Shown piece by piece: positions 1 to 53,063 of a stretch of DNA of 53,063 nt. The notes under the pieces are model-generated. The model was given only the letters and a program-made list of their open reading frames with translations. It was not told where the DNA came from and did no database searches. A program made the translations under genes and the position numbers. Positions within the stretch are counted from its first letter, which is position 1; each line of letters opens with the position of its first letter. Source of the stretch: Candidatus Moraniibacteriota bacterium (GTDB lineage Bacteria > Patescibacteriota > Minisyncoccia > Moranbacterales > DUUL01); the NCBI GenBank assembly GCA_027008775.1, contig JALVDV010000011.1:1-53063 (forward strand), given 5' to 3'.

Positions 1-132
1 AGAAATCCTTTAAAACTCTACAAAAGAACCTGTCAAAAAGAAGGTTGCAACAATACCTTTGAAACCACCTATGCTCCCGATAGACCGGAGATAGTTTACT
101 GTGAGGAGTGTTATAATCGGGAGGTGAGCTAG
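1..132 (+). CDS. 3' end of a CDS entering from upstream; C-terminal zinc-ribbon-like tail (partial)
   Basis: Frame 1 is open from the window edge to TAG at 130-132. Translation ...KRTCQKEGCNNTFETTYAPDRPEIVYCEECYNREVS* carries two Cys pairs (CxxxxC ... CxxC). Confidence 0.5.
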   Translation, partial: RNPLKLYKRTCQKEGCNNTFETTYAPDRPEIVYCEECYNREVS

Positions 133-204
133 GAAAAGAGCTTTTGACTTTTCTTTTTGCATTAAGTAACATAAAGACAGGATTTCTAAAAACTTCTAAA
201 CGCT

Positions 205-1239
205 ATGGAGAAAAAAATCAAAGAAATTTGGTGGAAAGCCAAAGAAGAGATTAGTCAACCCCAGACGCCGGAAAAACTGTCGGCATTAAAAGTAAAATAT
301 CTCGGTAAAAAAAGTGAATTAAACCAGATTCTCAAGAATCTAAAAAACCTGTCAGCAGAGGAAAAAAAGATTATTGGGCCTCTGGCCAATCAAATTAAAA
401 ACAAACTCAAAGAAATTTTTTCCCAAAAAGAAGAAGAGTTGGCCAGTGTCGTTGATGCCGAGAAAGAATGGATTGACGTTACCGCCCCCGCTCAAAGGGT
501 AAGGCCGGGAAAATTACATCCCTTGACTTTGGTGCAAAATCAAATAGAAGATATTTTTACCAGTCTGGGCTTTGAAATTGTTGATGGTCCGGATGTGGAA
601 ACGGAGTTTTATAATTTTGACGCTATTAATATGCCCGATGATCACCCCGGACGAGATATGCAGGATACTTTTTGGATTTCCAAAAAAGAAAATCGCAAAA
701 AAGGAGAAGGAGTGGTGATGCGTACACAAACCTCTTCCGTACAGGTTCGCTACATGGAAAAACATCAGCCGCCTTTGCGCATCATCGTTCCGGGCAGAGT
801 TTTTCGCAATGAAGCCACCGACGCCAGTCATGAACACACCTTTCACCAATTTGAAGCCTTGGTGGTTGATAAAAAGATTAGCGTGGCTAATTTCTTGTTT
901 GTTGCCGAAACTTTCTTTTCCCAATTCTTTGGAGAGAAAATGAAGGTTAGACTGAGACCAAGCTATTTTCCTTTTGTGGAGCCTGGTTTTGAATTTGATA
1001 TTTCTTGCACCAATTGTGGTGGAAAAGGATGTTCCACTTGTTCTCAAACCGGCTGGATTGAAGTTGGTGGCGCCGGCATGGTTCACCAAAATGTTTTTCA
1101 AGCGGCCGGTTACCCCCGCAACAAATACCAGGGCTTTGCCTGGGGCTTCGGTTTGGAACGTTTGGCTATGATGAAATACAAAATCAATGACATCCGCCTT
1201 TTCCACAGCGGGGACATAAGATTTACGGAACAGTTTTAA
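205..1239 (+). CDS. pheS: phenylalanine--tRNA ligase alpha subunit
   Basis: 344-aa ORF with class II aaRS motifs (FRNEATDASHEHTFHQFE, GFAWGFGLERLAMM) and the Cys4 knuckle CTNCGGKGCSTC seen in Firmicute-type PheS. pheT lies downstream. Confidence 0.95.
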   Translation: MEKKIKEIWWKAKEEISQPQTPEKLSALKVKYLGKKSELNQILKNLKNLSAEEKKIIGPLANQIKNKLKEIFSQKEEELASVVDAEKEWIDVTAPAQRVRPGKLHPLTLVQNQIEDIFTSLGFEIVDGPDVETEFYNFDAINMPDDHPGRDMQDTFWISKKENRKKGEGVVMRTQTSSVQVRYMEKHQPPLRIIVPGRVFRNEATDASHEHTFHQFEALVVDKKISVANFLFVAETFFSQFFGEKMKVRLRPSYFPFVEPGFEFDISCTNCGGKGCSTCSQTGWIEVGGAGMVHQNVFQAAGYPRNKYQGFAWGFGLERLAMMKYKINDIRLFHSGDIRFTEQF

Positions 1240-1242
1240 TGA
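1171..1242 (+). repeat. Direct repeat copy 1: functional 3' end of pheS plus TAATGA
   Basis: atgaaatacaaaatcaatgacatccgccttttccacagcggggacataagatttacggaacagttttaatga recurs at 1895-1963 with one 3-nt indel and one substitution. Confidence 0.9.
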
Positions 1243-1279
1243 GTCGCCCGGTGGTTCAATGGACTTATTTACATTTTTC

Positions 1280-1308
1280 TTGACAGGATTCTACATAAAG
1301 TATATAAT
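1280..1308 (+). promoter_or_regulatory. sigma70-type promoter of the first brnTA cassette
   Basis: TTGACA (1280-1285), 17-nt spacer, TATAAT (1303-1308). The inverted repeat GTATAT(1300-1305)/ATATAC(1313-1318) overlaps the -10 and is a plausible antitoxin operator. Confidence 0.6.
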
Positions 1309-1325
1309 GGTAATATACAGAAAAC

Positions 1326-1622
1326 ATGAAGGATTTAATGGCAAGCGTGATCGGATTTGATTGGGACAATGGGAATTGTAAAAAGAATAAAATCAAACAT
1401 AAAGTTGAAACAAACGAGTGTGAAGAAGTATTTTTTAATAAACCGCTATTAATTTTTCCAGACAAAAAACATTCTGAAATTGAAACTAGATATTACGCTT
1501 TAGGTAGGACAGTATTGGACAGAAAATTATTTGTCGTTTTTGTTACAAGGAATAATAAGATAAGGGTCATTTCTGCTCGTGATATGAGCAGAAAAGAACG
1601 AAAAATATATGAAAAAAAATAA
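1326..1622 (+). CDS. brnT: BrnT-family (DUF497) toxin
   Basis: 98-aa ORF. FDWDxGNxxKNxxKHxV ... RVISARDMSRKERKIY follows the BrnT/DUF497 layout. It overlaps the downstream antitoxin by 14 nt. Confidence 0.85.
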   Translation: MKDLMASVIGFDWDNGNCKKNKIKHKVETNECEEVFFNKPLLIFPDKKHSEIETRYYALGRTVLDRKLFVVFVTRNNKIRVISARDMSRKERKIYEKK

Positions 1623-1884
1623 GCGAATCCCAAAATTTAAAAATGAAAAACAAGAGGCTGATTTTTGGCAAAAAAACGATTCGGCTGATTTTATTAATTG
1701 GTCAAAAGCGAAAAAAAATATTAAATTCCCAAATTTGAAGCCTTCTACTAAAACTATTTCCTTGAGATTATCAGAATCTATGTTGAATAATCTAAAGATA
1801 GTGGCTAACCAAAAAGACATACCTTATCAATCTTTTATAAAAGTCATCATAGACGAAAGATTAAAAGCCGAGCTAGAAAAATGA
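1609..1884 (+). CDS. brnA: BrnA-type (CopG/RHH-like) antitoxin
   Basis: 91-aa ORF whose C-terminal ISLRLSESMLNNLKIVANQKDIPYQSFIKVII is typical of BrnA antitoxins. Its position directly after BrnT supports the call. Confidence 0.8.
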   Translation: MKKNKRIPKFKNEKQEADFWQKNDSADFINWSKAKKNIKFPNLKPSTKTISLRLSESMLNNLKIVANQKDIPYQSFIKVIIDERLKAELEK

Positions 1885-1894
1885 CCAACATCAA

Positions 1895-1963
1895 ATGAAA
1901 AAAATCAATGACATCCGCCTTTTCCACAGCGGGGACATAAGATTTACGGAGCAGTTTTAATGA
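1895..1963 (+). pseudogene. Displaced remnant of the pheS 3' end (direct repeat copy 2)
   Basis: atgaaaaaaatcaatgacatccgccttttccacagcggggacataagatttacggagcagttttaatga would encode MKKINDIRLFHSGDIRFTEQF*, matching the PheS C-terminus. No upstream pheS body is attached. Confidence 0.8.
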
Positions 1964-1998
1964 CTGCTGTCATAAGCCTAAAAACAATTGCTGTCTAA

Positions 1999-2027
1999 TT
2001 GACAAAGTAATACAAATCATATACAAT
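1999..2027 (+). promoter_or_regulatory. sigma70-type promoter of the second brnTA-like cassette
   Basis: TTGACA (1999-2004), 17-nt spacer, TACAAT (2022-2027). The start context AACATGAAGG is identical to that of cassette 1. Confidence 0.55.
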
Positions 2028-2033
2028 GTAAAC

Positions 2034-2318
2034 ATGAAGGTGGACGATTATATAATTGATTGGAACAAGGAGAAGAATATTTGGCTAAAAAAACATAGAC
2101 AAGTTTCCTTTGAAATTGTTGAAGTAAAGCTGTTGGAGAAGGATATTGTAGCAATAATTCCGCATAACAGTAAAAAATACGCCCATCAATTTTTAATAGT
2201 CGTTAACATAGATGATTATATCTACGTTGTCCCATTCGTAATCAACGAAGATGATAAAATAATTTTTTTAAAGACGATTATTCCGAGCAGAAAATATACC
2301 AAGAAATATTTAAAGTGA
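2034..2318 (+). CDS. BrnT-like (DUF497) toxin, second copy
   Basis: 94-aa ORF. IDWNKEKNIWLKKHRQVSFEIVE ... IIFLKTIIPSRKYTKKY parallels the DUF497 pattern. It is followed by a BrnA-like gene with a GTGA/ATG overlap. Confidence 0.7.
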   Translation: MKVDDYIIDWNKEKNIWLKKHRQVSFEIVEVKLLEKDIVAIIPHNSKKYAHQFLIVVNIDDYIYVVPFVINEDDKIIFLKTIIPSRKYTKKYLK

Positions 2319-2608
2319 ATTTTATGAATAAAAGACAATCACAACAAGATGTTTATTTTGACAGGGAGGAAGAAGAGTTATCAAAATACATTGAAAAAAC
2401 GAATCTAAAACCGTTAGAGAAAGCAAAGGAAAAAGAATTGATTGACGGGCTGGCTAATGCTGCCAAAAATACTTTGGCTAAGAAAAAAGTGGTTAGTCTA
2501 AGATTATCCGAAAGAGATTTATTGTATTTCAAGGCTAAGGCGGCTGAAGAGGGAATACCATACCAAACTCTAATGACCTCTGTCTTGCATAAATACATTT
2601 TTTCTTAA
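2315..2608 (+). CDS. BrnA-like antitoxin, second copy
   Basis: 97-aa ORF whose C-terminal VSLRLSERDLLYFKAKAAEEGIPYQTLMTSVLHKY is the canonical BrnA signature. The start may be the GTG at 2315 or the ATG at 2324. Confidence 0.8.
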   Translation: MNFMNKRQSQQDVYFDREEEELSKYIEKTNLKPLEKAKEKELIDGLANAAKNTLAKKKVVSLRLSERDLLYFKAKAAEEGIPYQTLMTSVLHKYIFS

Positions 2609-2727
2609 AAATTTTTTAAATTTACCGCCCTTAACAATACTAAGCGAACAACAAAGAACAAGAGCTGTTTTCTGCTGGTAATACAAATAAAAAAACGAAA
2701 AATTATAAAAACCAAAACAAACAACTA

Positions 2728-3348
2728 ATGCCGGAAAAAATTCCCTCTGCCCAACCAGAGCAAATAGAATCAAAAAAAGAGCTGAACAAAAACTTTTTCA
2801 AGACTGAACTTTCTCCTAACGATAAAGAAAGTTTGAAGAAATTGGCTGAACAGCTGGAGAATTTTATGGACAAAGAAGCCGCTGAACAATTGATATTTAT
2901 TTTAAAAATGATGGCGACAGAAGATTACGTCAATCAGTGCCGCTTGGCCACAAAAGCTTTGGCGGAAAAAATGAATGAACGTTTTGGCGGAGAAGAATCG
3001 TTTTTTGATCTTATGCCGCCTAAGACCAGGCTATTTGATCTACGCAGCAATGAAGGTCTAAGTAAAATCAATTACCAATCTCCCTCCGGACATAGCGTGG
3101 CCGGATTGGATTTTTTTGACAACAGGTCGGCAAGTAAAAACAAAAAAAGATTTATCATCATTGACCCCGTTTACGGAGTGGTAAACCGTAAGGTTGATCG
3201 GGATAACATTCTTTTGTTAGCCGGCTTCGGTAACATTGAGGAAGCCAAAAAGGCTCTCTCGGAAGTGTATGGCGGTCGCTGGCAAGAAGCTTATTTTTTT
3301 GATAGAAAAAATAATAAATTTATCTTTATTGACAAAGATAAAAAGTAA
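2728..3348 (+). CDS. hypothetical protein (206 aa), no recognisable domain
   Basis: Long ORF with ordinary composition and no competing ORF. It is part of the pheS-pheT insertion. Confidence 0.55.
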   Translation: MPEKIPSAQPEQIESKKELNKNFFKTELSPNDKESLKKLAEQLENFMDKEAAEQLIFILKMMATEDYVNQCRLATKALAEKMNERFGGEESFFDLMPPKTRLFDLRSNEGLSKINYQSPSGHSVAGLDFFDNRSASKNKKRFIIIDPVYGVVNRKVDRDNILLLAGFGNIEEAKKALSEVYGGRWQEAYFFDRKNNKFIFIDKDKK

Positions 3349-3444
3349 ACAGTTTAAACTTGCTATGAAGCATCCACCGACCTGCCGGCAAAAAACAACG
3401 AATCAAAAAATAAAAACAATATATTAAATAGTAAGTCACAAAAA

Positions 3445-4509
3445 ATGTCATTAGAGCAAATGTCTAAGTTCGGGCAAGACAAAAAAGAAGAAAGTAGCAA
3501 TCCAAAAAATTTTGACAAAAAATCTTTGGAGTTGGAGAAAATGAATCGTCTGGCTGAGAATGCCAGCGATCCGGAAATTAAAGAAGCAATGATTCAAAAA
3601 ATGGATCAGCTCAACGAAACCATTGCGGAACTGGAAAAGAAAAGTGGTTTGCCGGCGGAGGAAATTTTGGATAATTATACTCGTCTAAATAAACAATTGG
3701 CGGAAGGAGGAGATATCAATAAGCTAATTGAAAATTTGGCCAAAGAACTGCCAACAGAAGAAAAAACCGCTTTTTTACAAGCGGTCAAAAATGGCGCTAC
3801 CGAGGCCATTGTAAATATTTTTAAAAAGAATAATCCCAAAAGAACAGCTGTAGCCACAGCTCTGGCTCTAACTTTATTTACCGGCGCCGTTGGTAACGCT
3901 AACGTAGTCCGGGCGCAAGAATACAGTGGCAATCGTCAGCAGATAGAAATGGTGAAAAAAATAGAAACCCCCGCCCAAGCCTGGGAATATTTATTGTCAA
4001 CCGACAAGAAAGATTTTTTTAAAGCTTTGGAAAAAATAAAAAATGACTTGGACATTGGACGGAACGAAAAAGGTTTCGCGGGCATTATTCACTATTTAAG
4101 TGTTGCCAAAAAAATGGGGGTTAGCGCTTATGCCAAATCTCTTGGTTTGGATTATTATCAATTGGATGAAGAAGGTAAAAAAAGGGCCGAACAAGGATTT
4201 GAGAGAATGTTGCAACAAAAAGGAATAGCCGAATACTTCAAATTGGCAGAAAAGATAAACCAAGAAAATAAATCCCAAGAAGTAACAAAATTGGCTGAAG
4301 TTGAAAAATGGGAGAAAAAACTGAAAACGCCGTTGGTTGAGAGATTGGAAAAAGAGGCGTCTGAAGATGATTTAAAGGCGATAAATATGGGTCTCAGCGC
4401 CCACAGAGAGAGACTTTTGGGACAAGGTTTAAGCCCTCAAGAAGTGGCTCAAGAGATAACTCGGCTGAAAGAACAACAAGCCCAAAAATATTTTTCCGAG
4501 AGAAAGTGA
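3445..4509 (+). CDS. hypothetical coiled-coil protein with one internal transmembrane or signal-like segment
   Basis: 354-aa ORF with an acidic, Lys-rich N-terminal 130 aa, then KRTAVATALALTLFTGAVGNANVVRAQE (hydrophobic core plus AxA-like site), then a 195-aa C-terminal domain. Confidence 0.6.
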   Translation: MSLEQMSKFGQDKKEESSNPKNFDKKSLELEKMNRLAENASDPEIKEAMIQKMDQLNETIAELEKKSGLPAEEILDNYTRLNKQLAEGGDINKLIENLAKELPTEEKTAFLQAVKNGATEAIVNIFKKNNPKRTAVATALALTLFTGAVGNANVVRAQEYSGNRQQIEMVKKIETPAQAWEYLLSTDKKDFFKALEKIKNDLDIGRNEKGFAGIIHYLSVAKKMGVSAYAKSLGLDYYQLDEEGKKRAEQGFERMLQQKGIAEYFKLAEKINQENKSQEVTKLAEVEKWEKKLKTPLVERLEKEASEDDLKAINMGLSAHRERLLGQGLSPQEVAQEITRLKEQQAQKYFSERK

Positions 4510-4636
4510 AATTGGTTATTAAAATCTCTATACCAATTTGGAATTAGTTATAGACATTCGTTGTAAGGGTTCTGAAGATATGTTAGAATAGAACGACTAA
4601 AAAATGCATGAATTTAAATTTTAATCCAAACACAGT

Positions 4637-5410
4637 ATGCAAATTATAAAAAGACTACTAGTGTCACTAGGGTTGGCGCTTTTAATTTTGGCAATACTTG
4701 GCGCGCTTGGTTTTGCCTGGTTTGTTTATTATTGTAACCATCCTGCTGGGAAACTGGTAGATGCATCTGTAAGTCATTATTTTGCCTACAGTCCTTTGCA
4801 TACGCGAATCATGTATTCGGGTGCAGAATGTTTATCCCTTGGAAATTCTGGAGATATGTATTTACCAGCAGAAGTGGACATAAAAACATTCAGGCCAATT
4901 AGTGAATTTTATGCTATTGATAAAAACAACGTTTATTATCGTGATAGAAAACTCAAAGGAGCGGATCCTAAAAATTTTCGTATCTTAAAAAATGACTATT
5001 CTCTCAGCGGGAACAACGTTTATCATCGTGAGAAAAAACTTAAAGACGCTGACCCGAAGACTTTTCGTGTTCTAAATAGTGAATATGCTCTTGATAAAAA
5101 CAATGTTTATTACCAATCTGCAAAAATACTAGAGGCTGATCCAAAAACCTTTCGAGTTCTTAAAGAGCATTATGCGCTTGATAAAAATCATGTCTACTAT
5201 TTTTGGGGCATTATTCCTGATGCGGATCCCGATACTTATCATATCTTAAGAGGAGAATATGCCATTGATAAAAATAATGTCTATTTTAAAAACAAAAAAA
5301 TTCCTAACGCAGATTTAGAAACCTTTGTTGTTTCCAGACACAATCCCGCTTATGCCAAAGACAAAAACCATGCCTATGTTGGTGGAATTATAGATACAAA
5401 TTTTGAGTAA
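4637..5410 (+). CDS. DKNYY-repeat family protein, membrane anchored
   Basis: 257-aa ORF with an N-terminal TM helix followed by about six repeats of the form DKNNVYY...ADPKTFRVL, the DKNYY repeat signature. Confidence 0.8.
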   Translation: MQIIKRLLVSLGLALLILAILGALGFAWFVYYCNHPAGKLVDASVSHYFAYSPLHTRIMYSGAECLSLGNSGDMYLPAEVDIKTFRPISEFYAIDKNNVYYRDRKLKGADPKNFRILKNDYSLSGNNVYHREKKLKDADPKTFRVLNSEYALDKNNVYYQSAKILEADPKTFRVLKEHYALDKNHVYYFWGIIPDADPDTYHILRGEYAIDKNNVYFKNKKIPNADLETFVVSRHNPAYAKDKNHAYVGGIIDTNFE

Positions 5411-5446
5411 TTAAACGATTTAATTTTTAAAACGGGGCTAAGTATT

Positions 5447-7897
5447 ATGTTATACAGTTTCAACTGGCTAAAAAAACTAAGCAAAACAAACAAAACGGCG
5501 ACGGAAATCGCCGACTTATTTCTGACACACAGTTTTGAGGTGGAAGATGTGGAGGATTTATCCCAAGGGTTAAACAAAGTGATTATCGGAGAAGTGTTGG
5601 CCGTGGAAAAACACCCCAACGCTGATCGTTTACGAATAGCCAAAGTTGATGTCGGGAAAAATAATGGCGGAACTTTGCAAATAGTTTGCGGAGCTCCCAA
5701 TCTGCAAAAAGGGCAAAAAGTGCCGGTCGCTTTGCCGGGGGCGGAAGTTATTTTTAAAAATGAAAAAGGGCAGGAGCAAAAATTTAAAATCAAAGAAAGT
5801 AAAATAAGGGGAGTTGAATCTTTTGGAATGATTTGCGCCGAAGATGAACTTGGTTTGGGTGAAGATCATAGTGGAATAATGGTCTTACCAGATGATGCTC
5901 CGGTAGGGGAGAGATTGGCTAAATATTTACAGCTGGATGATCAGGTTTTGGAAATTGATATTTTACCCAATCGCGCCCACGATTGCTTGAGTTATCAAGG
6001 GGTTGCCAGAGAATTGTGTGCCCTGGAAGACAAACGATTCCGTGCCGAGCCTTCAGAAAACGATTTTCAAAAATTTAAGGAAAAATTAAATCCGTTACCA
6101 AGTGATTTTTCTGTTCAAATAGAAAGTCCGCATTGCTCCCGCTATTGTCTGGTCAAGCTCAGCAATATTCAAATTAAGCCGTCGCCTCTCTGGTTGCAAG
6201 CCAGACTTAAAGTCAGCGGCCTGAAACCAATTAACAACGTGGTTGATATTACCAACTATGTTATGCTCAAGACCGGACAACCGCTCCATGCTTTTTCTGC
6301 GGAGAAAATAGACCAAATCGTTGTCAGAGAAGCCAAAGAAAAAGAGAAAATAGTTTTACTTGACGGACAAGAATTGGAATTGTCCGCTTCTGACTTGGTT
6401 ATTGCTGATGGCAAATCTCCGATAGCTCTAGCCGGGATTATGGGTGGTTTGGAAAGCGGTGTTAAAAACGAAACGGCGGAAATTATTCTGGAGGGTGCGA
6501 ATTTTAACGCCCCAACAATCCGTCTCAGCGCTCGTCGGCATAACCTGCAAACAGACGCCTCTTATCGTTTTGAAAGAGACATTGACCCCAACTTTGTCGG
6601 TCCGGCCATTGTTGAGGCGGTCAACCTGTTGCAAAAATATGCCGATGCAAAATTGGAGTTTGGTCAAGACTTTTATCCGCAACCAATTAAACCTTGGTCG
6701 GTGGAATTGACAACTGATTACACCAACAACCTTCTGGGAATTGATTTGGATAAGTCAAAAATCAAGTCAATTTTAAACAGGCTTGGTATCCAAGTAACTG
6801 CCGAAGAAAAATTTGCCCAATCGGATAAAAAAGGGGGCGAAAAAATAACTTTTCTTATTCCCACCGCTCGTCGCGACTTGCGTTCCCCGGAAGATTTGAT
6901 AGAGGAGGTTGGTAGAATTTACGGCTACGATAAAATTAAACCGAAACCGCTACAGACTGTTATTTCCTTGCCAAAATACAACCGCGAGAGAATGCTGGAG
7001 AGAAAGTTGAAAGAAGTTATGGTGGCCAACGGCTTTTATGAAATTAAAAGCTATTCCTTTTACAGCCGAAAGGATGCCAAAATGGCCGGACTTAATCCTG
7101 ATGAACATATAGCACTGTTGAACCCGGCCAATCCGGAACAACAAATTTTACGCAATAATCTAATCATCAATTTGTTAAAAGCCGGCCAAAAAAATCTCAG
7201 CTATTTTCCTCAGGTTAAAATTTTTGAAGAGGGAAAAATCTACAGAAAAAGCCAAGATAAATTACCGGTTGAAGAATTAAGACTGGCCTTGGCTGTTTTT
7301 TCCAGACACAAAAAAGGAGAACAATTTTACCAGGTCAAGGGCGCCCTAGATAATCTGTTGGAAACTCTGAATATTGCCTCCTACTATTACGACGATAATT
7401 TTACCGACACCGGCTCACAACTGATGCCGGAAGTAAATCCGGTCCGCCGCGCCCTCCTAAAAACAAAAAGAGGAGAAGTAATCGGTTGGCTGGGAGAAAT
7501 TTCTCAAAAAGTTGCCAAAAATTTCGGACTTAAAAATGTTAGAGTGGCGACCGGCTCCCTTGACGTCAGAAAAATACTGGAGCTTTCCCAAACGAAAACT
7601 GCGTTTAGAGAGCTTCCAAAATTTCCTTTCGTGGAAAGGGATATTTCTCTGCTGGTTGAGAAACGTTTGCAGATTAGAAAAATAGAGGAGGCTATTCGCA
7701 GGTTTGGCGGAGAGCTTTTGAAAAAAGTGGAATTGTTTGACATCTACAATTACCCGGGAAAAAACGAGAAGTCATTGGCTTTTCATTTAGCCTTCGGCAG
7801 TCCGCAAAGGACATTGCGTTCCGACGAAGTGGACGAGTTAATCAACAAACTGATTGACAAACTGGAGAAAAATTTTTCTCTGAAAGTCAGACGCTAA
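5447..7897 (+). CDS. pheT: phenylalanine--tRNA ligase beta subunit
   Basis: 816-aa ORF with an N-terminal tRNA-binding OB domain (VIIGEVLAVEKHPNADRLRIAKVDVG), B3/4 and B5 regions, and a C-terminal FDX-ACB-like tail (DISLLV...FDIY). Confidence 0.95.
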   Translation: MLYSFNWLKKLSKTNKTATEIADLFLTHSFEVEDVEDLSQGLNKVIIGEVLAVEKHPNADRLRIAKVDVGKNNGGTLQIVCGAPNLQKGQKVPVALPGAEVIFKNEKGQEQKFKIKESKIRGVESFGMICAEDELGLGEDHSGIMVLPDDAPVGERLAKYLQLDDQVLEIDILPNRAHDCLSYQGVARELCALEDKRFRAEPSENDFQKFKEKLNPLPSDFSVQIESPHCSRYCLVKLSNIQIKPSPLWLQARLKVSGLKPINNVVDITNYVMLKTGQPLHAFSAEKIDQIVVREAKEKEKIVLLDGQELELSASDLVIADGKSPIALAGIMGGLESGVKNETAEIILEGANFNAPTIRLSARRHNLQTDASYRFERDIDPNFVGPAIVEAVNLLQKYADAKLEFGQDFYPQPIKPWSVELTTDYTNNLLGIDLDKSKIKSILNRLGIQVTAEEKFAQSDKKGGEKITFLIPTARRDLRSPEDLIEEVGRIYGYDKIKPKPLQTVISLPKYNRERMLERKLKEVMVANGFYEIKSYSFYSRKDAKMAGLNPDEHIALLNPANPEQQILRNNLIINLLKAGQKNLSYFPQVKIFEEGKIYRKSQDKLPVEELRLALAVFSRHKKGEQFYQVKGALDNLLETLNIASYYYDDNFTDTGSQLMPEVNPVRRALLKTKRGEVIGWLGEISQKVAKNFGLKNVRVATGSLDVRKILELSQTKTAFRELPKFPFVERDISLLVEKRLQIRKIEEAIRRFGGELLKKVELFDIYNYPGKNEKSLAFHLAFGSPQRTLRSDEVDELINKLIDKLEKNFSLKVRR

Positions 7898-7987
7898 TTT
7901 TCCAATAGACAATCATGCGATCAAGCTAGAGAAAATTTGCAAATAATGATACAATAAAAAAGGACAATAATAATTAATAATAAAAAA

Positions 7988-8551
7988 ATGTCGTTAACCA
8001 CAATTTTACTAATCATCATTGTTGTTCTGGCCGTTTGGTTAATCTTTGTTTACAATGGTTTAATCAGATTGCGCAACAGAGTAAAAGAGGCTTGGTCCGA
8101 CATAGACGTGCAACTTAAAAGACGTTATGACCTCATTCCCAACCTGGTGGAAACAGTCAAAGGTTACGCCAAACACGAAAGTGAAACTTTGGAAAAAGTG
8201 ATAGAGGCCAGAAACAAAGCTATGGCCACTCAAAAAAGTGGAGACGCTAAAGAGCAAGCGGAGGCGGAAAATGTTTTGTCCTCAACCTTGAAGTCAATTT
8301 TTGCCTTGGCGGAAAGCTATCCTGAGCTAAAAGCTAATCAAAACTTTCTTGAATTACAAAGAGAGCTGGCCGATACAGAGAACAAAATCCAGGCCGCTCG
8401 GCGATTTTACAACGGCAACGTTAGGGATTTCAACACAAAGATAGAGGTTTTTCCAAACAATATTTTGGCCAACGTTTTCAACTTCAAAAAATTTGAATTT
8501 TTTGAAATTGGCGACCAAAAAGAACGTGAAAATGTAAAGGTGGAATTTTAA
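7988..8551 (+). CDS. lemA: LemA family protein
   Basis: 187-aa ORF with an N-terminal TM and YNGLIRLRNRVKEAWSDIDVQLKRRYDLIPNLVETVKGYAKHE, typical of LemA. It is paired with htpX as is commonly seen. Confidence 0.9.
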   Translation: MSLTTILLIIIVVLAVWLIFVYNGLIRLRNRVKEAWSDIDVQLKRRYDLIPNLVETVKGYAKHESETLEKVIEARNKAMATQKSGDAKEQAEAENVLSSTLKSIFALAESYPELKANQNFLELQRELADTENKIQAARRFYNGNVRDFNTKIEVFPNNILANVFNFKKFEFFEIGDQKERENVKVEF

Positions 8552-8576
8552 TTATTTGTCCTAAAATTTCCAGGCT

Positions 8577-9464
8577 ATGGCCACCATTTACACCGAAAGA
8601 GATAAAAACATCAGATTAACCTGGATTTATTTAACTGGTTTTTTGATTTTTACCATTGGTATCGGTTGGTTTTTTGCCCAGATATATCACAATAGTTTCA
8701 TTCTCTATTTAGCTGTTTTCTTTGCTGTCTTTATGAATTTAGCCAGTTATTGGTGGAGTGATAAAATAGTTTTGGGGATTAACAGGGCCCAAGAAATCAA
8801 ACCGGAGCAGGGACCGGAAGTAAAAGAAATTTACCGACTGGTAGAAAATCTGGCAATTACCGCCGGTCTGCCAACCCCTCGTGTTTACCTTATTCCCGAC
8901 CGATCAATGAATGCTTTTGCCACCGGCCGAGATCCCAATCATGCTGTTATTGCTCTAACCACCGGCTTGGTGGAAAATCTAAGCAAGACCGAATTGGAAG
9001 GAGTAATCGCCCACGAAATGTCCCACATTGGCAACAGAGATATTTTATTGGGCACTGTTTTAACAGTTCTGGTTGGTTTCGTGGCCATTCTAGCGGATCT
9101 ATTTAGACGATCAATCATTTTTGGGGATAGTGACAACAACAAAAATAACACCTTCTTAATTGTGCTTGGTCTGATTTTTTCTCTGTTAGCTCCTCTCTCC
9201 GCCACCCTCATTCAATTGGCCATTTCCCGAAAAAGAGAGTTCTTGGCTGATAGTTCCGGAGTGCTTCTTACCAGATATCCGGAGGGCTTAGCTAGCGCCC
9301 TGGAAAAAATATCTCAAGATAGTCAAACGCTACAAACAGCCAACCGGGCTACGGCGCATTTATTTATCACCAATCCTTTTAAGGGTAAAAAAATTTCCAA
9401 GTTGTTTATGACTCACCCTCCCATAAAAGAAAGAATTAAACGTCTCCGGCAAATGGCCGTCTAG
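8577..9464 (+). CDS. htpX: M48-family zinc metalloprotease HtpX
   Basis: 295-aa ORF with multiple TM segments, the HEMSH zinc motif, and a C-terminal THPPIKERI motif. Confidence 0.9.
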   Translation: MATIYTERDKNIRLTWIYLTGFLIFTIGIGWFFAQIYHNSFILYLAVFFAVFMNLASYWWSDKIVLGINRAQEIKPEQGPEVKEIYRLVENLAITAGLPTPRVYLIPDRSMNAFATGRDPNHAVIALTTGLVENLSKTELEGVIAHEMSHIGNRDILLGTVLTVLVGFVAILADLFRRSIIFGDSDNNKNNTFLIVLGLIFSLLAPLSATLIQLAISRKREFLADSSGVLLTRYPEGLASALEKISQDSQTLQTANRATAHLFITNPFKGKKISKLFMTHPPIKERIKRLRQMAV

Positions 9465-9534
9465 ATCTGAGTAGGCGACTACTTTAGATAAAGGTCACCA
9501 AAGCTCGTGACCTTCTAACAGTTTAAAATATCAA

Positions 9535-9948
9535 ATGAATTCAAATTATGAGTTAGGTGCTAAAGGCAATCAAAAATCCAAAGAAACAACACCAATACCT
9601 GAGCAATCAGAGTATATATCAACTTATCAATCACAATTAGAGAGGGGACTTGACGAACAATTAGCCAGAGAAATTATTAAAAGCTGTAAAATGGGTGACA
9701 AACCGGCCGCCTATTTTTGCCGAGTAATTCTCCTAGCCATTGAAAAGTTTAAAGCATCGCTTTACGGGGAAAAATTGTTTACGAAACAAGGCAAAGAAGA
9801 ACTGGTAAAAGATATTAAAACTTTTCTAAGCCCTGTCAAAAAGAAAAATTGGTATTCAAGACTGGTTTCCTCACTGGATATTGAAGAAGCGGAGAAAAAC
9901 TTAGCCGAAGAATTAAAACGGTTTTTAATAGAAAAATATTCTGGATAG
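9535..9948 (+). CDS. hypothetical protein (137 aa)
   Basis: ORF only; no recognisable motif. Confidence 0.5.
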   Translation: MNSNYELGAKGNQKSKETTPIPEQSEYISTYQSQLERGLDEQLAREIIKSCKMGDKPAAYFCRVILLAIEKFKASLYGEKLFTKQGKEELVKDIKTFLSPVKKKNWYSRLVSSLDIEEAEKNLAEELKRFLIEKYSG

Positions 9949-10087
9949 AAGGGGCGTTACCCAATCTATTTGTCCAAGACTAGAAAAATTCTCCTTCAAC
10001 GATGAGGGAATTTATTTATAAATATTTACAGAGAATAGCAGTGATCCGTCAACAGATATCATAACTCAAAGATCACCTTTAAAAAAT

Positions 10088-10116
10088 TTGTAAATTGTAA
10101 ATAACTGTGTTATAAT
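10088..10116 (+). promoter_or_regulatory. extended -10 promoter upstream of the DUF4870 gene
   Basis: TTGTAA (10088-10093), 17-nt spacer, TGtTATAAT (10108-10116). Confidence 0.5.
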
Positions 10117-10144
10117 GAAGAAAATAATTAAATAACAAAAAGTA

Positions 10145-10528
10145 ATGGAAGAAAACAAAGAAGAAGTACAAACCGAAGAAAAAACGGAAGAAAAAAAAGA
10201 GACTGTTCAAACTGCCAGCCGGGAAGACATTGAGAAAAACAAAACAATGGCTATTTTGGCGTATTTTTTGTTTTTCTTACCTCTGCTAACCGATGCTAAA
10301 GAATCCAAGTTCGCTATGTTCCATGCCAACCAAAGTCTTGTCTTGCTGTTGGCTCAGATCGTAGTTTATGTCGTCGGTACAATCATTCCTTTTCTAGGTT
10401 GGTTCATTATCCTTCCCCTTGGTGTCATATTTTTGGTTGTTCTCTGGATTATGGGAATTATCAATGCCGCCAACGGAAAAATGAAAGAACTTCCTTTAAT
10501 TGGAAGAATACATATCTTAGACAAATAA
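10145..10528 (+). CDS. DUF4870-family small membrane protein
   Basis: 127-aa ORF with an acidic N-terminus, then MAILAYFLFFLPLLT...FHANQSLVLLL and further TM helices as in DUF4870. Confidence 0.7.
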   Translation: MEENKEEVQTEEKTEEKKETVQTASREDIEKNKTMAILAYFLFFLPLLTDAKESKFAMFHANQSLVLLLAQIVVYVVGTIIPFLGWFIILPLGVIFLVVLWIMGIINAANGKMKELPLIGRIHILDK

Positions 10529-10547
10529 ATTTTCGTCGGTATTTTAA

Positions 10548-10580
10548 AAACAGGCAACTTTGAAAGTTGCCTGTTTTGTT
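10548..10580 (+). terminator. intrinsic terminator
   Basis: caggcaac (10551-10558) pairs with gttgcctg (10566-10573) and is followed by ttttgtt. Confidence 0.7.
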
Positions 10581-10715
10581 ATATAATAAAACCTGTTGCA
10601 GAAACCAATAGTTTGATTTGTCCGGAAAATAAAAATATTTCTAAAATTGGTTAACTAATGACAAATTTAAGAAAACAAAAATAAATTCAAAAAATTGAAA
10701 AGAAATAAAATTCAA

Positions 10716-11975
10716 ATGGTCAGAAAAAAGACCAAGATAGTAGCCACCATTGGTCCGGCTTCGGTCTCGGAAAAAACTCTAACAGCCATGGTTAAAGCGG
10801 GAATGGATGTCGCTCGTCTTAACCTTTCCCACAGTGATCACCGGTGGCACCAATCCGCCATTGCGAATATCAGAAAAGTGGAGAAAAAATTGCGAAAAAG
10901 AATAGGTATCCTGGCGGACCTACAAGGGCCGCGAATCAGAGTGATAAACGAAAAACCGATGCAAGTGAAAGTGGGAGAAAAAATTTTATTTACTGATCTT
11001 GTCCATCAAAACAAAAGCAAGCGCAAGAAAAAAATCATTCTGGATTGGGATCTGTTTTTTGCCTATCTAAAGCCGAATGCAAAAATTTTTATAGAAGATG
11101 GTCTGATACAATTTAAAGTAGTTAGTGTTCTAAACAATGGTTGCCTGGCCGAAGTTGTTGAAGGTGGAGAAGTCAAGCCCCATAAGGCGGTCAATATTCC
11201 CAGCATTTCATCCAAAATGAAGACTCTGACAGATAAAGATATTTTTGACTTAAAATTTGCTCTAAGTCAACGAGTTGATATGATAGCTCTGTCTTTTGTA
11301 GCCAATGGTCAGGATATTGTTACCCTCAGAAAAACCATTAACAATTTTCTTTCCGCTGATATCATTAAAAAAGCCGGCGATTATCGCCCCTGGATAATTT
11401 CCAAAATAGAAAGAAAGGCGGCCTTGAAAAATCTCAGCAAAATCATTCAATATTCCGACGGAGTAATGGTGGCCAGAGGGGATTTGGCCATAGAGGTTTC
11501 TCAAAACAAAGTTGGTTTATTGGAAAAAGAAATCATTAAAAAAAGTCGTAGATTTCATAAACCGGCCATTGTCGCCACTCAAATGTTGGCCAGTATGGAA
11601 AATAAGAGGCGACCAACCAGAGCAGAAATTTCCGATGTTACCAACGCTGTCATTGATCAGGCTGACGCCTTGATGCTTAGCGGAGAAACAGCCACCGGTC
11701 TCTATCCTATCCATACTGTAAAAACAATGTCTGATATAATCAAAACAGTAGAGCGCAGCAAATACAATGATTTGCGAGCGGTCAATCGTCACCTTTTCAA
11801 GTTGTTGTTCTCCGGCAAAAAATCAAAATACTTTAGCAAAACAGTCAATGATCTAAAAATCTTGCTCAAGCTGAGCTCACTGCGACAAGAAACAGTCAGA
11901 CTTAGATTATCAAAACGAAAATTTTCCGAGTGGGGCAAGGCCGCTTTAATTTGGGGTGTTGATACAACCTTTTAA
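10716..11975 (+). CDS. pyk: pyruvate kinase (short C-terminal domain)
   Basis: KTKIVATIGPAS, MDVARLNLSHS, MVARGDLAIE and TQMLASM motifs. The ATG at 10716 is preferred over the upstream TTG at 10695. The C-terminal regulatory domain looks abbreviated. Confidence 0.9.
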   Translation: MVRKKTKIVATIGPASVSEKTLTAMVKAGMDVARLNLSHSDHRWHQSAIANIRKVEKKLRKRIGILADLQGPRIRVINEKPMQVKVGEKILFTDLVHQNKSKRKKKIILDWDLFFAYLKPNAKIFIEDGLIQFKVVSVLNNGCLAEVVEGGEVKPHKAVNIPSISSKMKTLTDKDIFDLKFALSQRVDMIALSFVANGQDIVTLRKTINNFLSADIIKKAGDYRPWIISKIERKAALKNLSKIIQYSDGVMVARGDLAIEVSQNKVGLLEKEIIKKSRRFHKPAIVATQMLASMENKRRPTRAEISDVTNAVIDQADALMLSGETATGLYPIHTVKTMSDIIKTVERSKYNDLRAVNRHLFKLLFSGKKSKYFSKTVNDLKILLKLSSLRQETVRLRLSKRKFSEWGKAALIWGVDTTF

Positions 11976-12094
11976 GTCAAACAAGGATTATTTTGTCGTC
12001 TGGGTTGATTTTTTCCCATTCAAACCATTTTGGCGTTTGAGTTTTGAAAAATTACGCCTTGATCTCGGAGTCGTCGCCTTAACCAAAGATTCCT

Positions 12095-13024
12095 ATGACT
12101 ATCACCAAACCGCTTGTTTTTAAATATTTTCTCTTATTGGGACTTCTGCTGAGTTCATTTCTTTTTTGGTTGGAACTAAAAAGCCCGACTTCTTTTCATT
12201 GGGGCCCAGTTTTATTTTATTCATCGTTACTTTTTCTCTTTTGGAGCTTTCTGATTTTTGTTTTTCCTCAGCGATCACTTTTTTGGTCGGGCTCATTCTT
12301 TATCGTCATTCCTAATCTAATTCTATCCCTCACCGTTCCGGGGCTCTTCTTTTCCTTCTTGGGCCTATTATTTTTCATTTGGGCCGGGGAAACGGTGAAA
12401 AGCAAAATGTCCAACCAAATCAAGTTGGACATTTGGAGCAGTTTTAGAGTGGGACATCGCCTGTTTTCTTTGGCTTTAACGCTGGTTATTCTCGGTTATG
12501 TTTTATTGCCGAGTCTACTTTCCGGCCGGCAAGTAGTCATTCCTCCCATTGAAATCAGTGAAAAACATCTGATACCGGCTGAACGGCTAATTTCCGCCAT
12601 TGATCCCCATTTTGATTTTCAACAATTTACTTCCGCAACAGTAGCCGATTATATACTGCAACAAGCCAAAATTTCTCGCACTGATAATCCCTATCTCCGG
12701 CGTGAAGCCATAACTTCCGGAGAAAAAGAGCTGTCCACTTTGGCCGGCAGAAAAGTGCGGGCTTCTGAAAAAATTAACAGTGTTCTTCTGGAAATCATTA
12801 ACAAAAAAATAAACAGTTATTTTCATTTTGACAATCATCGCGAGCTAAATCAACTCGGTTTCTGGCTCGTTCTGCTCATTACCTTTATTGCCATCTACAG
12901 TCTGGCCTCGTTTATTACTTCAATACTGATTTTGGTTTTTGAAATAATCTTACGCTTGTTAATAGCTGGCAAATTTTTAAAAGTTAGCCATCGTGATGTG
13001 CAAAAAGAAATAATTACAGTCTAA
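12095..13024 (+). CDS. hypothetical polytopic membrane protein
   Basis: 309-aa ORF with several hydrophobic helices at both ends; no recognised family. Confidence 0.55.
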   Translation: MTITKPLVFKYFLLLGLLLSSFLFWLELKSPTSFHWGPVLFYSSLLFLFWSFLIFVFPQRSLFWSGSFFIVIPNLILSLTVPGLFFSFLGLLFFIWAGETVKSKMSNQIKLDIWSSFRVGHRLFSLALTLVILGYVLLPSLLSGRQVVIPPIEISEKHLIPAERLISAIDPHFDFQQFTSATVADYILQQAKISRTDNPYLRREAITSGEKELSTLAGRKVRASEKINSVLLEIINKKINSYFHFDNHRELNQLGFWLVLLITFIAIYSLASFITSILILVFEIILRLLIAGKFLKVSHRDVQKEIITV

Positions 13025-13089
13025 ATTCAATTGACGAAAAAATGTTTTAATATTAAGCTAAAACATCTTATATTCAAACAACTAAAAAA

Positions 13090-13860
13090 ATGACAACATC
13101 CAACCTCAAGAAACCACAACTTGTTTTTCTGGACACTGAAACCACCGGAAATGACCCTCAGAAAGACAGGTTATGTCAGGTCTGCTATAAATTTGCAGAC
13201 AAGAAAGATAAAAAAGGCAAGGTTGTTAAACCGGGCAAACTATTGGTTAAGAATTTTAAACCACCGGTGCCCATTTCCATTAAAGCAATGAGTGTCACCA
13301 ACATCACCAATAAAATGGTCGCTAAAGAAAGATCATTTCAAGGCAGCCGTTTTGCTCAAGAATTACAAGAAGTACTTAACAAAAATATAATGGTTGCACA
13401 CAACGCCAAGTTTGACATCGCCATGCTAGCGGCGGAGGGGATTAAAGTGCCCCAACACATTTGTACCCTTCGTCTGGCGCGCTACCTGGACGAAAATTCA
13501 GAGATACCGGAATATTCTCTGCAATTTCTGCGCTATTATTACGAGATTGAACTGGACGTTATTCCTCACAGCGCCGAGGGAGATGTTTTGGTTTTGGAAG
13601 CGGTTTTTCAACACCTTTACAAAGAAGCTAAAAAGAAATCAAATGGCGCTGACCGAAATGCCATTATCAAAAGAATGATGGAGATATCCGCCCAACCCTC
13701 TCTGATTAAAAGATTCTCTTTCGGGAAATACAACGGACGCTTACTCTCAGAAATAGTCTTGGAAGACAGACCTTATTTGGAGTGGCTCCTAAAAACCAAA
13801 CAAGCCGAAAATGATGAGGACTGGATTTTTACTTTAAACTACTATCTAAGAAGCCAGTAA
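13090..13860 (+). CDS. DEDDh 3'-5' exonuclease (DnaQ/ExoX-like) with a DUF3820-like tail
   Basis: Exo motifs FLDTETTG, HNAKFDIAML and HSAEGDVLV. The C-terminal FGKYNGRLLSEI..YLEWLL resembles ExoX/DUF3820 tails. Confidence 0.8.
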   Translation: MTTSNLKKPQLVFLDTETTGNDPQKDRLCQVCYKFADKKDKKGKVVKPGKLLVKNFKPPVPISIKAMSVTNITNKMVAKERSFQGSRFAQELQEVLNKNIMVAHNAKFDIAMLAAEGIKVPQHICTLRLARYLDENSEIPEYSLQFLRYYYEIELDVIPHSAEGDVLVLEAVFQHLYKEAKKKSNGADRNAIIKRMMEISAQPSLIKRFSFGKYNGRLLSEIVLEDRPYLEWLLKTKQAENDEDWIFTLNYYLRSQ

Positions 13861-13869
13861 TACCAGAAA

Positions 13870-15162
13870 ATGCCTGGACGAAAATTTAAAATCTACACTC
13901 TAGGTTGCAAGGTCAATCAATATGATTCCGGGCAACTCAAAAATAAACTTTTGGCTGCCGGCTTTTTGGAAAAACGAAAGGGGGAATTGGCTGATATCGT
14001 CATAGTGAACACTTGTTCGGTAACCAAGAATGCCCATCGCAAGGACAGATTGATGCTTAAAAAGGCCAAACGAGAAAACCCCGACGCCAAAGTTGTTTTA
14101 ATGGGTTGTTGGTATAAGGTTTATCCGGAAATAGAAGAAAATTTAAAGGCGGATTTATTCTGGCCGGTTGGCAACCTAGACGCTTTGGCTGATACGATCA
14201 AAGAAAAATTTTACCCGACAGACAAAACGGCGGCTCCGGCTCACCAAGCAGTTTCCGGGGGAATCAATCCCCCCGGTCAAGGAGAGCGCTCCCGTTATTT
14301 CTTGAAGATCCAAGACGGTTGCAACCAATTTTGTTCCTACTGCGCTATTCCCTATGCCCGTGGACGCTTACGCAGTCGTCCTTGGGAAGAAGTTGTTCAA
14401 GAAGCCGTTCAGGCGGAAAGAGTTGGCTATAGAGAAATAGTTCTCACCGGAATTCATCTCGGGCTCTACAATCAAGAAAAAAATAGTTTGCAGAAAGAAA
14501 AAGATCTGGCTTGGCTAATCCGAAAAATCATTCAACGCACGAATCAGTTAAGAGTGCGAATCAGTTCCATTGAGGTCAATGATTTAAACGAAAATCTCAT
14601 CTCTCTTTTGAAAACGGAAAAAAGATTTTGCAAACATCTGCACATCCCTCTGCAAGGAGGGGATAATCAACTTCTGCAAAAAATGAATCGTCCTTACGAT
14701 TTGACCTTTTTCAGTGAAAAAATAAACGAAATCAGACAAGCCGAGAAGAAAACCGCCATTACCACTGATGTTATCGTCGGTTTTCCCGGGGAAACGGAAG
14801 AGCAGTTTGCCAAAAGTAAAAAATTTATCCAACAAACCGGATTTAGTAAATTGCATGTTTTCCCTTTCTCTAGGCATGAAAAAACCCCGGCCGCTAAAAT
14901 GCCAAATCAACTTAGTCAGCAAATCAAAAGAGAACGCTCTCGGGAGCTAAGGGCTTTGAGTGACAAGCTTTGGCAAAATTATCAAACAGAAATAAAGAAA
15001 GGACAAAAAGAATTTACTTTGGTGGTGGAGTCCGTGAAAGGAAAATATTTGACAGCCAAGACGGAGTATTACTTTAATCTTAGACTCCCTCTTTCCCGGT
15101 GTCAAAGTTTAGAGCAGGGCGAAAAAATAGAATCGGGGGCGATGGTTTTGGGGAAAGTGTGA
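13870..15162 (+). CDS. MiaB/MtaB-like radical SAM tRNA methylthiotransferase
   Basis: N-terminal UPF0004 cysteines (LGCKVNQYDS, NTCSVT), the radical SAM motif CNQFCSYCAIP, and a TRAM-like C-terminus. Confidence 0.9.
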   Translation: MPGRKFKIYTLGCKVNQYDSGQLKNKLLAAGFLEKRKGELADIVIVNTCSVTKNAHRKDRLMLKKAKRENPDAKVVLMGCWYKVYPEIEENLKADLFWPVGNLDALADTIKEKFYPTDKTAAPAHQAVSGGINPPGQGERSRYFLKIQDGCNQFCSYCAIPYARGRLRSRPWEEVVQEAVQAERVGYREIVLTGIHLGLYNQEKNSLQKEKDLAWLIRKIIQRTNQLRVRISSIEVNDLNENLISLLKTEKRFCKHLHIPLQGGDNQLLQKMNRPYDLTFFSEKINEIRQAEKKTAITTDVIVGFPGETEEQFAKSKKFIQQTGFSKLHVFPFSRHEKTPAAKMPNQLSQQIKRERSRELRALSDKLWQNYQTEIKKGQKEFTLVVESVKGKYLTAKTEYYFNLRLPLSRCQSLEQGEKIESGAMVLGKV

Positions 15163-15332
15163 TCTAATTTATTTAGCAAAACAATTTTCAAGTTTGGTTT
15201 GCCCAATATTGCCTTTTATGATATGCTTCTACCTGTTTAGCGCTCCGATATCAGGCCTATCGGCGCCGTAACTCCTGGGTCTGTCCGAGGCTTCAATGTC
15301 AAAATAATAATCATAATAATTTTTTCAAAATA

Positions 15333-16727
15333 ATGTTTAAAAAGAAAAGTCTATTAGTTTTTTTAATCACAATCATTTTTTTGGCTGGCGGATTCTTTTT
15401 TGCCAAAAATTGGTTTCAAAAAACAAATAAGTCACTTCTAGTTTCCAATTCTGTTAAATTGGTTGATAAGGTTTCTAAATTATTACCTATTAGCTCGGAT
15501 ACTAAAAAACAAATAGACGTCGCCAACGAGATTAGTCAGCATTTTCTAAAACGAGATGATGTAGCTCGAAGATATTTATTGCTTTTGCAAAACAATATGG
15601 AATTACGTCCCGGTGGAGGGTTCCTCGGTCAGTATGCTGTTGCCACCGTAAAAAACGGGCAAGTAATCAAATTTTATTTTGAAGATGCCAACTTACTAGA
15701 CCAGAGAATAAAAGCCAAAGTTCCCCCGCCTTATCCTTTGCGAAGAAAATTGGGAATTAAGAAATGGAAGTTCCGAGACTCAAATTTTTCTCCCGATTTT
15801 CCCACCAATGTCCAAAAAGCCAAATATTTCTTCCGTTTAGCCGGCGGCAACAGTAACTTTGATGGTGTTTTTGCCATTAACGCCACTGTTCTAAATGATC
15901 TATTGAAAATCACCGGCCCCATTTCTTTACGAGGGGGACGTTATACCTACAACAGTGAAAATGCCATTTCCAAACTGGAAGAACAGGTGGAAAAACCATA
16001 TCTTTTCAATGAAAATTTAGACACCCAAAATAGAAAATGGATAATGAAGACTTTGGCTCAAGAGCTGAAAAATAAGCTCAGCGGTTTTAATAATATACCC
16101 AAGCTGGTCAAGTTTTCTCGCGATGAATTGGAAACAAAAAACATTCAACTTAACTTTAAAGACCCTTCTCTGCAAAAAAAAGTAGAAGAAGTTGGCTGGG
16201 CCGGCCAGGTAGACAGAAATTGGGACGGGGATTATTTAATGTTGGTTGACGCCAACTTAGGCGCTCTCAAATCAGATTTTTACATCAAAAGAAGTCTAAG
16301 TTATAACGTTGATTTAACCACCGAAATTCCCAAAGCTACGGTTGATTACACTTACAACCATACCGCTACCCATGGCGACTGGCGCACTAGCGATTACCAT
16401 TCCTACCTTCGGCTTTATGCTCCCAAAGGTAGTAAATTAACCAAAAGAATAATGGTTAGTTACCCTCTCACCAGAGAAGAATTTAACAAGACTTATTTCG
16501 GAGTGTTTTTGGATGCCCTGATTGGCCGTCAAACCACTGCCCACTTTGAATACGATTTGCCAATCAATGTAAAAAATGACTACCATCTCCTAATTCAAAA
16601 ACAATCCGGTATTGGCAATATCCCTGTCAAGATTCATTTAAAAACGGACAAAGGAGAATTTGATTATGAGAACACCTTAAAAAAAGATTTAAAAATTAAA
16701 TTGGCTGAAGTAGAAGAGACGAAGTAG
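15333..16727 (+). CDS. DUF4012 domain-containing membrane-anchored protein
   Basis: 464-aa ORF with an N-terminal TM. RRYLLLLQNNMELRPGGGFLGQYAV is the hallmark DUF4012 motif. Confidence 0.8.
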   Translation: MFKKKSLLVFLITIIFLAGGFFFAKNWFQKTNKSLLVSNSVKLVDKVSKLLPISSDTKKQIDVANEISQHFLKRDDVARRYLLLLQNNMELRPGGGFLGQYAVATVKNGQVIKFYFEDANLLDQRIKAKVPPPYPLRRKLGIKKWKFRDSNFSPDFPTNVQKAKYFFRLAGGNSNFDGVFAINATVLNDLLKITGPISLRGGRYTYNSENAISKLEEQVEKPYLFNENLDTQNRKWIMKTLAQELKNKLSGFNNIPKLVKFSRDELETKNIQLNFKDPSLQKKVEEVGWAGQVDRNWDGDYLMLVDANLGALKSDFYIKRSLSYNVDLTTEIPKATVDYTYNHTATHGDWRTSDYHSYLRLYAPKGSKLTKRIMVSYPLTREEFNKTYFGVFLDALIGRQTTAHFEYDLPINVKNDYHLLIQKQSGIGNIPVKIHLKTDKGEFDYENTLKKDLKIKLAEVEETK

Positions 16728-16744
16728 GTCTATGGACCCAGAGA

Positions 16745-16775
16745 ATCAAAGCTTCGGTTGCTTGATTTTTTTCTG
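16745..16775 (+). terminator. intrinsic terminator after the DUF4012 gene
   Basis: aatcaaagc / gcttgatt stem around a ttcg-containing loop, followed by a T7 run. Confidence 0.6.
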
Positions 16776-16797
16776 AAATTATGTTAGTTTAACTAAA

Positions 16798-16911
16798 GTC
16801 ATAAATCGTTTATGACTAGTTAAAACACATATCCAATCGAATCAAACCTGATCCGCCCTTGCGGATTATGAAGATTCAATGAAGATTGGATAGAGGAACG
16901 CCTCGGCGTTA
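16798..16911 (+). promoter_or_regulatory. structured leader upstream of rpsB (three or four hairpins)
   Basis: Perfect 9-bp hairpin agtcataaa/tttatgact (16798-16818). Nested stems atccaatc(16832-16839)/gattggat(16885-16892) and atccgc/gcggat (16852-16867). Hairpin aacgc-CUCG-gcgtt (16898-16911) lies just before the SD aaagggg. Confidence 0.4.
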
Positions 16912-16969
16912 TTAAAAGGTTAATCGACTCGTTTGTTACAATTTCTTTGTGGCAAAGGGGTGTGTTATT

Positions 16970-17758
16970 ATGTCTAAGGAAAAACAACAGGAAGAAAAAG
17001 TTTCTTCACCGGAAACTGCTAAAAAGGAGGATGTTGCAGAGATGCCGGAATTATCTCTGCCGGCAATGCTAAAGGCCGGTCTTCATTTTGGGCACAAAAA
17101 ATCCTACTGGAACCCCAAGATGGACAGGTATATCTTTACCACTCAGAACAACATTCATATTATTGATTTGGAACAAAGCTTAAAAGCCCTTCGGAAAGTT
17201 ATTGAATATCTTCGGGAACTTTCCGCCAAAAATGGCACCTTGTTGATTGTCGGAACAAAAAATCAAGCTAAAGATTTGGTGAGGAAGACAGCTGAAAAAA
17301 CCGGGATGCCTTATGTCAACAATCGTTGGTTGGGTGGCACATTGACCAATTTTGGCATCATTAAAAAAAGAATAAAGTTTTTTGTTGATAACAAGGAAGC
17401 CTTGGAAAAAGGCAAACTTGCTTCCCTGACAAAATTGGAAAGAAATAAGTTGGGCAAAAGATTGGCTAAAATAGAAGAGTCTATGGGCGGATTGGTAGGA
17501 ATGAACACCCTGCCGGAAGCAATATTGGTTTTAGATGTCAACAAAGATAAAGACGCTGTTAAAGAGGCTAAAAAAATGGGAATTAAGGTTATCGGTCTTT
17601 TGGATAGCAACAGCGATCCGGATGTGGTTGACCTGGGTATTCCCGCCAATGATGATGCTGTTTCTTCTTTGCGGTACATTTTGAACGTTGTGGCCGCCGC
17701 CTTGCAACAAGAAAAAAATCCAAGCGGTAATCAAGACGCAAAAAACTCTAAAAAATAA
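16970..17758 (+). CDS. rpsB: 30S ribosomal protein S2
   Basis: LLKAGLHFGHKKSYWNPKM, NNRWLGGTLTNF and VLDVNKDKDAVKEAKKMGIKVIGLLDSNSDP. The ATG at 16970, preceded by the SD aaagggg, is preferred over the GTG at 16949. Confidence 0.95.
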   Translation: MSKEKQQEEKVSSPETAKKEDVAEMPELSLPAMLKAGLHFGHKKSYWNPKMDRYIFTTQNNIHIIDLEQSLKALRKVIEYLRELSAKNGTLLIVGTKNQAKDLVRKTAEKTGMPYVNNRWLGGTLTNFGIIKKRIKFFVDNKEALEKGKLASLTKLERNKLGKRLAKIEESMGGLVGMNTLPEAILVLDVNKDKDAVKEAKKMGIKVIGLLDSNSDPDVVDLGIPANDDAVSSLRYILNVVAAALQQEKNPSGNQDAKNSKK

Positions 17759-17775
17759 AAAATTAAAAGAATAAA

Positions 17776-18354
17776 ATGCTTAAATTAATCAAAGAAATCA
17801 GAGAAGAAACCGGCGCTGGGGTAATTGATGTAAAGAAAGCCTTAGAGGAAGCTCAAGGTGACAAGGAAAAGGCCTTGGAAATTCTCAGAAAAAATGGCGT
17901 GCAAAAAGCGGACAAGAAAGCCAATCGTATTGCCAAAGAGGGGGTGATAGCCACTTACGTCCATGCCAATAACAAGAGTGGGGCGATTGTAAAGGTTCTC
18001 TGTGAAACCGATTTTGTGGCTATGAACGATAAGTTTAAAAATTTGGCCAACGACATCGCTATGCAAATTGTAGCTATGAATCCCGTGGCTGTCCGTCCGA
18101 AGGATGTTTCCGACGAAATGATAGCTGCCGAGATTGAGGAGATTAAAAGTCAATTGGCGACGGAAAATATTTCCGACGATGAGCTTAAGAAAAAACTGGA
18201 AGAAAAGAAAGAAGAATTAAAAAGATCCAGAGCTTTATACTCCCAATCCTTTATTAAAAATCCGGAAATCACTATAGAAGAAGTAATCAAGGAAAACGTT
18301 GCCACCCTGGGAGAAAATATTGTTGTAGATGATTTTCAGAGATTTGAAATCTAA
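17776..18354 (+). CDS. tsf: elongation factor Ts (short form)
   Basis: IKEIREETGAGVIDVKKALEEAQGDKEKALEILRKNG is the UBA-like N-terminus, and CETDFVAMNDKF is also present. It lies directly downstream of rpsB. Confidence 0.9.
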   Translation: MLKLIKEIREETGAGVIDVKKALEEAQGDKEKALEILRKNGVQKADKKANRIAKEGVIATYVHANNKSGAIVKVLCETDFVAMNDKFKNLANDIAMQIVAMNPVAVRPKDVSDEMIAAEIEEIKSQLATENISDDELKKKLEEKKEELKRSRALYSQSFIKNPEITIEEVIKENVATLGENIVVDDFQRFEI

Positions 18355-18390
18355 ATAAACAGTAAATTTAAGAAGGTAGTCGTTTAGCCT

Positions 18391-19173
18391 ATGCTGGTAA
18401 GATTGTTTGCCTGGGGAAATCCGGAGAGCGCCGATCCCAACGGTCTGGACGGACTGTCTGTTGGTGACAAAGTGGTTGTTAAGAAAGAGTGGGGTAATTT
18501 TTTGGGAGAACTTGTTGATGATAAGAGGCAGTTTAAAGAATCTACCGGCGAAATTATCAGAAAGGCCAGCGCGCAGGATTTGGAGATTGCCCTTAAAAAC
18601 AAGGACATTGAAAAACAATTAAAAATTGCCGTCAAAAAGAAAGTTAGAGAGAAAGGCTTCACAATGAAAATAGCGGAAGTGAAATTGAGTATTGACGGCA
18701 GAGCTATTCTGGTTGTTTTTACTGCTGATAGTCGTATTGATTTTAGGGAAATGGTCAGGGAATTATCGGCTGAGCTGGGAAAAACAATTAGATTTCACCA
18801 AATTGGCTCAAGAGACGAGGCCAAAAAAATAGGAGGATTTGGCATCTGTGGACGAGAATTATGCTGTCTGCGCTTTAATAAAAATTTCAAAAGTATTAAT
18901 ACCGACATGGCTCGCAGTCAGGCCATAGCTCACAGAGGGTCGGAGCGACTTTCTGGGGTTTGTGGTCGTCTAATGTGCTGTCTTTCTTATGAAGCGGAGC
19001 AGTATGAAGACGCTCTTAAACAAATGCCTGCCAGAGGTTCCAAGGTTATTTTAAATAAAGAAGAAGTGGAAGTGGTTGATCTATTCATCCTGGACAAAAA
19101 AGTAAAAATAGTGGATAAAGATAGAAAGTATAGGACAGTAAACTTAGAGGACATAAAGATAATTGAACAATGA
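18391..19173 (+). CDS. PSP1 domain protein (RicT/YaaT-like)
   Basis: RFHQIGSRDEAKKIGGFGICGRELCCLRF and SGVCGRLMCCLSYE cysteine motifs of the PSP1 C-terminal domain. Confidence 0.85.
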   Translation: MLVRLFAWGNPESADPNGLDGLSVGDKVVVKKEWGNFLGELVDDKRQFKESTGEIIRKASAQDLEIALKNKDIEKQLKIAVKKKVREKGFTMKIAEVKLSIDGRAILVVFTADSRIDFREMVRELSAELGKTIRFHQIGSRDEAKKIGGFGICGRELCCLRFNKNFKSINTDMARSQAIAHRGSERLSGVCGRLMCCLSYEAEQYEDALKQMPARGSKVILNKEEVEVVDLFILDKKVKIVDKDRKYRTVNLEDIKIIEQ

Positions 19174-20051
19174 ATATCATCAATATAATCATTATCAGTG
19201 TAGCCCTCTTTAGCCTATTGGTTATCATCGTGGTGGTAGCCAGAAGTCTAAAAAACACGGATGATGAAAAAATTATAAAAGATATAGAGAAAGAAGTTAA
19301 CTCTGCGAAACCGTCTTTCTACAAAAGAATAAAAACCGGTTTCATTTCTTTGGCAGAAGTTGTTTTAAGAAAGATAAAACTTGGTTTGCAAAAAATCCAC
19401 TCCTGGATCATTAGAGAAAAGAAAAAAAGCAGCAATGATATTTTGAAAGCTCGCGCGGAGCTGACTTTAACTGAAGAGAAGGAGGAGAGTGCGGTTGCGG
19501 AAAACATTTTAACTGATAAAATAGTTAAGGATATTTCTCAGGAGAATACGGTTGATTCCCTTAGTGACAGTAAGTCTAAGAAACCGGCTAAGAAAAGTTT
19601 TATTTCCAGGTTGTTTAAAAAAAATAAAGCGGCCAAAAATCTGGATATTAAAAAGAAGAAGAATATCTCCCAACCCGATGACGGGAAGAAGTGGGTTTTG
19701 GGGTCATCACCATCTCAAGCTGAAGCTGAAGCAAGGATGACTGCTGAAGAACAAGAAACTCCCCAATCACCTGAAAAAACAGTCGCTGATGATGAAGACG
19801 CTATTCTGGGGGTTGACTATCAAATTATTGAAAAAAAGATTTTACAAAGAATCAATAATTCTCCCAAGAATCTAAACAACTACTACGAATTGGGAGAATT
19901 ATACATCAAAATGGAGAAGTTGGACGATGCTCTGGAAGTTTTTTCCTATTTGCATTCTGTTTCACCCGCTGATGAAGGTGTCGCGACTAAAATTAAAAAA
20001 ATAAGATATCTGCAGAATCTTCATCAAGAAAAAGTTAAAACGCCAAGATAG
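19170..20051 (+). CDS. hypothetical membrane-anchored protein with a TPR-like C-terminus
   Basis: 293-aa ORF with an ATGA overlap to the upstream gene, an N-terminal TM, and a C-terminal YYELGELYIKMEKLDDALEVFSYL TPR-like repeat. The last 10 nt overlap the tRNA-Thr. Confidence 0.6.
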   Translation: MNIINIIIISVALFSLLVIIVVVARSLKNTDDEKIIKDIEKEVNSAKPSFYKRIKTGFISLAEVVLRKIKLGLQKIHSWIIREKKKSSNDILKARAELTLTEEKEESAVAENILTDKIVKDISQENTVDSLSDSKSKKPAKKSFISRLFKKNKAAKNLDIKKKKNISQPDDGKKWVLGSSPSQAEAEARMTAEEQETPQSPEKTVADDEDAILGVDYQIIEKKILQRINNSPKNLNNYYELGELYIKMEKLDDALEVFSYLHSVSPADEGVATKIKKIRYLQNLHQEKVKTPR

Positions 20052-20114
20052 CTCAGTTGGTAGAGCACACCCATGGTAAGGGTGAGGTCTCGGGTTCAAT
20101 CCCCGATCTTGGCT
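20042..20114 (+). tRNA. tRNA-Thr (anticodon GGU)
   Basis: Hand-folded cloverleaf with acceptor gccaaga/tcttggc, D arm gctc/gagc, anticodon stem caccc/gggtg with loop atGGTaa, and T arm tcggg-ttcaatc-cccga. CCA is not encoded. Confidence 0.9.
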
Positions 20115-20205
20115 CAAAAGTAAGGAAAAAAGAATGATTGGAGAAAGACTTGATTTTTCCGCCTGGTGGTGTATATTTAATCAAGTTTAGGAATATTTTG
20201 TAAAA

Positions 20206-20288
20206 GGGTCGGTGGCAGAGTGGTCAAATGCATCAGACTGTAAATCTGACGACGCAAGTCTACGGCGGTTCGAATCCGTCCCGGCCCA
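20206..20288 (+). tRNA. tRNA-Tyr (anticodon GUA), long variable arm
   Basis: Acceptor gggtcgg/ccggccc, anticodon stem tcaga/tctga with loop ctGTAaa, variable arm gac-gcaa-gtc, and T loop ttcgaat. Confidence 0.9.
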
Positions 20289-20384
20289 CACTTATTTAGA
20301 CAATTTTAAATTTCACTAAAAGTTCCAATAGATTTTAACGCAACAAAAAATCCGCAAGGGGTTTTGTCGTCGTTTAAATTATCT

Positions 20385-20457
20385 GCCTGTGTAGCTCAGT
20401 TGGTAGAGCAACCGCCTTGTAAGCGGTAGGTCGCCGGTTCAAGCCCGGCCGCAGGCT
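20385..20457 (+). tRNA. tRNA-Thr (anticodon UGU)
   Basis: Acceptor gcctgtg/cgcaggc, anticodon stem accgc/gcggt with loop ctTGTaa, and T arm gccgg-ttcaagc-ccggc. Confidence 0.9.
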
Positions 20458-20485
20458 CCTTAAGTAAATTTGAACTTTCAAAAAC

Positions 20486-20520
20486 AAAACCACCGGCGCT
20501 ACGCCGGTGGTTTTGTTTTT
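20486..20520. terminator. bidirectional intrinsic terminator between the tRNA cluster (+) and rnj (-)
   Basis: aaaaccaccggcg (20486-20498) pairs with cgccggtggtttt (20502-20514), with A-runs upstream and T-runs downstream. Confidence 0.8.
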
Positions 20521-20546
20521 ACTGTCACCAAAAACGATAGAAGAAG

Positions 20547-22451
20547 TTAAACTTCCATAATAACCGGAATAACCATTGGACGACGTTGAGTTTTTTGAAA
20601 CAAAAACACTCCCACTTTTTCCCTGATTTGCTTAGTTAAAATGGTCCAATTAATCTTGGTACCCTTTAGGGACGAAGTATTTTTTTCTATCGTTTCTTTG
20701 ACAATTTTTTTAGTGGCGTTTATCAAGTCAAAGTTTTCTTTAACGTGAATAAACCCACGGGAAGTAATCTGGATATTCCCGTTAATTTTTTTAGATTTTC
20801 CATCAATGATAACGGTAATCATAAAGATTCCATCTTCAGCCAACACTTGTCTATCTCGCAAGACTATGTGCTCAAGCTCATTGACACCCAGACCGTCAAT
20901 AAAAACATAATCAGTTTTCACCTTTTCCTTCAAAATACGCGGTTTTCCTTTGTAAAGATTGAAAACATTACCGTTATCCAAGATGAAAATATTTTCCTCT
21001 TTTATGCCAACTTCCATGGCTAGCTTTTTAGCTTCTTTCAAAAAATAATGATAGGCATAAACAGGGATATAATAATCCGGCTTCACTTCTTTAAGCATAG
21101 CTTGAATATCGGAAGCGTTGCAGTGTCCACTAACATGGATATCCATCATATCGCTATGTATTACATTATCGCACTGTCTGTACAAGTTGTCTTTCAATCG
21201 CTGAATGGTGTTTTCATTGCCGGGAATAACGGAAGAGGAAAAGACAACTGTGTCCTTTTTGTTTAAAGTGATATATTTGTGATTACCGGTCACTATCTTT
21301 GACAAAGTGGCGTTGCTTTCTCCTTGGGCGCCGGTGCATAAAACGATTAACTTATTATCCGGATATTTGTCCATATCCTTAACGTCAATCAATATTCTCT
21401 TGTCAAACTTTAAGTAACCCAATTCTTGAGCTATTTTAACATTCAATTTCATGCTGTATCCATCCAAAACAACTTTTTTGCCAATCTTTCCGGCCATTTC
21501 AATGATGTTTTTAATTCTCTCAATTTGCGAAGAAAACATTCCAATAATAACCTTTCCTTCTTTGTTTTGGATTATCTTTCTTATATTGTCATACATCACC
21601 TTTTCAGAAGTGGGACTGTTGTGATCAGTGGCTCCCAAGCTCTCCAACATCAAAATTGTCGGTCGTGGTAATTTAGCCAAGTGTTTATAATGCATTGTTC
21701 TCTCTCCTTTTTCATTTCTGGCTACAGTCCAGTCACCGGGATGAATCACCGTCCCCTCGGGTGTTTCCAAGGTTACGCCCACGGCATCCATAATGGAATG
21801 TTCAATCTTGAAAAAGCCTAATTTGAACTTACCTAACTTAATTTTCTGCCGAATGTCTTTAATGCGAGTCGTTTTCAATTTCTTACTGGATGACTTTTGA
21901 TGATCCTCCATTTTGTTTTTAATCAAAGCCAAGGTAAAATCTCTGGCTATAACTCGCGGGTAATTTAACTGGGGCAAAAGAATGGGAGCGGCGCCAATAT
22001 GGTCCAAATGACCGTGACTGAAAACTACTGCTCTGATTTTTTTCTCTTTACCTTTTAAATAAGAAATGTCAGGAACAATATAATCAACCCCCGGCATATC
22101 CTCTTCAGGGAATTGGATTCCCATATCCAAAATAACAATGTCATCTTCGTATTCAAAAACAGTCATATTTCGGCCAACTTCTTCCTGTCCTCCCAGAGGG
22201 ATGATTTTCAGTCCCTTGATTTTACTTAAATCAGGATTTAAGTTTTGACGCTTATCTTTCTGAGAAGAATGCGTTTTTTTAGATGGACTCGTTTTTTTTG
22301 GTTTGGTCTGTTTCTTTAATTTAACAGTCTTTTTCTGCAGATTGGCCTGTTGTTTTTTCATGTTTTTTATCAAATCATCAATGGCGGAGCCATTAGTCAC
22401 AACAGCCTTTTTGGTTTTATTCTGCTTTTTTTCAATTTCTCGTGTAGTCAT
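20547..22451 (-). CDS. rnj: ribonuclease J (metallo-beta-lactamase/beta-CASP) with a Lys-rich N-terminal extension
   Basis: 634-aa ORF with the HGHLDHIG motif, beta-CASP region and HVSGH. The first ~80 aa are low-complexity K/Q/T-rich. Confidence 0.9.
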   Translation of the reverse strand: MTTREIEKKQNKTKKAVVTNGSAIDDLIKNMKKQQANLQKKTVKLKKQTKPKKTSPSKKTHSSQKDKRQNLNPDLSKIKGLKIIPLGGQEEVGRNMTVFEYEDDIVILDMGIQFPEEDMPGVDYIVPDISYLKGKEKKIRAVVFSHGHLDHIGAAPILLPQLNYPRVIARDFTLALIKNKMEDHQKSSSKKLKTTRIKDIRQKIKLGKFKLGFFKIEHSIMDAVGVTLETPEGTVIHPGDWTVARNEKGERTMHYKHLAKLPRPTILMLESLGATDHNSPTSEKVMYDNIRKIIQNKEGKVIIGMFSSQIERIKNIIEMAGKIGKKVVLDGYSMKLNVKIAQELGYLKFDKRILIDVKDMDKYPDNKLIVLCTGAQGESNATLSKIVTGNHKYITLNKKDTVVFSSSVIPGNENTIQRLKDNLYRQCDNVIHSDMMDIHVSGHCNASDIQAMLKEVKPDYYIPVYAYHYFLKEAKKLAMEVGIKEENIFILDNGNVFNLYKGKPRILKEKVKTDYVFIDGLGVNELEHIVLRDRQVLAEDGIFMITVIIDGKSKKINGNIQITSRGFIHVKENFDLINATKKIVKETIEKNTSSLKGTKINWTILTKQIREKVGVFLFQKTQRRPMVIPVIMEV

Positions 22452-22767
22452 ATTTATTTCTCATTATTATTTATTAAACGTTTTTGGTTTTAAAAACAAA
22501 GAAAATAAAGACAAACATGTTCTCGGAATAAAATTTAACAAATTGTTTTTTAATTCACCAACTCTTCTCTGCAAAAATTGCCTAAAACCAAACAAAAGCA
22601 AAAATGGCAAATAAGTAGCTGGTAAAAAAGAAGTGTTTGACTTATTTTCAGACTAACTTCAAATCAAATTGAAGCAACAAATTTTCAGCTAAGCCCTCAA
22701 ACAATTTAAACACTTAACCGAAAGTTTGTTTATTAAACATACACCGGTGCCCAAAAAATCCGGGGAA

Positions 22768-23820
22768 TCACAAAAGCTTTTTAAATTCTTCCACCAATTT
22801 TACTTCAGCCGGATCGGTTTGGTAAAGCAAAGCCAAATAATAAGAAGTCCAATTAGCTAACGCCAAAGACAAGAAAATGCGTTCTAAGGGGTTACCTTCT
22901 CGCATTTTCAGCATCTTTATTTCCAAACCTTGCTTTTCCAACACCTTCGCTGTCAAATCAAATCTTTTTTGGTTACGTTTGTCATCTTGTTGATCATAAA
23001 GCATCACCACCGTATAATCCCCTTGTTTATTGGCAAAACCGGACATTTCATTGTGATTTAACTCCGGCAAATAATTCCAGAAAGCCGGGCTTTTGCTGTT
23101 TTCATTAAAACTTATCTTCCAAATTCGCGCCAGGTTCTCGTATTTAGCCGGCGCGTAAATTAAAACAGTTTTATTTTTCAATTCTAAAGCCAACTTACGT
23201 CCTTCTTCCTCCAAATACTGCAACTTCTCTTTTAATGATTTACTTGCTTCTTCCAGGTGACTGGTCGCTTTCAAAAACTTACCGCTTCTTTGCAAAACAG
23301 TCATTAACAAAGAAACCGGGTAACCAACAGCTATACGTGGTTGAAAATCATCAAAGGGTTTGGGCGCTCTTAGAAAGGGGATTTTATTTTTCCGCGCCAA
23401 TTTCTCCAACAGTCCTCCACTTGAAATAGCCAGACTGGGTAAATTGTTTTCCAGCGCTTCCCGGAAGGCGGAAATGGTTTCTTCGGTATTGCCAGAATAA
23501 GAACAAAAAATATTTAGACTATTTTGATAACTTTCCGCCGGCAAGTTGTAGAAATGATTTTCCCGAACCGCCAGTATATCATTTTTTTCCTCATTTGTCA
23601 AGTTAACCAGATACATATCTGAAATCGCCCCCACCAAAGCGCTCCCCCCCATACCGGAAACAATTATTCTCTGAAAAGAAACTTTCCGTAAGAGAGTATC
23701 CAATTCCCCATCTTTTTGACTGACATCCATTCCGGAAACAAGCTGTTCCGGCAAAGTTAGAATACTTTTTCTAAAATCATGTTGGTCATATTTGTTTATT
23801 TTTGCTTGCCAGTCAATCAT
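22768..23820 (-). CDS. SIS-domain bifunctional phosphoglucose/phosphomannose isomerase-like protein
   Basis: SGMGGSALVG and CSYSGNTEET SIS motifs. The start was moved to the ATG at 23820, giving an ATGA overlap with the upstream gene's stop; the longest ORF starts at 23850. Confidence 0.75.
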   Translation of the reverse strand: MIDWQAKINKYDQHDFRKSILTLPEQLVSGMDVSQKDGELDTLLRKVSFQRIIVSGMGGSALVGAISDMYLVNLTNEEKNDILAVRENHFYNLPAESYQNSLNIFCSYSGNTEETISAFREALENNLPSLAISSGGLLEKLARKNKIPFLRAPKPFDDFQPRIAVGYPVSLLMTVLQRSGKFLKATSHLEEASKSLKEKLQYLEEEGRKLALELKNKTVLIYAPAKYENLARIWKISFNENSKSPAFWNYLPELNHNEMSGFANKQGDYTVVMLYDQQDDKRNQKRFDLTAKVLEKQGLEIKMLKMREGNPLERIFLSLALANWTSYYLALLYQTDPAEVKLVEEFKKLL

Positions 23821-25586
23821 TTTTTTACACGTTTGGTTTTTATATACCACCGGTTAGCCTCTTTTAGACGATCAGTTGTTTTCACGATCGCCTCCGATTT
23901 AATCCCCTTTATTTTACGAGTAACGACGTAAACATACTTGGGGCTGTACAGAAAAATGGCCGGGCTATCCTCCAATAAATGTTTGGCCACTTCAATATAC
24001 TTCAAGTTTTCAGAATGTCTGTCTTGAGCCAACTTTGATTCTTCCAAGAGTTTATCAACTTCGTCATTGTCATACATAGCAAAGTTCAGTCCCGGAACCT
24101 TTTTTCCGCTGGAATGCCAAAAGAAAAACAAGTTGGGATCGTTTCCGGAATACTCCAGACCCAAAATCAAAGCTTCATAATCTCGCGAGTTCAAATATTT
24201 TTGCTTGATATCCAATTTGTTATCCCCGGTAACAATATCCACTCCGGCGCCAACCGCTTCCCACTGTTTTTTCAACAACTCGGCCGTAGCTAAAAGATTT
24301 TCAGTGTCGGTGGTAACCAGCTTTATCTTTAATTCTTGCCCATCTTTTTTTCGCCAAGGAGAATCTTTCTCTGATTTCCAACCGGCCTTATCCAACAACT
24401 CTTTGGCTTTGTCAGGCGAATACTTGGTCAGTTCTTCAGGGAAAGAAAAATTTTCTTTGATAAATGGTTTTAAAAGGGGAGAATACACTTTTTCCGCATA
24501 TTCGCCAAAAATCGTCTTAACAATCGCTTCTCTGTCAGTTGCGTACCGCAAGGCTTGTCGCACATTTTTATCAGCCAAAGGAACAGACTTCGTTTGATTT
24601 AGGAAGACGGCGAAATACTGAGGAACGGTCATTTTGTAAACAGCACTTGACTTGTCTCGTCGCAACTCATCTACCTTTTTGTAATTGGAGGAGGCAAAAC
24701 CATTTATTTCTTTCTGTTTATAAGCCTGAAGAACAGAATCAAGGTCAGGGTAGAATTTTAAAACAATTTTTTCCAAGAAAGGTCGCTGTCCGTAATATTT
24801 CTGATTGGCTAGCAGTTTGTAGGAAACAATGTCTCCATCTTTATTGCGGTTTAAACTCTCAAACACAAAAGGCCCGGAGCCAACCGGTTGTAAATTCAAA
24901 TCAACCGAAGCAAACTTCTTGCTGTCAACATCTCGCCAAAGGTGCTCCGGCAAAATGCCAAAAGTCAACTTGTTTAGAAAAGGAGCGTAGGGCTCGGACA
25001 AGTTTATAACCACTGTTTCCTCGTCCGGACTTTCCACCTTGATTTTTTCATCATTCCATTCAACAGCATTGATAGGGTTATAAAGAGGATCCTGTAATAA
25101 CTTCAGTGTAAAGGTGACGTCCTTAGCCGTCAGCTTCTGACCGTCATGCCAGAAGACATTCTTTTTTAAATGCAAAATGTATTTTTTGCCTTCGTCCTGT
25201 AATTCATACTTATCCACCAGGTCGCCCACCAATTGCCCTTCTCCGTCATACTGAAAGAGTGAAGAATAAATCAGAGAAGCAAGCAAGGCATCGGTTGGTC
25301 GCGTTTCCGCCAAAATCGGATTTACGGTAGTGGGTACCCCTTCCGATTCTATGCTCAAGCCTTCACTGTACGTTCCTCCGGGGGCCGGGACGGTTTTGGT
25401 AACCGATAGATAATATTTTATTGAACCCCCAATTAAAGAAAGAACCAACAAGAGAGAGAAAAAATAGACCGTAAACTTCTCCGTCGGCTTAGATATCTTA
25501 TTAAAATACCTGAGTTTAGTTAAATATGACAAACGTTTAGACTTACCCTCTTCAGAATCATTCAGATCAGCAGGTTTTTGTTGCAT
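23817..25586 (-). CDS. ABC transporter substrate-binding protein, family 5 (peptide/nickel type), membrane anchored
   Basis: 589-aa ORF with an N-terminal TM and family-5 SBP architecture (WHDGQKLTAKDVTFT, GSGPFVFES). No permease or ATPase genes are adjacent. Confidence 0.8.
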   Translation of the reverse strand: MQQKPADLNDSEEGKSKRLSYLTKLRYFNKISKPTEKFTVYFFSLLLVLSLIGGSIKYYLSVTKTVPAPGGTYSEGLSIESEGVPTTVNPILAETRPTDALLASLIYSSLFQYDGEGQLVGDLVDKYELQDEGKKYILHLKKNVFWHDGQKLTAKDVTFTLKLLQDPLYNPINAVEWNDEKIKVESPDEETVVINLSEPYAPFLNKLTFGILPEHLWRDVDSKKFASVDLNLQPVGSGPFVFESLNRNKDGDIVSYKLLANQKYYGQRPFLEKIVLKFYPDLDSVLQAYKQKEINGFASSNYKKVDELRRDKSSAVYKMTVPQYFAVFLNQTKSVPLADKNVRQALRYATDREAIVKTIFGEYAEKVYSPLLKPFIKENFSFPEELTKYSPDKAKELLDKAGWKSEKDSPWRKKDGQELKIKLVTTDTENLLATAELLKKQWEAVGAGVDIVTGDNKLDIKQKYLNSRDYEALILGLEYSGNDPNLFFFWHSSGKKVPGLNFAMYDNDEVDKLLEESKLAQDRHSENLKYIEVAKHLLEDSPAIFLYSPKYVYVVTRKIKGIKSEAIVKTTDRLKEANRWYIKTKRVKK

Positions 25587-25857
25587 TGTAAAAAATTAGA
25601 AATTTATCGCTTGTAAGAAAAATAGATAAACAAAAGTAACGGATAACAACCAAGAAAACAAACACAAATCTCAATAAAAACCAAGAATCAATCTCCAACC
25701 TCAATCCTTCTTTCTGTCCTAGCTTTTTATCCCGCAAAACCTCTTCCGGGCTCTGTTTTTAAAAGTTTTTCCGGAAACCTACAAGACCAAATCTGAAATC
25801 AACTGAAAAACAAAAATCAAGAATAATTTCTTCAAACAAAAACAAAGCAAAGATGGT

Positions 25858-26082
25858 TTAGCGAGCACTCAAAACAAAAATCAGAAAAGCGTTTAAAATA
25901 AACAACCCTCCCAAAACGGCGCTGGCAACGGTCAAAAACTTTTCCAAACCTCTCTTGGTGTGAAATCCGGAGAAATCTCCCCCAAAAGTGGCGGAAAGCC
26001 CGGAGCCTTTATTCTGTAGCAAAATGGCGATAATCAACAGAACAGAAACGACCAGTTCAAAGTTATACAATAATTTCAACAT
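25858..26082 (-). CDS. secG: preprotein translocase subunit SecG
   Basis: 74-aa two-TM ORF with LLQNKGSGLSATFGG, the SecG signature. Confidence 0.85.
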   Translation of the reverse strand: MLKLLYNFELVVSVLLIIAILLQNKGSGLSATFGGDFSGFHTKRGLEKFLTVASAVLGGLFILNAFLIFVLSAR

Positions 26083-26091
26083 TTGTCAATC

Positions 26092-26445
26092 TTAATTTTT
26101 GAAAAGGCTTATAATAAGAGAATTCACCACGCTGATAACAATCAATCCTCCCAATCCGGCCCAAAGGGAACTTATGGTAAAGAAATCAAAAAGCCAGCTG
26201 GTGTAATAGAGTAAGAAGATATTTATCAGCAAAGAAAACAATCCAAAACTCAACAAAATAACGGGGAAGGACAAAAATTTCAACAACGGCTTCACAAAAG
26301 CGTTCATTATTCCCAAAACCAAACCGACTTCCAAGTAGCCAACATAACCGGAAGTAATGGTGAAACCGGGAATCAATCTGTCAGCTACGTACAAAGCCAA
26401 AGCGTTGCTGACCACCAAGATTATAAGATTGTAGATTATCTTCAT
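26092..26445 (-). CDS. phage-holin-family-IV-like (YvlD/PF04020-type) 4-TM protein
   Basis: 117-aa ORF with four hydrophobic helices. ALYVADRLIPGF...FVKPLLKFLSFPVILLSFGLF resembles PF04020 members. Confidence 0.7.
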   Translation of the reverse strand: MKIIYNLIILVVSNALALYVADRLIPGFTITSGYVGYLEVGLVLGIMNAFVKPLLKFLSFPVILLSFGLFSLLINIFLLYYTSWLFDFFTISSLWAGLGGLIVISVVNSLIISLFKN

Positions 26446-26605
26446 TTTGTTTTTCTAATTTTCTAAAAACAGACAACTAGAGCCTAAAAACACTATAACA
26501 GCCAAACGAACTCCAGTCAAGGAGAATTCTTTACAAAGAGAAGTTTCAATAGTATTATCAAAAAAGAAAAAACGGACCGGATATAACTAAAATTATCTTC
26601 TTTTT

Positions 26606-27172
26606 ATGGATATTGTCAACAATTTGGGAGTTATCAACGATTTTTTAAACCAGTACTACACTTTTAGAGCAATCAAGTTTCTGGAAGCGGTCATTTTGAT
26701 AATTATTTTTCTGAATATAATCATTTTGTCCTATATTTTTTTGGTCAAAGACAAAGCTTTTCGTTTTTTGGTAACCGGGCAAAATTTTCCCGATGTCAGA
26801 AATTCTCTAAATAGAGAATGGCAGAAAATCAAGGAGAAATTTCTCAGCGGGGACTTCCACCGGCAGGCGGAGGCGGTGGTTGAAGCGGGCAGTCTTGTTT
26901 TCCAGTTGTTTAAAACCATCAAGTACGAAGGTTCAAATCTGGAAGAACAACTTGAAAATATTCCCGATTTTCATTTAAGCAACTTGCCGGAATTAAAGAA
27001 AGCCGCCCGCATCAGGCGAGAAATTTTGCAAGCAAAACAATCAGGTTCCACTGAAACAGCTGTCACGCAAAAAGAACTTTTCATAGCCATTAAAGCTTTT
27101 GAACAAGCCCTGGCTGAACAAGAAGCCATTTCTCCCGGTGTACAAATAAACGACGATTATCAAATTTCTTAA
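26606..27172 (+). CDS. hypothetical protein with an N-terminal TM
   Basis: 188-aa ORF only. Confidence 0.5.
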   Translation: MDIVNNLGVINDFLNQYYTFRAIKFLEAVILIIIFLNIIILSYIFLVKDKAFRFLVTGQNFPDVRNSLNREWQKIKEKFLSGDFHRQAEAVVEAGSLVFQLFKTIKYEGSNLEEQLENIPDFHLSNLPELKKAARIRREILQAKQSGSTETAVTQKELFIAIKAFEQALAEQEAISPGVQINDDYQIS

Positions 27173-27213
27173 CTTTCTTTTCCAAGAAAAAGTATTTTAA
27201 CTCAGCGAGAACT

Positions 27214-27233
27214 CCCCGCCTGTAAGGGCGGGG
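27214..27233 (+). other. GC-rich hairpin ccccgcc-tgtaag-ggcgggg (terminator-like, no U tract)
   Basis: Perfect 7-bp G/C stem lying 42 nt after the stop at 27172, flanked by ctcag/ctgag. Confidence 0.5.
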
Positions 27234-27359
27234 GTATCTATTCTGAGGAAAGAGCGTTAAAATTTGCTTGACAAATGTAGAAAAATTTGTTTTAAGGAAG
27301 TAATCGAGTACTTTAAATAAAATTTAGTCCCTTGAAAAAAGGGGCGAAGGAGGGAAAAT

Positions 27360-27740
27360 ATGGCCGAAAGAAAAACAATAACCATCATCGTCGCTGAAGA
27401 CGATGATGATGTAAGAGTTTTTTATACAGAATTATTCTTACCATTTTTTTTACCCGAGGCAAGAGTGCGCTCCTGTCCTAATGGCAGGGATGCGCTAAAA
27501 AAAATTCAGGAGGAGGATGCGAACCTTCTCCTGACTGATTTTCTGATGCCCATCATGGATGGGCTAGAGCTAGCCCGAGAGGCCAAAAAAATAAACCCTG
27601 GACTGAAAGTTTTGATGGTCTCGGGGACGCCACCGTCTACTTCTCAGGCTCAAGAGGCAGGGGTAGATGTGGTGTTAGTAAAACCGGCCAAAAATCTGGC
27701 CGGTGAAATAAAGAAAATGCTAGACTTATGTCCTGTCTAG
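27360..27740 (+). CDS. stand-alone response-regulator receiver domain (CheY-like)
   Basis: 126-aa ORF with an acidic pocket EDDDD, the phospho-acceptor context LLLTDFLMPIMDG, then MVSG and VLVKP. There is no output domain and no kinase nearby. Confidence 0.85.
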   Translation: MAERKTITIIVAEDDDDVRVFYTELFLPFFLPEARVRSCPNGRDALKKIQEEDANLLLTDFLMPIMDGLELAREAKKINPGLKVLMVSGTPPSTSQAQEAGVDVVLVKPAKNLAGEIKKMLDLCPV

Positions 27741-27758
27741 CAACAATCAAGCACAACC

Positions 27759-27781
27759 GGGAGCGCAAGCTCCCTTTTTTA
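27759..27781 (+). terminator. intrinsic terminator
   Basis: gggagc-gcaa-gctccc followed by a T6 run. Confidence 0.8.
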
Positions 27782-27926
27782 ATATCCGACCATTCAACAA
27801 AAAAAACAGAGCGGAGCGCTTCCTTGACTCTGAGAAAAAATATTTTTAATTCCTAACTGCCGTTATTGCACGATCATTTTTTAAAACATACATTCCAAAA
27901 AAATTATCTTAAAAAATTCCGGAAGG

Positions 27927-27958
27927 TTATTATGAAATTATCAATAATCTCATAATAG
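27927..27958. repeat. 32-bp AT-rich palindrome, copy C (29/32 identical to copy B)
   Basis: ttattatgaaattat-ca-ataatctcataatag, in a 420-bp ORF-free spacer between convergent genes. Confidence 0.9.
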
Positions 27959-28201
27959 AGGGCCCAAACAAAAATAAGAATGAAATTTCAAAATGCAATT
28001 CGCCGGCAAATTGTTTCCTGATTATTTTCAGTGAAGAGAAAAATTTAAGTTAAGGAGTTTTCAGACGGGGAGGATCACAGAGCTTTTAAAAACAAAGCAC
28101 TCAATCGCAACAGATAAAAAACCTGAAGTAGAATTCAAAAACAAAAAAAATCAGACTAAAACCAAAACCAAGTCAAACCAAAGGTGAAAAAATTATTACT
28201 C

Positions 28202-29548
28202 TCATTGCTTGCCCCCAGTTTTGTTAGTTGCTCTCATCGTCTTTTCGTAATACAAATCAACATCCCTGATCCATTTTCTGGCGGCCGCCCAACCACCGGT
28301 GGCGTTGCAATCGGAACCGCATTTCCACAAAACCATTTCTTGAGGAGTATCAATTCCTGATTTAATCAGCCTTTCAATTCTGCCTCCCACTGTTTCAACC
28401 GCATCTTGTGGACTGTCAAAACAGGTGTGTCCGCCGGTACCCATGCGGGCGCGTTGACCGCGGTAACCCCAATAATTGTAGCAGTCCTGCCCATTCAAAA
28501 CTGGCACCCTTCGTCCCCAGTTACTTTCTTTCTTGGCAATAGCCACTAAAAAAGCGGCCACCACTTTGTCTTTTTTGGCAATGTAAGGCACCATTTTTTC
28601 CATTGGGGTTCCCGCTAAAATCTTTTTTAAGGCGGTTCCCAGTTTCTCTTCTTTGTAGCGATTAAACTTTTCCAGGACCTCCATTACCAACTTATCTATC
28701 GGTTCTTCGTTGTTGTCGTCAGTCTTTTTTAAATTTCTAACATCCATACTACCCAAAACAGAGACGGTTTTTTGGCTAATCAATTCTTTTTGTTTCTTTT
28801 CCAAAGCGCTTTTTATTTTACGGTTGGAAACATTCATAGAGTAAACCACTGTGGAAAAACTAACCATTAGCAAGAGAGTTGCAAAAACATAAAAAGCCTT
28901 GCTTTTTAGAAAAAGATTTGCAAACGAAAAGGGCGAAATATTTCTTTCTTCCTTTTGTTCGAAATAAGAAAAATTTTGTCCAAACTGGTCGGCGCGACTT
29001 TTGTTATTGAAAAATGAAACTGGTAAACCTGTTGTCGCCAATTCTGCTTGTTCGGTTTTAGTGGTTAAAGACAAGGTCTTGGTTTTTAGAGAATCGGTGT
29101 TCTCCTGGGAATCACTCGCCAACCGACCGGCCATTTTATTTTTCCGCTGAATGCTATTTTGCCAAGATTGAGCTAATTTAGCGATTTCACTTTCCTTTTG
29201 CAAGGACAATTTACTCGTTTCTTTAACAATAGTTTCAAAATAGGTTTCCGGAGCGATCATATCAATTAAACCCACTCGGGCGCGTTTTAATCTCACTAAA
29301 CAACCTTTTTTAATATCCACCTTCTTATTCTTGTCAATAAAATTTCTCTTAATGCCATCAATAAAAAAATCTCTCTTTTTCTTAGCTACAAAAAGAGTTT
29401 CTCCTTGCAAAGAATTTTTTATTTCCTTAATCTTTGCCAGTGCCTGCTTTTTATCAGTGAAGATGAAGCGAAAATCCGGCTTGTTATTGGCATCCACCAA
29501 ACAGTAGTAGTACTTTTTTATTTTCATATTTTTATTATCGGAATTCAA
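28202..29548 (-). CDS. hypothetical bitopic membrane protein; the C-terminal domain may be a lysozyme/glucosaminidase-like cell-wall hydrolase
   Basis: 448-aa ORF with a central TM (AFYVFATLLLMVSFSTVVYSM). The C-terminal AIAKKESNWG...YNYWGYRG resembles the xxESxWG catalytic motif of the glucosaminidase/FlgJ-type domain. The resemblance is weak and was judged by eye. Confidence 0.55.
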   Translation of the reverse strand: MNSDNKNMKIKKYYYCLVDANNKPDFRFIFTDKKQALAKIKEIKNSLQGETLFVAKKKRDFFIDGIKRNFIDKNKKVDIKKGCLVRLKRARVGLIDMIAPETYFETIVKETSKLSLQKESEIAKLAQSWQNSIQRKNKMAGRLASDSQENTDSLKTKTLSLTTKTEQAELATTGLPVSFFNNKSRADQFGQNFSYFEQKEERNISPFSFANLFLKSKAFYVFATLLLMVSFSTVVYSMNVSNRKIKSALEKKQKELISQKTVSVLGSMDVRNLKKTDDNNEEPIDKLVMEVLEKFNRYKEEKLGTALKKILAGTPMEKMVPYIAKKDKVVAAFLVAIAKKESNWGRRVPVLNGQDCYNYWGYRGQRARMGTGGHTCFDSPQDAVETVGGRIERLIKSGIDTPQEMVLWKCGSDCNATGGWAAARKWIRDVDLYYEKTMRATNKTGGKQ

Positions 29549-29669
29549 TTTGTTTTTTACAGTCCAAAAACTGGGAATGTCCGGCCCTTTCCTATCCTAG
29601 TTCTTCTTGCCAAATTGTACTACAATTCAACAAAAAACTCAATCTAGAGACAAAAGAAAAAATCTACTA

Positions 29670-29697
29670 TTGACTTTAATTTCAAATAGACTATAGT
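29670..29697 (+). promoter_or_regulatory. candidate promoter of the cold-shock gene, giving a ~240-nt 5' UTR
   Basis: TTGACT (29670-29675), 16-nt spacer, TATAGT (29692-29697). Confidence 0.5.
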
Positions 29698-29942
29698 TAA
29701 CCGGGTCAAGCTCAAGAAATTAAAACTGATTAAAGTTGCCGGAAAACACGTCGAACTTTATCCGGTTCAGTCTTAGAATTGTTACCAGAGATAACAATTT
29801 GAATCTAGCTGACAATTTAACAAGGGGGCTGTTTCCAAACCGCGTTTTTTTGAAAAAATCCACTTCATTAGGCATCAATTATTCGTCGGAAGAACTACCA
29901 GAAGCGAGGTTCGGAAACAGTCCCATAAAATTTAAAGAAAAA

Positions 29943-30146
29943 ATGACTAAAGGAACTATTTCCAAGTTGATTTCCGATCGTGGTTTTGGTTTTATCAAAC
30001 CGGAAGGAGAAGATAAGGACATATTCTTCCACGCCAGCGAATTGGACGGAATTGACTTTGAAAGTCTTAAAGAAGGAGACCAGGTTGTTTTTGAAGTAGC
30101 TGAAGGCCCCAAAGGAGCCAATGCTGTTAATGTGTCCAAAAGCTAA
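29943..30146 (+). CDS. cold-shock protein (CspA family)
   Basis: 67 aa starting MTKGTISKLISDRGFGFIKPEGEDKDIFFHAS (RNP1/RNP2 motifs). The upstream TTG-extended ORF (29736) was rejected. Confidence 0.9.
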   Translation: MTKGTISKLISDRGFGFIKPEGEDKDIFFHASELDGIDFESLKEGDQVVFEVAEGPKGANAVNVSKS

Positions 30147-30165
30147 AACTTGCTATCCTATAAAA

Positions 30166-30196
30166 AACAACCCTCTTCGGAGTGGTTGTTTTTTAT
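30166..30196 (+). terminator. intrinsic terminator after csp
   Basis: aacaaccctc-ttcg-gagtggttgtt (one bulge) followed by tttttat. Confidence 0.65.
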
Positions 30197-30287
30197 AAAA
30201 ATTATTCAACTTGTTTAGACTTGCCAGATTATGTTAATATACCAACATACAGGACTCATCTAGGGTTTTTTCTAATACTCAAAAAAT

Positions 30288-30316
30288 TTGACGGACAAAG
30301 GCTTTGGGAATACAAC
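30288..30316 (+). promoter_or_regulatory. candidate prfB promoter
   Basis: TTGACG (30288-30293), 17-nt spacer, TACAAC (30311-30316). Confidence 0.4.
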
Positions 30317-30366
30317 TCTGAATGAGTTAAATAGTTGTAAAATTTATTTGAGGATAATTAAAATTT

Positions 30367-31459
30367 ATGGAAATCAAAAAGGAACTCAAAGAAATAAAAG
30401 ATAAAATCTCGCGTTTGCGAGACCATCTTTGACCGGGAAGACTGGGCGGGAAAAATAGAAAAAATCAAGAATGAATTAAATAATCAGAGTATTTGGAGCG
30501 ACCACCGGAAAGTTTCCGAGCTATCCCAAAAACTCAACGGTCTGGAAGAAAAAAGTAAGCTTTGGCAAAAAATTAACGACTCTTTTCAGGCGTTGGCGAT
30601 TTTGAGTAATGATCTGGCAGACAGCTTGACCAAGGGTGGAGATAAGAAAATAAATCTGGACGAAACTTCTTTTTTTAGCGAACAAATAACCGAACTACGG
30701 AGTGATTTAAAAAAATTGGAGGAGTTTGTTAAATTTAGTGGACCATATGATTCCGGCGGGGCTGTTGTCAATATTGTTGCCGGAGCCGGTGGAACCGATG
30801 CTCAGGATTGGGTGGAAATGTTGCTAAAAATGTATTTGCGCTTTGCCGAAAAGCAAGGCTGGCAAGCCAAAATTTTGGAAAAAAGCGAGGGAGCGGAGGC
30901 TGGCCTAAAAAGTGTGACCGTAGAGATGACAGGTTCTTTGGTCTATGGTAAAATGAAACAGGAAAGCGGAGTGCATCGTTTGGTCCGGCTTTCACCTTTT
31001 AACAGTGGGCATTCCCGGGAGACCTCTTTTGCTTTGGTGGAAGTTCTGCCCTTGTTGAACAAAAAAGTGGAGATAGAAATAAATCCCAAGGATTTGCGAG
31101 TGGACACTTTTCGTTCTTCCGGCGCCGGCGGACAAAGTGTCAACACTACCGACAGCGCTGTCAGAATTACTCATCTGCCCACCGGCCTGGTGGCCACTTG
31201 TCAGAATGAGCGCTCCCAATTGCAAAATAAGGAAAAAGCCCTGGCTATCCTTAAAGCCCGACTAGTAAAAAAAATGGCAGAAGAGCGCGTTAAAAAAATC
31301 AATGAATTAAAGGGTGAAAGAAAGAAGGCCGAGTGGGGAAACCAAAAAAGATCCTATGTTCTGCATCCCTACAAGTTAGTTAAAGATCATCAAAGCAAGC
31401 GAGAAAGTGCAGCTGTAGAAAAGATATTGGCCGGAGATCTGCAATTGATTCAAAATTAA
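30367..31459 (+). CDS. prfB: peptide chain release factor 2, requires a programmed +1 frameshift: join(30367..30429,30431..31459)
   Basis: The ATG at 30367 opens 21 codons ending ...CAT CTT TGA C (CTT 30427-30429, TGA 30430-32), the canonical CUU UGA C shift site. The +1 frame is open from 30431 and contains the SPF and GGQ motifs. The total is about 363 aa. Confidence 0.9.
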
Positions 31460-31506
31460 AAGGGTTTCTTCCAATAGCTTCGCCAAGTAAAAATTCAAAA
31501 ATAAAA

Positions 31507-32190
31507 ATGATTAAATATCACAAAGTTTCCAAAGTTTATTCCCGTCAGGATAAGGCCGTGCTGAAAGATATAAATTTAGAAATACAAGAAAGGGAATTTG
31601 TTACTTTAGTCGGTTATTCCGGAGCGGGAAAATCAACTTTGTTAAAAATGATTTACGCCGAAGAGAGGCCGACTTCCGGCGATGTTTATTTTTATAAAAC
31701 AAAAATCAACAAGTTAAGTCGTCGCAAACTCCCTAAGCATCGCCAACAAATCGGCACGGTTTTTCAAGATTACAAATTGCTCCCGCAAAAAAATGTTTGG
31801 CAAAATGTTGCTTTTGCCATGGAGGTTGCCGGAAAGTCGGAGGAAGAAATAGCGGAGGACGTTCCGCAAATAATAGATATCGTCGGATTAAAAAACAAGA
31901 GCCACAAATATCCGGAAGAGCTTTCCGGGGGAGAGCAACAAAAGGTGGCTTTGGCCAGGGCACTGGTTAATCGTCCCAAAATCTTGGTAGCCGATGAGCC
32001 GACCGGAAACCTTGATCCGATTTCCACTTGGGAGATTATGCAGTTACTGTTGAAAATAAACGAATATGGCACGACCGTTGTTTTGGCCACCCACGACAAA
32101 GATGTAGTCAACCGCATTGCTCGGCGGGTAATTTCTATGGACAAAGGCAAGATAATCAAAGACGACGCCCATGGGCGTTACTGTATTTAA
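31507..32190 (+). CDS. ftsE: cell-division ABC ATPase FtsE
   Basis: Walker A GYSGAGKST, signature LSGGEQQ and Walker B ILVADEP; followed by ftsX. Confidence 0.9.
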   Translation: MIKYHKVSKVYSRQDKAVLKDINLEIQEREFVTLVGYSGAGKSTLLKMIYAEERPTSGDVYFYKTKINKLSRRKLPKHRQQIGTVFQDYKLLPQKNVWQNVAFAMEVAGKSEEEIAEDVPQIIDIVGLKNKSHKYPEELSGGEQQKVALARALVNRPKILVADEPTGNLDPISTWEIMQLLLKINEYGTTVVLATHDKDVVNRIARRVISMDKGKIIKDDAHGRYCI

Positions 32191-32223
32191 ATTTAAACAT
32201 AATTTAATCTAACAATTCACGCA

Positions 32224-33159
32224 ATGTGGTTACAAATAAAAAGAACAATTAAATTCGCCATCAATAATATAGCCCACAATTATTGGTTAGCCATTGCCAC
32301 CATCGGTTCCATTGCTATCGCTCTTTTTATTATCAATGTGCAAATAGCCAATCTGATGGCCAACAATTTGTTATTGGAAGATATTCAAAACAAGGTTAAT
32401 ATTTCCGTTTATCTTAAACCGGAAGTCAATGACGAAGCGGGGCGGGAAATCGCCCGTAAAATTGAGTCGTATCCGGAAGTGGAAAAAGTAAACTATGTTT
32501 CCAAAGAAGAGGCTTTTGAAAAATTCAAAAAAGATACCGCCAACAATCAAGTTCTGCAAGAGGCTCTTGATGAAGTGGGAGACAACCCTCTGGGAATCAC
32601 TCTTAATGTCAAAGCGCGCAATTCTGAAGATTATCCCAAGATTAATGAAAAAATAAAACAAGATACTTTTCAAGACAAAATTGAAAGTATAAATTACGAA
32701 GAATATAAAGGAATAATCAGTAACCTTAATGAAGAAATCAGGTCCAGCCAAAAAATAACCATAATTCTGGCGGTCATACTTTCTTTGATTGCTGTCCTGA
32801 TTACTTTTAGCACCATTACTATCACCATCTACACTCATCGCAAAGAGATTGAAATAATGAAATTGGTTGGCGGTTCCAATTTTTTTGTCAGCGCGCCTTT
32901 TGTCTGGGAAGGAATAATCTACGGAGTTATTGCAGCCGTTATTTCCACCGCCGCCAGCTATGGCTATTTACAATACATCATTAAAAACAGTTCCGACGGT
33001 AGTCTGCTTTCTTTATCAAGCGCTCGTTTCATCAAACAGTTTCTGGAAACTTACTTAATTCGCAACTGGGCGATTATTATTCTCAGTCAACTCTTAGCCG
33101 GAATTTTTTTGGGTGTCACCAGTTCCCTTATCTCCATCAGAAAATATCTCAAGATTTAG
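32224..33159 (+). CDS. ftsX: cell-division permease-like protein FtsX
   Basis: 311 aa with TM1, a large extracellular loop, three C-terminal TMs, and MKLVGGSNFFVSAPFVWEG. Confidence 0.85.
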   Translation: MWLQIKRTIKFAINNIAHNYWLAIATIGSIAIALFIINVQIANLMANNLLLEDIQNKVNISVYLKPEVNDEAGREIARKIESYPEVEKVNYVSKEEAFEKFKKDTANNQVLQEALDEVGDNPLGITLNVKARNSEDYPKINEKIKQDTFQDKIESINYEEYKGIISNLNEEIRSSQKITIILAVILSLIAVLITFSTITITIYTHRKEIEIMKLVGGSNFFVSAPFVWEGIIYGVIAAVISTAASYGYLQYIIKNSSDGSLLSLSSARFIKQFLETYLIRNWAIIILSQLLAGIFLGVTSSLISIRKYLKI

Positions 33160-33249
33160 ATTGGAAGTTTTTTCTCGGAAAAGGGTGGCCCTCAAACATT
33201 CAATTATAAAATAAATTTTTCTCCTTTAAATTTTTCTTCTGCCGGACAA

Positions 33250-34338
33250 ATGCCGGACAAAAAACAAATGAAAAAAAAATCAAATCATATTTTTAAGAAA
33301 ATTTTTGCCCGAGACGCCTCTCCCAAAATTATTTTTGGACTAATTGCCATCTTGCTTTTATCTTTGCTAATATTTCTGGGAGCATACCCTTACATCAGCC
33401 CCCGCATCAATCAATCATTGAAACAAATTTATCAATTCGCGCCCCTGCCGGTTGCTAAAATTAAAACAACAACAATTAACAGTCGGCAACTCTACCAAAA
33501 TTTAACGGCGGTCAAACACTTTTATCTTTCTTTCAACGGAGAAAAAAAAGGCACTCGTATAGATTTCTCCACACCGGAGGGAAAAGTAAGACTGGCAATT
33601 AAAGAGAAAGAGATTTTAAACAAAATGATAGAAGACGTTATTATCCGGGCTTTAGCGGAGGAGCGAGGAATTAAAGTTTCTCCAGTAGAGGTGGATAGAG
33701 CGATTGAGGAATCTTTGCAAAAGGCCGGTAGCGATTACCAAAGATTAGCCTTAAGCCTGCGACAGCGTTACAACTGGACCGTCGCCGACTTTAAAAACAA
33801 AGTGGTTAAAAACCAACTCTATCGCAAAAAACTTTTTCAATGGTATTCGCAAAAGGTAAAAAAAACAGCCAGTTACGAGTCAGTTCAAGCAGTCAGGGAA
33901 AAAATTAAAAAGGAACCTGACAAATTTACTCAAATCGCCAAAGAACATCAGTCGGAATTAAACAGCCATAATCCGGAAAAAATAGGTTGGATAAATGAAC
34001 AATCTGTCATTCCGGAGGTTGGAAAAGTTTTGGTTAAACTTCAGCCAAACGAAATTTCTCCCGTTATTGTTTCTCCTCTCGGTTTGCATATTGTCCAGTT
34101 ACTGGACAAGAGGGAAGATGAAAAAGGAGAACGAGAATTTCTTTTTCAACACCTTTTCATTCCCACGCCCGGCTTTGTTCAATGGCTGCAAGCGCAAAAA
34201 AGACATTTCCCGGTTAAAATTCTTTTTCGGGAATATCAATGGGATAAGAGTAAAGGAGAGGCAATCTTCCGTTCAGAAAAAATGAGAGAATTGGAAAAAA
34301 TTATCAGACTGAAATCAGAGGGAGACCCCAGTTTGTAA
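33250..34338 (+). CDS. membrane-anchored parvulin-type peptidyl-prolyl isomerase (SurA/PrsA-like)
   Basis: N-terminal TM, a SurA_N-like chaperone region, and a rotamase-like segment GWINEQSVIPEVGKVLVKLQPNEISPVIVSPLGLHIVQL. Confidence 0.75.
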   Translation: MPDKKQMKKKSNHIFKKIFARDASPKIIFGLIAILLLSLLIFLGAYPYISPRINQSLKQIYQFAPLPVAKIKTTTINSRQLYQNLTAVKHFYLSFNGEKKGTRIDFSTPEGKVRLAIKEKEILNKMIEDVIIRALAEERGIKVSPVEVDRAIEESLQKAGSDYQRLALSLRQRYNWTVADFKNKVVKNQLYRKKLFQWYSQKVKKTASYESVQAVREKIKKEPDKFTQIAKEHQSELNSHNPEKIGWINEQSVIPEVGKVLVKLQPNEISPVIVSPLGLHIVQLLDKREDEKGEREFLFQHLFIPTPGFVQWLQAQKRHFPVKILFREYQWDKSKGEAIFRSEKMRELEKIIRLKSEGDPSL

Positions 34339-34406
34339 TTTGTTTTCAAGTTTCCACAAAAAGTCAAAACAAAAGCAAAAATTAAAATAAACTCAAAACA
34401 AAAACA

Positions 34407-37400
34407 ATGTCGGAACAAGAAGAGAATGGACAAGAAAAAACAAGGCAATCAGAAAAACAAAGTCACTCGGGCAATGAAGAAAAAGCTTCCTATCAAAGCC
34501 GTTATGGTGACTTGTCCGCCACTTTAAGAAAATTACGTAAAATAAAAAGAGCGTCGGAAGAGGAGGAGGCCGCTTACTATGCCAAGGAACTCAATCTGCC
34601 TTACTTGGATCTAAATATTTTTCCCATTTCTCCAAATGACATAGACATTATACCCGAGGAAGAAGCTCGTCGGGCCCACGTAGTGGTAATTCGTCGCCTG
34701 GATAGGGAATTGATGCTGGGAGCCCTTGATCCCACCAAAAAAGAAGTACAAAAAATCATTAGGAGGTTATCAGAAAAGGAAGGTTTTCAGGTTAGAGTTT
34801 TTGTTGTCTCTCAAAGCTCCTTGGAGGAAGCTTGGGAGAATTACAAAAAGAAAAACCTGGTAGATGTTTTTGATTATTTAAGACTGCAATTGAAAGGGGA
34901 AGATCTGGAAAAGTTTGAAAATGACATCAAAGATATTATGGATTTGGGGAAAAGAATAAGAGAAATTTCCACCACCAAGCTTCTTGATATCATTATTGCC
35001 GGAGCGATTAAGTTGGATGCCTCGGATATCCATTTGGAACCGGAAAAAGACGGGGTTACTGTTCGCTACAGAATAGACGGCGTTCTTCACAAAGTGACAA
35101 CCCTGCCATCAGATGTTTATCCTCATATCGTTTCCCGTATTAAAATACTGAGCAAGATGCTTCTTAATGTCCACGATGTTCCTCAAGATGGACGCTTTAG
35201 CATCAGTATCTCCGGAGAAGACAAATTGGATGTCAGAGCTTCTGTTCTGCCCGGCAACTACGGCGAAAATATAGTGCTACGTCTGCTCAACAGAGATATT
35301 TCCCAATTCAATCTGGAAAAATTGGGACTGACCGGCAAAAATTATGAGTGGCTACTAAAAGAAGTACAAAAAAAACAAGGAATGATTATCAATTCCGGTC
35401 CCACCGGTAGCGGAAAAACAACCACCCTTTACGCCTTAATCAACAAAATAAATTCCGAAGACAAAAAAATTATCAGTATTGAAGACCCTATAGAATACCA
35501 AGTGCCGGGAGTTAGACAGACACAGGTGGACAGGGAGAGAGGATATACCTTTGCCAGTGGCCTGCGTTCTATCGTGAGGCAGGATCCGGACGTTATTCTG
35601 GTTGGAGAAATCCGAGACGATGAAACTGCCGCCATAGCTATTGATGCAGCTCTTACCGGTCATCTGGTTCTTACCACCGTTCATGCCAATACTTCCGCCG
35701 GTGTTGTCAGTCGTCTCTTTGATTTGAGTATTAAACCGGATAGTATTGCCTCGGCCGTTAATGTAATTATAGCGCAAAGATTGGTTAGAACACTTTGTCC
35801 CTACTGCAAAGAAAAGTACAAACCGGCGCCGGAAACGGTTGACAATCTAAAAAAAATGCTTTCCCTAATTTCCCCCAAAGCGCAAATTGAGATACCGAGA
35901 GAAATAAAATATCTCTGGAAGGCTAAAGGTTGTTTAAAGTGTAAAGGTTTTGGTTATAAGGGTAGGGTGGGAATTTTTGAAGTAATGCCTATAGACAGAA
36001 AAATTAAGAAGTTGATAGAAGCAATGGCTTCAGCCGATGAAATAAGGCAAGCGGCTCTGGAGAACGGTTTAATAACTTATGAACAAGACGGAATTCTAAA
36101 GGCCATCGCCGGACAGACTTCTTTGGCTGAAGTGCAGCGAGTAGCCGGGCGGGGCGATTATCTTTTAAAACTTTACGAACAGATAGTTATTCAGACGCTT
36201 GCCAGAGGAATTGAAATCTCCGGAAAAATTATTAGAGCCGTAGAGAGAATTAAAGGAAATTATCAAGCGCTTAAACAACTTGTGCAAGAGGCTGATTCTC
36301 GAGATAAGATAAAATATATTCTAGCCACCGGTTTGGTTTTGCAAGCCGGCGATATCCACATTGAGCCCGGCGAGAACACCTTCAAAATCCGTTACCGAAT
36401 AGACGGAATTTTACATAATCTAGTGGAATTGCCCATGAGTGAATTTTTGACAGTCCTTAATGAAATTAAATCTCTCTTGGGAGTGGAGATAGAAAAAAGG
36501 GAAGGAGTTTTAGACGGTCGTTTCCGCATTGTGTTGTCAAAAAGAAACAAAGAATTTAAGCCGGAAAATATAGACGTAAGAGTTTCCATCATTCTGGGCG
36601 GTTTCGGAGATATTGTGGTTATGCGCTTACTTAACCAGAAAACACAAAATATTGATTTAGACAAATTGGGCCTGCGAAAATACAATGTTCAAAAGCTAAA
36701 ACGTAACATTTTTAAACCCGACGGGATAGTTTTAAATACCGGTCCCACCGGCAGTGGAAAAACCACCACTTTGTACAGCGCTCTAAAAGCCATTTACAAA
36801 CCGGAACTAAAAATCATAACCGTGGAAGACCCGATTGAATACCGCCTGGATGGCATTATTCAAACCCAGGTTAATGAAAAAGAAGGCTACACTTTTTCTA
36901 CAGCCTTGCGAAGCCTTCTGCGACAAAACCCTGATATTATTATGATTGGAGAAATTCGCGATGAGGAAACCGCCCAAATTGCTTACCAAGCCGCTTTGAC
37001 CGGGCACCTGGTTCTCAGTACATTACACACCAACAATGCCGCCGGTTCGGTCAGGCGACTGGTCAATATGGGGGTTAACTTGGATGATGTTGCTTCCGGT
37101 AGTAACTGTTTTATGGCCCAACGTTTAGTTAGAAAACTTTGTCCTTACTGTAAAAAAGAAACAAAACCCTCCCCAGCAGAAAGAGAGCTGATTGAAAAAA
37201 TCATTTCCTCCATTTCTCCGCTTACCAAGATAAAAATCCCAAAGCTGGAAAAAATATATCAACCGGTTGGTTGTCCTCACTGCAATCATTTGGGCTATCA
37301 AGGGCAGTTGCCAATTTCCGAAGTCTTGGAAGTTGATGAGGAAATGGAAAAATTCATCACCACCGATCCTACCACTTCGGAGTTATATGAAAAAGCGATT

Positions 37401-37526
37401 CAAAAAGGCATGCTTTCTTTGAGTCAGGATGGAGTTCTCAGGGTGGTGGAAGGAATTACCACTTTGGAAGAAATCTCCAGAGTTTCCGAAGAGGTTTACC
37501 TGGAAGACTCAAAGAAAGATAATTAA
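34407..37526 (+). CDS. tandem-duplicated GspE/PilB-family secretion ATPase (T2SSE_N domain plus two complete ATPase modules in one polypeptide)
   Basis: 1039-aa ORF. Module 1 (aa ~190-580) has GPTGSGKTTT, SIEDPIEY, DPDVILVGEIRD, TGHLVLTTVHAN and CPYC...CLKC. Module 2 (aa ~635-1030) has GPTGSGKTTT, TVEDPIEY, NPDIIMIGEIRD, TGHLVLSTLHTN and CPYC...CPHC. Confidence 0.85.
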   Translation: MSEQEENGQEKTRQSEKQSHSGNEEKASYQSRYGDLSATLRKLRKIKRASEEEEAAYYAKELNLPYLDLNIFPISPNDIDIIPEEEARRAHVVVIRRLDRELMLGALDPTKKEVQKIIRRLSEKEGFQVRVFVVSQSSLEEAWENYKKKNLVDVFDYLRLQLKGEDLEKFENDIKDIMDLGKRIREISTTKLLDIIIAGAIKLDASDIHLEPEKDGVTVRYRIDGVLHKVTTLPSDVYPHIVSRIKILSKMLLNVHDVPQDGRFSISISGEDKLDVRASVLPGNYGENIVLRLLNRDISQFNLEKLGLTGKNYEWLLKEVQKKQGMIINSGPTGSGKTTTLYALINKINSEDKKIISIEDPIEYQVPGVRQTQVDRERGYTFASGLRSIVRQDPDVILVGEIRDDETAAIAIDAALTGHLVLTTVHANTSAGVVSRLFDLSIKPDSIASAVNVIIAQRLVRTLCPYCKEKYKPAPETVDNLKKMLSLISPKAQIEIPREIKYLWKAKGCLKCKGFGYKGRVGIFEVMPIDRKIKKLIEAMASADEIRQAALENGLITYEQDGILKAIAGQTSLAEVQRVAGRGDYLLKLYEQIVIQTLARGIEISGKIIRAVERIKGNYQALKQLVQEADSRDKIKYILATGLVLQAGDIHIEPGENTFKIRYRIDGILHNLVELPMSEFLTVLNEIKSLLGVEIEKREGVLDGRFRIVLSKRNKEFKPENIDVRVSIILGGFGDIVVMRLLNQKTQNIDLDKLGLRKYNVQKLKRNIFKPDGIVLNTGPTGSGKTTTLYSALKAIYKPELKIITVEDPIEYRLDGIIQTQVNEKEGYTFSTALRSLLRQNPDIIMIGEIRDEETAQIAYQAALTGHLVLSTLHTNNAAGSVRRLVNMGVNLDDVASGSNCFMAQRLVRKLCPYCKKETKPSPAERELIEKIISSISPLTKIKIPKLEKIYQPVGCPHCNHLGYQGQLPISEVLEVDEEMEKFITTDPTTSELYEKAIQKGMLSLSQDGVLRVVEGITTLEEISRVSEEVYLEDSKKDN

Positions 37527-37540
37527 AAAAATACTTAAAA

Positions 37541-37960
37541 ATGTCAGCGGAAAATGAACAGTTTTTCAGCTTAGTTACAGCCATTCTTTTATTTGGTTTA
37601 GCTGTCACCATTTTTACCGTATTTTTCAGAAATCCTTACCGGAATTTTCAAAGCAAACCTGTTTTTTCCAATCAATCCAGCCAAAATGTGAGCATAACCA
37701 GCCTGTCACTTTTTTATTCGGGGGTTTTTCTCATTTGTTTTGCCTTATTCAGCGCTGTATTATTTTGGTTGAAAGTAAAGAGAAAAAGGTCGTCAGACCG
37801 ATATCTGTTGGCGCTTACTTCTCTGCGTCAAGCCTCCCTGCTGGCGCTATTTGTAATTTGCCTTCTTATTTTTCAGAGTTGGCGTATCTTGGTCTGGTGG
37901 GACGCTCTGCTCCTTGCTTTAGCGCTTCTGTTGATTGAATTCTACTTCTTTCTCAAGTAA
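37541..37960 (+). CDS. hypothetical 4-TM membrane protein
   Basis: 139-aa hydrophobic ORF starting 14 nt after the ATPase stop. Confidence 0.55.
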   Translation: MSAENEQFFSLVTAILLFGLAVTIFTVFFRNPYRNFQSKPVFSNQSSQNVSITSLSLFYSGVFLICFALFSAVLFWLKVKRKRSSDRYLLALTSLRQASLLALFVICLLIFQSWRILVWWDALLLALALLLIEFYFFLK

Positions 37961-38192
37961 AGATTCAAGTTAAGAATTCCACTCGCAATTATCCCGGGCA
38001 AGTAAACTGACCGGAAAAATTTACCACTGTCTCCAAATTAATTATTACACTGAAACAACCGGAACCATCTTTCAATGTAATTAAAATTCTTGCTTACAAA
38101 AACAACAATACTCACATGAAACAATTCGTCATTGTTGTTGTCAGTCTTGTTAACAAACTCCACAAGCAATTTTTTCCAAAGAACAAAAACAT

Positions 38193-38224
38193 CCATTATG
38201 ATATCATCAATAATATCATAATAA
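38193..38224. repeat. 32-bp AT-rich palindrome, copy A (29/32 identical to copy B)
   Basis: ccattatgatatcat-ca-ataatatcataataa, in the 640-bp spacer upstream of comEC. Confidence 0.9.
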
Positions 38225-38602
38225 AAACAATATTGATACGAGGATGGACGGTTCCAAATTTGGCCTCTAGCATTTTTAGTAACAACATCTAATAACACAA
38301 CATTCGGGCACAAGTAAACAACACTCGGGCACAAAACAGAATCTTACTGCCAATTTTGGAATTTCTGATCATAACTAGCTTAACTGAGTAATCGGTTAAC
38401 CAAACATAACACTCATCAATTACATCAAGTGCCGGACTGCTTATCATCCTAACTATAAAGCTTCCACAAATTTTCCGTCCGCAAAATTTTTATGAAAACG
38501 AAAATACTTTCAATTGCTCAAGGAATAGTTGTTTTAGTACATCCTCTTTATTTTTATTTTTAAATATGATATCTTGGGCGACTAAACAGTCATCCTTTTA
38601 AA

Positions 38603-40258
38603 GTGTCGCCAAAGAAAAAGAAACAATCAATCTTGGGAAAAATTTTCCAAAGAATTAAAAATTGCCTCACTCCTCATTGGAATATTGCCAACGGTTTCTC
38701 CTCTTTCTTGGTTGGTTTTCTAGTGGGAACAGCTTTAATTACCGGCACAGAGGTTAAATTTCATCAACTTATATCACTGGCAGTGCTGTCGCTACTATTG
38801 TTTGTCGGCATTATTCTTTACTTCTCCTCATCCCCTCACTTCAAAATTTATTTTTTATTCTTCCTTCTTCTGGGGACGAGTCTTGCTGTTTGGCGCGCGG
38901 AAAAAATTTATCAGAACAGTCAAGGCTGGTTGCCCGGTCAATACCAAGGAGTGGCGGAACTAAGCGGACTTCCAGAAGAACAAAGTCATTTCCGCCGGGT
39001 CTATTTCCAAATAATCGGCTTACAAGAAAAGCGGGGCAGACTGCAAAAAGAAAAAGAAAGGATATTGACTTTTCTGCCCCAGCGACAAAATTTGCGATTT
39101 GGAGAAAAATATTTTCTGCAATGTCAGCTGGAAAATCCCAACAGTAATTTCTTCGGCTTCAACTACCAAAAATATCTGGCCGGCAAAAAAGTTTACCAAA
39201 TTTGTCGACATAGCAAAGTGAAAACAATGCCAAAACAAACAATCTCCTTCAAGAGAAAGACTTTGCAATTTTATTGGCAAAAAAGCAAGAACAAACTTTT
39301 TAATTTAATTTATCAGCTCAACCAAATTTTGGCAGAGAAAATAAACATCCTTTTTCCTCCTCCGCAAAATGCCTATCTGGCCGGCCTTCTGTTGGGAGGA
39401 AGCAATAGACTGCCAGCTGATTTATTGGATGATTTCAAGAGAACCGGAACCATTCACACTGTCGCTGTTTCCGGTTTCAACATCACCATTATTGCCGGGG
39501 CGGTTATGTGGCTGCTGATTGCTCTGGGTTTTTGGCGAAAACAAGCTTTTTGGTTTGCCGTTCTGGCCTTGTTTTTATTTATAGCGATGATTGGCTTTCC
39601 TCCTTCCGGGGTTAGGGCCGGCATTATGGGTATAATTTTACTTTATGCTTTGCAAGAAGGAGAACTGGTTAGTTCTTTGCGAGTTATTCTTTTTACCGGC
39701 GCCCTGATGGTGTTTTTCTCACCCTTCATCCTCCTTTACGATGTCGGCTTTCAACTTTCTTTTTTGGCCACTATGGGAATAATTTTGTTATATGACCCTT
39801 TACAAAAATATCTTCAAAAAATAATTGGCTTGAAAAGAGATTTCTTGCAATTAATTTCCGGTATTTCCCTAACTCTCTCTGCCCAATTGGGCGTTCTTGG
39901 AATTTTATTGTACACTTTTCACAGTTTTTCTTTTATTTCCATTCTGGTCAATCTGCTTATTTTACCGGCTATTCCCTTAATTATGTTGGGAGGCGTCCTG
40001 ACTATTTTCATTTCCACTTTGGACTCTTTCTTGCATCTAAACAATATTTTAAGCTTACTTTTCGCCCTACCCACCGATTGGTTGTTGCAGATGGAGATTT
40101 TTATCATTCATAAATTAGCGCAAATTCCCGGAGCCTTCTGGCAATTCTCTCATTTTCCACCCCAGTTATTGATAGGTTACTATTTAGGTCTGGGATTAAT
40201 CTTGGTTTTCATTTATTGCCGGCGACTACACAACAGACAACGGGACGAATCTCAATAA
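38603..40258 (+). CDS. comEC: ComEC/Rec2 DNA internalisation channel (DUF4131 plus Competence domains, lacking the beta-lactamase domain)
   Basis: 551-aa polytopic ORF with a GTG start. RTGTIHTVAVSGFNITII and GFQLSFLAT are Competence-domain motifs. Confidence 0.85.
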   Translation: MSPKKKKQSILGKIFQRIKNCLTPHWNIANGFSSFLVGFLVGTALITGTEVKFHQLISLAVLSLLLFVGIILYFSSSPHFKIYFLFFLLLGTSLAVWRAEKIYQNSQGWLPGQYQGVAELSGLPEEQSHFRRVYFQIIGLQEKRGRLQKEKERILTFLPQRQNLRFGEKYFLQCQLENPNSNFFGFNYQKYLAGKKVYQICRHSKVKTMPKQTISFKRKTLQFYWQKSKNKLFNLIYQLNQILAEKINILFPPPQNAYLAGLLLGGSNRLPADLLDDFKRTGTIHTVAVSGFNITIIAGAVMWLLIALGFWRKQAFWFAVLALFLFIAMIGFPPSGVRAGIMGIILLYALQEGELVSSLRVILFTGALMVFFSPFILLYDVGFQLSFLATMGIILLYDPLQKYLQKIIGLKRDFLQLISGISLTLSAQLGVLGILLYTFHSFSFISILVNLLILPAIPLIMLGGVLTIFISTLDSFLHLNNILSLLFALPTDWLLQMEIFIIHKLAQIPGAFWQFSHFPPQLLIGYYLGLGLILVFIYCRRLHNRQRDESQ

Positions 40259-40288
40259 AGTTTTATTTTACCCATTTAATAATTTTTT

Positions 40289-41146
40289 ATGCCACTTAGT
40301 TTAGAAAAAATCTCTTTAACCACACTTTTTCTTTTTTCAATTCTTCTCGGTTTTTTCTTTTTAGCAGAAAGAAAAGAAGAACAGTGGCCACTGGTTGTTT
40401 CTTTTTTGGACGTGGGACAGGGAGATGCTATTTTGATAAATTATCAAAACAAATATCAAATCTTAATTGACGGCGGACCCGATGAAAGGAAACTTATGAG
40501 AGAATTAGCAAAGACTATGCCCTTGGGCGATCATCAAATAGAAATTATCATCAGCACTCATCCGGACAGAGATCATTTTGTCGGATTATTGGCAGTTGCG
40601 AAGAAGTATCATTCCCAAGCATTTTTTTACAATGGCCAGAGGACAAATGACGAACTCTGGCAAGAACTGAGACAAGTTTTAGAACGCCAAAGAGTTTCAC
40701 AATATATTCTTCTGGAAGGGTCAAGTCTAAAAATCGGACAAGACTTTTTGCTGAATTTTTTCAATCCCGATAAAGTTGACAAAGGTTTGCAGGCTAAAAA
40801 TAAAAATTCCATTGTAGCCAGACTTGACTACAAACAAAACAGCTTTCTTTTTACCGGAGATGCCGACTATGATGCTGAGGCCGATATGATTTTTGATAAA
40901 GAAAACATTGATGATATTGACTGGTTGAAAGTTGGTCACCACGGGTCTCAGACATCCACTTCCGATTTTTTTCTGGCTCGCGTTAAACCAAAAAACGCAA
41001 TTATTTCCGTCGGCAAAAACAATTATGGTCATCCCAATCCGGAAGTCTTGGAGAAATTGACCAAAGTCGGAGCTCATATTTTTCGCACAGACAAGATGGG
41101 CACTGTCAGTATTTTCTGCCGTCAAAAATGCTTTGCAACCAAATAA
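40289..41146 (+). CDS. ComEC-type metallo-beta-lactamase domain protein encoded as a separate ORF
   Basis: 285 aa with an N-terminal TM, then FLDVGQGDAILI, STHPDRDHFVGL, FTGDA and VGHHGS, as in the C-terminal domain of full-length ComEC. Confidence 0.85.
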   Translation: MPLSLEKISLTTLFLFSILLGFFFLAERKEEQWPLVVSFLDVGQGDAILINYQNKYQILIDGGPDERKLMRELAKTMPLGDHQIEIIISTHPDRDHFVGLLAVAKKYHSQAFFYNGQRTNDELWQELRQVLERQRVSQYILLEGSSLKIGQDFLLNFFNPDKVDKGLQAKNKNSIVARLDYKQNSFLFTGDADYDAEADMIFDKENIDDIDWLKVGHHGSQTSTSDFFLARVKPKNAIISVGKNNYGHPNPEVLEKLTKVGAHIFRTDKMGTVSIFCRQKCFATK

Positions 41147-41201
41147 AAAAGCCGGGATTCCTCCGATTCTCCCGACTGTCCTAGCCTTTTTAGTTTCAAC
41201 C

Positions 41202-41840
41202 CTATTTTTCAAAAACAAAAAACTTATAACCGACAAAATTCCACAACAAGACCGCTACCGCGCCAACCATTGCCGAAATAGCTGCCCAAGTTTTGGCGTC
41301 AACGGTAGCAAAATGATAATAATTGAAAAGCCCGGCTACGGTAGCGTTTAAAGCCATTCCCACCAAACTGACAGACAAGAACTTTCCAAACTCTTTGGTC
41401 ATTGCCCGGGTGTCCTTATCATTGAAAGACCAAAATTTATTCCAGAGGTAACTGTTAATAGTGGCCAAGGAAAAAGAAATAACTTTAAAGGTAACAAAAT
41501 AAGTATTGGGAATAGCGGAGGCATCTCTGAAAAAGAGAGTTACCAACAAAGATAAAACTCCAATGTCCAAAGCAAAGTTAGCCGCCCCGGTGGCTCCAAA
41601 TTTGGCTAATTGGAAAAAAAATGGCTTTACCTTACCTAAAAGAAAACCGACATAAACGCCAAAAATCGCCAAAACGATAAAAAAAACAACCACCAGGAAA
41701 TAATTCATCGCCAGCTCAACATTGAAAGTTCTTAACACCACCGGCAGAAGCAAACCAAAAAAAGCACCATTTATCCCGGCAAAGAAAAAATCCTTCCAGG
41801 TAAGAGTAAGAGGATGATTTTTCGCCATTTCCCTATTCAT
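41202..41840 (-). CDS. GtrA-family membrane protein
   Basis: 212 aa. The C-terminal half (FGATGAANFALDIGVLSLLV ... NFVGYKFFVF) matches the GtrA-like 4-TM pattern, and there are extra N-terminal TMs. Confidence 0.75.
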   Translation of the reverse strand: MNREMAKNHPLTLTWKDFFFAGINGAFFGLLLPVVLRTFNVELAMNYFLVVVFFIVLAIFGVYVGFLLGKVKPFFFQLAKFGATGAANFALDIGVLSLLVTLFFRDASAIPNTYFVTFKVISFSLATINSYLWNKFWSFNDKDTRAMTKEFGKFLSVSLVGMALNATVAGLFNYYHFATVDAKTWAAISAMVGAVAVLLWNFVGYKFFVFEK

Positions 41841-42735
41841 TAGCTACGATACCAATTTCTTTTTTTAATTTCTCCACATCAGAATCCCATTCGTCCAAAA
41901 TAGCCGATTTTCCGGTCTTCCTTTCTTCAAAAGATACTTGCTCTCCACTGGACCTGACTTCCGTTTCAGAATGCTCCACTGTCATCGGGGAACCGGAAAT
42001 ATATTCGCCTTCATTTCTATTCTCTTCCTCTTTTTCTTCTTTGTTTGTTTCACTTTCTGCCGGCTGATTTCCATTTTTTCCCGGTTGAGAAAACTTGTCA
42101 CCGGAAATCTTTTTTTCGCTGCTGGTAACATCCTTTTCACTACCAACAACTTCCGGAGTTTCCGCTCCTTTTTGCAGAACATTTTCTATGGCACCCCAAA
42201 CACTATCAACATCCCGAGGTACCACCAATGTTACTTCATCCCCCGGTTCCAATTTGAAGTAAGTGGCCGCCGCCAACAAAACTTTGTAGGTTTTTTGTGG
42301 AGTTTTAACCACAAAATTGCCTTTATCATCTTTGGCAACAATGCCAATCAAATAATTTCTCTGCACCGGACCAACTTGCTTGTAAACAAACTTGTTATCC
42401 GGCGTAATATTCAACTTTAACCTGTCTCCTTCAACCAGCTTCGATTTGGAAGCGTAATTGGCCGGAACGGGATATTGTCTTCCGTCTTCTCCCACCATCA
42501 CCTGGCCATCAAAATGTCCATAAACAACTTGACCTTCTTCCTTTTTTTCTTGAGTATCCTCAATGGGCATTTGCTCCGGAGTCTCACCTTGCAAAGCCGA
42601 CAAGAGCTGAGTGGCTGAGCTAATGGTATCTTGAGCATTTTTAATAATCTCTCGCAATTCCTCTATCTTTTTTTTCTTTTCCTCTTCGGTCAAATCCAAA
42701 TCCTTGCCTAAATTATCGTTTTGAAAATCAGTCAT
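41833..42735 (-). CDS. hypothetical acidic protein
   Basis: The ORF overlaps the GtrA start by 8 nt. The ATG at 42735, preceded by SD GGGAGA, is preferred over the upstream TTG at 42759. No recognisable domain. Confidence 0.55.
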   Translation of the reverse strand: MTDFQNDNLGKDLDLTEEEKKKKIEELREIIKNAQDTISSATQLLSALQGETPEQMPIEDTQEKKEEGQVVYGHFDGQVMVGEDGRQYPVPANYASKSKLVEGDRLKLNITPDNKFVYKQVGPVQRNYLIGIVAKDDKGNFVVKTPQKTYKVLLAAATYFKLEPGDEVTLVVPRDVDSVWGAIENVLQKGAETPEVVGSEKDVTSSEKKISGDKFSQPGKNGNQPAESETNKEEKEEENRNEGEYISGSPMTVEHSETEVRSSGEQVSFEERKTGKSAILDEWDSDVEKLKKEIGIVANE

Positions 42736-43047
42736 CTTTTTATCTCCCGCCCCAGACAAAGCAGTTGGCGGGAATTTTATTATTTTTTATTATTTTTTTG
42801 TATTTATCTTATTGTTCGAAAGCAGCACAAAAACCCCCTGAACAAAAGCTACAAATCAACTACCATCATAATAACCTACTTTAAAAAATTTGGCAAGAAC
42901 CCTTAAAAAATCCCCAGGCGGAGTGATTAGTAATAAAATATTTTCACTTTCCCAACAATAAAGACAATGTACTCGGTGGACTTTTCGCGGCCTTTGCATT
43001 ATTATGATAATTGACATCTTTAAAAAGGTTAACTTTAAATATATAAA

Positions 43048-44154
43048 ATGAGCAAAGATTATTATGAAATTCTAGGAGTTTCTCGTGACGCCTCGGAGGA
43101 AGAAATTAAAAAAGCTTATCGTAAGCTGGCACACAAATATCACCCGGACAAGGAAAGTGGTGACGAAGAAAAATTCAAAGAGATTAACGCCGCCTATCAA
43201 GTCTTGTCTGACAAAGAGAAAAGACGACAATATGACCAGTTTGGGGAAAATTTTGAGCAAGCCGGTGGCGCCGGTGGCTTTGGCGGTTTTAGCGGTTTCG
43301 GCGATTTTGGTCAAAGCGGAGGTGGCAGTTGGGATTTCAACTTCAGTAGCGGCGGCGGAGGGTTTGAAGATATTTTTGCCGACATTTTCGGACAAAGCGG
43401 TTTTGGACGCTCTGCCCAAGCTAGAGAAAGCAAAGGCTCGGATATAGCCGTTGATGTAACAATTTCCTTTATGGAAATGGCTTTGGGCACAAAAAAGAAA
43501 ATTGAGCTCTATAAAAAAACAGAATGCCCCGCTTGTCACGGCACCGGAGCCAAAGACGGAGAGCTGGAAACCTGTCCCCGTTGTCATGGTCGAGGAACGA
43601 TAGTTAAAAATATCAGAACAATTTTCGGAACCGTTCAACAAAGCATTACCTGTGACCGATGTCTAGGCAAGGGCAAGGTGCCAAAGGTAAAGTGTTCTGA
43701 GTGTGGCGGGGACGGTTATGTCAGACGCTATGAAACAATAGAAATAGATATTCCCGCCGGTGTTGAAGATGGCCAAACAATTAAAATTCCCGGTAAGGGT
43801 GAATATCCTCGCGGTGGCGGTCAGCCCGGCGATCTTTATGTTACCATTCACGTTCAAGAAGACAGCCGTTTTGAAAGAGAGGGTAACAATATAATTTCTT
43901 TTGCGACTATTAAGTTTTCCCAAGCAGCCCTGGGAGATGTTATTGCAGTGGAAACGGTTCACGGTCCGACCAAAATAAAAATTCCCGCCGGTACCCAACC
44001 GGGAGACATTCTCAGAATTAAAGGCAAGGGCATCCAACGAGATGGCTATTTTGGCAAGGGAGACCATTTGGTCAAAATAAAAGTTGAAGTACCAACCAAA
44101 CTTGACAGTAAACAAAAGAAACTGATTCAAGAATTACGCGAGAATGGACTTTAA
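43048..44154 (+). CDS. dnaJ: molecular chaperone DnaJ
   Basis: J domain with HPD (YHPDKE), a G/F-rich linker, and four CxxCxGxG zinc-finger repeats. Confidence 0.95.
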
Positions 44155-44221
44155 TGTTCAAAAAATTCCACTGCCACCAAAGAGAAATCCGGGCAGTTTG
44201 AGTTATTTCAATTTTGTCACG

Positions 44222-45307
44222 CTACAACCGAATAAATTTTCCGCCGCCAACATTCTTAGCTAGGCCCTTGATTTCCAAAAAAGACACTTTCTCCGCCACT
44301 GTGGCCGAATCCAAGCCGGAAGATTTAATCAACTGTTCCAAGCTAATTGGCTCCCCGGATAGTTTGCTGTAAATCTTCTCTTCCACTTCATCTTCAAACT
44401 CAAGATTTTTATCCTCTTTCTGCCGGGAGGAACTTTGTTTAACAAAAAAATTAAAACTCTCCAAAATATCTCCGGCGCCGGTTACCAACTGAGCGCCTTG
44501 TTTTAAAAGATGGTGAGTGCCAATTGATTTGTCGGAAAAAATACTGCCGGGCACGGCAAATAATTCTCTATTTTGTTCCAAGGCGTAATTGGCGGTAATG
44601 GATGTTCCGCTTTTCAGTCCCGCCTCAACCACTAGCACGCCCAAGGAAAGCCCACTGACAATGCGGTTACGCGCCGGAAAAGTGTAATTACTGGCCGGCT
44701 GAAAAGGGTGATACTCTGAAACAACCAAGCCACCCTTAGCCACAATTTCTGAGATAAGTTTTTGCTGATAAGAATTTTTTTGCGCTTCAGCCAATCCCAT
44801 TCCTAAAACAGCCACCGTGAAGCCGTTGGCTTGCAGACAAGCTTGATGAGCCAAGCTGTCTATACCCTGAGCCAAACCGCTGGTGATTACCAAGCCGGCT
44901 TGCACCAGTTCCGGCACAATTTTATTCACCACCATTCGCCCGTATTCAGTAAACCTCCTGGCGCCTATCACAGCCAGTTGTTTTCGTTGCAGTAATTCCA
45001 AGTTTCCCAAATAGAACAAAAGAAAAGGCGGAGAGGCGATTTCTTGCAGTAATTTTGGATAAACAGAATCTTCAACGGTGATAAATTTAAGACCGCTTTT
45101 TTGCAATTTCAACCACTGCTTTTCCAAATTTATTTTTTCACGCTCCTTAACTATTCTTTGGACTGATTTTTCTCTTAGTCCGGCTTGAACAAGTTGATCG
45201 GCAGAGGCTTGCCAAGCTTTTTGCCAATCCTCAAAATATTCCGCCAATTTCCTAAATCCGACCGGACCCAGTTCCAACAAGCTGAAACCGTATAAATATT
45301 TTTGCAT
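44222..45307 (-). CDS. dprA: DNA processing protein DprA
   Basis: Rossmann-like DprA core (AVIGARRFTEYG, GLAQGIDSLAHQ, FPARNRIVSGLS, VVEAGLKSGTSITA) and a C-terminal winged-helix-like tail. The ATG at 45307 is preferred; the longest ORF starts at the TTG at 45346. Confidence 0.9.
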   Translation of the reverse strand: MQKYLYGFSLLELGPVGFRKLAEYFEDWQKAWQASADQLVQAGLREKSVQRIVKEREKINLEKQWLKLQKSGLKFITVEDSVYPKLLQEIASPPFLLFYLGNLELLQRKQLAVIGARRFTEYGRMVVNKIVPELVQAGLVITSGLAQGIDSLAHQACLQANGFTVAVLGMGLAEAQKNSYQQKLISEIVAKGGLVVSEYHPFQPASNYTFPARNRIVSGLSLGVLVVEAGLKSGTSITANYALEQNRELFAVPGSIFSDKSIGTHHLLKQGAQLVTGAGDILESFNFFVKQSSSRQKEDKNLEFEDEVEEKIYSKLSGEPISLEQLIKSSGLDSATVAEKVSFLEIKGLAKNVGGGKFIRL

Positions 45308-45400
45308 TTTTTCTGAAGTGACCACAAGGAGAAATATATCTGACAAACTAAAGCCTAGAGCACTTTTCCCCGACTGTCAATCAGAAAGAACCATTTGCCC

Positions 45401-45429
45401 TTGACAAAAAGTTAAAAATATCTTAGAAT
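45401..45429 (+). promoter_or_regulatory. promoter of the DUF192-flp pair
   Basis: TTGACA (45401-45406), 17-nt spacer, TAGAAT (45424-45429). Confidence 0.55.
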
Positions 45430-45457
45430 GACACGTTAACTTAATAAATGTTAACAA

Positions 45458-45838
45458 ATGGTTCCTAAAAAAGTGAAATCGGAAAAAAGGAAGATGAAAG
45501 AAGTGAAATTAATAGCCGGGTCCCAAAAATTTAAACTGGAAGTTAAAAAGAGTTTTTGGGGAAAATTGAGAGGTTTGTTAGGGAAGAATAATTTACCGAC
45601 CAATCAAGGTATACTTTTAGTTAATTGTCGGCAGATTCACACCCTGGGAATGAAATTTCCTCTGGATATAGTTGTTTTGAATAAAGAACTGAGAGTACTT
45701 GATTTCAAAGACAATTTTTCCCGAAATAGAATTGGTCGTTATTATCGGCAAGGATATTATATCATCGAGCTCCCCGTTGACTCTCGGCACAAAAATTTGT
45801 TTACCAAGAATAAAAAAGTCAAAATGTTAATTAATTAA
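45458..45838 (+). CDS. DUF192 domain protein
   Basis: 126 aa. LRGLLGKNNLPTNQGILLVNCRQIHTLGMKFPLDIVVLN matches the DUF192 pattern. Confidence 0.7.
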   Translation: MVPKKVKSEKRKMKEVKLIAGSQKFKLEVKKSFWGKLRGLLGKNNLPTNQGILLVNCRQIHTLGMKFPLDIVVLNKELRVLDFKDNFSRNRIGRYYRQGYYIIELPVDSRHKNLFTKNKKVKMLIN

Positions 45839-45849
45839 CTTCATAACCT

Positions 45850-46017
45850 ATGCTAAAGTCATTGCGCAAAATTGCTAAGGACCAAAGAGGGCAAGCTATG
45901 ATTGAGTACGCCTTGATCTTGGCCTTAGTCGCTGTGGTGGTTATTGTTGCTGTTACCGCCTTGGGTGGAAAAATAACAGCCGTTTTCCAATCCATCACCG
46001 ACGCTCTTCCCAGCTAG
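45850..46017 (+). CDS. Flp/Fap-family type IVb prepilin (55 aa; below the ORF-track size cutoff)
   Basis: Translation MLKSLRKIAKDQRGQAMIEYALILALVAVVVIVAVTALGGKITAVFQSITDALPS* has a G/xxxIEYALI processing motif and a hydrophobic helix. It starts 11 nt after the DUF192 stop, and a terminator follows. Confidence 0.75.
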   Translation: MLKSLRKIAKDQRGQAMIEYALILALVAVVVIVAVTALGGKITAVFQSITDALPS

Positions 46018-46042
46018 TAACTATACCGGAAGAGAAACGCAG

Positions 46043-46080
46043 AAAACAACTCGGAGAAGCGAGTTGTTTTTTGTTGTTTT
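46043..46080 (+). terminator. intrinsic terminator after flp
   Basis: Perfect 11-bp stem aaaacaactcg/cgagttgtttt with loop gagaag, followed by a T-rich run. Confidence 0.8.
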
Positions 46081-46248
46081 TTATTGAAACAAACAGCCAA
46101 CAAAAACAAAACCACAACAGTAGTTCTGGCTATATTAACAAAGTCTATTGCGCTACATTATCTTAGTACATCATAATCTTATTTACAATATTATCAAAAC
46201 AATCACATGACCCTTGGCAAACAATATTATCACAAATGCGAACGGGTC

Positions 46249-46280
46249 TTATTATGATATTATCAATAATATCATAATAA
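46249..46280. repeat. 32-bp AT-rich palindrome, copy B (perfect 15-bp arms)
   Basis: ttattatgatattat-ca-ataatatcataataa; every arm position pairs with its mirror. Confidence 0.95.
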
Positions 46281-46403
46281 GGCCTTTGTTGTTTGTTGTG
46301 TTCCTTTTTTATTTCCATTGTTTTCGCAGTTCTTGTTTAGATTTTTAGTCATTGTCAATTATTTCACTCTATCTTACAAATATCCGATGTTTAATATCAA
46401 TTG

Positions 46404-46644
46404 CAAATAAAAATGTCATACTTCATTACCAAATTAAAATGTCATACCTGGGAAAAAATTAAAAACTCAAAAACTCAAAAAATCACACCGCTGTTTCAAG
46501 CTCCCGGAGTTCATTTTCAGTGATTTATTGAGCTTATCCTCGGAATCATTTTTAACAATCTGTTAATTACATTCTTGGCGTCATTTTGTGTCATTTTTAG
46601 TGATTTATCAAAAGAGCTTTCGGTGTCATTTTAGGTGATTTGAT
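46404..46644 (+). repeat. cluster of short direct repeats (iteron-like) upstream of the LTD gene
   Basis: caaat[a/t]aaaatgtcatac occurs twice (46404-46421, 46430-46447). aaaaactc occurs twice in tandem (~46470-46486). tcatttt[c/t/-]ag[t/g]tgattt occurs three times (46511-46528, 46591-46608, 46627-46644), with a partial copy at 46579-46590. Confidence 0.8.
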
Positions 46645-46729
46645 GCGGACCCTTGCTTTTTCCACAAAAATAATCTAGACTGACCTCCTAATTAATTTCG
46701 GGTCCCCCGACAAGTTTCAAAACCGAGAG

Positions 46730-48916
46730 ATGTTGCCTGCGACCACGACAACTAACAAAAACCTTTTCAAAAAACTCTTTAAATTTTTGTTGTTGACTTT
46801 TATTGTCTTCAGTTTCTTCTTATTAATTTATTCTGTGGCCCAAGCTGACAGTGAGATAATCATCAATGAAATTTTACCCAATCCCTCAGGGCGAGATTCC
46901 GGTCGAGAATTCATTGAACTATACAATCCAGGCTCACAAGATATCTCTTTGGCAAATTGGCAAGTGCGCAAAAAAGCGCGCTCCGGTTCTATTAAAACCC
47001 ATCATTTTTCAGAAAACGAAACCGTCAAAGCCAAAGAATATTTTATTCTGACATTCAACGGTCTCAACAACGATGGCGCCGAGATTGAAATAGTAGATGA
47101 TGCTGGTGAAAAAATTGATAGTATGAATTACAAAAACGCTCCGGAGGGTTTGAGCTACAATCGCTCCGCCGAGGAACAAGATTTTTATCTGGCTGAGCCA
47201 ACCCCTGCCGAAAAAAACAAACCGGACCCTCGTCAGCGAAAATATCCTAAAATTCTCATCAATGAAATTTTCCCCCATCCCTCCGCTGACGAAAAGAACA
47301 AAGAATTTATTGAATTATATAACCCCAATCGGGAAGAGATTAATCTCCGTGGTTGGGTGCTGAGAGATGCTAGCCGGACCGGAAAATATATTTTCAAAAA
47401 AGATAAAATCATCAAGTCACTGGGCTACCTGGTTGTCTATCGTTCCGATTTTAAATTTGCCCTAAATAACTCCGGCTCGGAAAATGTTTTTTTATTAGCT
47501 CCCAATGATGATTTTTCCCAAGGAGAGTTTAAAGACAAAATCAGTTACCAAAACAGTTTTACCAATCGTAGCTATAATCGCGACGAAAAAGAAAATGACA
47601 AATGGTATTGGACTGAGCCAAGTCCCAATCAGGAAAACAAACCCAATCCTTTGCGAAAGAAATATCCCGCTCTTTTCATCACGGAAATTCTCCCCAACCC
47701 TCTTTCCGAGGAAGAAAAAAATGAATACATTGAAATTTACAATCCTCAGACATCCACTGTCACCCTTGCCGGTTGGGCACTCAGTGACAAAACCGGCCAA
47801 CAATATCTTTTCTCCAAAGAAGAAATAAAACCGCAACAATATCTGGTTGTTTACCGTTCCAATTTTAAATTTGCTCTGAACAATTCCGGTTCGGAGGAAG
47901 TTGAACTATTGGCTCCCAACCAAAAAGTTATTCACTCTCTATCTTACCGACAAGCGCCGGAAGGAATATCCTACAGTTTTGATTTGGAAAAGCACGCTTG
48001 GCGCTGGACAGAATTTCAAACTCCCGGGCAAGCCAATAAATTTAATCAACCTCTCAATTTTCAAGTTAAGCTACCGCGAAATATTTATCAAAACGTTAAA
48101 GCCAAATTCAAATTACGAAATTTGCAAAGTGACAGTAAAAAAGAATTAAAATTCAAGTGGGACTTTGGTGATGGGCATCACAGCTATTTGCAAAACCCTT
48201 CGCACATTTACCAACAAAAGGGCAAATTCCAATTGATGGTCAGCGTCTTTGACGGCCGGGAAAGAAAAACTAAACAATTCATTGTTGAAGTGAAAAAATA
48301 TCCTCATCATCCAATAAAAATAGTGGAAATAATGCCCAATCCGGCCGGCAAAGACACTGGGCATGAATACATAGTTTTGGAAAACAAATCCTCTAAAAAA
48401 ATCAACTTGGCCGATTATTTTATCGCCACCGGCAAAAGCAAGAAAAAACTTATCAGGCACCCGATTTACAAAGATTTTATTATCAAATCGCACCATCGTC
48501 GCAAATTGTTTAATAAAAAAATATGTAAATTCTCCTTACCAAATACAAAGGGGGAGGCGCGACTGCTCGCCCCGGATGGTGAAATTGTTGACAAAGTAAA
48601 ATATCAAAAAGAAAAAATCGCCGATAACGAGAAATATATTCTTGCCACAAACAAGCGATGGATTTGGCTGAAAGAAAAACCGACCAATTTAACGGCGACC
48701 CCTGCCCAAGCGCTGGCAAAAGAAAAGGGAAGTCTTGACCCCACACTGAATATTTTCCGTCGGCAATGTGACGCCAGACAGCAAATAATTATTTACAACT
48801 GGTTCTACCGCTTAAAAACAAAACAAAATAAATTTCAAATTTTACTTTGGCAAAAAATAATCTCCTCATTATTCCCCGCGCCAAACAACAAACCACCCAA
48901 AACTTATTTTTATTAA
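46730..48916 (+). CDS. secreted or anchored protein with four lamin-tail domains (LTD) and one PKD domain
   Basis: 728 aa with an N-terminal hydrophobic signal or anchor. The LTD signature I(I/L)INEI.PNP...EFIELYNP...L.GW recurs at aa ~42, 174, 314 and 528. The PKD motif FKWDFGDGHHSYLQNPSHIYQQKGKF lies at aa ~475. Confidence 0.85.
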   Translation: MLPATTTTNKNLFKKLFKFLLLTFIVFSFFLLIYSVAQADSEIIINEILPNPSGRDSGREFIELYNPGSQDISLANWQVRKKARSGSIKTHHFSENETVKAKEYFILTFNGLNNDGAEIEIVDDAGEKIDSMNYKNAPEGLSYNRSAEEQDFYLAEPTPAEKNKPDPRQRKYPKILINEIFPHPSADEKNKEFIELYNPNREEINLRGWVLRDASRTGKYIFKKDKIIKSLGYLVVYRSDFKFALNNSGSENVFLLAPNDDFSQGEFKDKISYQNSFTNRSYNRDEKENDKWYWTEPSPNQENKPNPLRKKYPALFITEILPNPLSEEEKNEYIEIYNPQTSTVTLAGWALSDKTGQQYLFSKEEIKPQQYLVVYRSNFKFALNNSGSEEVELLAPNQKVIHSLSYRQAPEGISYSFDLEKHAWRWTEFQTPGQANKFNQPLNFQVKLPRNIYQNVKAKFKLRNLQSDSKKELKFKWDFGDGHHSYLQNPSHIYQQKGKFQLMVSVFDGRERKTKQFIVEVKKYPHHPIKIVEIMPNPAGKDTGHEYIVLENKSSKKINLADYFIATGKSKKKLIRHPIYKDFIIKSHHRRKLFNKKICKFSLPNTKGEARLLAPDGEIVDKVKYQKEKIADNEKYILATNKRWIWLKEKPTNLTATPAQALAKEKGSLDPTLNIFRRQCDARQQIIIYNWFYRLKTKQNKFQILLWQKIISSLFPAPNNKPPKTYFY

Positions 48917-48976
48917 TTTTCCGGAGCTTTGTCTCGCTAAATAGTTTGCCGGCGATTAGTTGTCTGTTGAGGATTA

Positions 48977-49012
48977 GCCCCCGCCCGCCGTCCACGGGCG
49001 GCGGGCGGGGGC
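48977..49012. other. perfect 14-bp all-G/C hairpin (gcccccgcccgccg / cggcgggcgggggc) with an 8-nt loop
   Basis: 48977-48990 pairs perfectly with 48999-49012. It lies between the LTD gene (+) and tRNA-Asn (-), and there is no U tract on either strand. Confidence 0.85.
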
Positions 49013-49120
49013 GCACAAAGAGGCTAACCAGAAGATTACACGGAGAAATTGATCAACCAAAGCAATATTCAAAATGTTACCTAAAACAAAAATCACCTTT
49101 GAGGCGATTTTTGTTTACTG

Positions 49121-49192
49121 CTCCCGGGGTCGGATTCGAACCGACGACCAATTGGTTAACAGCCAACTGCGCTACCGCTGCGCCACCCGGGA
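49121..49192 (-). tRNA. tRNA-Asn (anticodon GUU)
   Basis: The reverse complement folds with acceptor tcccggg/cccggga, D arm gcgc/gcgc, anticodon stem gttgg/ccaat with loop ctGTTaa, and T arm gtcgg-ttcgaat-ccgac. Confidence 0.9.
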
Positions 49193-49388
49193 ATATTTCC
49201 AATTCTCGCTTTTTCAAACAAATCACTATGTACAGTATAATAACATTTTTCAAATAGTCAACTCTTATCGGGACACTTAAAATAAAATGAAGCGCATCGT
49301 GTGCAGACGTTTGCCTTGTCTAAAAAAATGTGCTAGCATTTGTCCTTAGTAAATGGTTTTAAACACTTCTGAAAATTAAAGTAATAAT

Positions 49389-52181
49389 ATGGCCAAAGAC
49401 AAAATCATAGTTAAAGGAGCGCGACAAAATAATTTGAAGAACATTGATGTAGAGATTCCTAAAAACAAACTGACCGTTATTACCGGTTTATCCGGTAGCG
49501 GTAAATCGTCGTTGGCTTTTGATATAATTTACGCCGAAGGCTATCGGCGTTACGTGGAAAATCTTTCCGCCCAGGCTCGCTTCTTCTTAAATGATGTCCG
49601 AAAGCCGGAAGTGGACAGTATTGATAATCTCTCCCCGGCCATTGCCATTGACCAAAAAAGGGACTCCAAAAATCCTCGCTCTACCGTGGGGACAGTTCTG
49701 GGAGTTTACGATTTTTTGCGAATCTTATTTGCGGAAGTGGGGGAAGTTTATTGTCCGCATTGTCAAATCTCTCTGCAAAAAAATGATGAAAAAGAAATTT
49801 TAAATTATTTAAAAACTTTACCCCGCGGGACGGAAGTGTATATTTTGGCTCCCCAAAAAATCTCCGGCGACCTGGAGAAAGAATTAAAAAATATCGCCAA
49901 CCAAGGTTACGCTAAAGTTAGACTGGACAACAAGATTTTTTATGTTGATTCTTTGCTGGTTAGAAAACAGAAGCCAAAAACCAAACAAGTGGATATCGTG
50001 GTGGACAGATTAAACATTGATAAGAATAAATTTGACCAAGAAAGAATTGTTGATTCTCTGCAAATTGCCGCTAAACTTTCCGACCAGCCGGTTATTGTTT
50101 CCGTTGAAGGCGAGAAAGATATTTATTATAGCAAAAGCTATAATTGTCCCCAATGCGATTTCAAACTGGCCGGCTTGAAAAGGAAAAATTTTTCCTTTAA
50201 TTCTCCGGAAGGAGCTTGTCCCAAATGCGGAGGACTGGGAGAAGTCTATCAAGCGGAGCTGGATAAAACAATTCCCAATAAAAATTTGTCCATCAACGAA
50301 GGAGCGATTGTTCCCTGGAGTCGTCTTAACGGCAATGGCGAAAGCGGGCGTCGGCAAGCTATTCTCAAAGCTTTGGCTAAAAAATATAAATTTAGTCTTA
50401 ACAAACCAATTAAAAAAATTCCGGCGGAAATTGTGGAGAAAATCATTTTCTCCGGAGAAAATAATCTGAACATTAAACTAAAAGGTAAAGAAAAAATCAT
50501 TGATTTCAGGGGGGTGGCCAAAGAATTGGAAGAAAAGTATCAGCAGAGACAAGGCGCTTCCAGCGAGCTGGAACGATATTTAACCAAAAAAATTTGCTCC
50601 CTTTGCCAGGGGAAAAGACTGAAAAAAGAATTTTTGGCCGTAAAAGTCCTGGGTAAAAGTATAGATGAGCTCTCTTTTATGGAAATCAGAGACTTAATCA
50701 AATTTTTTTCTTCTTTTGAAAAGAGGCTGGATGAGTTTAAAGAAAAAAAACCCTTCCTGGAAAAATTGATTAAAGAAATTGTTGCCCGTCTCCAACCGGT
50801 GGCGGGAGTAGGGGTGGAATATCTAAATTTAAACAGAGCCTCCAACACACTCTCCGGAGGCGAATTTCAGAGACTAAGATTGTCCACTCAACTGCAAAAT
50901 AAACTTTCCAATTTAATCTACGTTTTAGATGAACCATCGGTTGGATTGCACAGTTCTGATATCAAAAATCTTATCAAAAGTCTCAAAGAAATTTGCCGAC
51001 ACAACAACACCGTTATTGTCGTTGAACATGATCGCGAAATGATTAAATCCGCCGACCACATTATTGACATTGGTCCCAAAGCCGGGCAAGAGGGCGGAAA
51101 GGTTATTTTTTCCGGCGATGTGCAAAAGTTAAAAAAAGCAAAGACAGAAACGGCTCGTTTCCTATTCAAAAAACCAACTTTCGCAAAAAACATCGTCAAA
51201 GGGAAAGCCAAAAATAATATTTTCCGACAACAACTTATCGTCAAAGGAGCCAGAGAACATAATTTAAAGAATATAGATGTAAAAATTCCCTTAAAACATT
51301 TCGTTGCTGTTACCGGCGTTTCCGGTAGTGGCAAAAGTTCCCTAGTTATTGATGTTTTGGCCAAAGGTCTCAAGAAAAAATTAAACAAAGGTCAAGTTGA
51401 AGCGGGAAAATGCAAAGCTATTGAAGGCGCTGAGCAAGTATCAAAATTGATAATGGTTAATCAATCGCCCATCGGTCGCTCTCCCCGTTCCAATGCTGCC
51501 ACCTACACCGGAGTTTTCAGTCATATCAGAAAAGTTTTTGCCGAAACGGAATTGGCCAAAAAGAAAGGACTCAGTGAAAAATATTTTTCTTTCAATATGA
51601 AGGGCGGACGTTGTGAATACTGCCAAGGAGAAGGGGTGAAAAAAGTAGAGATGCAACTCTTGGGTGGCGTTTACACGGACTGTCCTCATTGTGGTGGCAC
51701 GCGCTACAATAAAAAAGTCAGAGAAATTGAATATCAGGGCGCTTCCATAGTTGATGTTTTAAATATGAGTGTTGAGTACGCTTATCACTTTTTCAATTCT
51801 AAAAAAGTTATTGCTCGCAAACTGAAAGTCTTGTTGGATGTCGGTCTCGGCTACTTGAAACTGGGGCAGAACGCCACTGAACTTTCCGGCGGAGAGGCGC
51901 AAAGAGTTAAATTAGCTACCGAGCTGATTAAACAATCCAATCGAGGAGCTCTGTATATTTTGGACGAGCCAACTGTTGGTTTGCACTTCAGCGATATTCA
52001 AAGGTTGTTAAAGGTTATCAATAAATTGGTGGAAAAAGGAAATTCCGTCATTGTCATTGAACATAACGAAGATATGATTTACGCCAGCGACTGGGTCATT
52101 GAATTGGGTCCGGGTGGAGGAAAAAAAGGGGGAAAAGTAGTTTTCTCTGGCACTCCGGAACAGATGATTAAGAAATCTTAA
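49389..52181 (+). CDS. uvrA: excinuclease ABC subunit A
   Basis: 930 aa with two ABC modules (GLSGSGKSS and GVSGSGKSS Walker A, two LSGGE signatures) and zinc-finger cysteines (CPHC, CPQC..CPKC, CEYC..CPHC). Confidence 0.95.
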
Positions 52182-52228
52182 CTATGTTGTCAAATATCAA
52201 TTAAAACTGATTTTTTCAAACAAAAAAT

Positions 52229-52741
52229 ATGAAACAGAGAAAGATTTGCATTACTTTTGCCGGCGCTGTCGGCAATTCAAAGACTCCAATTTCCCACTAT
52301 TTAAGTATAAAATTAAACTTGCCAATTTTTAATAACGATGCCATCCGTTCAGAAGTAAAAGAAGACTTGGGAATCTTTGATGACGAAGAATATATCAAAA
52401 GACGCGATTTAAGGCTAAGAGAAGTCTTAAAGAGCGGAAACTCCTTCATTTATGATGCAAGTGTTGACAGGAGATGGCGGAAATTCAAAAAAGATTTGCT
52501 TTCTTCTCGGTATTCATTTTTTATTATCAGTCTTGATTTGAGTAAAGAATTGCTGACAAAGCTTTATAGATCTAAGCGCTATTTCAACTCTTTGAAGCGT
52601 ATTGATGAGCTTATTCAAGATCACAACCATTTTTTAAATGAATACGCAAATGATGTCGGACTGCACATCGGCGACAAAGAATTTCCCAACAGATTGCAAA
52701 TTTCATTTGATCAAGTCAAAGAATATTTAAAAAAACGCTAA
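52229..52741 (+). CDS. hypothetical small P-loop-like (kinase/AAA_33-like) protein
   Basis: 170 aa. ITFAGAVGNSKT is a degenerate Walker A (GxxxxSKT). Nothing else is recognisable. Confidence 0.45.
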   Translation: MKQRKICITFAGAVGNSKTPISHYLSIKLNLPIFNNDAIRSEVKEDLGIFDDEEYIKRRDLRLREVLKSGNSFIYDASVDRRWRKFKKDLLSSRYSFFIISLDLSKELLTKLYRSKRYFNSLKRIDELIQDHNHFLNEYANDVGLHIGDKEFPNRLQISFDQVKEYLKKR

Positions 52742-52840
52742 CTCCGCCAAAAAGGCCAAAAGTGTTTAGATATTACCACAAGTTCTTGACAATTTTTCCC
52801 TTTTCCCCTAAACTAACCCTCCAACCGGTTGAAGTGGGAC

Positions 52841-52980
52841 GGGAAAGAAAAAAGAGGAAAAAATAGAAAAGAGAAAAAAAGGAAGGATTGAGGAATAAGA
52901 AGAGAGAAGAAAAGAGAAGAATAGGAAAGGAGAAAAAAGAAAAGAATTGCAAAAAGAAAAAAACCAAAAGAAAAACAAAT
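52841..52980 (+). repeat. ~140-nt polypurine (A/G) low-complexity tract
   Basis: gggaaagaaaaaagaggaaaaaatagaaaagagaaaaaaaggaagg... is almost devoid of pyrimidines on the + strand. It is preceded by TTGACA (52786-52791), a 17-nt spacer and TAAACT (52809-52814). Confidence 0.8.
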
Positions 52981-53063
52981 ACTTTAATTCCTTTTATCTC
53001 AAATTCAAAGTATGAATTCTTCTTTTGGTTTTTCTCTTAGAAAAAGATATTCTAGGGCCTTCA

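Follow-up and report, generated by a model that had tools for sequence, protein, structure and literature searches.

A protein that carries two complete PilB-type ATPase modules in one chain is encoded in the window (the whole 53-kb stretch of DNA that was analysed). This two-module arrangement is genuine, widespread in related genomes and apparently undescribed. We consider it probable that the tandem PilB is a genuine, vertically inherited Patescibacteria variant of PilB, three chains of which would form a six-module ring. More tentatively, Patescibacteria may have repeatedly evolved such covalently duplicated PilBs, with a three-chain, six-module ring matched one-to-one to the internally duplicated PilC trimer.

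Domain architecture of the tandem PilB

The tandem PilB reading frame starts with ATG, and its translation is free of stops over 1039 aa. Pfam and BLASTP agree with the initial annotation in placing two complete PilB/GspE modules behind one N-terminal T2SSE_N/MshEN domain. As that annotation had anticipated for a profile check, PF00437 (T2SSE) matches over two segments (759.6 bits, the first of them at aa 190-578), and PF05157 (MshEN/T2SSE_N) matches once, at aa 62-146 and with only the T2SSE_N part of the profile (40.8 bits). When aa 151-600 were compared with aa 591-1039 by BLASTP, 170/407 positions were identical (42%, E = 3e-122), i.e., the two modules are 42-43% identical with E about 1e-120. 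The frame, read earlier as continuous through the linker at 36147-36293, is indeed without a stop there, and the motif search bore out the earlier reading of Walker A, the Asp box, Walker B, the His box and CPYC. The features of the gene are as follows.

34407..37526, + strand: tandem PilB ('PilB-PilB') ORF, 1039 aa and stop (ORF listing, translation, profile matches)
34407..34514, + strand: N-terminal tail, aa 1-36, poorly conserved, predicted disordered (pLDDT <50)
34569..34844, + strand: N1 domain (T2SSE_N / C-terminal part of MshEN), aa about 55-146, single copy (Pfam PF05157)
34845..34973, + strand: N1D-N2D helical linker, aa 147-189 (AF2 helices 151-161 and 165-178)
34974..35306, + strand: module 1 N2 domain, aa 190-300, with QDGR(263) and R277 (Pfam, alignment, Foldseek)
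35307..36152, + strand: module 1 C-terminal ATPase domain, aa 301-582 (motif search, alignment)
35397-35426, + strand: Walker A of module 1, GPTGSGKTTT, aa 331 (motif search)
35577-35618, + strand: Walker B of module 1, aa 391 (motif search)
36153..36308, + strand: inter-module linker, aa 583-634, helical (AF2 and alignment)
36309..36650, + strand: module 2 N2 domain, aa 635-748, with DGR(705) and R725 (BLASTP, alignment)
36651..37496, + strand: module 2 C-terminal ATPase domain, aa 749-1030 (motifs, alignment, profiles)
36741-36770, + strand: Walker A of module 2, GPTGSGKTTT, aa 779 (motif search)
36921-36962, + strand: Walker B of module 2, aa 839 (motif search)
aa 359-364 (module 1) and aa 807-812 (module 2), + strand: Asp box EDPIEY (motif search)
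aa 417-426 (module 1) and aa 865-874 (module 2), + strand: His box (motif search)
aa 464, 467, 509 and 512, + strand: four Cys of module 1, CPYC at aa 464 and GCLKC at aa 508 (motif search)
aa 912, 915, 956 and 959, + strand: four Cys of module 2, CPYC at aa 912 and GCPHC at aa 955 (motif search)

Conservation was measured in an alignment of 119 tandem homologues, in which column conservation over aa 1-54 averages 0.28. The AF2 model has a single long helix at aa 36-62, in contrast to the four-helix N-terminal subdomain of the MshE type. A regex for the MshE-type c-di-GMP-binding motif, RLGxx(L/V/I)(L/V/I)xxG(L/V/I)(L/V/I), found no match over the tandem PilB, and a c-di-GMP-binding MshEN identity of the N1 domain was ruled out by this negative search.

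Duplication of the module and arrangement of the motor

The initial annotation had called for a phylogeny of the two halves against single-module PilB, PilT and GspE. In a neighbor-joining tree with Kimura distances (bootstrap out of 100), both halves fall inside the Patescibacteria PilB radiation, and modules and single-module proteins form a clade at 72/100, but the deep branches are very short and weakly supported, with the monophyly of main-family module 1 and module 2 at 53-56/100. In two protein clusters, P0132 and P0128, the halves are sister to each other (100/100 and 97/100, respectively), and the duplicated unit begins just after N1D, as in the main family. The sister halves point to recurrent duplication of PilB, while intragenic gene conversion could produce the same pattern with no new duplication. 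Because the unit begins just after N1D in these two clusters, the inter-module linker appears to be the diverged counterpart of the N1D-N2D linker. A further cluster, P0017, holds three modules in one protein; it is a single cluster, and no further three-module protein occurs among the best 120 matches of the P0017 search. Another single cluster, P0138, is a separate fusion of two PilC-like cytoplasmic domains and two ATPase modules in one soluble chain. The modules per chain that were seen (one, two and three) are each a divisor of six.

The PilB hexamer consists of six rigid N2D(n)+CTD(n+1) packing units with flexible linkers between them, and runs with C2 CCOCCO symmetry in 60° steps (PMC6858323). 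PilC/PulF has been modelled as a trimer, in which each monomer's two cytoplasmic domains face the six ATPase protomers (PMC11656802; PMC10790770). For the tandem PilB, we propose that a unit of linker, N2 domain and ATPase domain was copied in tandem downstream of one N1 domain, and that three chains would close into one ring of alternating modules 1 and 2, with pseudo-six-fold and true three-fold symmetry and three N1 domains. Such a ring would work as PilB hexamers do: ATP would be bound and hydrolysed at one site after another around the ring, turning and lifting the PilC platform, the movement of which would add pilins to the filament. Under a C2 'CCOCCO' rotary cycle, opposite ring positions would be occupied by one module 1 and one module 2, so all six sites would have to fire, and neither module would be expected to decay. 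Each chain would face one PilC monomer with its two cytoplasmic domains, the motor thus mirroring the internal duplication of the platform. Indirect support for the three-chain ring comes from the published PilB hexamer and PilC/PulF trimer models above, from the module counts as divisors of six, from the pairing of two PilC-like domains with two ATPase modules in P0138, and from the repeated duplication of the same unit in P0132 and P0128.

Alternatively, and as the main competing model, six chains could form two coaxial stacked hexameric rings of the KaiC, p97/NSF or ClpB kind, one of modules 1 and one of modules 2, with 12 ATPase sites, an arrangement that we regard as unlikely. Only the membrane-proximal ring would then touch PilC, and the second ring would add power, regulate or bind another partner. 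Where a P-loop ATPase module is duplicated in tandem within a chain, the usual outcome is stacked rings, and in a GspE-Hcp1 fusion (4KSS) a second ring reportedly can stack coaxially on the GspE C-terminal face, so that a double ring would be sterically possible. Each module retains features for its own homomeric ring, the roughly 50-residue linker contains a flexible hinge (aa 586-599, low confidence in AF2; linker conservation 0.48 in the alignment), and the AF2 monomer models (full-length single chain, pTM 0.56; CTD1-linker-N2D2 fragment, pTM 0.69) leave the module arrangement unfixed. A distal ring, however, should diverge on its PilC/PilM surfaces, whereas conservation in module 2 comes close to that in module 1 (orthologues share on average 60% vs 65% pairwise identity). 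Ninety columns are conserved at >=90% and are the same in both modules; only five are conserved but differ between them. Judged from these alignments, modules 1 and 2 are under similar purifying selection. Moreover, the two platform domains and two ATPase modules of P0138 fit side-by-side placement, the three-module form would mean 18 sites if stacked, and 12 to 18 ATPase sites per pilus motor would seem costly for a minimal cell.

Gene neighbourhood

The genes next to the tandem pilB in the window are listed below.

33250..34338, + strand: PpiC/SurA-like (PrsA-type) foldase gene, directly upstream of the tandem pilB
37541..37960, + strand: 139-aa multi-TM ORF with no Pfam family, starting 15 nt past the pilB stop
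38603-40258, + strand: ComEC (Competence and DUF4131 domains, no fused MBL)
40289-41146, + strand: separate metallo-beta-lactamase gene beside ComEC

A small multi-TM ORF followed by ComEC had already been read as the downstream neighbours, and this order is borne out. The 139-aa ORF is kept at the same position in the nearest relatives, has the C-terminal motif ILxWWDALL...LIExY, and may be a sub-clade-specific membrane partner of the tandem PilB. The upstream order prfB-ftsE-ftsX-ppiC-pilBB is common to the window and three other loci (L004, L078 and L079). No pilT, pilC or pilMNO gene was found anywhere in the 53-kb window, consistent with the earlier observation that none is adjacent. Regex matches to pilin-type signal peptides in the window were only false positives, in prfB and dprA, and no T2SSF (PilC) is among the families listed within ±5 kb of 14 tandem loci. 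The PilC, PilM/N/O and pilins of the tandem PilB would therefore be encoded elsewhere in the genome. A promoter/terminator scan over 29.5-41.5 kb gave counts not above shuffles.

The families that do recur near the 14 tandem genes are TsaE (8/14), PolA (5), Fpg (5) and RuvB (4). Near single-module Patescibacteria relatives, TsaE was found at 6/11 loci, PolA 5'-3' exonuclease domains at 5 and RuvB at 3. These single-module PilBs, lying in the same housekeeping neighbourhood (tsaE, polA, fpg, ruvB), look like positional orthologues of the tandem PilB, and the tandem pilB is a stand-alone locus in this neighbourhood, distinct from pilus operons.

It is rather improbable that a reduced competence (DNA-uptake) pilus has the tandem PilB as its dedicated motor, functionally tied to the ComEC next to it and the nearby DprA. 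In the window, ComEC begins some 1.1 kb downstream, with DprA and UvrA no more than 15 kb away; ruvB is directly downstream of the tandem gene in L001, L002, L005 and L017, and polA, fpg, ruvA/C and recG also recur near it in other loci. In addition, these bacteria widely carry, and are enriched in, genes for type IV pili and for ComEC-based competence (PMC6744442). ComEC adjacency, however, is confined to the window and one 95% identical relative (L078), and two loci at 66% identity (L079 and L004) have RNase HII and pyruvate kinase downstream instead. When the window neighbours were searched by tblastn against 15 loci with the gene intact or interrupted, ComEC was found only in L006, 5.5 kb off and on the opposite strand. 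A conserved ComEC link was ruled out, since relatives with identity of 66% or lower do not have the adjacency, and the initial step from a ComEC neighbour to a DNA-uptake pilus was not upheld. The ComGA profile (NF041000, cut-off 300 bits) scores 253 and 218 bits per module, and the cut-off is passed only when the two are summed (468). Housekeeping genes make up the recurring neighbours and are also found beside single-module orthologues; an ancestral gene order that was conserved accounts for them, so no functional link is needed. ComEC and the metallo-beta-lactamase gene are best taken as context, not as a demonstrated part of the tandem PilB system.

Catalytic residues, distribution and relation to known motors

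Among the 119 tandem homologues, the Walker A Lys, Asp box, Walker B Glu, His box and second N2D Arg (R277/R725) are present in 118-119 in both modules, with R277 and R725 each at 119/119. The four Cys (CxxC...CxxC) of the zinc site are at 119/119 in both modules. The first N2D Arg is at 119/119 in module 2 (R705) and at 96/119 in module 1 (R263), where 22 homologues have His. As far as sequence can tell, each module retains all residue classes for ATP binding and hydrolysis and for the zinc site, and is apparently active.

The NCBIfam profiles give module 1 (with N1D) 481 bits for PilB and 184 for PilT, and module 2 435 for GspE, 414 for PilB and 152 for PilT, GspE being marginally above PilB. 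The cut-offs are 675.65 bits for PilB (TIGR02538) and 319.1 bits for PilT (TIGR01420); the whole protein reaches 884 bits with TIGR02538, but only as the sum of two modules that are each below the cut-off. The top PDB sequence matches of both modules are PilB, GspE and PilF, and Foldseek aligns one module per PDB chain to the PilB/PilF core (TM 0.90 at about 3 Å). Both modules are thus of PilB/GspE type and not PilT, and a PilT identity of module 2 was ruled out by the profile scores and the tetracysteine zinc site.

It is very unlikely that one module is a degenerate regulatory pseudo-ATPase, or that the protein is a fusion of a PilB extension motor and a PilT retraction motor. After duplication of an ATPase subunit, one copy often becomes non-catalytic, e.g., in F1 alpha/beta; there is no pilT within the 53-kb window, and His replaces the first Arg of module 1 in the 22 homologues above. 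Nevertheless, all catalytic motifs and the tetracysteine site are retained in both modules, PilT scores are far under the cut-off, and both modules cluster with Patescibacteria single-module PilBs. The pseudo-ATPase was ruled out by this motif conservation, and the loss of catalytic residues from one module that the initial annotation had envisaged was not seen. Its two suggested divisions of labour also find no support: the PilT scores and the tetracysteine in both modules speak against merged extension and retraction, and the motifs kept in both modules, with only five class-specific columns, against a regulatory-catalytic split.

The two-module form, with two T2SSE domains in about 1005-1111 aa, was found in >230 protein clusters at 90% identity (120, then about 113 more), of which those with names are nearly all Patescibacteria (Moranbacteria, Paceibacterota, Parcubacteria) and some sit on contigs >1 Mb; 13 full-length tandem representatives are left at the 50% identity level. 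The contig survey found stop-free two-module ORFs in 13 Patescibacteria loci, 11 in GTDB species genomes and two on metagenome contigs. Two related loci have an in-frame stop, TAA in L005 and TGA in L007, the latter occupying a conserved Gly position and fitting genetic code 25. The window organism reads UGA as stop, because its prfB carries the frameshift site CTT TGA C. The survey of fused versus split versions that had been recommended thus gave the fused form in >230 clusters, and adjacent separate pilB paralogues in other phyla (Fermentibacteria, Omnitrophota and others: L022, L023, L046, L050, L051 and L060). Such adjacent paralogues and the two in-frame stops might suggest that a sequencing or assembly error joined two genes, but this is exceedingly improbable, since >230 independent clusters from many assemblies share the continuous frame and a conserved linker, which effectively excludes local frameshift or misassembly, and the L007 TGA is consistent with code 25. 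No description of a tandem PilB, GspE or T2SSE ATPase was found in the full-text literature searched; the claim of no precedent therefore holds for publications, but not for public Patescibacteria data, where the architecture is common under the names GspE/PulE or PilB.

The coupling of ATP use in PilB-family hexamers to PilC rotation, and the choice between C2 and C3 symmetry, are still debated on the basis of structures of homohexamers, and in a homohexamer one site cannot be mutated alone. Two diverged, apparently active modules per chain fix the subunit order and would permit site-specific Walker mutations. The three-chain ring yields a definite prediction of how the motor pairs with the PilC trimer, namely as three chains totalling about 350 kDa. 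If true, the tandem PilB would be a naturally occurring type IV pilus motor of the 'linked-subunit' kind, with two sites that are both active and can be separated genetically, and the one-, two- and three-module forms together with the PilC-ATPase fusion would show by what stoichiometric logic motor and platform meet. In the episymbiotic life of these ultrasmall bacteria, type IV pili play a central part, and Patescibacteria are shown here to carry a stand-alone PilB locus among housekeeping genes, apart from pilus operons.

PilB itself (Geobacter metallireducens 5TSG/5TSH, Myxococcus 3JC8, Thermus PilF 5IT5/5OIU) has the same N1D-N2D-CTD order as the tandem PilB and has in common with it Walker A, the Asp box, Walker B, the His box, the N2D arginines and the tetracysteine zinc site, each module being about 41-42% identical (Foldseek TM 0.90, phmmer E about 1e-106). 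Known PilB, however, has one N2D-CTD module per chain in a homohexamer, whereas the tandem PilB has two modules and one N1D per chain, each module alone (481 and 414 bits) being under the TIGR02538 cut-off. The initial annotation was right that known PilB, GspE and PilF motors are single-module homohexamers: no two-module chain was found among PDB matches by sequence search and Foldseek. Type IVa pilus clusters carry pilC, pilM/N/O, pilT and pilins, whereas the tandem pilB lies outside a pil operon within the window. GspE/EpsE (1P9R, 4KSS, 4PHT) has the same fold and motifs as the tandem modules, and differs in that the tandem PilB has two modules per chain and no T2SS genes nearby; Patescibacteria have been reported to be without an outer membrane and secretin (PMC6744442).

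PilC/GspF/PulF, with two T2SSF domains and a modelled trimer, follows the same logic of internal duplication, pseudo-six-fold and true three-fold (PMC11656802, PMC10790770, PMC6668835), but it belongs to another protein family; the tandem PilB would be its counterpart on the side of the motor. In 2019, a survey of the type IV filament superfamily described internal duplication in the platform alone and none in the ATPase (PMC6668835). In Acinetobacter baylyi, PilB and TfpB are two paralogous motors encoded separately (PMC8213720). Like this pair, PilT with PilU and the adjacent pilB paralogues of Fermentibacteria and Omnitrophota place two diverged PilB-family modules in one organism, as does the tandem PilB; these are, however, distinct polypeptides, each presumed to form its own hexamer, whereas the tandem modules are covalently joined at a fixed 1:1 ratio. 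Among ring ATPases in general, KaiC, p97/NSF, ClpB and EccC are stacked, F1/V1 has alternating in-plane paralogues (A3B3), and covalently linked ClpX has been engineered. In all of these, duplication of a ring P-loop module likewise permits asymmetric specialisation and single-site mutagenesis. They differ from the tandem PilB in having no family-level homology to it, and one F1/V1 paralogue is non-catalytic, whereas here both modules appear to have retained their catalytic residues.

The tandem reading frame and the state of its modules

The tandem PilB is encoded in a stretch with 38.9% G+C (53,063 nt), in a frame that is translated without any stop through the linker between its two modules. 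Each module consists of an N2 domain (N2D) and a C-terminal ATPase domain (CTD), and a single N-terminal domain (N1D) precedes module 1.

Features of the tandem pilB gene
34407-37526, + strand: tandem PilB ORF, 1039 codons, ATG start, no in-frame stop
35397 and 36741, + strand: starts of the Walker A motif GPTGSGKTTT, one per module (aa 331 and 779)
36147-36293, + strand: inter-module linker

Pfam matched PF00437 (T2SSE) in two stretches with 759.6 bits in total, the first at aa 190-578, and PF05157 (MshEN/T2SSE_N) once, at the N terminus (aa 62-146). The two module regions are 42% identical over 407 columns (BLASTP, E = 3e-122), and the Asp box, the Walker B motif, the His box and two CxxC pairs were each found twice, at equivalent positions in both modules. 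The initial annotation had described two complete PilB/GspE modules in one continuous ORF, and every factual element of that description was confirmed by the ORF listing, Pfam, BLASTP and the motifs. The N-terminal domain is of the T2SSE_N type; the c-di-GMP-binding MshEN motif was not found in it.

The catalytic positions were compared in an alignment of 119 tandem homologues. The Walker A Lys, the Asp-box Glu, the Walker B GE(I/V)RD and both His-box His are present in 118-119 of the 119 in both modules, as are the second N2D Arg and all four Cys. The first N2D Arg (DGR) is invariant in module 2 (aa 705) and is replaced by His in module 1 (aa 263, nt 35193-35195) of 22 homologues; no other catalytic position hints at an asymmetry. 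Mean identity among orthologues is 65% for module 1 and 60% for module 2. In 90 columns, both modules have the same residue with at least 90% conservation, and only 5 columns are conserved inside each module yet differ between the two.

Scored separately against NCBIfam, module 1 with its N1D reached 481 bits for PilB, 470 for GspE and 184 for PilT, and module 2 reached 414, 435 and 152, respectively; either module alone lies under the curated equivalog cut-offs for PilB, GspE and ComGA. Among solved structures, PilB, GspE and PilF are the best relatives of either module, and the AlphaFold2 model (mean pLDDT 81.4) matches the PilB and PilF cores with a TM score of 0.90 at ~3 Å. Both modules are catalytically intact, PilB-type and similarly constrained. 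Motif conservation, NCBIfam scores and solved relatives together leave two ideas unsupported, namely a pseudo-ATPase module, as the catalytic motifs are kept in both modules, and a PilB-PilT fusion, as PilT scores far below PilB. The divisions of labor suggested in the initial annotation are unsupported for the same reasons: a regulatory and a catalytic module conflicts with the catalytic residues retained in both, and extension merged with retraction conflicts with the PilB/GspE-type scores of both.

Occurrence and duplication of the modules

A search of 5.8 billion proteins found at least 120 clusters at 90% identity that match the tandem PilB. The clusters listed are 53-95% identical to it, nearly all cover at least 92% of the query, and with two exceptions they are 1006-1111 aa long and carry T2SSE; another search, which started from a relative, found ~113 further clusters of ~1005-1067 aa. 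Cluster names, where given, are “GspE/PulE family protein” or “type IV pilus assembly protein PilB,” the named source organisms are Candidatus Moranbacteria, Moraniibacteriota, Parcubacteria and the Patescibacteria group, and several members lie on contigs of 0.3-1.27 Mb, those that carry P0039, P0114 and P0323 exceeding 1 Mb. Among the best 150 HMMER matches to all 1.84 billion 50%-identity representatives, 13 are full-length two-module proteins and nearly all others are single-module proteins of ~550-600 aa. Furthermore, two-module stop-free ORFs were found in 11 Patescibacteria MAGs among species-representative genomes (Moraniibacteriota, Paceibacterota, Minisyncoccia and others). The same form in so many clusters and in 11 MAGs makes a local frameshift or misassembly untenable.

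In-frame stop triplets were observed at two related loci. In L007, a TGA (11399-11401) falls exactly on a conserved Gly (KCN-G-LGYKG), suggesting that a lineage with genetic code 25 (Gracilibacteria/Absconditabacteria type) may also carry the tandem gene. In L005, a TAA (3253-3255) within module 2 marks a pseudogene or else an error in the consensus. The window prfB gene (RF2, 30367-31459) contains a classical programmed +1 frameshift site, CTT TGA C, at 30427-30433; UGA is therefore a stop in this organism and translation table 11 is appropriate. Due to the frameshift, a mechanical ORF list shows just the 288-aa downstream part of prfB.

By neighbor joining, all modules and the stand-alone single-module PilBs of Patescibacteria form one clade (72/100 bootstrap) with short, unresolved deep branches. 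The halves of P0132, whose gene lies in the same polA-tsaE neighborhood, share 70-74% identity and pair as sisters in 100/100 replicates; those of P0128 are 52-54% identical and are sisters in 97/100. This could be explained either by the same duplication having occurred several times or by gene conversion homogenizing the halves. In both proteins the repeat unit starts right after N1D (aa ~130-555 vs ~562-990), so the inter-module linker is the former N1D-N2D linker; like the paired halves, this shared unit speaks for recurrence.

Two further multi-module forms were found. The P0017 ORF (1460 aa; L003 10001-14383, on a 77-kb contig of JGI 3300022698) has a single N1 domain followed by three T2SSE modules, all complete, and the first CxxC is absent from modules 1 and 3. 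Modules 2 and 3 are just 58% identical and thus no assembly repeat; this three-module form is represented by one cluster, from one contig. In P0138 (1047 aa; L076 8001-11144, GCA_964384625.1, CAYLNH010000035.1), two T2SSF-like (PilC cytoplasmic) domains, both soluble, precede two T2SSE modules on a single chain that lacks TM segments. The halves of P0138 pair as sisters in 80/100 bootstraps, and the Walker A regular expression used here has no match in it. Its neighbors (an ECF sigma factor, a sulfatase and BatA/MoxR) place the host outside Patescibacteria. It is the one independent platform-motor fusion found, with PilC-like domains and ATPase modules at 2:2.

Genomic neighborhood of the locus

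Housekeeping genes, as is typical of a reduced genome, fill the window; among them are pheST, pyruvate kinase, rpsB-tsf, RNase J, prfB-ftsE-ftsX, dnaJ, dprA and uvrA. The absence of pilT, pilC and pilMNO next to the gene, seen initially, extends to the entire 53 kb, where neither these nor pilD or pilin genes were found. The local order of prfB, ftsE, ftsX, a PpiC-like foldase, the tandem pilB and a 139-aa ORF is common to the nearest relatives, namely L078 (95% identity), L079 and L004 (66%).

Downstream features in the window
37541-37960: 139-aa ORF with about four TM segments, 15 nt past the pilB stop
38603-40258: ComEC, with DUF4131 and Competence domains
40289-41146: metallo-beta-lactamase domain gene, directly downstream of ComEC
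46730-48916: large secreted protein with lamin-tail-domain (LTD) and PKD repeats

The 139-aa ORF matched no Pfam family. Its counterparts at the same position in L078, L079 and L004 are 78%, 38% and 33% identical, respectively, and share with it the C-terminal motif ILxWWDALL...LIExY. ComEC comes next in the window and L078 alone; its place is taken by RNase HII in L079 and by pyruvate kinase in L004. Of the two neighbors emphasized initially, the four-TM protein is thus conserved in the nearest relatives, but the ComEC adjacency extends to L078 only. The proposed DNA-uptake pilus draws on this ComEC adjacency, and since the adjacency is absent from L079 and L004, such a role for the tandem PilB is improbable. 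The window ComEC is without a metallo-beta-lactamase domain, the latter being a separate gene, which matches the report that the fusion of the two is essentially absent from these bacteria (PMC6744442).

Within 5 kb on either side of 14 tandem loci, the recurrent neighbors are TsaE (8), PolA (5), Fpg (5), a histidine kinase (5), RuvB (4) and a DHH protein (3), with ruvB directly downstream in L001, L002, L005 and L017; T2SSF is not among the families listed for these loci. The single-module PilBs of Patescibacteria are the closest relatives of the modules, and 11 of their loci have TsaE (6), PolA 5'-3' exonuclease domains (5), RuvB (3) and LTD proteins (7), with T2SSF near only 2. The tsaE-polA pair lies divergently upstream in L009-L014 and L077, and tsaE, polA, fpg, holA and ruvB are kept around the stand-alone PilB locus in distant Patescibacteria. 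Because the same neighbor signature surrounds single-module and tandem genes, we read them as positional orthologues at a stand-alone PilB locus in a conserved housekeeping neighborhood, the gene being internally duplicated in some lineages. This conservation may be no more than inherited gene order, or it may reflect a link to DNA transactions. Large secreted proteins containing LTD and PKD repeats are found repeatedly near both forms of the locus, at distances of a few kb (also L002 14632-16215 and L003 5864-8131).

Proposed ring assembly and relation to known motors

In the PilB hexamer, flexible linkers connect six packing units, each a rigid N2D(n)+CTD(n+1) pair, and the hexamer adopts a C2 CCOCCO conformation, with proposed 60° turning steps of PilC (PMC6858323). 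PilC/PulF has been modelled as a trimer, in which two cytoplasmic domains per monomer face six ATPase protomers (PMC11656802; PMC10790770). In this geometry, three tandem chains would close one ring with modules 1 and 2 alternating, and each chain would face one PilC monomer. Opposite ring positions would hold one module 1 and one module 2, so every one of the six sites would be required in a C2 cycle, consistent with neither module having decayed. We consider such a ring of three chains more probable than not. Indirect support may be seen in the near-equal conservation of the two modules, in the numbers of modules per chain (1, 2 and 3, all divisors of six) and in the 2:2 ratio of P0138. The AlphaFold2 monomer models have pTM values of 0.56 (full length) and 0.69 (CTD1-linker-N2D2 fragment), and do not fix the module arrangement. 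KaiC and p97 form stacked double rings, and a similar stack of the tandem PilB, conceivable by analogy, is unlikely.

The tandem PilB falls, by sequence, within the PilB/GspE branch of the T2SSE superfamily, and it bears on the pilus-motor field and on the biology of Patescibacteria. The literature searched, including a 2024 PilB review, a 2019 survey covering the type IV filament superfamily, a protein-family paper on these bacteria and a paper on Saccharibacteria pili, yielded no description of a PilB/GspE ATPase with an internal duplication; in the 2019 survey, the platform protein is the only component reported as internally duplicated. The initial impression of no described precedent thus stands for this literature, but the sequences are already public under generic annotation. 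Outside Patescibacteria, two or three adjacent, separate pilB paralogues occur in Fermentibacteria, Omnitrophota and other MAGs (L022, L023, L046, L050, L051, L060), an unfused analogue of the tandem PilB. Canonical PilB has one module per chain and forms a homohexamer, whereas the tandem PilB, with two modules per chain, departs from that defining feature.

What the first reader, a model, noticed from the sequence alone, without database searches (positions are those of the whole stretch)
46249..46280. 32-bp AT-rich palindrome present three times, always in long ORF-free spacers
Seen: copy B, TTATTATGATATTAT-CA-ATAATATCATAATAA, has perfect 15-bp arms. Copies A (38193-38224) and C (27927-27958) are each 29/32 identical to B, in the same orientation, with the same CA centre. 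In copy C the two changed internal positions (10 and 23) are mirror partners, but the change gives an A/C mismatch rather than a compensated pair. All three copies sit in the three longest non-coding spacers of the window (640, 710 and 420 bp).
Inference: candidates are an operator for a dimeric DNA-binding protein, a cruciform or hairpin recognised by a recombinase or transposase (REP/PATE-like), or an RNA hairpin. The non-compensatory mirror change argues slightly against a conserved RNA stem. It fits better with a DNA-protein site whose two half-sites drift, or with neutral decay.
Basis: seen in the sequence. Interest (0 to 1): 0.65.

Follow-up and report, generated by a model that had tools for sequence, protein, structure and literature searches.

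The report
Operator palindrome of a CPR repressor
The three AT-rich palindromes are most likely binding sites for a small dimeric ArsR-type DNA-binding protein that is conserved in Patescibacteria (CPR bacteria), so they point to an undescribed regulator-operator pair in a group whose gene regulation is almost unknown.

Summary
Three copies of a 32-bp palindrome lie at 27927, 38193 and 46249, none is expected by chance, and nothing else in the window scores close. They sit in the three longest feature-free spacers.

The motif is not private to this genome. A degenerate pattern found it in 40 loci among 185,579 species genomes, 37 of them Patescibacteria MAGs. The consensus is ATTATGAYATTAT-NN-ATAATRTCATAAT (13-2-13, variable centre).

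In 8 palindrome-selected loci, and in 8 of 8 loci selected only by the protein, it lies just upstream of, and often also downstream of, a 90-97 aa winged-helix gene. That protein has the ArsR/SmtB fold (HlyU, CzrA). Diverged regulators carry correspondingly diverged palindromes.

Sites are strongly intergenic (3 of 43 intragenic). Only the 32 bp is repeated. The three hairpins differ widely in stability, and mismatches show no G:U bias.

The regulator gene of this genome was not found, and what the three window sites control is inferred only. Nearby genes are comEC, an Flp pilin and an LTD surface protein. This is a new member of a known kind, of moderate interest.

The parts
46249..46280 (.). 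Copy B: perfect 15-2-15 palindrome TTATTATGATATTAT-CA-ATAATATCATAATAA. It lies 231 nt after the Flp-pilin stop and 449 nt before the LTD-protein start.
   Evidence: 44.6 bits.
38193..38224 (.). Copy A: CCATTATGATATCAT-CA-ATAATATCATAATAA. It lies 232 nt after the stop of the 139-aa membrane protein and 378 nt before the comEC start.
   Evidence: 38.4 bits. It is identical in strain L135.
27927..27958 (.). Copy C: TTATTATGAAATTAT-CA-ATAATCTCATAATAG. It lies between convergent genes, a response regulator (27360-27740, +) and a 448-aa protein (28202-29548, -).
   Evidence: 37.3 bits. It is identical in strain L135.
46188..46232 (+). Two extra exact copies of the inner half-site plus centre, ATATTATCA, at 46188-46196 and 46224-46232. 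They lie 33-36 nt apart upstream of copy B and may be auxiliary half-sites.
   Evidence: the only three exact matches in the window are these two and the one inside copy B.
46229..46235 (-). TTGTGAT motif, 13 nt from the edge of copy B on the minus strand.
   Evidence: the same motif lies 8-13 nt from the palindrome in S145_42 (7 paralogous copies) and in L020. That is 3 independent lineages against 0.2 expected..
46170..46197 (-). Best sigma-70-like promoter match in spacer B (TTGATA-16-TATGAT, 10 of 12), starting 52 nt from copy B on the minus strand. Its layout resembles the palindrome-to-promoter arrangement of S145_42.
   Evidence: This is a consensus match only; its function is inferred.

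Best explanation
Each copy is a 13-2-13 (extendable to 15-2-15) inverted-repeat operator. It is bound by a homodimer of a small (90-97 aa) ArsR/SmtB-fold winged-helix protein that is conserved in Paceibacteria-type Patescibacteria. One recognition helix reads each half-site (core ATTATGAnATTAT), and the central two base pairs are not read. In relatives the protein autoregulates. The palindrome fills the short gap in front of its start codon and contains -10-like hexamers (TGTCATAAT, TATGAT), so a bound dimer would block RNA polymerase. A second site usually follows the gene. The same protein also binds a handful of further sites per genome. The three window sites are such satellite sites, in regulatory spacers next to competence, pilus and surface genes (comEC, Flp pilin, LTD protein). 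Shown here: the motif, its conservation, its linkage to the regulator gene, the co-variation, and the protein fold. Inferred: actual binding, repression as the outcome, and the target genes in this window.
For: 1. The motif is specific to one group. A pattern with 22 specified bases hit 40 loci among 185,579 species genomes, 37 of them Patescibacteria MAGs (Nomurabacteria, Campbellbacteria, Paceibacteria and others).
2. In 8 palindrome-selected loci the site lies 0-20 nt upstream of, or right beside, a 91-95 aa winged-helix gene.
3. The test run from the protein side gave 8 of 8. Homologues found by protein search (L041, L044, L042, L043, L128, L129, L130, L131) all have a 13-2-13 palindrome within about 100 nt upstream. 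Six of them have another at or just after the 3' end.
4. Regulator and palindrome co-vary. The L004-type goes with GACAT, the L014-type with GATAT, P0043 with GAGAT, and P0024 and P0050 with ATTATAATATTAT. The 49%-identical P0016 and P0017 go with ATTCTAACATTCT and ATTCTAATGTTCT.
5. The protein belongs to the ArsR/SmtB group. A profile search of PDB gave HlyU at 1.8e-10, then CadC and CzrA. The AlphaFold2 model has pLDDT 94.5 and the order a1-a2-a3-a4-b1-b2-a5. Foldseek gave CzrA at TM 0.87, then SmtB and HlyU.
6. The ArsR/SmtB family is known to bind 12-2-12 inverted repeats (PMC8790569).
7. The sequence pattern fits a protein site. Half-site positions 3-9 and 11-15 are nearly invariant, while 11 different dinucleotides occur at the centre.
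8. Sites are intergenic: 3 of 43 are inside genes against at least 76% coding sequence, P about 1e-21.
9. Only the roughly 32 bp is multi-copy in the source metagenome.
Against: The regulator gene of this genome was not found. There is no homologue in the window, and contigs of the best run do not match the L014 regulator at 80% identity or more. The three window sites lie 380-450 nt from the nearest downstream start, or between convergent genes (copy C), so they do not overlap an obvious promoter of an annotated gene. In S145_42 the site lies about 60 nt upstream of the -35 box, which is not a classical repressor position. Three sites lie inside essential genes (uvrC, alaS, sua5). No binding experiment exists. 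About 840 kb of DNA from PilB-selected relatives lack the motif.
Confidence: 0.72

Rival explanations
1. The same winged-helix protein binds the sites, but they are not classical operators. They would be structural or roadblock sites: chromosome-organising or centromere-like (as AspA on pNOB8, or parS), or insulators that stop read-through between genes.
For: AspA, an ArsR-fold centromere-binding protein, is among the profile and fold matches. Many sites lie 2-30 nt after a stop codon. Copy C lies between convergent genes. Some sites are inside genes. Sites cluster: 3 in 18 kb here, 5 in 600 bp in L130, and pairs bracketing the regulator gene.
Against: No ParA- or ParB-type partner lies next to the regulator in any locus. 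Sites are scattered over many contigs in S145_42. The position immediately upstream of the regulator's own start codon is typical of autoregulation. The window shows no cluster of DnaA boxes.
Confidence: 0.12
2. The palindrome is a short selfish or domesticated repeat (REP-like or MITE-like) that spreads through the genome, with the flanked winged-helix gene as its associated protein.
For: It is multi-copy: at least 14 strict copies in MAG S145_42, and about 60 unitigs touch it in run X1, with contigs breaking there. The gene is bracketed by two copies, which recalls a REPtron. The site in alaS is a recent, lineage-specific gain: 1 of the 120 closest orthologues has it, plus one with a similar sequence.
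Against: The associated protein is a 95-aa DNA-binding domain without a catalytic domain, and no Y1 or other transposase lies beside the sites. The repeated unit is only about 32 bp, with no conserved flanks or target duplications. There are tens of copies, not hundreds. The intragenic sites replace existing codons rather than add a cassette. The sequence is conserved across many species, which is unusual for a selfish repeat.
Confidence: 0.1
3. The palindrome acts as an RNA hairpin (terminator, processing or stability element) or as a DNA cruciform or recombination site.
For: Copy B folds into a 19-pair hairpin of -22.9 kcal/mol, is followed by a T-rich stretch, and was flagged by the terminator scan. 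Many sites follow stop codons closely.
Against: Stability is not conserved: A is -7.4 and C is -9.7 kcal/mol, the latter with z = -1.2, no better than shuffles. Mismatches at mirror positions are as often C/A as T/G, so there is no tolerance pattern for G:U pairs. The primary sequence, not just the pairing, is conserved across genera. Most copies have no T-run. Rfam gave no match near any gathering score. A dif-like site would be single-copy.
Confidence: 0.05

Closest known systems
ArsR/SmtB-family repressors and their 12-2-12 inverted-repeat operators (SmtB, CzrA, CadC, AzuR; non-metal members HlyU, BigR, PagR, SdpR)
   Same: The protein is a small dimeric winged-helix protein with the a1-a5 topology. 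The operator is a long imperfect inverted repeat with a 2-bp centre. One or two operators sit at or near the regulator's own promoter, and similar repeats are reported upstream of or within other genes (PMC8790569).
   Different: Arms are 13-15 nt and extremely AT-rich. The sequence is unrelated to the TGAACA-type metal-sensor operators. The alignment shows no CXC (a3N) or a5 His/Asp/Glu metal site, and L014-type proteins have no cysteine, so the signal is unknown. Scores are below the Pfam HTH_5 and NCBIfam cut-offs. The regulon has many sites, including sites inside genes.
REP elements with RAYT transposases (REPtrons)
   Same: Both are short, palindromic, mostly intergenic multi-copy repeats, and in both a gene is flanked by two copies.
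   Different: The flanked gene encodes a winged-helix protein, not a Y1 transposase. There are tens of copies, not hundreds. The motif is AT-rich and lacks the GTAG head. It has no clustered BIME-like arrays.
AspA centromere-binding protein of Sulfolobus plasmid pNOB8
   Same: It is an ArsR-fold protein, matched by the regulator in the profile search of solved structures (E = 3e-6) and the fold search (TM 0.74). From my own knowledge, not checked here, it binds a palindrome upstream of its own gene.
   Different: No ParA/ParB partners are present, the setting is a bacterial chromosome, and sites are dispersed.

Membership tests
ArsR/SmtB-type operator with its repressor | Inverted repeat with arms of about 12 nt around a 2-bp centre | tested here: met
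   The motif is 13-2-13, often 15-2-15. Eleven different centre dinucleotides occur in 62 sites. The 12-2-12 rule is taken from PMC8790569.
ArsR/SmtB-type operator with its repressor | The site lies at the regulator's own gene (autoregulation) | tested here: met
   This holds in relatives: 8 palindrome-first loci and 8 of 8 protein-first loci. In the window itself no regulator gene is present.
ArsR/SmtB-type operator with its repressor | The cognate protein has the ArsR/SmtB winged-helix fold | tested here: met
   HlyU at 1.8e-10 by profile. AlphaFold2 pLDDT 94.5. CzrA at TM 0.87. However, the Pfam HTH_5 score of 18.4 bits is below the cut-off of 22, and the NCBIfam score of 33.5 is below 55.
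ArsR/SmtB-type operator with its repressor | Sequence-specific binding of the dimer to the palindrome | not testable with these tools
   This needs EMSA, DAP-seq or a co-crystal.
Metal-sensing ArsR/SmtB subclass | An a3N CXC motif or an a5 DxHx10Hx2E metal site | tested here: not met
   Alignment A2 shows no such motifs. L014-type proteins contain no cysteine.
REP/RAYT (REPtron) | An IS200/IS605-like Y1 transposase gene flanked by the repeats | tested here: not met
   The flanked gene is a 90-97 aa winged-helix protein. The window has no such transposase next to the sites.
REP/RAYT (REPtron) | Hundreds of copies per genome, often in clustered arrays | tested here: not met
   There are at least 14 strict copies in S145_42. 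31-mer depth in run X1 suggests about 5-6 exact copies at this genome's coverage. Whole genomes were not available.
MITE or IS terminal repeat | A repeated unit longer than the palindrome, with target-site duplications | tested here: not met
   Similarity and multi-copy depth end at the edges of the 32 bp.
Intrinsic terminator or structured RNA | A stable, GC-containing stem followed by a U-tract; structure conserved rather than sequence | tested here: not met
   Free energies are -22.9, -7.4 and -9.7 kcal/mol. Most copies lack a T-run. Mismatches show no G:U bias. Rfam gave no hit near any gathering score.
parS or centromere-like site | Adjacent partition genes (ParA/ParB type) and clustering near the origin | tested here: not met
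   No partition genes appear in any regulator locus. The window has no cluster of DnaA boxes. Origin positions are unknown.

The most novel reading that the evidence does not exclude
The protein is one of the few global regulators, or a chromatin-like site-specific protein, of Paceibacteria-type CPR bacteria. Its long palindromes arise anew wherever control is useful, even by recoding loops of essential genes (alaS, sua5, uvrC). Together with a second motif (TTGTGAT) they mark a regulon of surface, pilus and DNA-uptake genes tied to the episymbiotic lifestyle.
Probability: 0.2. Interest if true: 0.7.

Novelty: new member of a known kind. Interest (0 to 1): 0.5.

Why it matters
Patescibacteria have tiny genomes and few transcription factors, and almost nothing is known experimentally about how they control genes. 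This work gives a concrete, testable pair: a 95-aa protein and a 32-bp site. The pair is conserved over many genera, and the half-site varies with the protein, which offers a natural specificity series. It could give a first handle on a CPR regulon. It would also help annotate the unusually long non-coding spacers in these genomes, and it explains why assemblies of these organisms break at this sequence.

Tried and rejected
- **Heat-shock operator (CIRCE-like).** I first took neighbouring genes of about 540 and 95 aa for groEL/groES. They turned out to be a PIF1 helicase, a zinc-ribbon protein and the winged-helix regulator.
- **Half-site at dnaJ.** The lone strong half-site at 43059 is simply the codons for DYYEI.
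- **Fur box, dif site and DNA uptake sequence.** These were resemblances from memory only. The variable centre, the copy number and the linked regulator do not fit.
- **Footprinting of orthologous spacers.** 80 PilB-selected metagenome loci (840 kb) lack the motif, and synteny breaks right after pilB. They also contain no regulator homologue.
- **Strain comparison.** Strain L135 is identical across spacers A and C because these lie in identical recombination tracts, so it is uninformative.
- **1.39-kb length difference between the window and the ENA contig.** It is an IS insertion upstream of dnaJ and is unrelated to the palindromes.
- **Rfam.** Scans of the three spacers at a permissive threshold gave only noise.
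- **Literature.** Four full-text searches found no description of this motif or regulator.

Full report
**Observation**

The palindrome is present as described. Copy B (46249-46280) has perfect 15-nt arms around CA. Copies A (38193-38224) and C (27927-27958) each differ from B at 3 positions, on the same strand. No match was found in 100 dinucleotide-preserving shuffles.

A half-site weight matrix built only from other genomes scores the three sites at 37-45 bits. The next window hit scores 5.6 bits, and the shuffle maximum is 11.7. The three spacers share nothing beyond about 30 bp. They are 642, 712 and 461 bp long. They are the longest feature-free spacers once tRNAs and the frameshifted start of prfB are counted.

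**Setting**

The window is almost a whole 54-kb contig of a Patescibacteria MAG from hydrothermal-vent metagenomes. Genes near the sites are:
- a response regulator and a 448-aa protein, which converge on copy C;
- a PilB-PilB fusion, a 139-aa membrane protein, then copy A, then comEC;
- dnaJ, dprA, a DUF192 protein and an Flp pilin, then copy B, then an LTD/PKD surface protein.

**The motif is conserved across CPR bacteria**

The pattern ATTATGANATNATNNATNATNTCATAAT has 22 fixed bases. It matched 40 loci among one genome each of 185,579 species, and 37 of those loci are Patescibacteria MAGs. One MAG, S145_42, has at least 14 copies.

The 62 sites collected give half-site positions 3-9 and 11-15 as nearly invariant. 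Position 10 is variable, mostly T or C, and is usually mirrored in the other arm. Eleven different centre dinucleotides occur, with a preference for CA/TG.

**Linkage to a regulator**

In 8 palindrome-selected loci the site lies 0-20 nt upstream of, or right beside, a 91-95 aa gene with weak HTH_5/MarR matches.

I then reversed the test. Homologues of the two protein subtypes were found by protein search, and their contigs were fetched without reference to the motif. All 8 independent loci have a 13-2-13 palindrome within about 100 nt upstream of the gene, and 6 have another at or just after its 3' end. L130 has four sites in an 860-bp ORF-free spacer plus one downstream.

The half-site changes with the protein:

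| Regulator | Half-site |
|---|---|
| L004-type | ATTATGACATTAT |
| L014-type | ATTATGATATTAT |
| P0043 | ATTATGAGATTAT |
| P0024, P0050 | ATTATAATATTAT |
| P0016 (49% identical) | ATTCTAACATTCT |
| P0017 (49% identical) | ATTCTAATGTTCT |

The differences between these proteins are concentrated in the predicted recognition helix.

**The protein**

A profile search against solved structures gives HlyU (1.8e-10), CadC, AspA, CzrA and PagR. The AlphaFold2 model has pLDDT 94.5 and the ArsR order of elements. It superposes on CzrA (TM 0.87), SmtB and HlyU.

No curated Pfam or NCBIfam model passes its cut-off for most members. The family comprises 244 clusters at 50% identity with E no greater than 1e-10. 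It has no metal-site motifs. ArsR/SmtB proteins are known to bind 12-2-12 inverted repeats at or near their own and other promoters (PMC8790569).

**Rival explanations**

- *RNA hairpin or terminator.* The three hairpins have -22.9, -7.4 and -9.7 kcal/mol, the last no better than shuffles. Mismatches show no G:U bias. Most copies lack a T-run, and Rfam gives nothing.
- *Mobile repeat.* In the source metagenome only the roughly 32 bp is multi-copy. The flanks return to the genome's depth of about 30x, and 31-mers inside the palindrome reach 150-190x, which suggests about 5-6 exact copies. Contigs break there. No transposase is associated. Sites are intergenic: 3 of 43 are inside genes against at least 76% coding sequence, P about 1e-21.
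- *The intragenic sites.* The three sites in uvrC, alaS and sua5 encode HYDII(D/N)NVIM in variable loops and are not cassette insertions. The alaS site is a recent, lineage-specific gain. I cannot fully explain this. It keeps a spreading-repeat or structural-site reading alive at low probability.

**How it may work in the window**

This part is inference. The palindrome itself carries -10-like hexamers. In L004-type loci it ends 6-8 nt before the regulator's ATG, which suggests a leaderless or short-leader transcript repressed by the bound dimer.

In S145_42 the site follows the stop of one gene. After it come 11 nt, then TTGTGATTAAAA, and about 60 nt after the palindrome a clear TTGACA-17-TATAAT promoter of a paralogous membrane-protein family. 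The TTGTGAT motif recurs at the same distance in L020 and on the minus strand beside copy B. Beside copy B a TTGATA-16-TATGAT match follows 52 nt after the palindrome.

Copy B also has two extra inner half-sites upstream. What copies A and C control is open, since copy C lies between convergent genes.

**Limits**

The regulator gene of this genome was not found. PilB-selected relatives lack the motif. There is no experimental binding evidence, and no publication on this pair was found.

**Verdict**

The palindrome is real and conserved. It is most likely an operator of an uncharacterised CPR ArsR-like autoregulator: a new member of a known kind, of moderate interest.

Noticed in passing
L030:1867-1894 (alaS), L034:2523-2550 (sua5/tsaC), L022:1136-1163 (uvrC): Perfect copies of the palindrome lie inside essential genes. 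The alaS and sua5 sites encode HYDII(D/N)NVIM and replace a variable loop rather than adding a cassette. Only 1 of the 120 closest AlaRS orthologues has the sequence, plus one with a similar version.
   Followed up: partly
window 46397-46465: A second short repeat in spacer B (...CAATTGCAAATAAAAATGTCATAC..., with AAAATGTCATAC occurring twice) is multi-copy in the source metagenome. It reaches depth up to about 330 against 30, on contigs of the same depth with different flanks.
   Followed up: partly
window 46510-46650: There are three direct repeats of about GTCATTTTnAGTGATTTAT upstream of the LTD-protein gene. A similar sequence occurs elsewhere in the metagenome (a loose end).
   Followed up: no
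window 42971/42972 (L045:1-743): The ENA version of this contig carries about 1.39 kb more than the window. At window 42971/42972, upstream of dnaJ, it diverges into a gene that by eye looks like a transposase, so probably an IS insertion that differs between assemblies. The gene call has no Pfam hit on record and I did not scan it.
   Followed up: partly
L072:174-221, 8403-8450, 21395-21442; L020:2701-2740: Other CPR genomes have their own long perfect palindromes in long ORF-free spacers. One is a 48-bp palindrome (TTCTGGCTATTTAAATATCCATTTAAATGGATATTTAAATAGCCAGAA) present three times around pilB. The shared core TCCATTTAAATGGA also sits about 25 bp from the main palindrome in L020. Further families occur in L092, L093 and L106, and in L056 and L057.
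   Followed up: partly
window 23200-44300 compared with L135: A second strain is 98.5% identical overall, but the differences are patchy. The response-regulator gene is 25% divergent, and the 3' parts of ftsE, comEC and the MBL gene are 3-4% divergent, next to identical stretches. This indicates recombination tracts. One tract ends at the start of spacer C.
   Followed up: partly
L004:5848-5875, L007, L015, L023, L041: In L004-type loci the second palindrome overlaps the 3' end of the regulator gene (coding IMTLCRM). It is followed by a conserved TTATCCACA, which looks like a DnaA box.
   Followed up: no
window 34407-37526: A 1039-aa protein is a tandem fusion of two PilB/GspE-type ATPases (two T2SSE domains). 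The same fusion is conserved in many CPR metagenome contigs.
   Followed up: partly
window 1326-2608: Two adjacent BrnT-toxin/CopG-BrnA-antitoxin-like pairs are present. The first pair has clear BrnT and CopG_antitoxin hits; in the second only the antitoxin has (weak) hits and its 94-aa partner has none. Separately, a 63-bp repeat (98% identical) lies at 1180-1242, the 3' end of pheS, and at 1901-1963, after the first pair.
   Followed up: no
window 30367-30432: prfB starts with a 21-codon ORF that ends in a stop, consistent with the usual programmed +1 frameshift of RF2.
   Followed up: no
window 38116-38292: A 58-aa ORF was called as a gene in strain L135, and it runs through copy A. Copy C has no comparable ORF, so it is probably not a real gene.
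   Followed up: partly
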